A stretch of 64,000 nucleotides of DNA, taken from the NCBI GenBank assembly GCA_000004985.1, contig GG738918.1. The stretch is one strand, 5' to 3'. Source of the DNA: Naegleria gruberi (taxonomy: Eukaryota). A program made the translations under genes and the position numbers. Shown here one piece after another: positions 1-64,000 of this stretch (the first letter of the stretch is position 1; the number at the start of each line of letters is the position of its first letter). The notes beneath the pieces are model-generated. The model saw only the letters and a list, made by a program, of their open reading frames with translations, was not told where the DNA came from and searched no databases.

Positions 1-10272: not shown

Positions 10273-11241
10273 TTAAACTCTACTCGATAAATATTGTTGC
10301 AGCAAATCATAGCACACTAGAATTGCAGTTCCACTAGATCTGTGTAATAAACTTTGGGAAACAAATCCATTGAAAAGACCTCTGAATCCAGAATTACTGT
10401 ACAGTGATTTTAAACATGAGCGGGTAGTGATTGGCAGGTTAGATTGCTGAAGAGTGATCATTTCTCTCCTAGCATTAAGGAATGGGATTGAGAAGAAGGT
10501 AGAAATACAAGTTGCAGCCTGGGCCAGTAAAATCTTACTCAAAATTCCTAGTGAATTAGTTTCATCTTGGTAAGGATTAATAACTTTCAAGCTATCAAAT
10601 GTTCCGAATAGGAAAGCTCTGTAAATGATGGAGTGCATTGAAAACATTCCAAATCCATTAAATAATTTGAAAAATCCATTTGTTTTAAGAGCAAAATCCA
10701 TAGGACCTTTAAATTGACTCATCACTTGATGATTGCTCAAGTAGTGATGATATTTCAATTGAGCCATCTCCATAGGATGTAAAATACAATGTGAAACTGC
10801 ACCAGCCAAAGCTCCAGAGCTAAACTGAACACCCACAAACTTTAAATATTCGATTCGATTCGATTCATCCACAAATGGACTTGCAAACCTAACATTCACT
10901 CTATTCATCAACAATTCGCTAAAGCCATCCTTCAAACTTAAAGCCAAAGCCTGTGAAGGAGCAAACTTGAACAATATCGAGCCAAACATTTTAGCATTCA
11001 TCACACAAGTATTCCAATAATTTTGTCTTCCCAAAACGGATAAACATTGAATTGGTGTAGAAATCATCTTTCCCAAAACCGAAGCCGACGATCCAATCAC
11101 AAAATTCAATCCCATCTGCTCAATAACTTGTTGATCATCAGGAATTTGCCTTCCACTCTTAGAGGTTCGACCAAGTAGATCGTACGAATCATGAGATGGA
11201 TGAAGTAAGCTAAATAGCATTGAATTTTCTCTGTTATTCAT
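10273..11241 (-). CDS. Divergent mitochondrial-carrier-family-like membrane protein
   Basis: 322 aa. Three roughly repeated units with Gly-rich helices (FSSGALAGAVSHCILHPMEMAQLK; LAQAATCISTFFSIPFLNARREM) are each followed by degenerate Px[DE]xx[KR]-like segments. The C-terminus GFRGLFNGFVSQSLLHRSSGTAILVCYDLL is typical of this family. Confidence 0.4.
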   Translation of the reverse strand: MNNRENSMLFSLLHPSHDSYDLLGRTSKSGRQIPDDQQVIEQMGLNFVIGSSASVLGKMISTPIQCLSVLGRQNYWNTCVMNAKMFGSILFKFAPSQALALSLKDGFSELLMNRVNVRFASPFVDESNRIEYLKFVGVQFSSGALAGAVSHCILHPMEMAQLKYHHYLSNHQVMSQFKGPMDFALKTNGFFKLFNGFGMFSMHSIIYRAFLFGTFDSLKVINPYQDETNSLGILSKILLAQAATCISTFFSIPFLNARREMITLQQSNLPITTRSCLKSLYSNSGFRGLFNGFVSQSLLHRSSGTAILVCYDLLQQYLSSRV

Positions 11242-11630
11242 TTCAGTTATTGTTGTATGGCAAAGTGAACTTTCTCAAAGGCTTGATGTTGTTGATTGTT
11301 TTTTTCGTAGTTGAAAAAACGAGCAGAAATTTTATGGCGTTGTTTTAGAAATTGTCCAAAAATGGTCCAACATAAATTTTTCCAAGTTTGGGTACTTTCT
11401 AATACTCCTTTAATTTTAAGATGATTGGCGAATTTGTAATGGATTTTCACTATTGTAAAATTGTACAGTCATTTAGTTGTCAAACGCTAAATGTTACCGT
11501 TTCACAATTGTAATCTTTAATCTTTCACATCAAAAAAAATTCCATACAACACAAGCTTGGTGGCAGAAGTGACTCCGTAACTACCAATAAGTTAGCTCCT
11601 CACCTCCTCCAAACACTTCTTCAAACGCTT

Positions 11631-13247
11631 TCAACATGTCTTTTCTTGGTAAAATGGCAAAGTCCAAAAACTGGTAGACTTTGTGTGGGATTTTTGAATT
11701 TCTTCATCATTTCTAATGGATAAATCTATTAGTTTGAATGCTCTTGAATCATGACTCAAGGCCACCAAAGCAATCTCTTTGTCTCTTCTCCAGCTTGGAT
11801 CGACATACATGAAAGGACAGCCATTATTGAGAGCTTTGATAATAATTTCACGATCCATTTTCCAAGAATTTTGGACAAACTTGAGAGCTATGCCATTTTG
11901 TCTGACAGCTGTCAATACAACTTCTCTTTGGTCCTTGAATTTAGAGTAAATATATTGTAAAGACGTTCCATCAGTTTGTACAGCATCCATCACAATGTCC
12001 AAGGTCTGAATCAAACTGGATTGAATTGAATTTGGGTTCTGCCCTATAGCCATTTTAACAATCTCAATATTTTCCCTAATTGATGCTGAGAAATAGTGTA
12101 ATAGAAGGCCATTTCTTTGGACAACCTGTCGAGCAATATCAACATCATCGTTCAATGGATAATCAATGTTTCTCATTACATTGGGGTTAATTTCTATCAA
12201 TTGGAGAATGAAATCCTTGTCTGTTCTCAAACTCGAATCAGCATATACAATATTGGATGGAGATTGTTTCACAGCTTCAATGAAAACTGTTTTGTCCTTA
12301 AGAAAGTTTCGAGCATATTGCAAATTGGTTGGATCTATTTTCAGTGCTTCAAGTACCATTTCCTGACTGATGATATTTTGTGGAATGCTATTTAATTTGA
12401 AAAAGCCTTCCTTGACAACCATAAGAGCTAGATCTGGATTTGCTTGCATTTCTGAAGATAATTTTTTGTAATCCAAGGGCCTTTTCTTAATCCAATACTT
12501 TAAAAACTCAATATTACTAATCGCATAAAGAATTGAAGAATTATTCCTCACAGCAGCACAAAGAATTTCAAAATCATTCATGAATTTTCCATCTGCACAT
12601 GTCAGAGCCGTTGCATTATGTCTTACAACTTTTAAAACCACGTCTCTATCAGATTTGATCGAATCATCAAATGCCATAAGTGATCGTAAGACCTTTCCTA
12701 AAATACAGGCAATCTCCTTATCTTTCCTCAATCCATCTGAAAGACATGATGAAATGGCCGAAAGAATATAATCACGAGTACAATATTTAGTGGCCACTTG
12801 CTTAATCCACTCCTTATCTGAGAATAAGTTGTGCTTTTTAAAATGATTTTCAATATATCTCGTATGCAATTCAAAGTGATCATTGCAATATCTAAACACA
12901 TGAAGAGCAACTTGCTTCTCGAATTGAATTTCTGGAAGGAAACGAATAATCTTCCAATCCATCAGTGCCAAAGAGATGAGAAATTGTCGATCCCTTTTCA
13001 AATCAATCAATTGCTCTGAAAATACCAATTCTCGTAAGCATTCGGGATTTGTTTGTACCATCATACGAATTTCTACCTTCCTCCGATAGGAAATATCAGA
13101 GATTTTGCAAAAAAGCCTCTCGGATAGATAGTCAGCATCGAGAATACAACAACATCTCCCATTACCATTTGAAAAAGTATGGAATTTTTTCTTTAAATTT
13201 TGAAAGATCTCAAATTTTAATATTGTAAAATTATTATTTTCAATCAT
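11631..13247 (-). CDS. DUF4116-type repeat protein
   Basis: 538 aa of repeated roughly 35-aa modules of the form 'DREVVLTAVRQNGIALKFV...DREIIIKAL' and 'DKDFILQLIEINPNVMRNI'. The same repeat type occurs inside the kinase gene at 58066..61119. Confidence 0.55.
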   Translation of the reverse strand: MIENNNFTILKFEIFQNLKKKFHTFSNGNGRCCCILDADYLSERLFCKISDISYRRKVEIRMMVQTNPECLRELVFSEQLIDLKRDRQFLISLALMDWKIIRFLPEIQFEKQVALHVFRYCNDHFELHTRYIENHFKKHNLFSDKEWIKQVATKYCTRDYILSAISSCLSDGLRKDKEIACILGKVLRSLMAFDDSIKSDRDVVLKVVRHNATALTCADGKFMNDFEILCAAVRNNSSILYAISNIEFLKYWIKKRPLDYKKLSSEMQANPDLALMVVKEGFFKLNSIPQNIISQEMVLEALKIDPTNLQYARNFLKDKTVFIEAVKQSPSNIVYADSSLRTDKDFILQLIEINPNVMRNIDYPLNDDVDIARQVVQRNGLLLHYFSASIRENIEIVKMAIGQNPNSIQSSLIQTLDIVMDAVQTDGTSLQYIYSKFKDQREVVLTAVRQNGIALKFVQNSWKMDREIIIKALNNGCPFMYVDPSWRRDKEIALVALSHDSRAFKLIDLSIRNDEEIQKSHTKSTSFWTLPFYQEKTC

Positions 13248-13377
13248 TTCAGTAAACTGTAGAGAACAAGTTGTTGTACTCTTTGAAATTGATTGGAATT
13301 GTTTGTTACTAAGTAAATTTCAATCAAAAAGAAAGTTTTATTCTTTTTTCAATTTTAAAAAAAAATACAAAGTTGCA

Positions 13378-14436
13378 ATGATAAAGTTATTTTCCGATTT
13401 TCTGAATGATGCACAATTTCGTGATCGTGTGTTGAGGAAATTCTTCATGATCGCTGGTGGATTGTGGGTTTCCTATTCGACTCTGAGAAGATATTGTAAC
13501 GGTCCGATGGTTTCCGAAGCTTTGATTAAAGATAATACATCAATGAAGGGAAAAATTGTGCTGATTACTGGAGTGGCTAAGGGTGGAATTTCCTATGAGA
13601 CATGCAGAGTTTTATTATCTCTTGGAGCTGTTGTTGTGATGACTATGAGAAATGTGAAGAGTGGAGAAGAAACTAGAAGAGAATTAATTAAGGAGTCAAA
13701 ATGTTTGGAAGAACAAGCTCATGTTTTGAGTTTGGATTTGGCCGATTTGAGGAATGTGGAAAGATTTGTTGAGGTTTTCAAAACCAAGTTCAATTCAACA
13801 TGTCATGTTTTGATTAATAATGCAGGATTGTATAATCCACTTGCCAAATTGACTAGTGACAACATTGAATCTCATTTTGGAGTCAATCATCTTGGACATT
13901 TCTATTTGACTGAATTATTGATGGATGTTCTCGTTAAAAGCAAGACTAGAGTAATTGTAGTTTCGTCTAAACTTCATGAATATTACACACCAAGCGAAAA
14001 GCTATTCACAACGAAGGAAGAATTCTATCAAAACGATGGATCTAAATCAAAGAATGATTTATATTCTCGCTCCAAATTTGCCAATATTCTGTATTGTAAG
14101 AAATTGGATAGAATTTTCCAAGAGAAGGATACATCCAATGATAGAGCTTGCTGTGTGAGTTTGCATCCTGGGTTAGTAACTACTAGCATTGCAACTCATG
14201 GGAGTTTTAGAACTATCTTGTTGTATAAATTCTTAGCATTAATCAGTAAGGATAAGGTACACGGAGCTCAAACTTCCATTCATTGTGCCTTGATTGATAG
14301 GAGCGAAATTAAGGGAGGGGAATACTTTAAAGATTGTGCCATTTCAAAGAGTAATCCGCTTACCAACGATCACCAAATGCAAGATGATTTGTGGGAGTTG
14401 AGCTTGGAATTAATTTCACTCTGCATTAAAAAGTAA
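13378..14436 (+). CDS. Short-chain dehydrogenase/reductase (retinol-dehydrogenase-like), membrane-anchored
   Basis: The N-terminal hydrophobic anchor is MIKLFSDF...FFMIAGGLWV. Rossmann motif KIVLITGVAKGGIS, NNAGL, and the catalytic YSRSK (YxxxK) are present. The track start at 13303 is a TTG codon. The first ATG is at 13378. Confidence 0.75.
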   Translation: MIKLFSDFLNDAQFRDRVLRKFFMIAGGLWVSYSTLRRYCNGPMVSEALIKDNTSMKGKIVLITGVAKGGISYETCRVLLSLGAVVVMTMRNVKSGEETRRELIKESKCLEEQAHVLSLDLADLRNVERFVEVFKTKFNSTCHVLINNAGLYNPLAKLTSDNIESHFGVNHLGHFYLTELLMDVLVKSKTRVIVVSSKLHEYYTPSEKLFTTKEEFYQNDGSKSKNDLYSRSKFANILYCKKLDRIFQEKDTSNDRACCVSLHPGLVTTSIATHGSFRTILLYKFLALISKDKVHGAQTSIHCALIDRSEIKGGEYFKDCAISKSNPLTNDHQMQDDLWELSLELISLCIKK

Positions 14437-14689
14437 TGTGGCACACGCAACAGTTTATTTGTCTATTGTAAATTATTACCCTTCTTGTCCTATATATTAC
14501 CCAACTCCAAAGCGCCAATTTCTCATACCACCTGTCATCCTTCCTTAATCAGCTCATTTCAGCTCCCGTAACTACCTACAACTCCTTCAAAACATGTTGA
14601 AAACCTTTAGGAGTTTGCAATCTACTCCGTTCACCATAAATTCACGTTGAGAAAATTTGTGAATTGAAAAAAAAACAAAAAATTAAAAG

Positions 14690-16147
14690 ATGAAAGTCTC
14701 ATTGTTACTTGTTGCTGTCATCTTTGCCATGATGATGATGGCCATGAACATTCATGCCGAAAAGACCTTTGAAATTCCTTTGAGAAAGAGAGCCTACGAT
14801 GATGCTCGTGCTGCCTCTGTCAAACTCTCCAAGATGAGAAGCATTCAAACACAAAACAAACTTCGTTCCTTGTTGTACTCTGCCACACGATTGGCCACCA
14901 CAAAGCCATCCCTCAAGGTTGGTGCCACTCCAATTGTTCCATTGAAGGACTATGATGATGTCGAATATTATGGAGAAATTACCATTGGTACTCCTGCTCA
15001 AACTTTCAAAGTTGTTTTTGATACTGGAAGCTCCAACTTGTGGGTTCCTAGTGTTGCCTGTAAGGATTTGAGTTGTGTTAGACATGCTAGATATAATCAT
15101 ACCAAGTCTTCTACCTATGTTCCAAATGGACAATCATTCAATATTACTTATGGTACTGGTGCTGTTAAGGGTGTAAGTTTTTTTGAATTGGATGATGAAT
15201 TTATTAATTATTATTATTATAATTATTATTATTGAAAATTAATTATATTGAAATGCATAATGTTTAAATTAATTTATATAATATTGTATACAATATATTC
15301 GGAATATTAGATTTTGTCAAGTGATACCGTTGTTGTTGGTGGATTGGCTATTAAGGGTCAAGTTTTTGGTGAAACTACCAATGAATATACTGATACTTTC
15401 TTGAATGCCAAGATTGATGGTATTTGTGGATTTGTAAGTATTTAATCTTTCTTTTATCCTTAATATTAATCTAATAATATTAATATTAATATTCTAATTA
15501 ATTAATTCAACAATTTATTATCGGAATAATTTAAATAGGCTTTCCCAAATATTGCTGTTGATGGTGTTACTCCAGTTTTCAACAACTTGATGAAGCAACG
15601 TCTCGTTGATAAGAACATTTTCTCCTTCTACATGTCTAAGAAGGCTGGAAGTGGTGCTTCTGCAATGATTTTGGGTGGAATCAATTCTAAATATTATACT
15701 GGTTCTTTTAGCTATGTTCCATTGATTCAACATAATTATTGGAGTATTGCTTTGGATGATATTGCAATGAATGGACAAGGACAAAGTTTGTGTGGATTTG
15801 GATGTATGGCCATTGTTGATACTGGTACTAGTTTGATTGCTGGAACACCAGATGTTATGCAACCAATTATTAATCAACTTAATGTTGCTGAAGATTGTTC
15901 TAATATTGATTCTAATCCAAATGTTTCATTTGTCATTGGTGGAAAGCAATATCTTTTGACTCCAAGAGACTATGTCATTAAGATTACCTCTCAAGGACAA
16001 ACTCAATGTTTCCCAGGTTTCCAAACTATGGATATGGGTACTAATGGATTCGTCATCCTTGGTGATGTTTTCATCTCCACTTATTACACTGTCTTTGATT
16101 ATGAAGGTTCTAGAGTTGGATTTGCCAAGTCAAATCAAAACCTTTAA
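14690..16147 (+). CDS. Cathepsin-D-like aspartic protease (pepsin family A1), secreted
   Basis: Three exons, about 14690..15172, 15311..15433 and 15539..16147, with GTAAGT donors. There is a signal peptide. Both catalytic motifs are present: [14 protein letters not shown] and [12 protein letters not shown]. The introns are AT-rich and contain ATT/AAT repeats. Confidence 0.85.
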
Positions 16148-16197
16148 ATTAAAAGATTAATATTTCACAATAATTTCGTATTCATTATTAGAATCTT

Positions 16198-18369
16198 CTA
16201 CTTTCTCTGTTGACAATATCTGAACCAAGTGTCATTTATGACCATATCTCGCACAAAGGTTTCCAATTTATCCAAGGCATCGTATCTTCCCAAACCATTC
16301 TCAATTTCCACTTTTGATTGTTGCAAAACTTGTCCTGAAATATTTAAATGATTATCTCCACTAGGATCAATGAATTGTTTGAGAACTTGCTGTTGTTTCT
16401 CGACACGATCTTGTGCATTGGGAATTCTTCTGTACTGCTCAACAGTTTCCAAGAAGAGAAAGTTTTCCACTGATCTTTCCTTTTCGCACTGCTTTTTAAA
16501 TTCCTGTCTCAGTTGAGTATTGTTGAACATTTTATCAAATTCCATGATGAGCTTGATAGATTCGAGAAGTTGTTGATTTTGTTGTTTCTTTTCTTTCAAT
16601 TTCTTTTCCTCACTCAAATCTTTACATACGAGAAGATAGGTATCTCGTAAAGATTCACATTCTGACTTTTCACTGTTTGGAAATTGAATTAATTTGGCAG
16701 AAATCTTGACTGGTATCTTTTCACTTGTTGGTTTGGTGAGATGTGTTTCCCATGAGTCTCTTGAGGATTGTACCAATTGATTAATCTTGGATAATAGCTC
16801 AGATTCTTGTGAAAATTCCTTCAAATATCTAGAAATGGAACCAAGATCTTTTTGGGAATATCTGGTTTTGTTAAAAAAGGCAGTGTTGGCCATTGTTACA
16901 TTTGCTGTTTTTCTATCCACTGCCAATACCATATCTGAAATACTGTTCAGTAGAATTCTTGTTTTTTGCTCTTCCAAAGATGCCTTTTCCAGCAATTGTT
17001 CTAACAAGTTTCCTCTCTTGGCTATTTGTTCACTCGAAGCAGCCACCACTCTCAACATGGTATTAATTCTCTGAGTGAGTGTTGAAATTTCTGTAATCCC
17101 CTTCACTGGAATTGTAGAATCTGCCAAATTTTCAGTATTTTTCATAATTTTCCTCAAATGGTAACCTAAATTCACAAGTGGAGTCACAACAATTACTTCA
17201 TTCAAGACGAAAATAATCAGTGATGACAAAATAACAACCAAACAAGTAAATCCATACGACCAACCAAAACTCTGAAGTCCCAATTCTCTTACAGAACGAG
17301 AGAAATCAGTTCTCAATACGAAAGAAGGTTGTCCATAAATATCCTGATAGGTTTGATAAGTAATAATTCGTTCTCCTGTGGAGGATGAATCATTTCCAAA
17401 GCAAATTCTTTGATTCTTTGCACTTTCGGCTACATTTCCCATTCGAATAAGTGTTGGGTCTGTATTTTTCCATTCACTAATGATGCTGCTTGAATTAGGA
17501 TAAATGTATGGCTTGGATTTGATTTGGTTCCACACAGCAGTGAATTCTGAATCCAATTCCTTACCAGATTGCAAATTATACATTGTAATACACACTTGAG
17601 CTCTATTCGAAACCTGACTAACATAAACTGAGCGAATATACCGAGCCCACATCATAATTCCAGGTGTATCCGTAAATCCACAACCACTACACTGCACAGG
17701 AGCTGCCATTACCAAAAACAAAGTTCCATCTTTCAATGTCCAATATCCAATATTCATAGTCGAAAGTATCTGAATGTTTTCCATTAGAAAGGAGGGTAAT
17801 TGATACATTTCTGTTGGCATTGGAACAGCCATTCTACTTTCAAAATCATATCCCACTTTTCCTGCAACGGTTCCATTCAGAAAATAGTATCCAATAAAGT
17901 TGGCACCTGTTAATTCTTCAACGTGGTCTATATTTCCATACGAAACGTTTAGTCTCTTGTTCATTTGGTCTACAGAATAAGTTTTCATGAGGTAATATGA
18001 AGAATCCTATCAATTTTCAGAAAGTAGACATTCCATAGAATAATTACATTTCATCACCATGCGAAATATTCCATTAAATATTTTTAAATATTAACAATTT
18101 ACAATATTAAATATTTACAAAATATTATATAACATCAAAATACTTACCCAATTAGAATAAGTCAACAGAATATCCATCTGATTCTTGAAATCATCCATAA
18201 TAGCCCTCGTCACTCTTGTAGTAGTTTCCGATATATCACTTCTCTCAGCATATTCGAAACTCGAAAGCAAAACTCCCAACAAAACAGCCATAAACAATGT
18301 CATTACCACCAGAAACAAAACAGCCAACACGATAACATTCTTAACTCTCAAACTGCAAACATCTTTCAT
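16198..18369 (-). CDS. Receptor-like RGS protein, paralog 1. Domain order: N-terminal TM, extracellular sensor domain, second TM, coiled coil, PAS, then a C-terminal RGS domain
   Basis: Two exons, about 18148..18369 and 16198..18006. The intron lies after ...LLTYSNW, with donor RC acttac at 18142-18147. TM helices are VIVLAVLFLVVMTLFMAVLLGVLL and LVVILSSLIIFVLNEVIVV. A PAS-like segment reads LNSISDMVLAVDRKTANVTMANTAFFNKTRYSQKDL. The RGS domain contains ENFLFLETVEQYRRI. Confidence 0.65.
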
Positions 18370-18759
18370 TTTTTTCTTCTTATTTCAAACAACTGTCAAA
18401 CTGTCAACAACTTAATACTCTAAAAAAGAGCTATTTTGACAGAGAGAAGATGTGATTGAGGGAACTTTTGTATCAATGCCTTCTGTATATAAAAATTGGT
18501 ATCCAGTAAGGTCAGCACTTAGCTAATTGAGAAACTCGTGTTCATTTTCAATTTCTTATTCGAAAGTGACATTTGTTAACTTCGATGGATTGTGTTAGAC
18601 TTGCCGCATTACTTTGAATACTTTCCTACTAGGTGCTGGAAAGGTCTTTTGTTGTTGTAACCAGTTCGATAATAAAGCAGCCATTCCTGTCATCAACTGC
18701 CTAAAATGTCAGATGCCATGAAATTGAGAATCCTGCTTGTTGATATATAGCAAGAAAAA

Positions 18760-21023
18760 ATGTCAACAGATGTAGAGTTGCAAACAGCAGATAGTGAAAA
18801 GAATCTGGTGGGTGATTCGTTTGAAAATAAAGACTATTCGAAACAACAACATGTTCACGAGGGAAATGAAATTGTGATGACCAATGTTTTGGAGGAAACT
18901 ACTTCGAGTGGTGGAATGGTTGACCTCACCGATCAACAATTACCCAAATTCGAAGAGCTGGAATCGACATCTATCAGCGATCGAGGTTCTTTCGTCAACA
19001 TTCGAACAATTTCCTATTCGATTCAAATCGTTACCAATTTCATCATGTTACTCATCGTGGCAGGAATTCTCTTCTCGATATTCTTTACTGGTTTCCAACA
19101 ATTGGAAGAGCACGTAACGACTGAGGCCAATTTACGAATCCAACGAGCAATTTATGATGATTTTAAAAATGCTCTTGCCTTGTTGGCTTCGTTTGGAAAT
19201 TGGGTAAGTTTCGTTGATGAAATATTCGAAAGTTAATTGGAGAATAGTTGGATTTTTATAATGTGATGGATGCTGCGTATAGTGATGGATATAAAACCTT
19301 CTTGGATTGGGTGGATATTAATTATCCGTATGGAATGAGTAAGTAGTTTCGAATATGTTGGGTTGACTAGATTATTTTAATAGTGAGAGATGCAATTAAA
19401 TCGAATTTTGCATTAATTTACTTTAAGAATGGAACACTGGCTGCTGCAAAAGGCTTCAATCTAGAAACAGGAGATATTCTAGAGACTCCTGCTGAGCTAG
19501 CCAACTTGGGTTCTGACAATCCACTGAGAAAGGATATGGACAAAAGCACAACCAGAGTAAATGGATACCTCCTTACTTCCAAATATGGTGCTCTCCTCGT
19601 TTCTGCCTATCCAATCCACTTCAGCCCTCTAAAAAACAATCCACCAAATGGAATTCTCATTTTTGCAAGAATTCAAACTGAACAAGTGACCTCTTCCATT
19701 GCATCCAGAGCTCAAATGTGCATCACCCAATTCAGTGTCAATGATGCAGCACTCGATTCAGTTAGAAAACGTATGAAACTCGATAAACCAACTATCATTA
19801 ATGGATACGACATGAATTGGGAGAATAATCAAGCTTTTGCCTATGAAGAAATTGATTTGAGATATTTGAGTGGAAGAGTTTGTGATTCTGTGAGTGTTGG
19901 ATTGGAAGCAAAGGGTAGAGTAGCAACATTTCAATTGTATGCAGATATTTATGGAAATCCTGCTGTGGTTTTGAGAGCTGACACTGAAAGATTTATTCTA
20001 AATTTGGGAATTAATGCTTTTGTGATTGCTGTTTGTTTGTTGCTTGCGATTATGATTATTCTTGGCATTGCTGTCATTTTATTTACTGAAGTTGGTATTA
20101 TTAGAGGAATTTTACAATTGACTGATCGTGTCACTAAGATTTATGAAACAAGTGACATTTCTAATAGAGTTTCTATGAAAGGAAATGATGAGATTGCAAA
20201 AATTGGTTCCAATGTAGATCAAATCTTGACAATTATCGAAAATTCTCAAGTTCAATTGAAGCAGAAACAAGACGAAATGAGACAACTCTTGCAAAGAATT
20301 TCATTAGAAGAATACAAGACAAAATCAATCATGAATAGCTTACCAAATTCTGTAATCATGGTCGATAAGACAAATGGTGAAGTGGTTGGTTCAAATGAAC
20401 CATTCTATGAATGCACAGGATACTCTGAAAGTATGATCAAAGTTGGAAACTTGTCAGTTGCCAAATTATTCAACAAGCCAAGCACAGATCAATTAATGGA
20501 TGAATTTAAAGAATTGACCTTGAATTCAGGATCGAAAGCAATGAGTATGAGCACAGTTAATGGAATGATTATTCCAGTAATTATCTCAGTACAAGATGCC
20601 AAATTCTATAAAAGGAATAAGGTAGTATCTGCTTTTGTAATTTCCATTCAAGATAAGAGAAAAGATTTGGAATTGGTTAAGGAGGTTGAATTGGATGAGG
20701 AGAAAGTTAGAGAAATTCAACTCTTAATTGAATTTGAGAGAATGATTAAGAATCCAGATAGTCGAGACGAATTTATACGAAAGTGCAATGAAAATGGAAA
20801 GAGATTAACAATGCTATTTGTAGAAGTTAAGAATTTGATGGCAGGACTCAATTCTACCAATTTCCAATATGTATGGGAAAGTTATTGTCAAGTTGAAGAA
20901 TCAATTTCTAATTTCCCAGAGTTTAAATCAGCAAAATTGGAAAAGGATCTTTCTAATCAATTAAATTTGATGGAAATGAATTTGAAGAGTGCCATTATTC
21001 GAAACTATTATAATAATAAATAG
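18760..21023 (+). CDS. Receptor-like RGS protein, paralog 2, with the same sensor-TM-PAS architecture and a more divergent RGS-like C-terminus
   Basis: Three exons, about 18760..19203, 19248..19338 and 19384..21023, with GTAAGT donors. TM helices are IMLLIVAGILFSIFFTG and FVIAVCLLLAIMIILGIAVILF. A PAS-like segment reads IMNSLPNSVIMVDKTNGEVVGSNEPFYECTGYSESM. It aligns with paralog 1, e.g. YADIYGNPAVVLRADTERF versus YQDIYGQPSFVLRTDFSRS. Confidence 0.6.
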
Positions 21024-21273
21024 TCTTAATTCTTAGAAGAGATGAATAGTCTTGCATAAATGCATGAAAATATTCCGAATATTCTTTCTTATTTAGTGTG
21101 TGAAGATAGAGATGAATAAAAAGATACTCCAATTAATAGAAAAATCAAATGTGTATTAAGTCCGCCAATTAATATAATATATTTACAAACAGGAAGTATT
21201 AGTAAATATGAACACACACGCCTTGTATGTTCAGCAACACCTTGTGAGAGTGTTAAAAAGTGTGTGAAAAAGA

Positions 21274-22071
21274 TTACTTGTTAATTCCGAAAATTCTCCT
21301 CTTGTGGAAACTTGGCAATTTAGCCAAGACAACAACAACGGTAGCTACCACATTGACAAAGAGCAAGAGCATATTATCTCCGACAAAGTAGGAAGTGAGC
21401 AATAACAACACACAAGGCACAACAAACATGAATTTACGTGTTGGTGTGAATTGTTTTTGATCATCCAATTGTTCCCACAATGTTAATCTACTGTGGTCAT
21501 TGTAGCCCATCGAGTAATCATATGGAGAACCCTTCTTCCAATGGAAAAGAACAAAAGTAATCAAAGAGTGAAGAAGATTCAAAATAGTCCAAGTGTATAC
21601 TTTTCTTGTAGTATCTAATTTATATATTATTAATAATAGTAGATTGTTAATATATGTAAGAGGAAATGATGAAGGAATATAAAGATGATGAGTTAAATAG
21701 ATTTAAAAAGTAATAGTTGATTAATATGATTAGATATCAAATAATGATGAATAAAACAAACCTTGCAAGTCTCCGAAGGCTTTTCCATATAATACAAGAG
21801 CAAAGTGAATTGCCCAATAAGCCAAAGCTATAACCAATCCATAAACAACCCAAGCAACAGTTGCTCCAAAAGGTTGAACATTAAAGTTTGTACTCACAAT
21901 CTCTCCTTCATTTGTAGCAGATATAGTCAAAAAGGATTGTGATTCGGAACGAGTCATTTGTGATTTAAAAAGTGAAGGAGAATGAGTAGGTGAAGTTCCA
22001 GCAGGGACATCAAGATTCGATGATGACGAATTGTTGGAAGGACTTGTATTAACAGTTAAATTCTTTCTCAT
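21274..22071 (-). CDS. ORMDL-family protein (ORM1-like regulator of serine palmitoyltransferase), with a Ser-rich N-terminal extension
   Basis: Two exons, roughly 21661..22071 and 21274..21599, with a GTTTGT donor. Exon 2 reads ...YTWTILNLLHSLITFVLFHWKKGSPYDYSMGYNDHSRLTLWEQLDDQKQFTPTRKF...LAKLPSFHKRRIFGINK. This matches the ORMDL consensus WTLTNLIHN...HTVKGTPF...THWEQ...PKLPQLHGVRIFGINK. The exact junction is uncertain by 1-2 nt. Confidence 0.75.
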
Positions 22072-22535
22072 CTTGTTGGTGTGAAAATGTGTAGTATTAG
22101 TGAATTGATGAAGAAAAAATCGTTTCGATGTTTTTTTTGTATTTTTTTTTGTTTGTTGATGGAAAATTTTATTAATAGAGGTTGTTATTGTAAAATGTTA
22201 GTATGTTTAAGGAGTTGATGATTGGTGTGAGGAGGGGAGATTTTCACAGAGTGTGGAGAAGACAATGGGGAGAGGACATGGATGGTTCTAGGTGGATTGT
22301 CGTGATTTCCGAAATTTTCATTGTAGAATGGACAGAAAAAAGTGCACGATTGTAATTGTGATATTTCTCCGTTTCCTTAATAAAGATTTGAGCAGGCACT
22401 TGCTTCGGCTCTGTTGCGATAAAGCTGCAGCACAATTTCTGGTTGTTGCTCTATTCTTGTTGATTAATCCAGTGAACGAATAGGAAGATTTTGTATTCAC
22501 ACTGAAGTGCACATTAGTTTAATTGCTTTCGAGCA

Positions 22536-22608
22536 GCCCCGCTAGCTCAGTCGGTAGAGCGTTGGACTTTTAATCCAACGGTCGTGGGTTCGAGCCCCAC
22601 GTGGGGCG
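22536..22608 (+). tRNA. tRNA-Lys (anticodon UUU)
   Basis: GCCCCGCTAGCTCAGTCGGTAGAGCGTTGGACTTTTAATCCAACGGTCGTGGGTTCGAGCCCCACGTGGGGCG folds as a cloverleaf. It has a 7-bp acceptor stem, the D-loop AGTCGGTA, the anticodon loop CTTTTAA, and GGTTCGAGCC as the T-arm. Confidence 0.9.
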
Positions 22609-23002
22609 GTTGCTTTTATCTTTTGCTCAGATTATTTGCTGTTACGCTGTTTTTGCTTTTTTTTTAAGAACCTCTGAGATATTTAAGTTGGGGTAGTGTA
22701 AACCGGTCTTGAAATGGAAGCTCATTATTGTAAACATGGTGAGATAATGAAAGCCATTATAATTGGTCATACTCGTTGATAAATTAATATCTTCAAATGT
22801 GCAAACTACTAAAAGGAGAAATTTCAAAAATCTTTCAACGTATTAACAGGACATCTATACCCTCCAATAGACCCATTTCCCCACCCTATTATCCTGTTAT
22901 TCAGATGAGTTTTCAAGATCTTTAATTTGAGACTTGCATTTTGGTGAAGGTATAAAAAGAATAGAATTGGAGTATCTAGTGGAAAGTATTATTGAAAGAA
23001 AA

Positions 23003-23845
23003 ATGATTGAATTCATTCTTGCTGTTGGTGTTGGTGCCTTGTTGTGTTTGGCTTTTGTTTATTTAAGACAACACAACAAGAATAACAAGTTGAAAGCAGA
23101 CGAAAGTCCATGTCCTTTCCACAATATTCAAAAATACTCGTTATTCACTCCTCATCATTTTAAAGTTGAAAGAGATGAAGATTCCATTCAACTAATGAAA
23201 GACAACTCATTTGGCATTCTTCTCACTTGGAAAGGATCTGAATTACACACCTCTCATGTTCCATTCTTGATGGACGAAACGAATCCAAATTCTCTCAAGC
23301 TGCACTTCCATTTAGCCAAGCAAAATCCTCATTGCAAGGCATTGGAAGAATTTGCCAAATCTCCAACTGCCAACGGATGGAATTGTAAGATTATCTTTGT
23401 TGGACCTCATTTCTACATTTCACCAAAATGGTTTTTGGGTGGATTGGAAGGTCAAAAGAAGAAAGTTCCAACATGGAATTTCACAACAGTTCATGCTCAT
23501 TGTGATTCCTGCCAAGTTTACAATTCACATGATGAAAAGAACAAGATTGTCAGTGATTTGACAGTTTTTAATGAGGATTGGTTGATGGAACATTTCAGAA
23601 ATCCAGTAAAGGAATTGGATGATTACAAGTACGATTTCTCAAAGACTGATGAGAAGTATACTGAGCAAATGTTGAAGGCAATTGTTGGATTCACTCTCAA
23701 TGTTAAGGAATTGAAGGGAAAGTTCAAACTCTCTCAAAATTTGTCAAAGGAAGAAAGAATTTCAATTATCGATGGATTGAATAGACAAGGTTATGATTTA
23801 GCCATTGATGCAGGAGTCCATATGAACAGAACTATCAATGAATAA
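23003..23845 (+). CDS. PaiB-like protein (FMN-binding split-barrel, 'transcriptional regulator PAI-2' family) with an N-terminal TM anchor
   Basis: The ATG at 23003 opens MIEFILAVGVGALLCLAFVYL, a TM helix. The family motifs are HVPF...HLAKQNP...IIFVGPHFYISPKWF...VPTWNFTTVHAHC...IVGFTLNVKELKGKFKLSQN. The track start at 22934 is a TTG codon. Confidence 0.6.
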   Translation: MIEFILAVGVGALLCLAFVYLRQHNKNNKLKADESPCPFHNIQKYSLFTPHHFKVERDEDSIQLMKDNSFGILLTWKGSELHTSHVPFLMDETNPNSLKLHFHLAKQNPHCKALEEFAKSPTANGWNCKIIFVGPHFYISPKWFLGGLEGQKKKVPTWNFTTVHAHCDSCQVYNSHDEKNKIVSDLTVFNEDWLMEHFRNPVKELDDYKYDFSKTDEKYTEQMLKAIVGFTLNVKELKGKFKLSQNLSKEERISIIDGLNRQGYDLAIDAGVHMNRTINE

Positions 23846-23885
23846 GAAATGAGCTGAAGAAACAAAATAGGATAAATAAATTAAT

Positions 23886-26529
23886 TTACTTGGAAGGTGC
23901 AAACTTTTCACACCTGGCAATCATCTCCTCCACAGCTCTATCATTTTCATTCTTTATTTGGAATTGACGATATCTATCAATGGCTGATTCATATTCACCT
24001 TGAATATAATAAGATGAAGCTTGATTGTAAACATTCCATCTTTCCTTTCGTTCTTTCTCTTGCAATTCATACATCCATTCATCCATCATATTATTTGCAA
24101 TGTTTTCTCCCAATTCATAGATTCTCATCTCTTCGTACTCATTATTTCCGTTAATATCGCTCAGTATTGGTGAAGTGTAGACTTCCTCATGAAGAAGTGA
24201 CTTTTCATCCACCAATCTGGTATTGAAAGAGCCCTTAATTGCCTTTTGGAGTCTTTCTGTAATAACTACCGAGAGACCAAGCCTCTTGGTTGTTTCCAAC
24301 ATGATTTCAAAGTTGGTTCTGGCACTTGAAATGATAGCAAAGTTTTTCATTTCATTTGTTCCAATATTACCACAACAAACTTCATTGTAAAGGATTGCGA
24401 ATCTAAAGTTCAAAAGACTCATAATTTCCTTAGTTTGATGGGAAGATCCTAATACGCTTGGCCATTTGCCTTGTTTGGTTGTATTCAACTTTTCTATAAG
24501 GAATAGACAACCCTGAGCTGCCTTTTCTTGGTGTTTATCTTGGTTGGAGCTGGCATTGTAAGAAATGGTAATGCAATCGTTTTCAAAGGCACCAACATGT
24601 CCTCCAGATGTTCTACACAAAGCATTCACGTGGTCAAAGACATCAGACAACATCCTTACAATAATATCCGATCCAATGGTTGTGTCTGACATTTTCAATA
24701 ATTCTGATAATCCCTCCAAGTGACAACACAAAATGGTAATCTTCTTCTTGACCAAGTGCAATGAGAACATATCAACATTTTGAGAGTATTTCTTTCTTCT
24801 AGAGGAGGTATTTTTCATGCTACTTGTGTTATGTGAATGGGAATGATAGGAGCTCGAATGATCACTCTTACTGAATGAAAAGTGGCTGCTCTGTTGTTTT
24901 TCTCCAAATCCTCTATTGCTCTTGTCAGGTCTTATTGTGGAAACAGACTTTTGCTTATCACCTGGCTCCAAAGCGTTCTCATTTCTGTGCTCTAATTGTG
25001 AAAGTAAGTGGGCTGGAATGAAAGCTCTGTAAAGTTTTATACGTCCAACCATTTGTGTGAATTGACCTTGCAAGTGTTTCACCTCGGTAAAGCTACTGCT
25101 TAAAATATTCAAATCATCCAAGTCCATGTGGGCAACACTTTCAAAGAGTTCAATTAAATTGTAGAATGGTTTGACAATTTTTATAGAGACAAGAACAGAG
25201 ACTATCAAACCAATACCCATAATGATAATTGCACCACCAACAGAGGCGATGAATGAAATGATAATCGATCTGATATAATTCCACTTTGGAACAGCAAATA
25301 TAACTGTGAAAAAATATTAGAAATTGAAGTCAATATCAAAAACTTACTCATCCAATCCAACTTGGATTCTGTACAAAGACGATACATTGACACGTAATCA
25401 TCATTAAAATCGAATAAAGCTCTAGAGTTACATTTTGGAATAACAGTCTTGAGATTGGTCATTCCTCTGGCCACCATTTCGGTGGTGATTGGGCTGAATC
25501 TAGGATTTGTTAATTGGAGGTATTCAACTCTTTTGATATTACTTCCTTCAATGTCAGCTAAACTCACTGCTGGGTCATCAACTGAAATTGTTTAAATAAT
25601 TAAGCAAACTATTATGATAACATACTGGCAACTAAAAAGGAAGTGTCTATTTCTACAATAAAACTCTTAGAACCGCTCACTTCCTTGGTTTTCTTAGATA
25701 AGAATTTGGACACTGTTTCAACAGACAAGTCAAAACCAAAATAGTGTTCAAATTGGTGTCCACCATTTACAGGACCACTAGGTTTCAAGCAATTAAGCAA
25801 TGAAATGAAAGTAAATTGAGGCATAGTGGCATCAATATAGCTCTTTGTATAAATCTGAGCACCTGGGGATGAATCACAAGCTTCTACCAAGTTTGACAAA
25901 TCAAAAAAGCCCAAAACTTCATCTGGAGTGGAAGATCTATTACAATAATCCAATTGATCAAAATTATGGCAAGTATACAGCTGTTGGTTCGCTGTTGTAA
26001 TGTTCAGTAATGTTGGTTGTCCTCCCCAATTTATAACACCAAAACATCTTCCCAAATTATCACCAATATAACTCGTAACAATCAACCCCTGATGGTATTT
26101 CCACTCTGTCTTGAACCCCTGAAAAGTGAGCAATTCTGCCTCATCATAATTATTAAAATCCAATGTTTTTACCAATTGATACGTTATACTATCGGATGCT
26201 ATGGATACTTCTCGAAATGTTTGTTCTGTAAATGTTATAATTTCCTTAAATTCGGATGTTCTTAGATTCTGACTCATCTCTACAATGGACGGAACAAAAC
26301 TACTCAATGAAATAGCCACCAGTAACAGAACTGTAATGGTTACTATCAGGGAAATAATAAGGATGAGCCAAAATTTGATGGAACCACAAAATCTAATCTT
26401 TTTAGAAATATCTCCTTCCGATTCTTGATAACTCTCTTCATCATCTTGATGCTGTTGGGCCTCTGGATGATTTGGAGTGTGTAATTCTGAATCCTGAGGA
26501 ACTACCTTACTAATTTTGAATGAGGACAT
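23886..26529 (-). CDS. ACG-like sensor adenylyl cyclase. Domain order: TM, extracellular domain, TM, then a class III cyclase catalytic domain and a C-terminal TPR-like tail
   Basis: Three exons, about 25625..26529, 25348..25580 and 23886..25303, separated by two 44-nt introns (GTATGT...AG and GTAAGT...AG). TM1 is FWLILIISLIVTITVLLLVAISL. TM2 is IASVGGAIIIMGIGLIVSVLVSI. Cyclase motifs are ITILCCHLEGLSEL...GGHVGAFENDCITISYNA...FRFAILYNEVCCGNIGTNE. The total of about 860 aa is close to Dictyostelium ACG at 858 aa. Confidence 0.65.
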
Positions 26530-27006
26530 TCTCTCTATATATTTGTTATTTGTTCTTTGTTCTTTGTTATTATTAACAATATGGTGTTATAGCAATTTCT
26601 ACTATTAAGCAGCTAATTATTGTTGCTATTTGCTAAAATATAATTATTAACAGAGAGGGTGAAGAAAATATCTTTACACGCACAGATGAGTTCGTTCTCT
26701 CGAGTTGTGTTGGTTGTGTGCGCTGGTGGGGTATTTTTTTCAAAAACTGTTGACAACCGTTGTTGAATGTGTGAATTGGCTTGACCTTAATTACTGTAGG
26801 TTGTGCACAACCAAAATAAGGCCTCCATGAGCAGTTACAAAGGAGGAAACAAACTATTAAGGGTCTGTCTGGTATGGAACGTCCAAATGACGCGACTATT
26901 AAGGTCTCGAAGGAGGGAGAATACAAATTTAGCCGAGCATCATATTGTAAGAATCCACAATATTCTAAGGATGCACCTTAGCCGTATGGGTAAAATTATA
27001 TGGGTT

Positions 27007-27894
27007 TTAATGTTGATCATCCTCTTCTAGAGCTTTTTCTAATAATTCTTGTTCAAATTCTTCATCATCATGAGCATATAATGCCTCCCATTCGATGATT
27101 TGTTGATTCAGAGAAATGATTGGAAGTTCCAATTGAAGGGTCTCGAGTTGTCTATCTAAGGTGTTTAATTTCTTTGGATTGGTATGATCAATCAAGTTCA
27201 TTAAATCAAATCTTAATTCATCTGTCACTTGATTGGAATCATCTGCTTTGACAATCAAATTGATTTTAGAAATGAGAAGATTAACTAGCTTTTCTTCCAT
27301 ATTCTCATAGAGTGGAACGAACATGGTAAGGAGTTTCAAGTTGGTTGGACTAGGTGGTTTGAACAAGCTCTCTATTATGATGGCTCCAATTTTGGAAGAA
27401 ATCAAATCATTGGAAAGTAACTTGGCAATGAATTTGATATTATTTGATCTCTTTCTCATATATTCAAATTTTTGAAGTTTCACATCCTTTCCTTCATCAA
27501 TGACCAACTCTTCCTTAAATCCGATCTGGCACTTGGTCAAGAGCTTTTTCTTCAATGCAATTATAACATTTTCATTCAAATTTCCAACATTTTCCTTCAA
27601 TTGTTCTTTCATTAAATTTCCCATCGTATTGTACAATCCTCTCTCAACAGCATGCGAATAGATCATATCGACCCATTCCGATTGCATTCTCTCACTTCCA
27701 TCAAATTGATTAAAATTCTTAAAAAGGGCACTTCTCATCGATTCATAATTTTGGGCAGTCGGAAGAGTACTCGATTTATCAAAGCAAGAAACAAGTCGAG
27801 ACATGAGAAAGGAAATATACCCTATTTTCTGATCAATTAATTCATCACCAGGTGATGACAATGATGTGGAACTGCTTGATTGTTGTTCTGACAT
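27007..27894 (-). CDS. Hypothetical acidic helical protein (possibly MIF4G-like)
   Basis: 295-aa ORF, all-helical by composition (FIAKLLSNDLISSKIGAIIIESLF), with an acidic C-terminus. No catalytic motif is recognisable. Confidence 0.4.
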   Translation of the reverse strand: MSEQQSSSSTSLSSPGDELIDQKIGYISFLMSRLVSCFDKSSTLPTAQNYESMRSALFKNFNQFDGSERMQSEWVDMIYSHAVERGLYNTMGNLMKEQLKENVGNLNENVIIALKKKLLTKCQIGFKEELVIDEGKDVKLQKFEYMRKRSNNIKFIAKLLSNDLISSKIGAIIIESLFKPPSPTNLKLLTMFVPLYENMEEKLVNLLISKINLIVKADDSNQVTDELRFDLMNLIDHTNPKKLNTLDRQLETLQLELPIISLNQQIIEWEALYAHDDEEFEQELLEKALEEDDQH

Positions 27895-27960
27895 TTTTTT
27901 TTGATGACAAGTTTTTCAAAACATACTTTTTCCGCTTAATCTAAAAATAAGTTTAAAAAA

Positions 27961-28173
27961 ATGCTTTTTAAAAATCGTAATTTTGTTGTTTCGCTTACCA
28001 ACAAATGCACAGAGGAAGAAATTATTCATTTAATAACAAGTAATGGTGGAAAGGTGAAAGGTGATCCTAACGAAGCCATCTTAATAGTTGATGTGAATAA
28101 AAGGGATGGTAAAAGTGTGGATTATCAATACATTACAACTTGTTTGAAACGAAAGGAAGTGTTAGTTTTTTAA
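27961..28173 (+). CDS. Small ORF with a BRCT-like sequence pattern. It may be a 5' exon of the downstream gene or a separate small gene
   Basis: MLFKNRNFVVSLTNKCTEEEIIHLITSNGGKVKGDPNEAILIVDVNKRDGKSVDYQYITTCLKRKEVLVF resembles the BRCT pattern (F..F.lsg......l...i...GG.v......ilIv.......k......W...cl). No clean splice connects it to the ORF at 28238. Confidence 0.25.
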   Translation: MLFKNRNFVVSLTNKCTEEEIIHLITSNGGKVKGDPNEAILIVDVNKRDGKSVDYQYITTCLKRKEVLVF

Positions 28174-28237
28174 ATAATCATATTAATCAAATATATTCCA
28201 TCGTTTCCTTAGGCTGAATCCAATAGAATATCAAGCA

Positions 28238-30190
28238 ATGGTAAGACTGTCAACATATGCATTCAGGGATTGGACAATACAAGAAACTTGTTCTGCTCTT
28301 GTTTACAAAGCAGGGTTTAGTTTGAAGGAAGCAACCGAGTACTATCTCCATAGTTTTAGTGGCAGAGGATTGGAAGTGTTGTTGCGAACTGGTAACAAAC
28401 TTTCTTTTATGGGACCCAATTCTGTTGCTCTCTTGGAATATTGGGTTGAGAATGATTTGCTTCCATGTTCCTACTTGTATTGGACAAAAGCAAAGACCAG
28501 AGAAATGTTAACAAAATCAAAGAATGATGGAGGAATGGGTTTAAGCGAGGATGTTGCACAAAACTTTTATAACCTAGATGGGAAAGCAATAGAGTCTCTA
28601 ATTAGTCATTCCTTTTGTCAAAACAATTGTTTGATAGATTTAGAACTGTATGAATCTTTGAAGAGTTGGATATTTTCATTGAGAGAAACAGAGCTACTTG
28701 TTCCCTTAATAGGTTTCAATTTGATGAATATCTCCATCACTATGCCAGTTTTCGATAATTCAATGCCTTATCAAAATAACAAGAAATGTGTTCAGAATAT
28801 GGCTGTTGAATTTTTACACAATCTCAACACAGAAGAAATTAGATGTAAATCTCTGGTTTGTAATTTTTCCCATTTTGGATTTGGTAAGACAAGATTTGGT
28901 GTTCAATTTCTAAAGTTACTACGAAATGCAATCTCTGACGAATCTGTGTACATTGATGGTAAATCTTTCTCACAATATTTAATGGATCAGTTTAGTACTG
29001 ATCAAATTCACAGTTTGCTAAATGCAAAAATGGTTTATATTAATTTTGTTGAAATAACTGAAAATGTCACATTTGACATAATTCTCAGTTCTTGTATTGT
29101 AAATACATTGAAAGTACCTCCTCCAAATGATTCGAAACCATTTGAGGAGTGGATAGCCTCACTTGGCCCAATTTATATTATCTTGGACGAATTCCAAATA
29201 TTTCTTAAACAGACTGCAATAGATCAAAATACCGTTAAAAGTTACCATATAATATGGAATTCTAGCTTAGTCAAGTTACAGAAGCTTTCTAATGTGTTTT
29301 TGTACATTTGTGGGAAAGGTTTATTGTTTGATCTGATTGAAAAAGGACAGTTTAGAGAAGAGTCAAGTTACAGAAGCCCAACTGCTGTTTATTCTGTCAA
29401 TTTGTCCTCTCTTGACATTGGTGACATTAAAACAATAATGACACATTTTCAGCATTTTAAATCACTTCCTGATGAAGTTACAACAAAACTTGCCAATCAT
29501 GTTCATGAAATGACAGGAGGTGTTCCAATCCTTGTACATTATGCGTTTATGTATTCAAATCCTGACATTCAAGCCTCATTTGAAGGAATTAAACAAACTT
29601 TGGACAACAACATATCACACGCACCCCCACAAACCATTAAGCCATACGGCAATGCTAACTTTTCCCGAATTTTGAAAGATATGTACAAAGTATTGGTTTG
29701 GGCAAGTATATTGAAGAAAACTTTTTCAACAAAGGATTCAATTACTGTTTCAGAGATTCCTGAATTTAGTGGACTAGAAAATATTAGCATACTCCATCTA
29801 TCCATCTTTTGTAATTGTTACGTGGAAGAGGTAGCTGACCAAAAAGGAAGGTTTCAGTTCGTGTTTCCTAAATGTATCATTGATAGCTATATTGAGGATA
29901 ATGACTTGGACATTTCACATATTTATCAAATTTCTAAACAGTATCCATTTCTTGTTAGTAATGATCATATATTGGAGTATCTTACAGATTTCTACCTAGT
30001 TATTCCATCAAAAAGTGATCTTACCGAGTGTATTGGTCCATTGAATGCAATGATATTAAAAAAGTTGCCAGATTGGAAAAATCAAGATATTAATCTGAAA
30101 GACATTATGGACGTGGTAGTTAAGGGATGGAATGTAATCGAATCAAAGGAAACGATTGAACCCAAAAAAAAGAAATCCAAAAAGAAGTAA
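28238..30190 (+). CDS. Orphan P-loop NTPase (AAA/STAND-like)
   Basis: 650 aa. A Walker-A-like motif FSHFGFGKTRFG is followed by the Walker-B-like hhhhDE motif GPIYIILDEFQIF. The C-terminal half is long and helical, and the protein ends with a KKKKSKKK tail. Confidence 0.45.
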   Translation: MVRLSTYAFRDWTIQETCSALVYKAGFSLKEATEYYLHSFSGRGLEVLLRTGNKLSFMGPNSVALLEYWVENDLLPCSYLYWTKAKTREMLTKSKNDGGMGLSEDVAQNFYNLDGKAIESLISHSFCQNNCLIDLELYESLKSWIFSLRETELLVPLIGFNLMNISITMPVFDNSMPYQNNKKCVQNMAVEFLHNLNTEEIRCKSLVCNFSHFGFGKTRFGVQFLKLLRNAISDESVYIDGKSFSQYLMDQFSTDQIHSLLNAKMVYINFVEITENVTFDIILSSCIVNTLKVPPPNDSKPFEEWIASLGPIYIILDEFQIFLKQTAIDQNTVKSYHIIWNSSLVKLQKLSNVFLYICGKGLLFDLIEKGQFREESSYRSPTAVYSVNLSSLDIGDIKTIMTHFQHFKSLPDEVTTKLANHVHEMTGGVPILVHYAFMYSNPDIQASFEGIKQTLDNNISHAPPQTIKPYGNANFSRILKDMYKVLVWASILKKTFSTKDSITVSEIPEFSGLENISILHLSIFCNCYVEEVADQKGRFQFVFPKCIIDSYIEDNDLDISHIYQISKQYPFLVSNDHILEYLTDFYLVIPSKSDLTECIGPLNAMILKKLPDWKNQDINLKDIMDVVVKGWNVIESKETIEPKKKKSKKK

Positions 30191-30538
30191 AACATTGAGG
30201 ACTATTTCATTTCTCATTGGTAGAAACGATTCTTCACTTTGCAACATTGCATTAGAAGAGATGTCACAATTGACTAGAGTTAATTTTGACCATTTAAGGT
30301 TTAATTTAATACAAATAATATTTATTTTGTAGTAAACCTTAGGAAGAGTGATTGTACAAAAAGTTCAAAAACAACACTCCTTTTTCTATTTGCTTCGAGT
30401 TGAATTGCTCTAACAAATTTCACCACTCTGAAAAATCATCATCACAAAATTAAAATAATTTGATGATGAAATTTTCGGAATGTAAAATTTCAATTCCCTC
30501 TCTTCACTCTTCCTCTATCTCATCACAGCAATGATGAT

Positions 30539-30799
30539 TTACTTGAGAGACTTTCTTTCAGCGATCAATGCAGCTTGGGCCTTTCTTTGAGCCTTCACTT
30601 GTTCTTGCATTTCAACACTGTTCACCTTATTCATTGGATTGGAAATTGATGAGGCAACAAATCTCTTATTGGAGATTAATCTCATCTTGGAACGACCAGT
30701 CTTTTCCTTTCCAAGCAAGTGCTTATCAGTTACGTTAGCAGCTGGAGTTTGATGCTTAACTTTTCCTGCTCTAGTCAATGATCCGTGAGTCTTGGCCAT
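30539..30799 (-). CDS. rps30: 40S ribosomal protein eS30 (RPS30), with a C-terminal extension
   Basis: MAKTHGSLTRAGKVKHQTPAANVTDKHLLGKEKTGRSKMRLISNKRFV matches eS30 KVHGSLARAGKVRGQTPKV...KKKTGRAKRR..YNRRFV. Confidence 0.7.
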   Translation of the reverse strand: MAKTHGSLTRAGKVKHQTPAANVTDKHLLGKEKTGRSKMRLISNKRFVASSISNPMNKVNSVEMQEQVKAQRKAQAALIAERKSLK

Positions 30800-31030
30800 T
30801 TTGTTGTTGATTTCAATTATTATTCTAACTTCAGTTCTTGATTTTTTTGTTTTTTATTTTTAGAATTGGAAATTGCAAAATTTATAACAATTTTTAAAGT
30901 GTTAAATTGTGAGATTGAGATGGAAAAGTTGCTTTTTCAATCTTGATATCAATTATGAAATGAAACTGTATTTAAATGAGATAGATTTTGTCAGAGGTAA
31001 TTACAACGACTGTAACATTTCAATATTTAT

Positions 31031-32008
31031 TTAATACAAGTCAACTTGAACAGTTCTCAAATAAAATTCAGCAACAATTCCAAACACAAAAGGACCACTT
31101 TTGGTTTGCTTGAATACAGCAGTAATGTATTGATTATCTGTTCCTCTCACAACCAAATTTGCATTATTTGGATTGAGATTAACAATAAATGGATTGGAAG
31201 AGTACAAAATGTCAACAGGTTGATTATTATTACCAAGTGAAGGATCATTTAACAATCTGACCTTGACACCAATGGTTGTACCTTCTGGAACATTATCCTT
31301 TTTGAAAGTCATCCAATTTTGGAAAATGAAAGGATGATACATTTCAAAGTGGCCACTGTTAATATCATTAACATATGGATAAGAAAGGAAACTCTTTGCA
31401 TAGTATTTGAGTCTGAATTGAGAAGAAGGAGCTTGCAAATTAAAGTAAATGATGAATTGACTTCCAATGGATTGAGGTAATGAAAGAGTTGCATTCAATC
31501 CATTTCCAAAGAATTCATAATTTGCAGCAGATGGTGATCCCGTCTTTGTACTGGCATAAAGCAACAATTGTGAGTCCATATCTGGTCCATTAAATGTTAT
31601 TTGTAGAGTGTAATTCAAATTAGTGGAATAGGGCATGGAAAGTGTCGTGTAAACAAAAGTTGACTTGGAAACAATGAATGGAGTTGGAGAACCATATCTA
31701 TCGGTGAATATTTCAATGGCATCACTTGGAGTTCCCTTCAATAAACACAAAATACGTGCAGAATTGGATCTGCCAGAATCACATGTATTACAAGTGGATT
31801 GACCTTGTTGTGGAGCAATGGCTCCATCTTGACAAACATAACTATGGTCATCACCTGGACAATAGGTGCCATAGTCACAAACATGACATATTTGTTCAAT
31901 GTTTTGAGTTGCAAAATAACCTTTTGGACAAACGCTACAGTTGACCACATGTGAACATGCAGCAACAATAAGAATTAATAGCAAGAGAGGAAAGAGTTTG
32001 TGCATTTT
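31031..32008 (-). CDS. Secreted protein with an N-terminal Cys-rich module followed by a beta-rich domain
   Basis: The signal peptide is MHKLFPLLLLILIVAACSHVVNC. After it come CPKGYFATQNIEQICHVCDYGTYCPGDDHSYVCQDG...CNTCDSG, a TNFR/EGF-like Cys spacing. The rest is Ser/Thr/Asn-rich with NxT/S glycosylation sites. Confidence 0.5.
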   Translation of the reverse strand, partial: KMHKLFPLLLLILIVAACSHVVNCSVCPKGYFATQNIEQICHVCDYGTYCPGDDHSYVCQDGAIAPQQGQSTCNTCDSGRSNSARILCLLKGTPSDAIEIFTDRYGSPTPFIVSKSTFVYTTLSMPYSTNLNYTLQITFNGPDMDSQLLLYASTKTGSPSAANYEFFGNGLNATLSLPQSIGSQFIIYFNLQAPSSQFRLKYYAKSFLSYPYVNDINSGHFEMYHPFIFQNWMTFKKDNVPEGTTIGVKVRLLNDPSLGNNNQPVDILYSSNPFIVNLNPNNANLVVRGTDNQYITAVFKQTKSGPFVFGIVAEFYLRTVQVDLY

Positions 32009-32690
32009 TTTGTTATTCGAATCCTCCACAACAGGTTAGTTATCAATCTCCATTTATATTTGTTTGGAATGTTTTGCGGGGTTGGGAAAAATGTAATAAT
32101 TTTTGCATGTTTCCAGGAACTTGTGGGGATTAACATTAATGGAAGACGAAACTCCTGAATCGTGAATTAAAGCATTGAAATTAACAACATTTTAAATGCA
32201 TTATAATCTTCTTGTTAAGAATGAAAAATTGTAATTAACATACTGTTACTACACCCCCAAGTGTTTGAGAACTGACTTTAGTATATATTGGTTTCAATGT
32301 TTTTATTTCTTTTCATATTACTGTACCATCTTCCAACAGCAACTTGTGATTTCCTAGTTGTCCTCCTTATTTCTTTTTGTTTCTTTTCATAATGATGCAA
32401 ACAATCAACATAAAACATAAACTCCAACACAAGGACTGAAATTAATGCAATGGCAAAGGTCAAATTGAGAAACAGGAATGGTTTCCTTAATAAAAACAAG
32501 CGAAAAGTCAATTCATGAATTGGTAGTAATCAAATTGGTGCTGAAGGAGTTAATTGATCATTATTATAACATCACTACAGGAGTAGACCATAGATTAGTT
32601 TGTTTCGTGCATCAAACCTTTGGAAATGTGAACTCATGAACTTTGTTATCCTTATACTCTGAGAAAATTACAAAATAATATTAAAAAAAA

Positions 32691-34002
32691 ATGTTAAACT
32701 TGTTGTCATCCTCCAAGTCATCATCAAAATCATCAAAATCGTCAGCATCTTCCTATTATGCACCAGCTTCTTCGGGAGCTGCTGGGGAAATGTATAGTCC
32801 CATTCATCAATTTGTTGCCGCATCGTGTAAGAATATTTTAATTTGTGGATGTGGTGGAGGCTTTGATGTTTATTCGGGTTTGTATTTTGCTGATCATCAT
32901 TCTGATTATTAATCGTGATTGTATTTAATTGTATTTAATTGTATTTAATTTGGAATCTTGATGATCGGGTGTTTGATTTTGACAAATAGGATTGCCATTG
33001 TATTTTGATTTCAAGGCCATGGGAAAGAATGTTTATTTGGCTAATTTGGCGTTTACTGATGTATCAAGTAGGTATTTATGATTTCTCTTAAATGTCAAAC
33101 TTCGAAGGAATGGATAAAAAGACTGAAAATATTGAACTTCCTTCTTATAAAGGAAAGAATACATTGTTTGCAGTGAATGCAGAGTCAGATAATCATGATT
33201 TGGAATACTTCCCTGAAAAGTATTTGTGTGAATATTTGAAAAAGGAGCATATTGAAGAGAATCCAATTGTTTATACCTTTTCAAGAGAAACTGGTGTTGT
33301 TGGAATAACTGAAGGATATGAAATTATCATCAAGAGACATGATATCGATATGATGATTATTGTGGACGGAGGAAATGATGTCATGATGAGGGTATGTCTA
33401 TTGAATTCAATGTTGAAACTAATGTGAAATTATAGGGAAATGAAACTGGATTAGGATCTCCACAGGAAGATTCAATGAGTGTTGTTGGAGCTTATGGAAT
33501 TTCCACTAGTGTGCTCCCAATGGAGAGAAGAATTGTAACTTGCATTGGATTTGGAGTGGATCATTATCATGGAGTGAATAGTTGCTTATTCTTTGAAAAT
33601 ACTAGTGAAATAATTACCAAGTTTGATAATGGATTTTTAGGAGTATGTTCTGTGGTGAGAGAGTGGAATTGTTTCAAACAATTTAAAAAGTCATGCCAAT
33701 ATACTTTCAATATTATGAAGAAAGCTCCCTCCATTGTTAGTAGTTGTATCATTGCTGCTATTGAAGGTCAATATGGAAATTATCATCCTCCAGAAATCAA
33801 GTCACGTACCTCTGGATCAACCTTGTATATTAATCCAATGATGAGCATGTATTGGTTCTATTCCTTGAATTCTATTGCTAATCAATTGTTGTATAAAAAA
33901 TTTATTGAAACCTCAAAGAGTATGGAAGATTTGAATAGAGGTTTGAGGACTTATAGAAATAATTTAAAGACTATGAGAAAACCAAGTCCTTTCCCTCATT
34001 AA
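32691..34002 (+). CDS. DUF1152-like protein, tentative family assignment, built from 4 exons with 40-44-nt mini-introns
   Basis: Exons are about 32691..32877, 32990..33067, 33108..33391 and 33436..34002, with donors GTTTGT/GTAGGT/GTATGT. The glycine-rich motif ILICGCGGGFDVYSGL lies near the N-terminus, and IIVDGGNDVMMRGNETGLGSPQED lies in the middle. The assembled protein is about 371 aa. Confidence 0.5.
32921..32955 (+). repeat. 3x tandem 11-bp repeat (GTATTTAATT-type) inside intron 1 of the DUF1152-like gene
   Basis: The sequence shows attgtatttaattgtatttaattgtatttaatt. Confidence 0.7.
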
Positions 34003-34353
34003 ATTGTTTCACCAATTTGATTTTCTTCAATATATAATGTTTTTAATTAAATCAGCCTCTTGAACTCCAAACTGAGTTGTTTCTGGAAACTCACAATAAT
34101 CTGAAATATTTGATGCGATAATTATCTCGGAAGTTACTGAACTAAGAAGCAGTTGTTATTAGACTATTGCAAGGAGAGATTTCAAATTCATACCGTGTTA
34201 AACAAGCGAGGAATTAACAGGATAACTAGAAAATTGAAATGTTTAAAAAGTGCCTTATTTGTGCGAAAGGAGACAATAAAGTTCTTAGGTTGGCTGATCA
34301 GGTTCAGTAAATCGATAATGTAGGATATTTAATTACATAATTTTAAAATCAAT

Positions 34354-37300
34354 TTAGTTTTGAGTTATTGTTGAATCTAGATTATAAACAGGTTGTGAAT
34401 TAGGAAATTCAGTGTTGAGTGTTGTTGGTGGTGATGATTGTATTACTCCTTTACCTCTATTTTGCAGTAATGTTTGAATATCAGAGCATAAGTTTTCAAA
34501 ATAAGGAGAAGGTGTCCTCAAGTATCTTTTCAGTAAATTGATTGCTCGCAAATCACTAGCCAAAATTTCATAATAATCAATTGGTCCTATTTTACCATCG
34601 AGTGAAATTATTCCATTTGTAAAGTTTGATCTCTGTCCTGCCTCAATAGCTCTGACAATATGATAGTGGACTCTGGCACCAAGTGCAACATATCCCATCA
34701 TGTCAACAGATGAAAATCTATATAAACATGTTAATATTTCTTTAAATGTTTTGAAAATACTTACGCATAGAGTTGGGAGTAGGTTGTATAGGTAATTTTA
34801 AGCGCTGATTCTTCTATGAGATCCTTTCTTTCTCCAGCTTTAGTCAAAATTGCAATCTTTAATCCGTTAGTCATGAGAATATAAACAAGGTCAATTCTTC
34901 TCAAGTCCTTAATATCAACTGGTTTGGCAAGATTGTCTGTTTGGACGTGTAACAGTTTGAAGAGTGTCTCTACAACATCTAGTGTTTCTTGATAATTACT
35001 AGATGTAATTTCTTGATTTACAATATTTTGGAACTCTGGTGGAAGACTTTGACCAGTAGAAAGGGAATATAATTGTGGAATTTGCTTGATTACGTCCATT
35101 ACATTTCCTGTAAAATCGTTCAATAATCTGTTACTGACACTAGTTTTAGCAAAGGCATGATATCTTTTAAGAATTTGTTGTTTTTCATCGAGCTGGTCAG
35201 TTGGAATATCTTGTAAGTGATAATCAACAAGTTTGAGGAAAAAGTTAGCAGTCTTAATGTCATGATTCAAAGACTCCACATAGGACATAAAGCAATACGA
35301 ACAAGCAACATAGAAATTAGAATAATCAGTAAAAACTGTTGATAAAGCTTGCCTTGCTTCCTGAACAGCTTTGACTCCACTCTCCACAGAACCAACTCTA
35401 TATTCACACAATGCTCTAATTGCCATAAAGAGAACTTCCATTTCCTTCTTATTTGGTGTTCCTACAGGACAGGCATCACTCAAGTAAAATTCCATTTCAG
35501 ATCTATCAATTAATGGAAAATCTGGACATAAATATGTAAAGTACAAATCCAAAACTTTTGTCTTGACCAATAAATTAACAGATTGTGATGGTTGTGAACT
35601 TTTGTTGCTAACACTCTTATTCTTCTTCTTTTTCTTCTTCTTTGGTAATGGTTGAGAAGTGTTTCTCTTTGGTGTTCTATAGGTACATTCCACACCTCTG
35701 GAAACACATTTGGTACAAGCTGGCAATTTCTTGTCACACTAATTAATTCATTAGAAATTAAACAATTATTAAGCTGAAACAAACCTTTTTGTGTAGAGAT
35801 CTACATTGCACACAGGCAATTGGGTGATATTCACAATCGTCATCTTCATTTTCCTCTTCATCGTCATCATCTTCATCCTCTTCATCATTAAATGTTTCCG
35901 CTGATGAGAATGGTTCGATTTCTCTAGGTATTCCACTAGCAGGGCTGTTCATATTACCATTGGTGTTGTTGTTATTAGTATTATACATTAATGATGGAGC
36001 ATTTCCAGAACTGCTATTACTATTACTGAAATTTTGTTGTGGAGCTGGTGTAAAATTATGTATGATTTGTTGTTGATTATTCATTATTGGTTGAGGTTGA
36101 TAGGAACTTTGTTGGAATGTTGATTGAGGAGTATTCGTGACTTTGGTGCCATTACTAGTAAATGTATTACCATTATAATATTGGAATTGATAAGTTTGTG
36201 GAGTATTACTATTAGATTGTCTTCCTCGCTTCTTTTGATTAGGAGTATGTTGATGGAATTGGAATTGAATATTTCCCTGTTGATGATCCATTGAAAGATT
36301 AGGAGAAGCACTCGTCACATTGTGATGATTTGATGAGCTCATTGGTTGATTGCTATACATTACATTATTCTGTTGATGTGGCTGCTGTTGATGTTGATAT
36401 CCATTATCTATCACACCACCATTATTATATTGTGTTTGTTGACTATTATAATTGAACCCATTAGTACTAGATGAATGATTGGAAGGAGATGGTGTTGTGT
36501 GAGGATCTGGTTTCATCATCATGCCAGATAATCCCATGTTGGTAGAATTTTGCTTTAAACCATACGGACCAGCTGTTGTTGTTGTATTGTTATTACTAGT
36601 ACTCTGATTATTCATCATCATTGTTGCACTATAATTAAAGTGTTGTTGTTGTTGTTGCTGTTGTGGATACAAATTGTTATTGCTGCTGCCATTATACAAC
36701 AGAGGTGGAGATGATGACAATGTTCCTGCGGAGGATGGATGAATGGATGTTGCTGCAGCAGCTGAGGATTGTTGAGGAGGAGTAGAGCCAACCATCATCA
36801 TGTTGCTTGCTTTGTTTGTTTGAGAAGATAATGGATTCAAAGATAACATATGATGATGAGTATTCGGAACGAGAGGTGGAGATGAAGTGTTATGTTGTGG
36901 GAGATTTTGAACATTTCCATTGTTGTAATTATTGCTTTGCATCAGGGAATGTTGTGAAGAGTGATTATGATGGAGAGGAGGTTGATGATGAGAATTCATG
37001 TTATTATTATTATTTGATGATAATGATGTATTATTATTACTAATGGTGCTACTGCTATTATTATGATGTTGACCACTATTAAAAGAATTTGAATTTAAAC
37101 TATTCATAATATAATTATTTGCTTCGGAAGGTGATGACCTTGTCCCTCCTCCTACTGTTGAATTCATACCAGTAATATTATTATTATTATTATTCATCAC
37201 TATTTGATTATTATTCGTATTCGTATTGATATTCATATTCGATGAACCATCACCAGCCATCAACGATAACAATGATGATCCAGGCGATGCCGATGTATTA

Positions 37301-38196
37301 TTATTATTATGAAAATTTAAATCGCTAATACCAGTATTACTGTTTCCCGCGCTCTTATTATTTACTGTAGCTAAATCAATTTCCGTTGCACCACCAACAC
37401 TTATCTTGAGAGAGTTGTTGTTTGCTTCTTCCAGATGCTGATAATTGTGATTGTGATTATTATTGTCGGGAATCACTGCGACACTTCCTCTATGATTGCC
37501 GCTACAATTGGTCAAAGATGATGAAGTGATGATATTTGTTTTGAAAAGTTGTTGTTGTGGTGGTTGTTGTGGTTGGACATGCTTGATGATGTTATGACCA
37601 CCACCAATTAACAAACTATCACATGAAGTTGAAGGTAATGTAGCAGCGCTGCTCATGAATATCATGTTGCTATCTGAATCTATTTCGTCATTGTTTCGAA
37701 TATAATTGGTTGAGGTTGTTAATAGGACAGAATCGAGATCTGTAGAAATGGAATTGGAAGAAACTGTAGCTGGATTGACTAATGTGTAAAGTTCAAAGCT
37801 CGTTGGATTATTGGATGAAGAGGAATTGTGAATTAATTGTTGTTGAATTAAGTGTTGGAGAAAGGAAGAAGTTTGAGAAGGATTCGAATTTTGATTATTC
37901 GAAACTGAATTTAACACATGTTGCTGAGCTTGTGAAGAATTCATTCCTGCTGATGAATGACGAGTATTGTTATTATTATTACTGGAAAGAATTAAATTCA
38001 ATAAGCTTGAAGTATTAGAAACAGATGCTCCACTTTTTCTTTCTGATAATTCAGACGAAACCATTTCTTCCTCATCTCCTACATGATCTTGCTGATTACA
38101 ATTGAAAGAAGAGGAATAAATAGCTTGTTGAGCATTTTGTGAAAGAAACAAATTTGAGATATTGCTGTCATCAATCAAAGGAATGTTTCCTTCCAA
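34354..38196 (-). CDS. Zn(2)-Cys(6) (GAL4-type) zinc-cluster transcription factor with a roughly 800-aa N/Q/S/H-rich low-complexity N-terminal region
   Basis: Three exons, about 35785..38196, 34765..35738 and 34354..34717, separated by 46-nt and 47-nt introns (GTTTGT/GTAAGT). The zinc cluster spans the first intron: ACVQCRSLHKK | CDKKLPACTKCVSRGVECTY. The track start at 38196 is a TTG codon. The frame stays open upstream to 38338 without an ATG, so the 5' end is unresolved. Confidence 0.65.
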
Positions 38197-39907
38197 TTCT
38201 GATGTGGAAAATTGTGGTTGGACATCAGAAGAAATCGGGAGTTCATGTTGTTGATTGTTTGAAAGTGATTGTGATGATGTAGTTGATGTTAAAACAATGT
38301 TTAAATCTAAGTGAATTCGAATTATTTCGAATAGAGATTAGTTTGGAATGCATGGATTGAAAAGTAAGTGTTACTACTACTACATGTGTTGTAGAATGGA
38401 AAACATACCAGTCTTATTATTTTTCAACATGTTGATAGAATTATTACTGTCAGTTGTCAATGTTGAAGTGTTATTTGATGGTAAGGATGAAGAATTGTTA
38501 TTCATTCCCTATTATCAATCTTTCCGAAACTTATTTCCTTCTGAAAAGTCAAGGCAACACTTTCTAGTTCTCTTTCTTTCGAATAACTGTTCAATAGAAG
38601 GCAATTCTTATCCGTGTGCACAATCTTACTATTCGATTGACCTGTTTTTTAATTTTTAACTTCAATAGAACGTTCAAACTCAAACAAAATCTCCAAACAA
38701 TTGTTTATTTCCCACACTAGAATAAAGAAACTAAACTAAACTTATTGGCTAACATGAAAGTAACACTGAAGAATGTTTCTGGTAACAGTACCACTTCTTG
38801 TCTTCAGTTTGCATATTCAATTCACTTAATATTCTGTCCGACTTGTAAGCGCACTTATTAAAAGGTATGATTAGTGACATTCTATGATTGCGAAATGAGC
38901 TTGATTTTCGGTAACTGGTACGTCTAAGATAATGTAAGATAATTTTAGGGGCTATCTATTTAGCAAATCCCAATCACCAAGTCAAGGTCAATTGTCAAGT
39001 TTAGTGATTAAACCCGGGCTTGTGAAGGCTCCTCAATTTTTGCGAGTTGTGATTTTCCAAATTCAAATGTGATTTCGTTTTTAAAATTAAGAGAATGATG
39101 GGAATCAACTGGTAGAAACGTGAAATTTCGAATATAATGAAACGGTTAATGGGAAGGTTTCGTAATCAGTGACCGAAAGTGAGGAAGAAATATGGTAAGA
39201 TTGGCTAGTAATGGCAATGGTAAGGGTTTGTCCTCATTATGTTGTTGGAAATGGTGTCGAGTAACGATGCATTGTTTATGGTTTCGTTTCAAATAAGAAA
39301 GGAGTAACAAGGTTGCTATCTGATAGTCAAATTAAATGAATTACTAGGTGGGTAGTTGATTGAACAGTTGAAATTCAACATTGGGAAATATCTACTAATT
39401 GAGATTATTCGAATACTTTCCAAAAGTTTAGCAAGGTTTCGAATAATGTTTTCGGGTTGCAATTTGTCATTGATTCAGTTTTGTCTCAATTAGTCCATCT
39501 TAATTTCAGTCATGCGGCCTTCGTATTGATGCTGTATAACCTAAACCATAGAATTTCGTTTTGGTCATTAAATTTTTAAACTCTTCAATAAGTTGATAGA
39601 GAGCTACAAAACATGTTGAATGTTGCAATCATCATAAATGGTCATGGAAACCATCTTTCAAAAAATTACTTTCTAGTGTGCAAGTTGTCAATAAATGTTT
39701 CTATTATCCCATGTTTCGTACACTAGTACTATCCACACTGTTATTCGAATCTTCTACTAGCGGATTGTTATTATCTGTGAGATTTGGGTATTAGGTGAAT
39801 TTACAGAAATTTACATTGACTTGCAGTTATTCCTCATCACCCTTAATATTGGTACATGTAATGAGGTTGTAGATGAGATTATTGACTAATCAAATAAAGT
39901 TCACCAA

Positions 39908-41677
39908 TTACATGAATAGACAAGACTTTTTGGTTGGAACCTTTGGTGGTGTTTTCTGAACAAACGCTTTGGCAAAATCTTCAGTTGTGAGAACAATTTC
40001 CTCTGGAAGCTTTTCAGGAATATTCTGAATATCATATCTTGGAGCAATTTCAGCCAAATATCTCAATAGGGCGAACATTTTGTACCTGTAACAAATGTCC
40101 ACTGCTGTTTCTCCTTGATTATTTGTAATGTTGAAATTTAAAAAGTATTTCCTTTCGGCAACAGTTGGTAATTTGTCTAGTATTGCTATAATCGATTTCA
40201 ATTTTGAAATTTGTCCGAATTGAGCATAGTAGTGAGCTACCGTTAATCCATCTCGGTCTTGAGCATTGAAATGAACCAAATGTTCCATCATCTTGGTGAT
40301 TATTGATGTCTTTTCTTTTGTAACTATTATAAATGTTGAGTTTCTGCCATCCAATCTGTTATTTGCTGCAAACAAATGATTCAAAATGCGAGTTGTATCC
40401 TCCACATTGTTAGTATCCTGATTGTAAAACGTAAAATAATCAAATATGAAATCAATTACATGACGCATATCACCACTGATCGCCATGTGAAGAATATTAA
40501 ACCCTTGAATGTCCTTTAGATCTGTATCTAGTCCAAAAGGTGAATATACTTGAAAGAATTTGACAAGTGAAGGAATTATATTGTTGTGAAAATGCTCAAA
40601 TTCTTGCATATTTTTGATCTTTCTCTGTTGATAAGCTTTCAATCTGGTTTTCCTCAATGAAAAATTACTTGACAAGTAGGAAAAATAATAATCTACAACT
40701 TCCTCATATTTCGAATAAACCAACATTTTGGAGGCAATCACCGAGCAAGGCAAATTAAACTTGACATTAGGTACCAGCTTTTTGAATATTGGCAGATTAT
40801 CAAAGGATGTCAAAGGAATTAGAGTATCGTAATAGGCAGACTCCAAATTTTCAATGGATGAAATCAGACCCATCAATTCAAAAGGTAGTATTAGATCAAT
40901 ACTCATAGTATTAAAACCTGTAAGACATGTGCATTCGTAACAACTAATATTCTTCAATTTTGATTCTTTCATTTTTTCAAGCAAAATTGTAAAGGAAGAT
41001 TCAAGTTTTGATTTGGATTCGAATTTCACATTCAAAATCCGTGCAGGATCCATAAAATATAAATATTGCTGATGTGTAATAACATCCGCATTTTCACTAT
41101 ACAGAATCTTTCTTGACATATTTGAAAAATCAACAGTACACTGAACAAACTTGATACTCTCCACCTCTTTTCCCCATTCCACAAAAATCAAATACAACAA
41201 TGCAGCATTCAATTCTAAATTCCTAAAAGTAATTGATCTCAATTTGTTAAAATTCATCAAGACATTCCTCAAAAATCCAAACATGACATAACTCATGGCA
41301 TTGCTACCGTAATTTTTCACAAATAATTCATCTTCATACTGTTCCGGAAGTCCCACTCTACTCGCATAATCTTTCAAATTAAATTTCAACATATTGAGAA
41401 CAACCAAAGATGAATTCTGATCCCAAAACAATTCAGTACAATCCTCCTTCATACACTCCTCACATAATTCCTTCCAGTGTGATGAAACCCTCTTGAGTTG
41501 AAATAAATAGGGAATTGGTGGAAGAAACGAGAGAATAAATTGGAAAACATCCAAACCGACACGATTCATAAATTCCGACCATAATTTAATTTCCTGATGA
41601 TGATCATCATTAGGAATTGATGAAATTTCTGGCGCGTGCGGGAATTGATCTGTTTCGTGATCTTGGGGTGGCGACAT
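39908..41677 (-). CDS. F-box / ankyrin-repeat protein
   Basis: The N-terminal F-box-like segment is GLDVFQFILSFLPPIPYLFQLKRVSSHWKELC. C-terminal ankyrin repeats include GFNILHMAISGD..., DGLTVAHYYAQFGQISKLKSII and QGETAVDICYRYKMFALLRYL. Confidence 0.6.
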   Translation of the reverse strand: MSPPQDHETDQFPHAPEISSIPNDDHHQEIKLWSEFMNRVGLDVFQFILSFLPPIPYLFQLKRVSSHWKELCEECMKEDCTELFWDQNSSLVVLNMLKFNLKDYASRVGLPEQYEDELFVKNYGSNAMSYVMFGFLRNVLMNFNKLRSITFRNLELNAALLYLIFVEWGKEVESIKFVQCTVDFSNMSRKILYSENADVITHQQYLYFMDPARILNVKFESKSKLESSFTILLEKMKESKLKNISCYECTCLTGFNTMSIDLILPFELMGLISSIENLESAYYDTLIPLTSFDNLPIFKKLVPNVKFNLPCSVIASKMLVYSKYEEVVDYYFSYLSSNFSLRKTRLKAYQQRKIKNMQEFEHFHNNIIPSLVKFFQVYSPFGLDTDLKDIQGFNILHMAISGDMRHVIDFIFDYFTFYNQDTNNVEDTTRILNHLFAANNRLDGRNSTFIIVTKEKTSIITKMMEHLVHFNAQDRDGLTVAHYYAQFGQISKLKSIIAILDKLPTVAERKYFLNFNITNNQGETAVDICYRYKMFALLRYLAEIAPRYDIQNIPEKLPEEIVLTTEDFAKAFVQKTPPKVPTKKSCLFM

Positions 41678-41960
41678 TTTTTTTTCTTAATTTTTTTTTT
41701 AATTTCCCTCGCAAAATGTTTAATTTTTTGTAAACTATTTAATGAAATAGTTGAAAACAGGTAGTGAAAGTTTTGGTAAGTGAAAGTTTATTTTTGATTG
41801 GAGATATAGGTTTCTAATATTCAAAATAAGTCAATGACTAGTGTTGATGTCTGTTTCCTTGAAAATTGTTAATGGCAATGCTGCAACTATTCGAAAGCTA
41901 TTTAAACAACTTTCGAACTAAACTTCCAACAATAATCAAAACATTAAAAAAAGAAACAAA

Positions 41961-42695
41961 ATGATCATGCAAGAATTTGAACCAAGAAGAAGAATTTCAT
42001 CTCCAAAAACATTCACAAATGTTGAAAATCAACCAATTAGCAATCGTTCACTTTCGAATAGTACTTCCACATTTGAAATTCCAATTGCAAAGAGAACAAT
42101 TCCATTCCCATATTTAAAAAGAAAGTCCATTAGAGTTGATTGGGTTCTGAAACAGCAAAAACTCGAACAACAAAAGAAGAATCACAAGAAATTATTAGAA
42201 ACATTGAGAAATGAAAATAATGTGTTAGAAACTGAAAATTTAACATTGAAAGGAAGAATTTTGCAAATGGAATTTATTCTTCAACAATTGAAAGGGGTTT
42301 CTTCTAAGAAATCAGAAAAGATTTCATTCAAAAATCAAAGCTGCCAATCAATTAAAGAGTCAACTCAACCAAAAAAGGAATCTAACAACAAGAAGGATTC
42401 AATTATTCAATGCTCCAAATGCAACAAGTGTCTTTCCTCCAAATACTTTAAATATCACAGTAGAATTTGTGGAAATACTCAGCTCGAACGTTTGCTCTCT
42501 GAAAAGGATTTGAAAACTTTACAATCAATTAGAAAGAATCAAAAATCAGCTCAAATTGTAAACAAACCAAAGAATAATTGGAGAATTAAGAGAGGAGAGT
42601 TCTTGGAGAAGATTAGGTTGGCTCAAAAGAAAACTTCCTCGAAGTGCATTATTTTCTATAGACCAAATTTTAGAAGGGCAAATCTAAATCAATAA
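41961..42695 (+). CDS. Coiled-coil protein with a C-terminal UBZ4-type (Rad18-like CCHC) zinc finger
   Basis: The heptad-rich segment is KLEQQKKNHKKLLETLRNENNVLETENLTLKGRILQMEFILQQLKG. CSKCNKCLSSKYFKYHSRICG fits C-x2-C-x9-H-x3-C. Confidence 0.5.
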   Translation: MIMQEFEPRRRISSPKTFTNVENQPISNRSLSNSTSTFEIPIAKRTIPFPYLKRKSIRVDWVLKQQKLEQQKKNHKKLLETLRNENNVLETENLTLKGRILQMEFILQQLKGVSSKKSEKISFKNQSCQSIKESTQPKKESNNKKDSIIQCSKCNKCLSSKYFKYHSRICGNTQLERLLSEKDLKTLQSIRKNQKSAQIVNKPKNNWRIKRGEFLEKIRLAQKKTSSKCIIFYRPNFRRANLNQ

Positions 42696-42722
42696 ACTTG
42701 TTTTAACGAACAGGTAAAAAGA

Positions 42723-42806
42723 TCCGATGAGACGGAATCGAACCGCCGACCACAGGATAACAATTACAACTACAGTCCCATGCTCTACCAGCTGAGCTAT
42801 CATCGG
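42723..42806 (-). tRNA. tRNA-Tyr (anticodon GUA) with a short intron 3' of the anticodon
   Basis: The reverse complement reads CCGATGATAGCTCAGCTGGTAGAGCATGGGACTGTAG[ttgtaattgttat]CCTGTGGTCGGCGGTTCGATTCCGTCTCATCGGA. It has the eukaryotic tRNA-Tyr acceptor and T-arm, and the intron sits at the canonical 37/38 position. Confidence 0.85.
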
Positions 42807-43140
42807 TTACATTAATTGTATCAAAAGCCTACTTATAAATCTATTCGCCCATTATAGTACATTCTTAATACTTGTCTGTTTTAACAACGCGATTACAGTT
42901 GCTATTTATTAAGGAACAAATCTAAACCGAGGTGACTTAATTCAATGTTGTAAGATTATTGTAATGTCATCCCCAAATTCATCTCTGGAAATTCAAATAA
43001 ATAGAAAAAATTGCCTTAACATCAACAGCTTTCATCACACACCTCGGGGAAAATTGTATTTTATCATCTTCAACACAACTGTATAAATATTAATAATTAT
43101 TATAATTGTAATAATAGAAAAATAGCAATAATAGCAGAAA

Positions 43141-43926
43141 ATGGGCATGGGAATTTCAGTTGATAATTTAAAAGAGGAGAAGTATTTTCGTAAATTTATG
43201 GATTCGCCTCTTAAATGTTTGACCAAGTCGATTTTGAAGAAACGAATCGAGGAAGCAAAGAAAGATCCCTCCCGAGCTTTACCTGTGAATGATGAAATTA
43301 ACATGTTGGATTTATTGAGTGAATTGCCATCAGTTGCTGAGAGAGCTCAGGTAGGATTTACAATTCCACTTGGTTATGATGAAATGATTAATTCGTGGAT
43401 TTTACCTAGTTTATTGAAGAAGTGTGTTGTCTTTGATGCCAACAAAACAATTAGTGTTGAAAAGACGAGGGATGAAACTCAAATGGGTTATCAGTGGTAC
43501 TATAAACATTTGGATGCTGTGTGTAGAGTAAAATTGAGAAGGTATGAAATTGTGTTGGATAAGAGTAATGAGGAAGAGAGGGAAATTTGGGAATGGATTT
43601 TACAATTACAAAGAGGAATTAAAGTGGAAGAATTTATTAAGAAATTTGAGGAAAAGTTGGCTAGTGGAGAATATTCAATTGTTTATGAACCTAAAGAATT
43701 CGATTTCCAGGTTGCCTACATTCAAGATCCTAACGGTCCATTTGGAGGTGCATTGTGCTGGGCCATTCATGGATCTTTACATATTAAATCAACAGATCAT
43801 TCTCAAACTGTTGAAACATTGCCAGTGTGCAATATTGCGAAAAACGTCTACCATAAGGCAACATATTTATATTCTAATCAGCAACAATTCGATGCAGCAA
43901 AAAATGGAAAAGATCTTATTGAATAA
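43141..43926 (+). CDS. Hypothetical protein, 261 aa, possibly N-myristoylated
   Basis: The ORF starts cleanly at an ATG with MGMGISVD. No family signature is recognisable. It is conserved-looking, non-repetitive globular sequence. Confidence 0.45.
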   Translation: MGMGISVDNLKEEKYFRKFMDSPLKCLTKSILKKRIEEAKKDPSRALPVNDEINMLDLLSELPSVAERAQVGFTIPLGYDEMINSWILPSLLKKCVVFDANKTISVEKTRDETQMGYQWYYKHLDAVCRVKLRRYEIVLDKSNEEEREIWEWILQLQRGIKVEEFIKKFEEKLASGEYSIVYEPKEFDFQVAYIQDPNGPFGGALCWAIHGSLHIKSTDHSQTVETLPVCNIAKNVYHKATYLYSNQQQFDAAKNGKDLIE

Positions 43927-44182
43927 AATCCTTAATATCAGATGTGCAGTTTGTGGAAACTACGAATTTTAGTGAAGCAGTAATTATGAAAATATATAAG
44001 TGTTTGTTTGAAAATTGATTAATTGTTCTTTACATGCAAGCAAGTTAAACCTTCACTTTCAAATCCTTGCTGCATTAATATACAAGATCCATATGTTGGA
44101 ATTCTTGTGATATTGATGCAAGAATGATCTGAAAGTAAAGTGTTCTCTTGCTAGGTTCATAGCAAACCAAGTAGGTGAATAC

Positions 44183-45166
44183 TTAGTCTGTTTTGGACCT
44201 AATGATGTGAAAACCGTTTGAACACTTGGTGGAGTATTTTGAAAGATGAGTGGATCTGGTTTCTAATTTTCCAAATTCATAGTTAACAACATTATGTACA
44301 CCACAAGATTTACCTGTTTGGCAGTAGAAGAAAAGATACTCTTCAGTACCCTTCAATCTAATCCAGGTGGAGAGCTTGGTTGGCTTTGCATTGCCATAGA
44401 TTGCCTCCTTATCGAAACGCTTCTTCAGTGATACATAATTTGTCTTGGTGGTATCCAAGTTTGATATTTGGAACGAGATTTCACAAACCCTTGTCATTGT
44501 ATCTTTATCAGACTTTAAAGCAACAGTTTGTCTTCTTTTTGTCTGGTAAACTTCAAAAGCAATGGTGACTTCAGGTGTGTTGGTGTTAATTTCCAAGTAG
44601 GAATTGCTTTCAGAGAATTTGGTGTACTGCCAATCATCAGCACTATTCTTCTTGGCTCTCTTGTTCACTGTCTTTTCTTCGTCTTGCTTTGCCTTCTTAC
44701 TGCTCTTCTTCTTCTTTTGGACGAATGTGGATTGATCAAAGGTGCTTTCTTTGTTACTACTAGAACTAGCAGCACCAGTGCTAATCACATCCTGACTTTG
44801 ATAGGAAGCAGAAGAGGTTGAGCTTGTTGGGGAAAGAGCAGAATTTCTCAATTGTTGATAAATGTCATCCAAGGACATCATTTGTTGATCTTCAGCTGCA
44901 GGGAGATGTTCTTCCAATCCAACCTTTTCAACTACTACTGGAAAGATGAATTCATCCATGGTTTTAAATAAAGTGGCAAATTCATCCATTACTTCAGAGC
45001 CAACTGAAGCAACAGATGAGGTGAATTGTTGTCGTTGTGCTGCTTGGTATTCATTCCAACCATGCATGGCATCCTCATGGCTTAAGAAATCAGTGTCATT
45101 GTTGTTATTATTATTATTATTAGTGGTAAAGAAATTAACGTGTTGGGCAAACATCTTGTTGGTCAA
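44183..45166 (-). CDS. Hypothetical nuclear protein with a basic NLS-like region and a C-terminal beta-rich putative DNA-binding domain
   Basis: 327 aa. It has a poly-N tract. KKKKSSKKAKQDEEKTVNKRAKKN is followed by a roughly 150-aa domain (ADDWQYTKF...LKGTEEYLFFYCQTGKSCGVHNVVNYEFGKL). No family match is recalled. Confidence 0.4.
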   Translation of the reverse strand: MTNKMFAQHVNFFTTNNNNNNNNDTDFLSHEDAMHGWNEYQAAQRQQFTSSVASVGSEVMDEFATLFKTMDEFIFPVVVEKVGLEEHLPAAEDQQMMSLDDIYQQLRNSALSPTSSTSSASYQSQDVISTGAASSSSNKESTFDQSTFVQKKKKSSKKAKQDEEKTVNKRAKKNSADDWQYTKFSESNSYLEINTNTPEVTIAFEVYQTKRRQTVALKSDKDTMTRVCEISFQISNLDTTKTNYVSLKKRFDKEAIYGNAKPTKLSTWIRLKGTEEYLFFYCQTGKSCGVHNVVNYEFGKLETRSTHLSKYSTKCSNGFHIIRSKTD

Positions 45167-45462
45167 AGGTGGATAGATGGTGCTGTTTGATGTGCTTGGT
45201 AACGGGCAAAGCGTTAGGTGCTTGAAAAGACTAAGAGGCTTTTGATTTTTTTAAAAATATTAAAATCATGAAATTACGCGGTTTTTATTTTCAATTCCAT
45301 TTTCATTTTGTAAAGTTTTCCGGAAACGTGAAATGATTGGATAACAAATTTGCAAACGAGAAATCAAATTCTCTTGCTGTGATTGAAACTTGCTGAAACT
45401 ACAGTGAAACAAGTGAAGAAAGTTTTCCCGCGTAAAATAGTTTTAAAAAATCTTTAAAAAAA

Positions 45463-46633
45463 ATGACGAAATCAAATCATCATAAATTCAGGTTACCACT
45501 TGTTTTATCCGTTTTATTAGTAGTGGTAGTGATGGTAAATTGTCATCGTTCTATTATCAAAGATAAAATCAAAGGAGGAGAAAATATGAAAAATATTAAA
45601 TTGATGGATCATTCTAGTCATCCGTATGGATTTTTCGAATCGGAACAATTTAAAGAAAGAAGTGGATTGATTTCGAATTATTTAATAGTAACAGCTTCAA
45701 AGAATTTTGAAAAGGATTTGCAATATTCACATGTACATTTGAAGAATGAAAGTTTGCCATTTGCTCCGAATCAGAAATTGAGTGGAAATTTAATTAGAGT
45801 GACAAGTGTCAGTTCTCATTTTCATGTGTTGGCACCACATGGAAGATGTTGTCAGCCTTCTACTACGAATTCTTTCACAGACACACCTTGTAAGGAAAGA
45901 ACAAGTGATACAGCCAAGCTCAATGATTGTATTGTAGCAACCAATGCAGGATTTTTTGATGTGGCCAATGGCTATTGTTTGGGAAAGGTTATTTCAAATG
46001 GAAAAGTTTTAAATGATTATGGGAGAGTTCATCCAAATGCTGCCTTTGGATTAATTGATGATGGCAAAGGAAATGCTCAATATGTTTTTGGATATTTGAA
46101 TCAAACTGATTATGAAAAATTGAAAATCACTCAACTAGTTCAAGTAGGTAATTCTTCAATGTTAACTAGTAATTTATTTTACAATCTTTAAAACAAAGGG
46201 AGTTGTATGGTTGGTGAGAGAAGGAAAGTCCTACATTAATGAATCAGTTAAAATTGAAAAAACTTCAACTGGATTTATAGAAGAGGCTGCTCCTCGTGTT
46301 GCCATTGGAAACGATGCGAATGGAAATTTGCTGATTCTTCAAATGGATGGATATGAACCACTCAAATGGGGTTTGAATTTGTATCAATTTACTGATTTAT
46401 TGCTCTCCCTTGGATTTAAGAATGCTATAAATGTTGATGGTGGAGGTTCTGCAACTACCTATATTAAGGATCACGACAAGTTATTTGTAAGTAATTCTCA
46501 AGTAGCAAATTCAATCTTAAATTTATAGAATACATGTTCTGACACATGTTTAGAGTTTAAGGGGAACATGTGTCCTAATTCTTATCTCGGAAGATGTGAA
46601 CGACATGTAACGACAATCTTTTGCATGAAATAA
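45463..46633 (+). CDS. Secreted NAGPA-like phosphodiester glycosidase ('uncovering enzyme' domain) with a C-terminal Cys-rich EGF-like tail
   Basis: Three exons, about 45463..46143, 46199..46486 and 46529..46633, with GTAGGT/GTAAGT donors. There is a signal peptide. Motifs include VATNAGFFDVANGYCLGKVISNGKV and NVDGGGSATTYI, the latter being the NAGPA-family GGGSxT motif. The last exon reads NTCSDTCLEFKGNMCPNSYLGRCERH. Confidence 0.6.
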
Positions 46634-46828
46634 AGAGACAGAATCTTTGGTGAATTATTTGACAAATCAAGTCAATCCGAAAAGGCTATCTCAGTAAGAA
46701 TCATATTTTTATCTCAACTTGTAACAGAAGTAACTCTAATATTGAGCGCCATTAAATGTATTCCAAATTTATTTACGCCCATCAATATATTTCAATCTCT
46801 TGTACTCTTGCAGGTCAATCAGTAAAAG

Positions 46829-49800
46829 ATGTTCATACTTGTGTATTTTCAAACTCTACCAACATCAAAAAAACCTTTCAATCTCATTTCAATGATGAAG
46901 GTTCTCTCACCCTTACAACTAATTTCAATCATTAGCTGTTTCGTCCTGTTTCTATTCATCACAACCAACGCTCTAATAAATCCCTCAAATCCATCTTCTG
47001 ATACAACAACATGGGATCTGGACAATGAAATTTGGTTTGCTCAATCCGCACCACTAACAGGTCCTTCCAAGAGGTAAGTATTGGAATTTCATACAAATTT
47101 CATTAATTGGAAATTTCCCGCCCAATTTTAAATTCAAATATTTAAAAAAAATATTAACATCGTGATGACCACATAAAAACAACATGTTCTTGTTTGGTGG
47201 TTCATAGACTTGGAATTGAAATGCGGGATGGTATTTTGACTGCCTTTAATGAATTCAATGCACTTGGAGGTGTTTTTGGAGGTAAAAAGTTGAAACTCTT
47301 AACTCTAGATGATGCCTACGAACCAACCAACACAAAGGTGAATACCAATTTGCTTCTCTATAATATTACTCCTCCGAATACGTCAACATTGAATCAGGCT
47401 ATTTTCAATAATAGTATCGCATTGGATGAGGTAAAAGGAAGAAAATACTTTGGCTTGATTGGTTTTGTTGGTACTCCAACAGTGCAGAATGTTTTTACTG
47501 ATGTGCTGAGTCAGGTTTGGCCTCTGATTGGATCATTCACTGGAGTTGGTTGGCTTCGAACACCTTTCTATCCAAATATTATTAATATTCGTGCTTCGTA
47601 TGATGACGAAACTGCTGCTATGGTTGAGTGGCTGGTAAATGTCAAATTGATAAGAAGGATTAGTATCATGTATCAGAATGATGCTTTTGGTAATGCTGGC
47701 TTGTCAGGAATTAATAGATCATTGGTGAAGAGATTGAACATTTCGCTCTGTTCTAGTGGTACCTTCCCAAGAAATACTCTGCAGGTTGAGGATGCTTTCA
47801 ATACAATTGGTAAATGCAATCCAGAGGCAATAGTTTTGATTGGAACCTATGCTCCTCTTTCGAAATATATAAGATTGGTTAAGGATGTAGCCTTCTCCCC
47901 TTATAATTCAACACTTGGATACAGCAAGGCCAATCAGATTACTTTCCTTACTGTGAGTTTTGTTGGATCATCAGCATTGACAGAAGATTTATCCTCCTAT
48001 CAACCTCCTTCTCTTGCCTATGGAAAGACCTATTATACGGACAATGTTGTAATTTCTCAAGTGGTTCCAAGTCCAATGGATACCAGCTATCCCATTGTTT
48101 CATCCTATCAACGTTCTAGAAAGGAGTATGCTAAAAATTTGGGACTTGATCCATCACTTGTGTCGTTTACTTTTATTGAGCTAGAGGGTTATTTAGTAGG
48201 AAAACTTGTGTTTACTGTGCTCAAAAACATGATAGGATCATTAACAAGGTCTAACTTTATTGCTAGTATATATTTCGACTTTACATCTGGTGTTAGTGAT
48301 GTAACAAATGCTGGTGGTTATTTCAATTTTGAATCGGTTCAAGTTGGTAGATACAAATATTGCAATGCTGTCAATTTGTACGATCATTTCCTTTCACCTA
48401 GCAATCAAACAGTAGTATCTGGTTCATGTTCTGATAATTGTAATCAAGGACTTAAAATTATTTACCTCAGTAATATAGAGCTCAAGAACAATACTAACAT
48501 TAGATTTAATATTTTCAGGGACTTTTCGTGGTATGACACCCAAAAATGTATTTCAGACACTGCTCAAATTCAAAAACAAATTATAATAGGTCAATCTATT
48601 TTATCAACCTCTTTGAGAGATCAATTTATTACTGTGGGTATTAATGCTGCTCTTTCAAAAAGAAATAGTAATTATACAAGAAATATTGAACTCAAAACAC
48701 TATATCACGATGATTCAGCATCAATGTTGAAAAATGTTGTAGAACTGAAAACTCTCCATGAAAGTGTTGCATTTGTAGGGGTTTCTGCTGAGAGTATTAA
48801 TTTGGACAGTTCAAATACCAATTCAACCATAGATATTAGAGGATATTCAGAATTTTCAAATATTCCTTTATTTGGGGTGCGTTCAACAAATAGTATGGTA
48901 TTGAGAAATACATTTGTTTCATCTTTTATTCATGTATTTCCATCAATAATGGATCAATTGGGTACCGTAATAGATTATAGCATGAAAAATGGAGAGAATA
49001 GAATAAGTATCGTCTATAGCAGTTCAAATTCAAATTCAGTCGAGGTTAGACAATTGTTAAAGTCTATTCTGGATTCGATTGGTATAGAGACCGATAGCGA
49101 GGTTGATGCCACTGAAACAATTTCATTAGACTCAATTATTAATCAACTCAGTTCTAACACTGCTAACCCTCACTCCATCTTTCTTACTTTGAGTAATCCA
49201 GACCAAATTCTCAGTATCATCTCACAAATCAAAAAGACCTATTCGAATTCTAGCCCACTATTTAGAAAGGGATTATCTGTTTATTTGATCAATTCACTAT
49301 TTGATTCGAGTGTTGAAGCTATTTTTTCAACACCACTTTCTTTGATTGTCGATGAAAACTTGAGTGTAAAGTATGTGAGCCATCTTCCAGGATCCTACAA
49401 CTCTACTCTTCAAGTAATAACAGATTTTGAAAATTCAATGGATACATATTTTCCTTCAATTAATTATAGAAATAATACTGCTTATCTTGAGGGCTATATT
49501 ATTGGAGCAATGATCTCTGCATTTATCGATAGTAGTGGAGGTAATTTAGACGCTAAAGGGCTATTGAACTACATGTATACTGTACAGCAAGTAACTTCTG
49601 CTGGTGTAAGCTTTGGAAAGCTGTCTGTTGGATCCAGCCCTTGTTCATTAGGATTAAGAACAAACTATATCTATGCTTACAATCAAAAATCACAGACTTT
49701 TTCTGAATTCAATATTCGAAACTATGATATGAATGGGTGTGGTCTTGTTAAATATAAGAATAGCAAAAAGCGTGCTGCTCCTACAATAGATATTTCCTCA

Positions 49801-52164
49801 TTAGAACAACCTTTGGTGTTTGCCAGATTAATACCTTTCTCTGGTGATGAATCATTGAGTTCTTCAAAACTAAGTTTACTAAATGACGTAATCGATGCAG
49901 ATGACTACTCGAAAGGACTTTCATCTTACATAAACGTATACAATACCAAAACTACTAACCAGAAAATTCAAATAAGAACAGAATATTTCGGGTTTACAGA
50001 TAGTAGATGGAGTCTTGAAACTAAGGTGAAAAATATGATAACTAGACAGAAGGTATTTGCATTTGTAACTGGTTTTTCTAGTGATGAAGATTTTGCGACA
50101 ATTGACAATATCAAACAAATTCTTACAACATATGATACGCCAATGCTTACAACTTCCAATTCTTTAGAATTGCGAAAACCATTCTCCAAATATTTTATCA
50201 ATATGAAATCCTCTGTGTTAGATGAAGTTGCATCTCAAATTTCTTATTTCAAGAATTATGGATCTATTGCAATTATTTATCACAATATTCCTTACTGGAC
50301 CAACCAATCAATTCCATTAATAGCAGAGTATTTGGAATATAATAGTATTTCAATATCTTTAATACAAGGCTTTAGTGGCAGCAGTGATTTTAGTTCATTG
50401 GGAGTTAAACTTCAAGAAGGAAATATTCAATCAATTGTTTTGATATCTGGGTCATCAATGTCAGCTTCATTCATATCTTCCTTGATTATGTATCAAACAA
50501 CATATACGCCTAATATTGGAATTCTATCGGAAGCATATAATAATGACTTTGTTTCAAAGACCTTCACTGTTAACAATTACAAGTCTGCTCTATTTGCTCA
50601 TAACTTCCTCTATTTGTCCACAATTACCTTTGCTCCAAAGATTTACAGCTCTGATATTTGTTCATTGTCAACCAGTTCTCTACATACTGACAAACAGAAT
50701 TCTTTTATCTCACTATTCATGTCTAACTACAATTACAATAGTACAGCAACACACATGACATTGGAAGGTTACTCTACAGGATTTTTCATTGAAACACTCC
50801 TTAATAGAATTTACCAAGAAATGGGAATTACGAAACTGAGTACTGATGATCTATTTTCAGGAATTTATTCTGCTCAAACATTTGATATTTCTGGATTGAA
50901 TACTTTTGGACCATTTGGGTTGGAATGCTCCAGTCAATCAAGTCAATTAACAACAAATCAAACTTCTTCTTCTTGTAATCAGAAAAGTACAACAACTTGT
51001 GATTGCAACCAAGCCCCAAGAAAAGTCTACTTGAGCAGAGTCAATATCGTTCCAACAGAAAATTATTACACTTTCACTGATATTGATTATGCATTCGATT
51101 TCAGCAGTTCATGTGGTGTGAGTGTTGTCAAACCTGTGCTATCGACTACTGCAATTGTTTTGATTTCATTGGCTGGGTTCTTTGTCATTCTGCTCGTTAT
51201 TATTGCCATATCAATCGCTTATGTTTGTATTTCAAGATCAGAAAGTAATACCAAGAATGCACCTAAAACTGGTAACATTTGCTGCTGCTTTACAGATATT
51301 CAGAACTCGACCGTTTTATGGGAAAAGTGTGAAAAGGGAATGAGAGAAGGTCTCAAATTGCACAATGATGTTCTGCGTAATCAACTCAACTTATTCAAAG
51401 GTTTTGAGGTCAAGACTCAAGGAGACTGTTTCTATGTCGTATTCAAGGATCCACTGGATGGAATAGATTGGGCAATGAGCTGTCAACACGAATTAATGTC
51501 CATTGCTTGGCCATCCGAACTATTACAAATGTATGATTGTAGAACAGAGTTTAATAATGAAACCAAGGAGATAGTTTGGAATGGAATTAGAGTTAGAATG
51601 GGCTTGCATTTTGGTTATGCAGAGAAGATCTTTGACAAGGTAGTGAACAGACCAGACTACTTTGGTAATACTATCAATGCAGCTGCTAGAATTGAGGCTT
51701 CTACCCAAGGTGGTCAAGTTTTAATTAGTGAAGATATGTTCTCAGAGTTGTGGAAAATTCATGGAACTAATTTATTCAAATCCATCACTTTAAAGGAAGA
51801 TAATCAAGCAACTTATTTGGAAACCATTAGTCCTTCATTTAAAAGTGTGAATGGTATAGGAGAAAGCAAAAAATCCAAGGATTTCCAGGCAATATTCAGC
51901 ACAAAAGGAAGATCTATCAAATATAGTGAAAATACAGAATCAACTAAATCAGAAGATAGAAAGTTGAAATACCATGCAAACGATCTTGGAGAATTCAAGC
52001 TTAAAGGATTGCAAGGAATGATAAGATTATTTGAAATCAAATCGGATAAAATATTGGAGAGAAAATACAGTGAAAATTTGAGAAATACTGAAGTAACAAA
52101 ATTAGATATGTTAAAACAAGGTTCCCAACTAAAGTCAACTCGTACCATCCTTCCTCTAAACTAA
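46829..52164 (+). CDS. Receptor-type class III nucleotidyl cyclase. Domain order: signal peptide, large ectodomain of about 1250 aa with tandem periplasmic-binding-protein/ANF-receptor-like (VFT) modules, single TM, cyclase catalytic domain, C-terminal tail
   Basis: Two exons, about 46829..47073 and 47205..52164, with a GTAAGT donor at 47074 and an acceptor at ttcatag|A. ATG 46892 is an alternative start. The signal peptide is MMKVLSPLQLISIISCFVLFLFITTNA. The PBP-like start is RLGIEMRDGILTAFNEFNALGGVFGGKKLKLLTLDDAYEP. The TM is AIVLISLAGFFVILLVIIAISIAYVCI. The cyclase domain reads ICCCFTDIQNSTVLW...VKTQGDCFYVVF...RVRMGLHFGYAE...GNTINAAARIEASTQGGQVLISEDMF. No kinase-homology domain lies between the TM and the cyclase. 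Confidence 0.75.
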
Positions 52165-52596
52165 AAGCAGAACCACAGGAATGAGTCCTACACACAGCAA
52201 TCATGTTCAGTTCCACCTTGCGCGTTACTAATTAAATAACGAGGCGTATTTGCTTGAATGATCACTAACAAATCTTTCATTCCCACCACTATTCGATTCT
52301 TTACGATACAATAAATAGTTCAGATTGTTGCATAGTCAGGAATTGTGGTTTTTAAATATTTTTTACAATCAACTTTGATCTTGCTCCTTGCACAAAGATT
52401 GTGAACTGTAAATTTGTAAACAATTCGAAACTCTGTTCTAATGGAAATTGTTAACCGAAGTTGATAGAATTAAGGGAGCACTAATGTTGCTTTACAATAT
52501 TCCCAATAAAACATAAAAGGAAACCCATATTCACCAATCACATCGTTATTCGATTCTTCACATGTAAACAGTCCAAAAATCAAACTCTAAAAAAAA

Positions 52597-53598
52597 ATGA
52601 CTAAACTACCACTGAGTGTCCTCTGCACTCTCTGTTTCACATTATTTCTCTTCCTCCACTCTATCAACTGTTTAGTGATATCTCCAAAAAAGGGAATGGC
52701 ATTTCCAAACTCTGGAGCTCCACAAACTAATTCTTACAAAGATTTGGCGCAATCGTTGAATGTTGCTTGGTGTTATAATTGGGGAAATTCTGCTCCTTCC
52801 ACTGGACTGCCATCTGTCACTTCATATGTTCCACAAATTTGGGGAAGTGGTTCAATTAATAATGCAACCATGACAAAGTTGGCAAATTTGAATCAACAAG
52901 GAATGGATAATGTCTTGTTGGGATTTAATGAACCTGATTTGAGCGAGCAATCGAATTTGACTCCACAACAAGCAGTTAATTTGTGGCCGAAATTGATGGA
53001 AACTAAACGAAAGTTGGGTTCTCCTGCTATGGCTGGTTATGCTCCTTCCACTGATTCATGGCTTTCTCAATTCATGACTCTTGCAACTACATCTAAATTG
53101 CAAGTTGACTTTATTGCTGTCCATTGGTATGGAACTCCACAATATGGCTCATCATTTCTTCAAATGGTAGACGAAACTTACAAGAAATACAAACTCCCAA
53201 TTTGGGTAACTGAATTTGCAGCTGCCGATTGGAGTGCAACTGCTTCAAAACCAGCTCCATACACTCAGAAAGATGCCATCAACTTTATGAATGTGACAGT
53301 GAGAGGTTTATTAGAAAGATCATATGTGGAAAGATTTTCATGGTTTGCACCAATTAATCCAAAGGATCCCATCATGGGATTCAGTGCTGTGTTCAATGAG
53401 GATGGAAGCTTGACTGAGGTTGGAAAATTATATGCCTCCTTGGGTGTTAGTAATGATAATAATAATAATGGAAATCCAGCAATTTCAAAGAAAGTTTCAA
53501 CTTCAACTAGAACTTCAATGGGAAGTGGAGTGAATGTTATCTCTTTGAATGTCTTGATGATTATTCTTGCCTTATTTGTACTAATTGTAAATTATTAA
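52597..53598 (+). CDS. GH128-like (Glyco_hydro_cc) beta-1,3-glucanase-like protein, secreted and probably GPI-anchored
   Basis: The signal peptide is MTKLPLSVLCTLCFTLFLFLHSINC. The family motif LLGFNEPDL and the catalytic-like region IWVTEFAAADW are present. The C-terminus is a Ser/Thr tract followed by the hydrophobic tail VISLNVLMIILALFVLIVNY, a GPI signal-like feature. Confidence 0.65.
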   Translation: MTKLPLSVLCTLCFTLFLFLHSINCLVISPKKGMAFPNSGAPQTNSYKDLAQSLNVAWCYNWGNSAPSTGLPSVTSYVPQIWGSGSINNATMTKLANLNQQGMDNVLLGFNEPDLSEQSNLTPQQAVNLWPKLMETKRKLGSPAMAGYAPSTDSWLSQFMTLATTSKLQVDFIAVHWYGTPQYGSSFLQMVDETYKKYKLPIWVTEFAAADWSATASKPAPYTQKDAINFMNVTVRGLLERSYVERFSWFAPINPKDPIMGFSAVFNEDGSLTEVGKLYASLGVSNDNNNNGNPAISKKVSTSTRTSMGSGVNVISLNVLMIILALFVLIVNY

Positions 53599-53656
53599 AT
53601 ATTTAATATTTTGTAATATTAATCATTTTATTATTTATTATACAAGTACAATTGAG

Positions 53657-56600
53657 TTATTTTTTAGATTTCTTTGAAGAGGATTTTTTGAGGTTTCGTT
53701 TTCTTTTCTTGTTATCAGAAACAGCAGCAATTTCTTCAATTCCAGTCTCTTGTTCATTATCACTGTCAAAATTTTCACCTCTCTTTGCATCGTTGTAGTC
53801 GTTTAAAGATGGAGCATTTGAATTTGATGAGAAGGCAAAAGAGAATAATTGGAAACTACCAACACCATGCAAGAGCATTTGAGTTTTCAAGAAAGTATCT
53901 GCATATCTGTATCCCTTTTCGGCAACTTGTTTCCAATAAGATTCAGTCTTGTTTTTTGAAGTGAATTTCTTTAAAAACTTCTTTCTTTCGGTGTCAACAG
54001 GTTTCTTCCAAAACTCTTCATCACTAATTGAATGAATTCCCTTCATTGCTCTAATATAATAAATGTAGACTGAAGATTTGGAGTTAGAAAGAATGTGTGT
54101 TGGTTTGCTTAGACCATAAACTTTGTTTCTTGTGGTAGGATTAATTTGATAATCGTACAAGGAAACTCTACCAACATGTTGAGCTCTGTCAAACAGTTTC
54201 ACAACGTCATCAACAATTTTAAGTCCTGCAATTGTAGCATATTCAATAAAGGTATTTGGATTTTTTGCAACTTTAGCCAATGCTATTTCTCTAGAGTCAT
54301 TATTCTTAATGCTGGCAATATATTCTGTGACAGTTTCCAATAGTTTTTCTTTCATTTCATCAGTCAGTTTTTCATATTTTTCATTTTTGTCAATCTTTTT
54401 CATCAAACTGGTCAGTGAATAGGACAAGTTTTCTACCGTAAGGATACTATTTAACTTGTCGACAACCTCATTAATTTGTTTTGGAGCAAATAATTCTTCA
54501 TACAATGTATCTTCTAATTGTAAACAAGCTCTTGTCATGGCATATTTATGAGGAGTTGTAATCTTTTGATCGTGTAAATATTCATAGAAAAGTCTAATAT
54601 CATCATGCATAATAATGGCAGTTTCCATTTGAAAATGTTCACAAGTTAAGAATACACAAGTTTCAGCTCTGGCATATCCTAATTTTACATTTTCATCCAG
54701 AATTAAAAAATTATAGTTGGATTCAAAATTTGATTCCTTCAATATCTTCTTGTATCTTTCAACATAGCGACGCTCAGTTACAATGAAAAATAGATATTGT
54801 TGTTTCTCTAATTCAGTAAGAGGCGTAATCATTAGATTTGGTTTCCAATCTTCAGAATAAGAGATAGATAGCTTTTTTGATTCCCAATCAAAGGAAATGA
54901 CAGCCTCATTACTATTTGAATCACTCATATCCAACTTTTCCAATATCAGATCGCTCTTTTTCAACTTTGGAAGGGAGAATTTACTAACCGGGTCTATGGG
55001 AACGACATACTCTTTAGTTTTTAAATCTGAGACCTGACGGCTCTCAGTAATAGGAAATTTCAAACCAGAGGTTGGAGAGAGTTGAGGATTTTGTAATTTT
55101 GATTTCAAGGTAATGTCAAGAGTGCTTGATTGAGGTTTCTTTTTCTTGTAAATTTCAAGAAGATCCTTAATCTTGTCCTTTTCTGATGATTTCAAACTTT
55201 GAATTTTTTCAGTATCTCTCAAAAATTCTGAAAGCTTGTCAGCGTAATCACAAATATAATTGTAAATTTCTAAGATCAAATCGTTTTCAATTTCTTCTTC
55301 TGTTTCAGGGTTCAGCGCATTAACTAAACTTTTTACAAATTCTTCTTCCAACTCGGCTTCAATAGCAGGTAGCTTTAATTTCAGAAATGAATTCAAGTCA
55401 CTTGCCAACTCATTAGCATTCCCCTTCATTGTTTCTATTATTGCAAGAAAGTTTTTATGGAAATCTTCATATATTTCTTTCCATTCTTTTTTCTTTTCTT
55501 CTTTTTGAAATCTTGATTTTTTGCCTTTTTCTAACATTTCTTCCATGTCTGTCATATTAAAACATTCATCAATTCCCTTTTTGAAAAAATTGTACAAATT
55601 GGTGATGAATTGAATGGCTGAAAAAGCTTCATTGCCATCCATAAGAACCTCATAGGTTGGTGAAACAGTTTTTGTTTGCTCTATTTTAGCATTCAATTTT
55701 TCTAAAATGTTAGTTTTAAGGCTTGTCAATTTTTTTTTAAGATCAACTGAAGCTTCTTTCTCTTTAGTTGTCTTGCAGAGAATATTTGAAAGAATAATAA
55801 TTGCAATGTCTCTTAATCTACCACAATTATTTTCAATAATTTTGAATCTTGCTTGTTCTATTTGAGTAGAAAACTGCTTTTTGAATATTTCCGATTTGTG
55901 GTTTTTAGGTGGAAATGCAAGAACTGAAACATTGGTGCTCAAGTCTGTTACAAACTCAATCTTGTTTTCCATAAAATTGGTTTCCTCATTCTTGCAATTA
56001 TCTAACTTTTTTGCTCCTTCAATGTAAATATCGAAAAAGTTTGCTATTTGATCTCTAAAGTTGGATTTCAAGGTCTCATGATCATTTGTCAAGTCAGTAC
56101 GCTCATATTCCTTAGCATCCCCTTGCTCCTTGTCATTTACACCTATCATAATAGATGGAGCGAAAGCTTGTTTTGGTGAATAGATGCCATATTCCCAATA
56201 TTTCTTAACAAGACCATCATCAAAAATACTTCTGAAATTCTCAATTCCTGAAACAAGAATGCAAGTATCTTCCATACTTTCCTTAATGTACTGCTTATAC
56301 AAATCTGATTGGGAATGTTCATCATAACCTGGCATATCTCTTACTATAATGTTGTTTGCCAATAGATATGGCTTGGAATATACAAAATCAACTTTTTAAC
56401 TGTCAAACAATCAAATTCTCCCTTAGTCTTTTCGAAAAGTGCAATCCTTTGAAGAGCGCGCTTGCAAATTTCATCTTCACTCACAAGAGTATTATCTTTA
56501 TCAATAGTTACAGTTTCTCTCTTGAAATCATAATCTTTTGCTTCATAATTTTTAACATTGCTCTTATTGAAAAGCTTTGCTCTCAACAAGTACTCATCCT

Positions 56601-64000: not shown

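What the first reader, a model, noticed from the sequence alone, without database searches (positions are those of the whole stretch)
16198..21023. Divergently transcribed paralogous receptor-like RGS genes (sensor domain-TM-PAS-RGS) sharing a roughly 390-bp promoter
Both genes encode, in this order: an N-terminal TM, a roughly 250-aa extracellular domain, a second TM, a HAMP/coiled-coil-like linker, a PAS-like segment, and a C-terminal RGS domain. The RGS domain is clear in the minus-strand gene (ENFLFLETVEQYRRI…) and degenerate in the plus-strand gene. Both first exons end at the same conserved residue (…DDFKN..[LA]L…NW). The two genes are arranged head-to-head around 18370..18759. This suggests a duplicated, co-regulated pair of sensors in which an extracellular signal directly controls a G-alpha GAP. 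Such a pair would be a direct receptor-to-RGS shortcut in chemotaxis or developmental signalling.
Basis: partly seen in the sequence, partly recalled or inferred. Interest (0 to 1): 0.55.

Follow-up and report, generated by a model that had tools for sequence, protein, structure and literature searches.

The report
Paired bacterial-style sensor–RGS receptor genes
Two neighbouring, back-to-back genes of the amoeba Naegleria gruberi encode membrane receptors that join a bacterial-type outside sensor to a eukaryotic G-protein "off-switch" (RGS) domain; one copy looks catalytically competent, the other has lost every G-protein-contact residue, and the same pair is kept together in one related uncultured organism.

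Summary
The window is Naegleria gruberi. Gene A (minus strand, 2 exons, 676 aa) is XP_002670222. Gene B (plus strand, 3 exons, 724 aa) is XP_002670173, which is misnamed "histidine kinase". The two genes lie head-to-head with 390 bp between their ATGs and are paralogues (26% identity over 592 aa, E 5e-56).

Both proteins have this layout: TM1, a CHASE4 ectodomain of about 290 aa, TM2, HAMP, a coiled coil, PAS and a C-terminal RGS-type domain. The CHASE4 match is above the Pfam cut-off in both. The AF2 model of the ectodomain is a double-PDC/dCache-like fold.

A keeps all six canonical Gα-contact residues. B and its orthologue have lost all six, and B's RGS is truncated and recognisable only through that orthologue.

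The pair, including its intron positions, is conserved in one related metagenomic contig whose flanks are not syntenic. The genes belong to a family found so far only in Heterolobosea, with about 45 full-length cluster representatives and sibling CHASE- and NIT-ectodomain versions.

Best reading: A is a ligand-regulated receptor-GAP, a 2-TM analogue of the 7TM-RGS proteins. B is a GAP-dead paralogue kept as a partner or separate sensor. Co-regulation, ligand, GAP activity and any role in chemotaxis are untested.

Novelty: a new variant of a known kind. Interest is moderate.

The parts
16198..18369 (-). Gene A (NAEGRDRAFT_74859, XP_002670222.1, UniProt D2W0H3). The CDS has 2 exons (18369-18148 and 18006-16198) and a 141-nt intron at 18007-18147. 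It encodes 676 aa.
   Evidence: Searches give the model. One search shows 100% identity with P0001. One search gives the accessions.
18280..18336 (-). A TM1 (aa 12-30). The N-terminus before it carries K2, R8 and K10, which suggests it is cytosolic.
   Evidence: hydropathy 3.21; flanking residues.
17242..18279 (-). A ectodomain (aa 31-329; the span includes the intron). It is a CHASE4 domain with a double-PDC/dCache-like fold and a conserved Cys213/Cys276 pair.
   Evidence: CHASE4 at 35.4 bits against a cut-off of 26.2, with the match crossing the exon junction. AF2 pLDDT 88.7. Foldseek hits 3LID and 2P7J at E 2e-8; the two Cys are conserved in 52 of 74 sequences.
17185..17241 (-). A TM2 (aa 330-348)
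17044..17184 (-). A HAMP-like linker (aa ~349-395)
   Evidence: HAMP at 16.7 bits, below the cut-off of 25; 31 of 74 family members hit HAMP; the family profile hits Af1503 HAMP at E 3e-4.
16594..17043 (-). A coiled-coil connector plus PAS domain (aa ~396-545)
   Evidence: PAS_8 at 17.4 bits, below the cut-off. PAS models hit 16-21 of 74 members; the profile hits the PpsR PAS and the 3MJQ PAS at E 1e-4 to 3e-4.
16210..16539 (-). A RGS domain (aa 564-673). It carries S586, E588, N589, N629, D666 and R670, which correspond to RGS4 S85, E87, N88, N128, D163 and R167.
   Evidence: PF00615 at 40.2 bits against 23.9; alignments to RGS5, RGS9 and RGS6; column counts; the family profile against PDB RGS domains down to E 7e-15.
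18370..18759 (.). Intergenic region of 390 bp between the two divergent start codons. It is a candidate bidirectional promoter. It contains a local cluster of CTGTCAA (18393, 18401, and 18436 on the reverse strand), and both ATGs are preceded by AAAAAA.
   Evidence: Promoter function is not tested.
18760..21023 (+). Gene B (XP_002670173.1, UniProt D2W0H4, deposited as 'histidine kinase'). The CDS has 3 exons (18760-19203, 19248-19338, 19384-21023) and introns of 44 and 45 nt. It encodes 724 aa.
   Evidence: One search gives the model. One search shows 100% identity with P0003. One search gives the accessions.
19027..19083 (+). B TM1 (aa 90-108). It is preceded by an N-terminal extension of about 89 aa. 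The orthologue has about 45 aa before its TM1.
19084..20021 (+). B ectodomain (aa 109-391; the span includes both introns). It is a CHASE4 domain.
   Evidence: CHASE4 at 30.3 bits against 26.2, aa 131-292. Cys291 and Cys345.
20022..20078 (+). B TM2 (aa 392-410)
20079..20663 (+). B HAMP-like linker, coiled coil and PAS (aa ~411-605)
   Evidence: PAS_9 at 21-22 bits and HAMP at 12.8 bits, both below cut-off; collinear with A; family profile.
20709..21020 (+). B degenerate RGS remnant (aa ~621-724). Only the first ~39 columns still match the family RGS profile. All six Gα-contact positions are replaced, and the domain is about 20 aa shorter than in A.

Best explanation
Shown: the two genes are an anciently duplicated, divergently arranged pair from a family of 2-TM receptor-like RGS proteins that has so far been found only in Heterolobosea. 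Each protein has a bacterial-type sensor module: a CHASE4 double-PDC ectodomain between two TM helices, followed by HAMP, a coiled coil and PAS. This module is homologous end-to-end to that of bacterial CHASE4 histidine kinases and diguanylate cyclases. Here the usual bacterial output domain is replaced by a eukaryotic RGS box.

Inferred for A: protein A is a ligand-regulated GTPase-activating receptor. A small extracellular ligand would bind the membrane-distal PDC module. The signal would pass through TM2, the HAMP domain and the coiled coil of a dimer to the PAS domain, and would change how well the C-terminal RGS box can reach membrane-bound Gα-GTP. In an organism whose relative has self-activating Gα subunits, GTP hydrolysis is the regulated step, so such a receptor would switch G-protein signalling on or off without a GPCR.

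Inferred for B: protein B keeps the whole sensor and transmitter but has a dead, partly eroded RGS. It most likely works as a non-catalytic partner of A (a heterodimer or competitor) or as a sensor with a different, protein-binding output. The conserved head-to-head arrangement suggests that the two are expressed together.
For: Architecture:
- Pfam finds CHASE4 above cut-off in both proteins and RGS above cut-off in A.
- Each protein has two TM segments.
- The A ectodomain AF2 model has pLDDT 88.7 and pTM 0.84. Foldseek matches it to the periplasmic double-PDC domains of a Vibrio histidine kinase and a GGDEF protein (3LID, 2P7J; E 2e-8), and then to TlpA, PctA, LuxQ and DctB.
- An invariant Cys pair in the ectodomain fits an extracellular location.
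- The family profile of the linker region hits Af1503 HAMP and PAS domains.
- B's best hits outside Heterolobosea are bacterial CHASE4-HAMP-PAS-HisKA-HATPase kinases.

GAP competence of A:
- S586, E588, N589, N629, D666 and R670 align with the RGS4 residues that contact Gα. The RGS4 numbering is from my own knowledge of the 1AGR literature.
- Across the family these positions are conserved in 49-58 of about 64-66 aligned sequences at five of the six positions. At the S85 position it is 33 Ser plus 9 Thr of 64.
- The family RGS profile matches GAP-active R4, R7, RZ and R12 RGS boxes at E 7e-15 to 4e-9, against about 1e-6 for the GRK RH domains.

B is GAP-dead:
- Pfam finds no RGS in B.
- All six contact positions are replaced in B and in its orthologue P0009.
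- B alone matches the RGS profile only over the first 39 columns. B together with its orthologue matches at 99.7%.

B is not a pseudogene:
- The three-exon ORF is intact.
- It is 44% identical to its orthologue over 502 aa, and both intron positions are conserved.

Linkage of the pair:
- In contig L001 the A-orthologue and the B-orthologue are again head-to-head, with 61 bp between the ATGs and identical exon structure. No flanking gene is shared with the window.

Biological precedent:
- N. fowleri has self-activating Gα subunits on which the RGS domains of 7TM-RGS proteins show GAP activity, plus 79 other RGS proteins that remain uncharacterised (PMC9283941).
- N. gruberi has 229 RGS proteins (PMC3971589).
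Against: - There is no biochemical, localisation or expression evidence for either protein.
- In A and B individually, HAMP and PAS score below the Pfam cut-offs.
- Conservation of the pair rests on a single additional contig from an unidentified organism. Two scans of metagenome contigs found no more.
- Other family members looked at in N. lovaniensis and Willaertia are single genes, not pairs, so pairing is not a family rule.
- A and B are not resolved as sister paralogues (20 of 100 NJ bootstraps).
- A pair with a very short spacer can stay linked by inertia alone.
- The AF2 model of B's C-terminus was built from an alignment dominated by real RGS domains, so its RGS-like shape is biased.
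- No ligand is known to me for any CHASE4 domain.
Confidence: 0.6

Rival explanations
1. A and B are independent receptors, and their adjacency is only the leftover of an inverted tandem duplication. B would signal on its own, through its PAS domain or its remodelled C-terminal helical domain acting as a protein-binding (RGS-homology, non-GAP) module. There would be no shared regulation and no A-B complex.
For: - Non-GAP RGS-homology domains are well known. The best structural matches of the B model are SNX25, RGS22, SNX13 and axin as well as RGS4.
- A and B are only 26% identical, and a sister relationship is unresolved.
- Other family members are single genes.
Against: The head-to-head arrangement and the exon structure survive at about 42-44% protein identity while all flanking genes differ. 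In L001 the two ATGs are only 61 bp apart, which makes fully independent promoters hard to fit.
Confidence: 0.27
2. B is a decaying gene, a relic on its way to becoming a pseudogene, with no function of its own.
For: - B's C-terminal ~64 aa cannot be aligned even with its own orthologue and are shortened.
- B has the longest branch in its clade.
- The AF2 pLDDT is 54-63 in that segment.
Against: - The ORF of 724 aa across three exons is intact, with canonical GT..AG introns.
- The sensor, TM, HAMP and PAS regions are 44% identical (68% similar) to the orthologue, and the Cys pair is conserved.
- The loss of the contact residues is shared with the orthologue, so it is old and has been tolerated for a long time.
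Confidence: 0.06
3. The RGS box of A is not a regulated GAP. Instead it is a Gα-binding anchor or effector module, as in GRK2 or the RGS-RhoGEFs, that recruits active Gα to the receptor.
For: RGS folds are used in this way elsewhere. No activity data exist for this family.
Against: All six GAP-interface residues are kept. The family profile scores GAP-type RGS boxes 6-9 orders of magnitude better than the GRK RH domains.
Confidence: 0.06
4. The finding is a gene-model artefact: the TM1 exons belong to other genes, or the proteins are chimeric predictions.
For: The introns are very short (44, 45 and 141 nt), and I saw no cDNA.
Against: - The CHASE4 HMM match starts in exon 1 and runs across the junction. 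Its score rises from 21 to 35 bits in A, and from 21.5 to 30.3 bits in B, when the upstream exons are added.
- The same exon boundaries and phases are found in L001.
- The models equal the deposited proteins.
Confidence: 0.01

Closest known systems
7TM-RGS receptor-GAPs (Arabidopsis AtRGS1; the 28 seven-transmembrane RGS proteins of Naegleria fowleri, Bosch et al. 2022, PMC9283941)
   Same: They are membrane receptors with a C-terminal cytosolic RGS box. They occur in organisms with self-activating Gα, where GTP hydrolysis is the regulated step. The proposed logic is the same: an extracellular cue modulates GAP activity.
   Different: The proteins here have 2 TM helices rather than 7. Their ectodomain is a bacterial CHASE4 double-PDC sensor, and the signal would be relayed through HAMP, a coiled coil and PAS as in bacterial dimeric receptors. 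There is no GPCR-like bundle. The genes come as an active-type plus dead-type pair.
Bacterial CHASE4-HAMP-PAS sensor histidine kinases and GGDEF/EAL proteins (for example P0004, P0005, P0157 and P0158; PDB 3LID and 2P7J ectodomains)
   Same: The sensor and transmitter module is homologous over its whole length: TM, CHASE4, TM, HAMP, PAS.
   Different: The output domain is an RGS box instead of HisKA/HATPase or GGDEF/EAL. Neither A nor B has any kinase domain, so B's database name 'histidine kinase' is wrong.
Sibling heterolobosean architectures CHASE-PAS-RGS, NIT-PAS-RGS and CHASE4-HAMP-cyclase (Willaertia magna, Acrasis kona, N. gruberi and metagenomic proteins)
   Same: They share the PAS-RGS cytosolic cassette and the design of a bacterial-type ectodomain joined to a eukaryotic output.
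   Different: The ectodomain differs (CHASE or NIT), or the output differs (Guanylate_cyc). They are not known to be arranged in pairs.
Non-catalytic RGS-homology domains (SNX13/SNX25, axin, GRK2, RGS22)
   Different: B's domain is shorter and is modelled with low confidence. No binding partner is known, and the homology is traceable only through its orthologue.

Membership tests
RGS domain (PF00615): gene A | Match to the family HMM above the curated gathering score | tested here: met
   A scores 40.2 bits against a cut-off of 23.9, E 5e-10, over aa 564-673. phmmer also finds RGS5, RGS9 and RGS6.
RGS domain (PF00615): gene A | Conservation of the Gα switch-contact residues (RGS4 S85, E87, N88, N128, D163, R167) | tested here: met
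   A has S586, E588, N589, N629, D666 and R670 at the aligned positions. The RGS4 numbering is from my own knowledge.
RGS domain (PF00615): gene A | GTPase-accelerating activity on a Gα subunit | not testable with these tools
   This needs a biochemical assay.
RGS domain (PF00615): gene B | Match to the family HMM above the gathering score | tested here: not met
   There is no RGS hit even at E <= 1. There is no PDB RGS hit at E <= 10.
RGS domain (PF00615): gene B | Descent from an RGS domain (homology) | tested here: met
   The orthologue P0009 has a precomputed Pfam RGS hit. The B+P0009 profile matches the family RGS profile at 99.7% probability, E 3e-26. B alone matches only over 39 columns, at 87% probability, E 4e-6.
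RGS domain (PF00615): gene B | Gα-contact residues | tested here: not met
   All six positions are replaced in B (K, L, T, D, N, N in the alignment). They are also replaced in P0009.
RGS domain (PF00615): gene B | RGS helical-bundle fold retained | tested here: inconclusive
CHASE4 extracellular sensor (PF05228) | HMM match above the gathering score, located between two TM helices | tested here: met
   A scores 35.4 bits and B 30.3 bits against a cut-off of 26.2. The TM segments flank the domain. The AF2 model matches bacterial periplasmic double-PDC sensors.
HAMP (PF00672) | HMM match above the gathering score, directly after TM2 | tested here: inconclusive
   A scores 16.7 bits and B 12.8 bits against a cut-off of 25. 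However, 31 of 74 family members hit at E <= 1e-3, and the family profile hits Af1503 HAMP at E 3e-4 at the expected position.
PAS (PF00989, PF13426, PF13188) | HMM match above the gathering score | tested here: inconclusive
   A scores 17.4 bits on PAS_8 (cut-off 21.8) and B scores 21.1 bits on PAS_9 (cut-off 27). Siblings pass the cut-off. The family profile hits the PpsR and 3MJQ PAS domains at about 1e-4 to 3e-4.
Sensor histidine kinase (the database name of gene B) | HisKA/DHp phosphoacceptor domain and HATPase_c catalytic domain | tested here: not met
   No HisKA or HATPase_c hit appears at E <= 1 in B. The name probably comes from similarity of the sensor module to bacterial kinases.
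7TM-RGS receptor-GAPs (AtRGS1 type) | Seven-transmembrane bundle N-terminal to the RGS box | tested here: not met
   Each protein has only two hydrophobic segments. It may work like an AtRGS1-type receptor-GAP but is not a member of that family.
Bidirectional (head-to-head) co-regulated gene pair | Divergent orientation with less than 1 kb between the starts | tested here: met
   The spacer is 390 bp in the window and 61 bp in L001.
Bidirectional (head-to-head) co-regulated gene pair | Arrangement conserved across species beyond the surrounding synteny | tested here: met
   It is conserved in L001 while the flanks are not syntenic. This rests on one extra genome only.
Bidirectional (head-to-head) co-regulated gene pair | Correlated expression or a shared promoter element | not testable with these tools
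   No expression data were available. The CTGTCAA cluster is only a candidate element.

The most novel reading that the evidence does not exclude
A and B form an obligate asymmetric heterodimeric receptor, expressed from one conserved bidirectional promoter. The two different CHASE4 ectodomains would sense two ligands, or one ligand asymmetrically. Only one protomer carries a live RGS box, so the dead protomer would gate the access of its partner's GAP domain to self-activating Gα. This would be a bacterial-style HAMP/PAS transmembrane switch wired directly into the eukaryotic heterotrimeric G-protein cycle. It would define a GPCR-independent receptor class, the 2TM sensor-RGS proteins, found so far only in Heterolobosea, including the pathogen N. 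fowleri.
Probability: 0.15. Interest if true: 0.75.

Novelty: new variant of a known kind. Interest (0 to 1): 0.55.

Why it matters
Receptor-GAPs are so far known essentially as 7TM-RGS proteins, in plants, Trichomonas and Naegleria. This locus shows a second solution, apparently undescribed in the literature I could search. A complete bacterial-type transmembrane sensor and transmitter (CHASE4, HAMP, PAS) is fused to an RGS box. It has expanded into a sizeable family found so far only in Heterolobosea, with interchangeable ectodomains (CHASE4, CHASE, NIT).

If the family works as proposed, three things follow:
- Prokaryotic two-component-style signalling mechanics can drive the eukaryotic G-protein cycle directly.
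- Some of the roughly 80-230 uncharacterised Naegleria RGS proteins would get a concrete, testable function.
- The family would offer extracellular, non-human-like targets in the relative N. fowleri.

The conserved pair of an active and a dead gene is also a natural system for asking how pseudo-enzymes are kept next to their active paralogues. A practical by-product is that the public annotation of gene B as 'histidine kinase' is wrong.

Tried and rejected
- Word-indexed protein searches returned only 2-4 proteins each, because of the candidate cap. The exhaustive representative search was needed to see the family.
- Two scans of metagenome contigs, one with A-lineage and one with B-lineage patterns, found no further loci. 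Pair conservation therefore rests on L001 alone.
- I looked for a hidden RGS continuation of gene B in the other reading frames, or past the stop codon, which a frameshift or missed intron could have produced. There is none.
- A window-wide tblastn found no further paralogues in the 64 kb.
- The neighbouring genes are an aspartyl protease, ORMDL, an SDR, a mitochondrial carrier and an FMN-binding protein. They are unrelated to G-protein signalling, and there is no Gα gene nearby.
- The motif CTGTCAA is not enriched in the window overall (20 found against 13.9 expected). Only its local clustering in the spacer is notable, so I do not claim it as a regulatory element.
- The bacterial sigma-70 promoter and terminator scan was not used, because this is a eukaryote.
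- Literature: no held paper mentions CHASE4 or HAMP together with RGS in this sense, and none cites the locus tag. The most likely prior description is Anantharaman et al. 2011, Gene 475:63. It is not held in the library, so prior mention of this architecture cannot be excluded.
- An NJ tree could not resolve whether A and B are sister paralogues.

Full report
**1. What is there.** The window has about 34% G+C and contains spliced eukaryotic genes. I assembled two gene models by hand.

- Gene A lies on the minus strand. Its exons are 18369-18148 and 18006-16198, separated by a GT..AG intron of 141 nt in phase 0. It encodes 676 aa.
- Gene B lies on the plus strand. Its exons are 18760-19203, 19248-19338 and 19384-21023, with introns of 44 and 45 nt. 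It encodes 724 aa.

Both models are 100% identical over their full length to deposited Naegleria gruberi proteins. A is NAEGRDRAFT_74859 (XP_002670222.1, UniProt D2W0H3), named 'RGS domain-containing protein'. B is XP_002670173.1 (UniProt D2W0H4), named 'histidine kinase'.

The two start codons face away from each other across 390 bp (18370-18759). The finding's coordinates are exact. The two proteins are homologous along almost their whole length (26% identity over 592 aa, E 5e-56). No other copy lies in the 64 kb.

**2. Domain anatomy.** Each protein has two strongly hydrophobic segments: A 12-30 and 330-348, B 90-108 and 392-410.

The 283-299 residues between these segments match Pfam CHASE4 above the curated cut-off once the upstream exons are included (A 35.4 bits, B 30.3 bits, cut-off 26.2). 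With the last exon alone the score is only about 21 bits. The HMM match therefore runs across the splice junctions, which is independent support for the exon models.

I built an AlphaFold2 model of A residues 33-328 from a 19-sequence family alignment. It is confident (pLDDT 88.7, pTM 0.84). It shows a long N-terminal helix followed by two α/β modules. Foldseek matches it to bacterial periplasmic double-PDC/dCache-type sensors. The best hits are the ectodomains of a Vibrio parahaemolyticus histidine kinase (3LID) and a GGDEF protein (2P7J) at E 2e-8. Next come TlpA, PctA, LuxQ, DctB and Tlp3.

Two cysteines (A C213 and C276; B C291 and C345) are conserved in 52 of 74 family sequences. Basic residues flank the cytosolic ends of the TM helices. 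Both features fit an outside-facing sensor.

After TM2, the HAMP and PAS models score below the Pfam cut-offs in A and B themselves. They score significantly in many relatives: HAMP in 31 of 74 members and the PAS models in 16-21 of 74. A profile of the linker region of 16 relatives also finds the Af1503 HAMP domain and PAS domains in the PDB, at about 1e-4 to 3e-4 and at the expected positions.

B's best matches outside its own family are bacterial CHASE4-HAMP-PAS-HisKA-HATPase kinases (E 3e-16, covering 52-75% of B). That explains its database name. B itself has no kinase domain, so the name is wrong.

**3. The RGS domains.** A's C-terminus (aa 564-673) matches Pfam RGS at 40.2 bits against a cut-off of 23.9. 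It aligns with RGS5, RGS9 and RGS6.

In the RGS4-Gαi1 complex (1AGR), the residues that touch the Gα switch regions are S85, E87, N88, N128, D163 and R167. That numbering comes from my own knowledge of the literature, not from a tool. A carries S586, E588, N589, N629, D666 and R670 at the corresponding positions.

Among the 74 family representatives, these columns are conserved in 49-58 of about 64-66 aligned sequences at five of the six positions. At the S85 position the count is 33 Ser plus 9 Thr of 64. A profile of 20 family RGS domains hits GAP-active RGS boxes in the PDB at E 7e-15 to 4e-9, including RGS4/1AGR at 1.5e-12. The non-GAP GRK RH domains score only about 1e-6. A therefore has everything that sequence can show of a working GAP domain.

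B is different:
- Pfam finds no RGS in it, and the PDB search finds nothing.
- hhalign of B alone against the family RGS profile aligns only the first 39 columns (87% probability, E 4e-6).
- The remaining ~64 residues are shortened by about 20 aa, and all six contact positions are replaced.
- No RGS-like sequence hides in another reading frame or beyond the stop codon.

Homology is nevertheless secure, because B's orthologue P0009 still has a full-length domain that Pfam detects as RGS. The B+P0009 profile matches the family RGS profile at 99.7%. P0009 has also lost the contact residues (…VTSK… for …S.EN…, and …IVIS… for …LNIS…). The loss of the interface is therefore old and shared. N. gruberi B has eroded further.

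**4. The pair is conserved.** The exhaustive profile search found an A-orthologue (P0002, 42% identity) and a B-orthologue (P0009: 44% identity to B over 502 aa, but only 28% to A). Both lie on one 62.8-kb JGI metagenome contig from an unidentified organism (L001). There they are again head-to-head.

I rebuilt both genes in L001:
- The A-orthologue has the same single intron after …LTYSNW.
- The B-orthologue has both introns at the same positions and phases (…SFGNW | NDFNNVM…YPYEM | MRDAV…).
- The two ATGs are only 61 bp apart.

A tblastx comparison of the 21.7-kb locus with the 64-kb window finds nothing in common except the pair. The unit has therefore stayed together while its surroundings changed.

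There are caveats. This is one extra genome only. Two further collection scans found nothing. A family member in N. lovaniensis and another in Willaertia magna are solitary genes. An NJ tree gives 100% support for A+A-orthologue and for B+B-orthologue, but only 20% for A and B being sisters within their subfamily.

**5. The family.** The profile search over 1.84 billion representatives gave 49 hits at E <= 1e-30, and about 45 of these match from the CHASE4 domain to the RGS domain. Every hit that carries an organism name is heterolobosean: N. gruberi (several paralogues), N. fowleri, N. lovaniensis, Willaertia magna and Acrasis kona. The rest are unnamed metagenome proteins, often auto-annotated as bacterial 'PAS domain S-box' or 'methyl-accepting chemotaxis' proteins.

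Among 74 representatives, 60 have RGS, 40 have CHASE4, 7 have a CHASE ectodomain instead, 3 have a NIT ectodomain, and 4 end in an adenylate/guanylate cyclase domain. The locus therefore belongs to a modular receptor family: a bacterial-type ectodomain, usually HAMP, then PAS, then RGS.

**6. Mechanism (inferred).** Bosch, Jeck and Siderovski (PMC9283941) showed three things for N. fowleri. Some of its Gα subunits are self-activating. The RGS domains of its 7TM-RGS proteins act as GAPs on its Gα subunits, including the self-activating ones. A further 79 RGS proteins are uncharacterised. De Mendoza et al. (PMC3971589) counted 229 RGS proteins in N. gruberi, with lineage-specific architectures.

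In such a system GTP hydrolysis is the controllable step. The most economical reading is that A is a ligand-regulated GAP. Ligand binding in the CHASE4 module would be transmitted through TM2, HAMP and the coiled coil of a dimer to PAS, and would alter the availability of the RGS box for membrane-bound Gα-GTP.

B keeps the sensor and transmitter under evident constraint but has no GAP interface. Together with the conserved divergent arrangement, the favoured reading is a non-catalytic partner or modulator of A, or a sensor with a different, protein-binding output. None of these steps has been tested. Ligand, localisation, dimer composition, GAP activity and co-expression are all unknown, and nothing here speaks to chemotaxis or development.

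**7. Comparison with the known, and novelty.** In function the closest systems are the 7TM-RGS receptor-GAPs. The proteins here are not members of that family, since they have 2 TM helices rather than 7 and a different origin for the sensor.

The sensor half is a member of the CHASE4 family and is collinear with bacterial CHASE4-HAMP-PAS kinases and cyclases. The output half of A is a bona fide RGS box.

I found no paper in the searchable library that describes a CHASE4/HAMP/PAS-RGS architecture or this locus. The one paper most likely to have catalogued it (Anantharaman et al. 2011) could not be read. The genes themselves have been in public databases since 2010.

I therefore rate the finding as a new variant of a known kind (receptor-GAP), of moderate interest. 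It is real, coherent, mis-annotated in part and directly testable, but its functional claims are still inference.

Noticed in passing
window 47194-52164 (+): A 1656-aa ORF carries two Peripla_BP_6 (periplasmic binding protein) domains and an adenylate/guanylate cyclase catalytic domain. It is another receptor that joins a bacterial-type extracellular sensor to a eukaryotic output, so it follows the same design logic as the CHASE4-RGS pair.
   Followed up: no
window 18393-18442, also 18687-18698 and 18757-18768: Three copies of CTGTCAA lie within 50 bp of the spacer: two direct copies 8 bp apart and one inverted copy. The window as a whole has only 20 copies in 64 kb. Related TGTCA(A/T)CAAC strings lie near B's ATG, and both ATGs are preceded by AAAAAA. 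This is a possible shared regulatory element. There is no clear counterpart in the 61-bp spacer of L001.
   Followed up: partly
L001 9608-9668: In the related contig, only 61 bp separate the divergent start codons of the A- and B-orthologues, against 390 bp in N. gruberi. N. gruberi B has an N-terminal extension of about 45 residues that is absent from the orthologue. Either the promoter is extremely compact, or the annotated start of one of the genes is wrong.
   Followed up: partly
window 18760-21023 (gene B), database record XP_002670173.1 / D2W0H4: The public name 'histidine kinase' is a misannotation. No HisKA or HATPase_c domain is present. The name probably reflects similarity of the CHASE4-HAMP-PAS module to bacterial kinases.
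   Followed up: yes
L001 14569-16552: About 3 kb downstream of the A-orthologue lies a PAS-HisKA-HATPase_c gene, followed directly by a Response_reg gene. Between them and the A-orthologue are a histone H4-like gene and an Arf-family GTPase. This is a bacterial-style two-component pair in a eukaryotic contig.
   Followed up: no
family members P0025 (N. gruberi NAEGRDRAFT_76151), P0042, P0050, P0063: Several other family members also lack the S.EN and LN(I/L)S contact motifs in the alignment. Loss of the GAP interface may therefore have happened more than once in this family.
   Followed up: no
window 58027-61119 (+) and 11631-13247 (-): One ORF combines CNH/Vps39_1, DUF4116 and a protein kinase domain, and could be two genes. 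A separate ORF carries seven DUF4116 repeats.
   Followed up: no
window 61315-63693 (+): A 792-aa ORF is packed with EGF-like repeats (teneurin- and Jagged-type models). Bosch et al. 2022 report EGF-like repeats in the extracellular N-termini of several N. fowleri 7TM-RGS proteins, but no RGS was found in this ORF.
   Followed up: no
window 22536-22608 (+) and 42723-42806 (-): tRNA-Lys(UUU) and tRNA-Tyr(GUA) genes. The tRNA-Tyr gene is 84 nt long and so may contain an intron.
   Followed up: no

What the first reader, a model, noticed from the sequence alone, without database searches (positions are those of the whole stretch)
46829..52164. Receptor-type class III cyclase with a tandem PBP/ANF-receptor-like ectodomain fused directly to TM and cyclase, a trypanosomatid-like architecture in an amoebozoan
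The gene predicts a roughly 1730-aa protein. Its domain order is signal peptide, about 1250 aa of extracellular sequence, one TM, then a cyclase catalytic domain only about 25 residues after the membrane. There is no kinase-homology domain. The ectodomain begins with a canonical ANF-receptor/PBP type-1 fold start (RLGIEMRDGILTAFNEFNALGGVFGGKKLKLLTLDD). It shows a second similar module further on (…VAFVGVSAESINLDSS…RGYSEFSNIPLFGV). The canonical dictyostelid cyclases are the 12-TM ACA, the ACG osmosensor, the response-regulator ACB, and sGC/GCA. None of these has a VFT/PBP ectodomain. Metazoan receptor GCs always interpose a kinase-homology domain. VFT(x2)-TM-cyclase is the layout of kinetoplastid receptor adenylyl cyclases. 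This gene would therefore be a candidate ligand-gated (amino acid, peptide or ion sensing) cyclase, possibly unrecognised in social-amoeba cAMP/cGMP signalling.
Basis: partly seen in the sequence, partly recalled or inferred. Interest (0 to 1): 0.75.

Follow-up and report, generated by a model that had tools for sequence, protein, structure and literature searches.

The report
Naegleria receptor-type adenylate cyclase gene
This is a real two-exon gene for a membrane receptor that makes cAMP, built like the trypanosome receptor cyclases; it belongs to Naegleria gruberi, a relative of trypanosomes, not to a social amoeba, so the layout is expected and not surprising.

Summary
It has two exons and encodes 1733 aa. 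The domain order is signal peptide, about 1345 aa of ectodomain, one TM helix, then a class III cyclase domain about 13 residues after the membrane. There is no kinase-homology domain. The ectodomain holds three tandem LIVBP-type periplasmic-binding-protein (Venus-flytrap) modules, not two. The first module is strongly conserved. The second and third are degenerate. The cyclase keeps all six canonical catalytic residues with the Lys/Asp adenylyl signature. Its closest solved relatives by far are the Trypanosoma brucei GRESAG4 receptor adenylate cyclases.

The taxonomic premise is wrong. The product is 100% identical to Naegleria gruberi XP_002670180.1 (NAEGRDRAFT_53734, "predicted protein"). 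Naegleria is a heterolobosean in Discoba, the clade that also contains the kinetoplastids. It is not an amoebozoan. Homologues with fewer or equal numbers of modules (judged from protein length and match position) occur in N. fowleri, N. lovaniensis, Willaertia and Acrasis. A large cyclase repertoire in Naegleria is already published.

This is therefore an uncharacterised but already catalogued member of the receptor-type adenylate cyclase family. The third flytrap module is a modest variation. Interest is low to moderate.

The parts
46829..47073 (+). Exon 1 (aa 1-81 plus two bases of codon 82). The first ATG is at 46829. The likelier start is ATG 46892 or 46895 (M22/M23).
   Evidence: The NCBI model P0001 starts at M23 (MKVLSP...).
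46892..46972 (+). Signal peptide (aa 22-48, MMKVLSPLQLISIISCFVLFLFITTNA, followed by LINPS).
   Evidence: Hydropathy scan. The n/h/c layout is read directly from the sequence. The cleavage site is inferred.
47074..47207 (+). Intron, 134 nt, GTAAGT...CATAG, phase 2.
   Evidence: The junction is validated by P0001 and P0002 and by the unbroken alignment to 4kv7.
47208..52164 (+). Exon 2 (aa 82-1733 plus the stop codon). It is one uninterrupted ORF that carries most of the ectodomain, the TM helix and the cyclase.
47006..48462 (+). Module M1 (aa 60-500; the span includes the intron). It is a well-conserved LIVBP-type PBP / Venus-flytrap module ending in a Cys-containing CSDNCNQGLK motif.
   Evidence: Pfam Peripla_BP_6 E 2.8e-16. 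PDB sequence hit 4kv7 E 1.4e-39. The AF2 model of aa 50-949 (M1 plus M2) has Foldseek best hit 4kv7, E 3.9e-24, TMt 0.84; the output does not say which module aligned. hhalign to VFT1 of two-module receptor cyclases E 3.7e-44.
48475..49797 (+). Module M2 (aa 505-945).
   Evidence: ANF_receptor E 2.4e-4, below threshold. No direct PDB sequence hit. A profile of M2 hits 4kv7 at E 2.9e-4 in register. hhalign gives M2-M3 97% (E 2e-11), M2-V1 E 2.7e-17 and M2-V2 E 3.1e-14. The AF2 secondary-structure order repeats that of M1.
49798..51138 (+). Module M3 (aa 946-1392). It is the membrane-proximal degenerate PBP-like module and ends in CDCNQAPRK and C1384.
   Evidence: Peripla_BP_6 E 2.7e-7 (31.0 bits against a cut-off of 31.7) and PF25493 E 0.004. 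Foldseek matches to LIVBPs at about E 1e-11 to 1e-12. hhalign M3-V2 E 2.6e-16.
51148..51234 (+). Single transmembrane helix (aa 1396-1424).
   Evidence: Hydropathy peak 3.3. Helix 456-481 in AF2 model 2.
51262..52047 (+). Class III cyclase homology domain (aa 1434-1695). Catalytic residues are D1445 and D1488 (metal), K1484 and D1565 (adenine), and N1572 and R1576 (transition state).
   Evidence: Pfam Guanylate_cyc E 2.6e-22. PDB 1fx4 and 1fx2 E 1.6e-23 and 1.8e-22. Foldseek 1fx4 E 4e-15, TMt 0.77. Residue positions. All six are invariant in alignment A3.
51508..51585 (+). Insertion at the position of the trypanosomal delta-subdomain (aa 1516-1541, WPSELLQMYDCRTEFNNETKEIVWNG). It is shorter than in T. 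brucei and shares the WNG(L/I)RVR motif.
   Evidence: Alignments to 1fx4/1fx2 compared with Ma1120. The delta-subdomain is described in PMC6027212.
51802..51963 (+). Low-confidence Ser/Thr/Lys-rich loop (aa 1614-1667) inserted before the last beta-hairpin of the cyclase fold. It is absent from T. brucei GRESAG4.
   Evidence: pLDDT below 50 for model residues 675-728. The alignment to 1fx2 resumes at DLGEFKLKGLQG.
52048..52164 (+). C-terminal tail (aa 1696-1733) and TAA stop codon.

Best explanation
Window 46829-52164 (+) is the Naegleria gruberi gene NAEGRDRAFT_53734. It encodes a type-I membrane, receptor-type class III adenylate cyclase that is homologous to the kinetoplastid receptor adenylate cyclases (ESAG4/GRESAG4).

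Shown here:
- A signal peptide is followed by three tandem LIVBP-type periplasmic-binding-protein modules. M1 is conserved. M2 and M3 are degenerate.
- One TM helix follows the ectodomain.
- A 13-residue linker carries the conserved APK motif.
- A single cyclase homology domain carries both metal Asp residues, the Lys/Asp adenine-specifying pair and the Asn/Arg transition-state pair.

Inferred:
- One chain carries every catalytic residue and class III active sites form at a dimer interface. The enzyme should therefore work as a head-to-tail homodimer that converts ATP to cAMP.
- A small extracellular ligand, or another environmental cue, acting on the distal flytrap M1 would change the geometry or dimerisation of the ectodomain.
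- M2 and M3 would act as a stalk that transmits this change through the TM helix to the cyclase dimer.
- The disordered Ser/Thr-rich loop and the delta-subdomain-like insertion are candidate intracellular regulatory sites.
For: Identity and taxon: 100% identity to P0001 = XP_002670180.1 of N. gruberi, lineage Discoba > Heterolobosea.

Architecture.

M1 is a PBP: 4kv7 E 1.4e-39 by sequence and Foldseek TMt 0.84 for the M1+M2 model.

The three modules are homologous and in register: hhalign on Naegleria-only profiles gives M1-M3 95% (E 2e-8), M2-M3 97% (E 2e-11) and M1-M2 61% (E 8e-5).

Cyclase: the best PDB matches are T. brucei GRESAG4.3 and 4.1 by sequence and by fold. The six catalytic residues are present and invariant among homologues.

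Homology of the whole layout: the profile of M3 + TM + cyclase aligns in a single stretch (for example profile positions 127-656 to residues 538-1055 of P0165) to proteins of about 1200-1300 aa. Those proteins are Peripla_BP_6 + PF25493 + one TM + Guanylate_cyc. The two that were tested (P0113, P0115) have cyclase domains matching GRESAG4 at E 5e-50 to 6e-53.

Module correspondence: M1 matches their VFT1 at E 3.7e-44 and M3 matches their VFT2 at E 2.6e-16. Both M1 and P0115 have the same ranked bacterial relatives (4kv7, then 3lop, then 4m88).

The dimer-activation model for trypanosome receptor cyclases is taken from PMC6027212.
Against: No expression, activity or ligand data exist for this gene. 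The mechanism is carried over from trypanosome enzymes, whose ligands are themselves unknown (PMC7719234).

M2 and M3 fall below Pfam thresholds when scanned alone and may not bind ligand.

This protein matches PF25493, the trypanosome-type membrane-proximal domain, only at E 0.004 (16.6 bits against a cut-off of 27.2). Several close homologues carry a precomputed PF25493 hit.

The delta-subdomain is only partly present.

The two-module comparison proteins come from unnamed metagenome contigs. That they are kinetoplastid is inferred from their architecture and their similarity to GRESAG4.

The AF2 models rest on an alignment of only 8 sequences (pLDDT 77 and 69).
Confidence: 0.8

Rival explanations
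1. The resemblance is convergent. Heteroloboseans fused bacterial-type LIVBP modules to a cyclase independently, so the likeness to kinetoplastid receptor cyclases is analogy and not shared ancestry.
For: M1 is remarkably close to a planctomycete PBP (4kv7, E 1.4e-39). This would fit a separate, fairly recent bacterial acquisition. PF25493 is below threshold in this protein. The module number differs (three against two). The delta-subdomain is shorter.
Against: The kinetoplastid-type VFT1 has the same ranked bacterial relatives (4kv7, 3lop, 4m88). M1 matches V1 at E 3.7e-44. A single collinear HMM alignment spans flytrap, TM and cyclase. The juxtamembrane APK motif and the WNG(L/I)RVR motif are shared with T. 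brucei. The two lineages are both in Discoba.
Confidence: 0.15
2. The protein is a guanylyl cyclase or a catalytically dead pseudo-cyclase, and acts as a receptor or scaffold only.
For: The Pfam family PF00211 covers both adenylyl and guanylyl cyclases. A 54-residue disordered loop interrupts the end of the fold. Paralogue P0002 appears truncated within the cyclase domain.
Against: K1484 and D1565 form the adenylyl signature; guanylyl cyclases have Glu/Cys-type residues (established knowledge of class III cyclases). Both metal Asp residues and the Asn/Arg pair are intact and invariant. The terminal beta-hairpin DLGEFKLKGLQGMIRLFEI is retained and modelled with confidence.
Confidence: 0.07
3. 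The ectodomain is not a ligand sensor. The flytrap modules serve only as a glycosylated spacer or dimerisation scaffold, and activity is set by membrane, osmotic or pH stress, as has been proposed for trypanosome cyclases.
For: M2 and M3 are degenerate. No ligand is known for any receptor cyclase of this family, and trypanosome enzymes respond to acid, hypotonic and proteolytic stress (PMC6027212). The ectodomain carries 17 N-glycosylation sequons.
Against: M1 is conserved at a level that suggests a working binding protein (E 1.4e-39 to a bacterial solute-binding protein). Its residues are conserved across Naegleria paralogues and orthologues, with long invariant stretches in alignment A1.
Confidence: 0.3
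4. The model is an artefact that fuses two neighbouring genes, an extracellular PBP protein and a separate cyclase.
For: No transcript data were available.
Against: The sequence from aa 83 to the stop codon is one uninterrupted 1656-codon ORF. Orthologues in N. lovaniensis, N. fowleri and Acrasis, and metagenomic relatives, have the same fused layout.
Confidence: 0.02

Closest known systems
Kinetoplastid receptor-type adenylate cyclases (T. brucei ESAG4/GRESAG4, Leishmania RAC-A/B, Bodo saltans RACs)
   Same: Type-I topology with a signal peptide, an LIVBP-type flytrap ectodomain, a single TM helix and a short APK-containing linker. A single class III catalytic domain with Lys/Asp specificity and no kinase-homology domain. 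An insertion at the delta-subdomain position. The catalytic domain is the best PDB match. The distal module matches theirs at E 3.7e-44.
   Different: Three flytrap modules and an ectodomain of about 1345 aa, against two modules and about 800-850 aa. A shorter delta-subdomain. An extra disordered loop of about 54 aa before the last hairpin. PF25493 is below threshold in this protein. The host is a free-living heterolobosean. The gene has one intron.
Heterolobosean paralogues and orthologues (N. gruberi XP_002673284.1 and XP_002674098.1, N. lovaniensis C9374_011605, an N. fowleri unnamed product, Acrasis kona 'adenylate cyclase' KAL0489977.1, Willaertia magna KAL9650595.1)
   Same: Same family and same layout. 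Identity is 45-49% for the closest paralogue (XP_002673284.1) and the N. lovaniensis and N. fowleri orthologues, and 38% over 21% of the query for XP_002674098.1.
   Different: Lengths run from 863 to 1918 aa, which from length and match position implies one to three flytrap modules. This was not checked domain by domain. None has been characterised experimentally.
Bacterial Leu/Ile/Val-binding-protein family (Peripla_BP_6; PDB 4kv7, 3lop, 4m88, LivJ)
   Same: M1 shares sequence (E 1.4e-39 to 4kv7). The M1+M2 model shares the two-lobed fold (TMt about 0.84).
   Different: The bacterial proteins are free periplasmic proteins that feed ABC transporters. Here the module is tandemly triplicated and tethered to a cyclase. 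The ligand is unknown.
Metazoan receptor guanylyl cyclases (ANP receptor GC-A and related)
   Same: A flytrap (ANF_receptor) ectodomain, a single TM helix and a class III cyclase that acts as a dimer.
   Different: The metazoan enzymes place a kinase-homology domain and a coiled-coil between the TM helix and the cyclase, have one flytrap module, and have Glu/Cys guanylyl specificity. None of these features is present here.

Membership tests
Class III nucleotidyl cyclases (PF00211) | Cyclase homology domain fold | tested here: met
   Pfam E 2.6e-22, 79.7 bits against a cut-off of 21.9. Foldseek match to 1fx4 and 1fx2 with TMt 0.77.
Class III nucleotidyl cyclases (PF00211) | Six canonical catalytic residues: two metal Asp, two substrate-specifying residues, and transition-state Asn and Arg | tested here: met
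   D1445, D1488, K1484, D1565, N1572 and R1576, aligned to the T. brucei equivalents and invariant in A3. Lys/Asp predicts adenylyl specificity (established knowledge).
Class III nucleotidyl cyclases (PF00211) | Enzymatic formation of cAMP from ATP | not testable with these tools
   Needs an enzyme assay.
Receptor-type adenylate cyclases of the kinetoplastid kind (ESAG4/GRESAG4) | Topology of signal peptide, large ectodomain, single TM helix and one C-terminal cytosolic cyclase domain, with no kinase-homology domain | tested here: met
Receptor-type adenylate cyclases of the kinetoplastid kind (ESAG4/GRESAG4) | Ectodomain built of LIVBP-type flytrap modules (two in trypanosomatids) | tested here: met
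   The fold is met for all three modules. The number differs: three here against two.
Receptor-type adenylate cyclases of the kinetoplastid kind (ESAG4/GRESAG4) | Membrane-proximal domain matches Pfam PF25493 (Peripla_BP_A-cyclase) | tested here: inconclusive
   This protein scores E 0.004, 16.6 bits, below the 27.2 cut-off. Homologues P0003, P0005-P0008 and P0026 carry precomputed PF25493 hits. Profile-profile comparison of M3 with V2 gives 98.7%, E 2.6e-16.
Receptor-type adenylate cyclases of the kinetoplastid kind (ESAG4/GRESAG4) | Catalytic domain closest to the trypanosomal enzymes and carrying the delta-subdomain insertion | tested here: inconclusive
   Closest in the PDB by 13 orders of magnitude in E-value. 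The insertion sits at the right position and shares WNG(L/I)RVR, but it is about 18 residues shorter than in T. brucei. Whether it forms a delta-subdomain was not resolved.
Receptor-type adenylate cyclases of the kinetoplastid kind (ESAG4/GRESAG4) | Monophyly with kinetoplastid receptor cyclases in a rooted phylogeny | not tested
   No named euglenozoan full-length sequences could be retrieved. The afdb50 library was unavailable. The two-module relatives found are unnamed metagenome proteins.
Metazoan receptor guanylyl cyclases | Kinase-homology domain between the TM helix and the cyclase | tested here: not met
   Only 13 residues separate the TM helix from the cyclase fold in a continuous ORF. 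There is no Pkinase hit.
Metazoan receptor guanylyl cyclases | Glu/Cys-type guanine-specifying residues | tested here: not met
   Lys1484 and Asp1565.
   The window is Naegleria gruberi, Discoba > Heterolobosea.

The most novel reading that the evidence does not exclude
The receptor-adenylate-cyclase layout (flytrap modules, one TM helix, Lys/Asp cyclase with a delta-type insertion) is treated in reviews as a trypanosomatid hallmark. On this reading it was already present in the common ancestor of Heterolobosea and Euglenozoa. Heteroloboseans would keep a longer three-flytrap form whose distal module still looks like a working solute-binding protein. Free-living, culturable Naegleria would then be a practical system for finding ligands of this orphan receptor family.
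Probability: 0.5. Interest if true: 0.4.

Novelty: new member of a known kind. Interest (0 to 1): 0.27.

Why it matters
No extracellular ligand is known for any receptor adenylate cyclase of the trypanosome type, although these enzymes matter for parasite social motility, transmission and immune evasion. A homologue in a free-living, non-pathogenic relative offers a simpler place to look for ligands and to study how signals cross the membrane. Its distal flytrap module is close to bacterial solute-binding proteins, which helps that search. It also pushes the likely origin of the layout back before kinetoplastids. It does not reveal a new signalling route in social amoebae, because the gene is not from one.

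Tried and rejected
1. The dictyostelid or amoebozoan origin was rejected. The product is 100% identical to a Naegleria gruberi protein.
2. A kinase-homology domain hidden in a missed exon was rejected. The TM helix and the cyclase are 13 residues apart in one ORF.
3. The ectodomain with two modules was rejected in favour of three.
4. An hhalign run that included metagenomic P0007 gave inflated M1-M2 scores (E 1e-42). The second module of P0007 is M1-like. I re-ran with Naegleria-only profiles and report those lower figures.
5. Two word-index protein searches, one with the cyclase alone and one with alignment A3, were nearly empty and gave no named kinetoplastid proteins.
6. The Foldseek search against afdb50 was not available, so no named AlphaFold models of full-length trypanosome cyclases were compared.
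7. Cluster look-up of the two-module relatives returned no names.
8. The Naegleria genome paper could not be read.
9. Direct PDB sequence searches with M2 and with M3 found nothing.
10. I looked for other cyclases or functionally linked genes in the window and found none.
11. I did not try to call ligand-contact residues in M1. No ligand-bound template alignment was available from the tools.

Full report
**1. What is in the sequence**

The + strand between 46829 and 52164 carries a short ORF (46829-47077) followed by a 1656-codon ORF (47194-52164). Joining them at a GTAAGT donor (47074) and a TAG acceptor (47207) removes a 134-nt intron. The resulting CDS is 5202 nt and encodes 1733 aa with no internal stop.

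The junction is independently supported in three ways:
- The public model of the same gene uses it.
- A paralogue is continuous across it.
- The alignment of the N-terminal module to the bacterial binding protein 4kv7 runs straight through it without a gap.

Hydropathy shows only two hydrophobic segments, at aa 22-52 and aa 1386-1427. The first, MMKVLSPLQLISIISCFVLFLFITTNA, has the shape of a cleavable signal peptide if translation starts at M22 or M23. The NCBI model starts at M23. This does not affect the mature protein.

**2. Domains**

Pfam on the whole product gives Peripla_BP_6 (E 1.8e-29, four stretches) and Guanylate_cyc (aa 1434-1597, E 1.2e-20). It gives no kinase family.

Scanned in thirds, the ectodomain gives these hits:

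| Segment (aa) | Pfam hit | E-value | Note |
|---|---|---|---|
| 50-520 | Peripla_BP_6 | 2.8e-16 | above threshold |
| 500-960 | ANF_receptor | 2.4e-4 | sub-threshold |
| 940-1392 | Peripla_BP_6 | 2.7e-7 | 31.0 bits against a cut-off of 31.7 |
| 940-1392 | PF25493, trypanosome-type 'Peripla_BP_A-cyclase' | 0.004 | weak |

Profile-profile comparison of the three segments, using Naegleria sequences only, shows that they are homologous and in register. M1-M3 gives 95% (E 2e-8), M2-M3 gives 97% (E 2e-11) and M1-M2 gives 61% (E 8e-5). An earlier run that included a metagenomic relative gave much stronger M1-M2 scores. I discount that run, because the second module of that relative is M1-like.

AlphaFold2 models were built from 8-sequence alignments:
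- The model of aa 50-949 has pLDDT 77 and pTM 0.73.
- The model of aa 940-1733 has pLDDT 69.
- Both show the alternating beta-alpha pattern of two-lobed binding proteins, repeated three times.
- Foldseek against the PDB returns Leu/Ile/Val-binding proteins first for the M1+M2 model (4kv7 E 3.9e-24, TMt 0.84). It does not report which module aligned.
- Foldseek returns LIVBPs for the module-3 part of the second model at about E 1e-11 to 1e-12.

By plain sequence, M1 matches 4kv7 at E 1.4e-39. M2 and M3 have no direct hit. A profile of M2 reaches 4kv7 only at E 2.9e-4, in register.

So the ectodomain of about 1345 aa is one well-preserved flytrap followed by two degenerate ones. Each module ends in a conserved Cys-containing C-x-CNQG-like motif.

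**3. The cyclase**

Thirteen residues after the TM helix (RSESNTKNAPKTG) the cyclase fold begins.

The best solved relatives are the T. brucei receptor adenylate cyclases GRESAG4.3 and 4.1 (E 1.6e-23 and 1.8e-22). The next family, mycobacterial Ma1120, scores 8e-10. The fold search gives the same order.

The six canonical class III residues are all present: D1445 and D1488 (metal), K1484 and D1565 (adenine-specifying), and N1572 and R1576 (transition state). They align to the T. brucei equivalents and are invariant in the family alignment. Lys/Asp predicts an adenylyl cyclase. All residues on one chain predicts a homodimer (established knowledge of class III cyclases).

Between alpha3 and beta4 there is an insertion at the position of the trypanosomal delta-subdomain. 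It shares WNG(L/I)RVR with T. brucei. It is about 15 residues longer than the same region in Ma1120 and about 18 residues shorter than in T. brucei (delta-subdomain described in PMC6027212).

A 54-residue loop of low confidence, rich in Ser, Thr and Lys (aa 1614-1667), precedes the final hairpin DLGEFKLKGLQGMIRLFEI.

**4. Whose gene it is**

The product is 100% identical over 1711 aa to a 'predicted protein' of Naegleria gruberi. Its identifiers are EFC37436.1, XP_002670180.1, NAEGRDRAFT_53734 and UniProt D2W0I8, and it lies on a 222-kb scaffold. PF00211 and PF13458 are already precomputed for it.

Naegleria is in Discoba > Heterolobosea. Discoba also contains Euglenozoa and hence the kinetoplastids (established knowledge). 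It is not an amoebozoan.

Relatives with the same layout occur in several places:
- two further N. gruberi proteins, one at 49% identity and one at 38% over a fifth of the query;
- N. lovaniensis and N. fowleri (45% identity);
- Willaertia magna;
- Acrasis kona, where one is annotated 'adenylate cyclase';
- metagenome contigs.

Their lengths range from 863 to 1918 aa, which implies one to three flytrap modules.

**5. Relation to kinetoplastid receptor cyclases**

An exhaustive HMM search with the profile of M3 + TM + cyclase found 2156 cluster representatives at E below 1e-30.

Among them is a set of proteins of about 1200-1300 aa. These have a single TM helix at residues 750-890. Their Pfam layout is Peripla_BP_6 + PF25493 + Guanylate_cyc. 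The two tested, P0113 and P0115, have catalytic domains that match GRESAG4 at E 5e-50 to 6e-53. This is the canonical layout with two flytrap modules described for trypanosomatids (PMC6027212).

They come from unnamed metagenome assemblies, so their kinetoplastid origin is inferred.

The Naegleria profile aligns to them in a single collinear stretch from mid-M3 through the TM helix into the cyclase (for example P0165, profile positions 127-656 to residues 538-1055).

Profile-profile comparison gives:

| Naegleria module | Module of the two-module proteins | E-value |
|---|---|---|
| M1 | VFT1 | 3.7e-44 |
| M3 | VFT2 | 2.6e-16 |
| M2 | VFT2 | 3.1e-14 |

The distal module of the two-module proteins has the same ranked bacterial relatives as M1 (4kv7, then 3lop, then 4m88).

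I read this as homology of the whole layout. M2 and M3 would be a duplicated membrane-proximal type of module.

**6. Mechanism**

Shown: topology, folds, catalytic residues and family relationships.

Inferred:
- The enzyme makes cAMP as a head-to-tail homodimer.
- The distal module M1 binds a small solute, or otherwise senses the medium.
- M2 and M3 act as a stalk.
- A change in ectodomain geometry or dimerisation is passed through the single helix and the short APK linker to the catalytic dimer. This is the model proposed for trypanosome enzymes.
- The disordered loop and the delta-like insertion are candidate sites of intracellular control.

The main rival is that the ectodomain is a scaffold and that activity follows membrane, osmotic or pH stress. 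This cannot be excluded, because no ligand is known for any member of the family.

**7. Literature and novelty**

Naegleria's large cyclase complement is published. The pangenome paper counts at least 81 cyclases (PMC9928731), and the Euglena genome paper notes cyclase subfamilies shared with N. gruberi (PMC6366073).

Reviews call receptor-type cyclases 'a hallmark of trypanosomatids'. The largest phylogenetic survey of these enzymes reaches only as far out as Bodo saltans (PMC7719234).

No paper in the searchable library links Naegleria with receptor-type or PBP-containing cyclases. The Naegleria genome paper itself could not be read.

The gene is thus catalogued but uncharacterised. The kind of protein is known. 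The third flytrap module and the heterolobosean host are modest extensions.

**8. Surroundings**

The neighbouring genes are unrelated:
- a two-ORF NAGPA-like phosphodiester glycosidase upstream;
- a secreted Glyco_hydro_cc protein downstream;
- an ORF with CNH, Vps39, DUF4116 and kinase domains;
- an EGF-repeat protein;
- an RGS protein, a DUF4116 repeat protein and a short-chain dehydrogenase.

The window contains no other cyclase.

**Verdict**

Novelty is a new member of a known kind. Interest is about 0.27.

Noticed in passing
window 47006-48462 (module M1): M1 is unusually close to a planctomycete solute-binding protein (PDB 4kv7, Rhodopirellula baltica; E 1.4e-39). The distal module of kinetoplastid-type receptor cyclases has the same top three PDB relatives in the same order. 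This may point to the bacterial source lineage of the eukaryotic module.
   Followed up: partly
window 51802-51963 (aa 1614-1667): A disordered Ser/Thr/Lys-rich loop of about 54 aa is inserted before the last beta-hairpin of the cyclase fold. A comparable insertion is present in P0003, P0004, P0007 and P0008. It is absent from T. brucei GRESAG4. It could be a phospho-regulatory loop.
   Followed up: partly
P0002 (N. gruberi XP_002673284.1), C-terminal 130 aa: The closest paralogue's public model diverges right after GGQ in the cyclase domain and lacks the terminal DLGEF.LKGL hairpin. This is probably a mis-predicted 3' exon or a decaying copy.
   Followed up: no
window 45463-46528 (+): Two adjacent ORFs (242 aa and 105 aa) carry the N-terminal and C-terminal halves of a NAGPA phosphodiester glycosidase domain. 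They are probably one secreted protein split by a very short intron or a frameshift around 46190-46210.
   Followed up: no
window 52597-53598 (+): An ORF with a signal peptide, a Glyco_hydro_cc catalytic core (E 5e-53) and a hydrophobic C-terminus. It looks like a membrane- or GPI-anchored glycosidase.
   Followed up: no
window 58027-61119 (+) and 11631-13247 (-): One ORF combines CNH, Vps39_1, DUF4116 and protein kinase domains. A separate ORF consists of seven DUF4116 repeats (E 3e-70).
   Followed up: no
L002 (metagenome contig ERZ21831265 ctg80042l), 2001-5789: An intronless receptor cyclase with two flytrap modules lies among genes that are all on the same strand. This fits kinetoplastid-style polycistronic organisation.
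   Followed up: partly
window 46829-46891: The first in-frame ATG adds 21 residues (MFILVYFQTLPTSKKPFNLIS) ahead of a canonical signal peptide that starts at the tandem ATG ATG (46892/46895). The true start codon is uncertain.
   Followed up: partly
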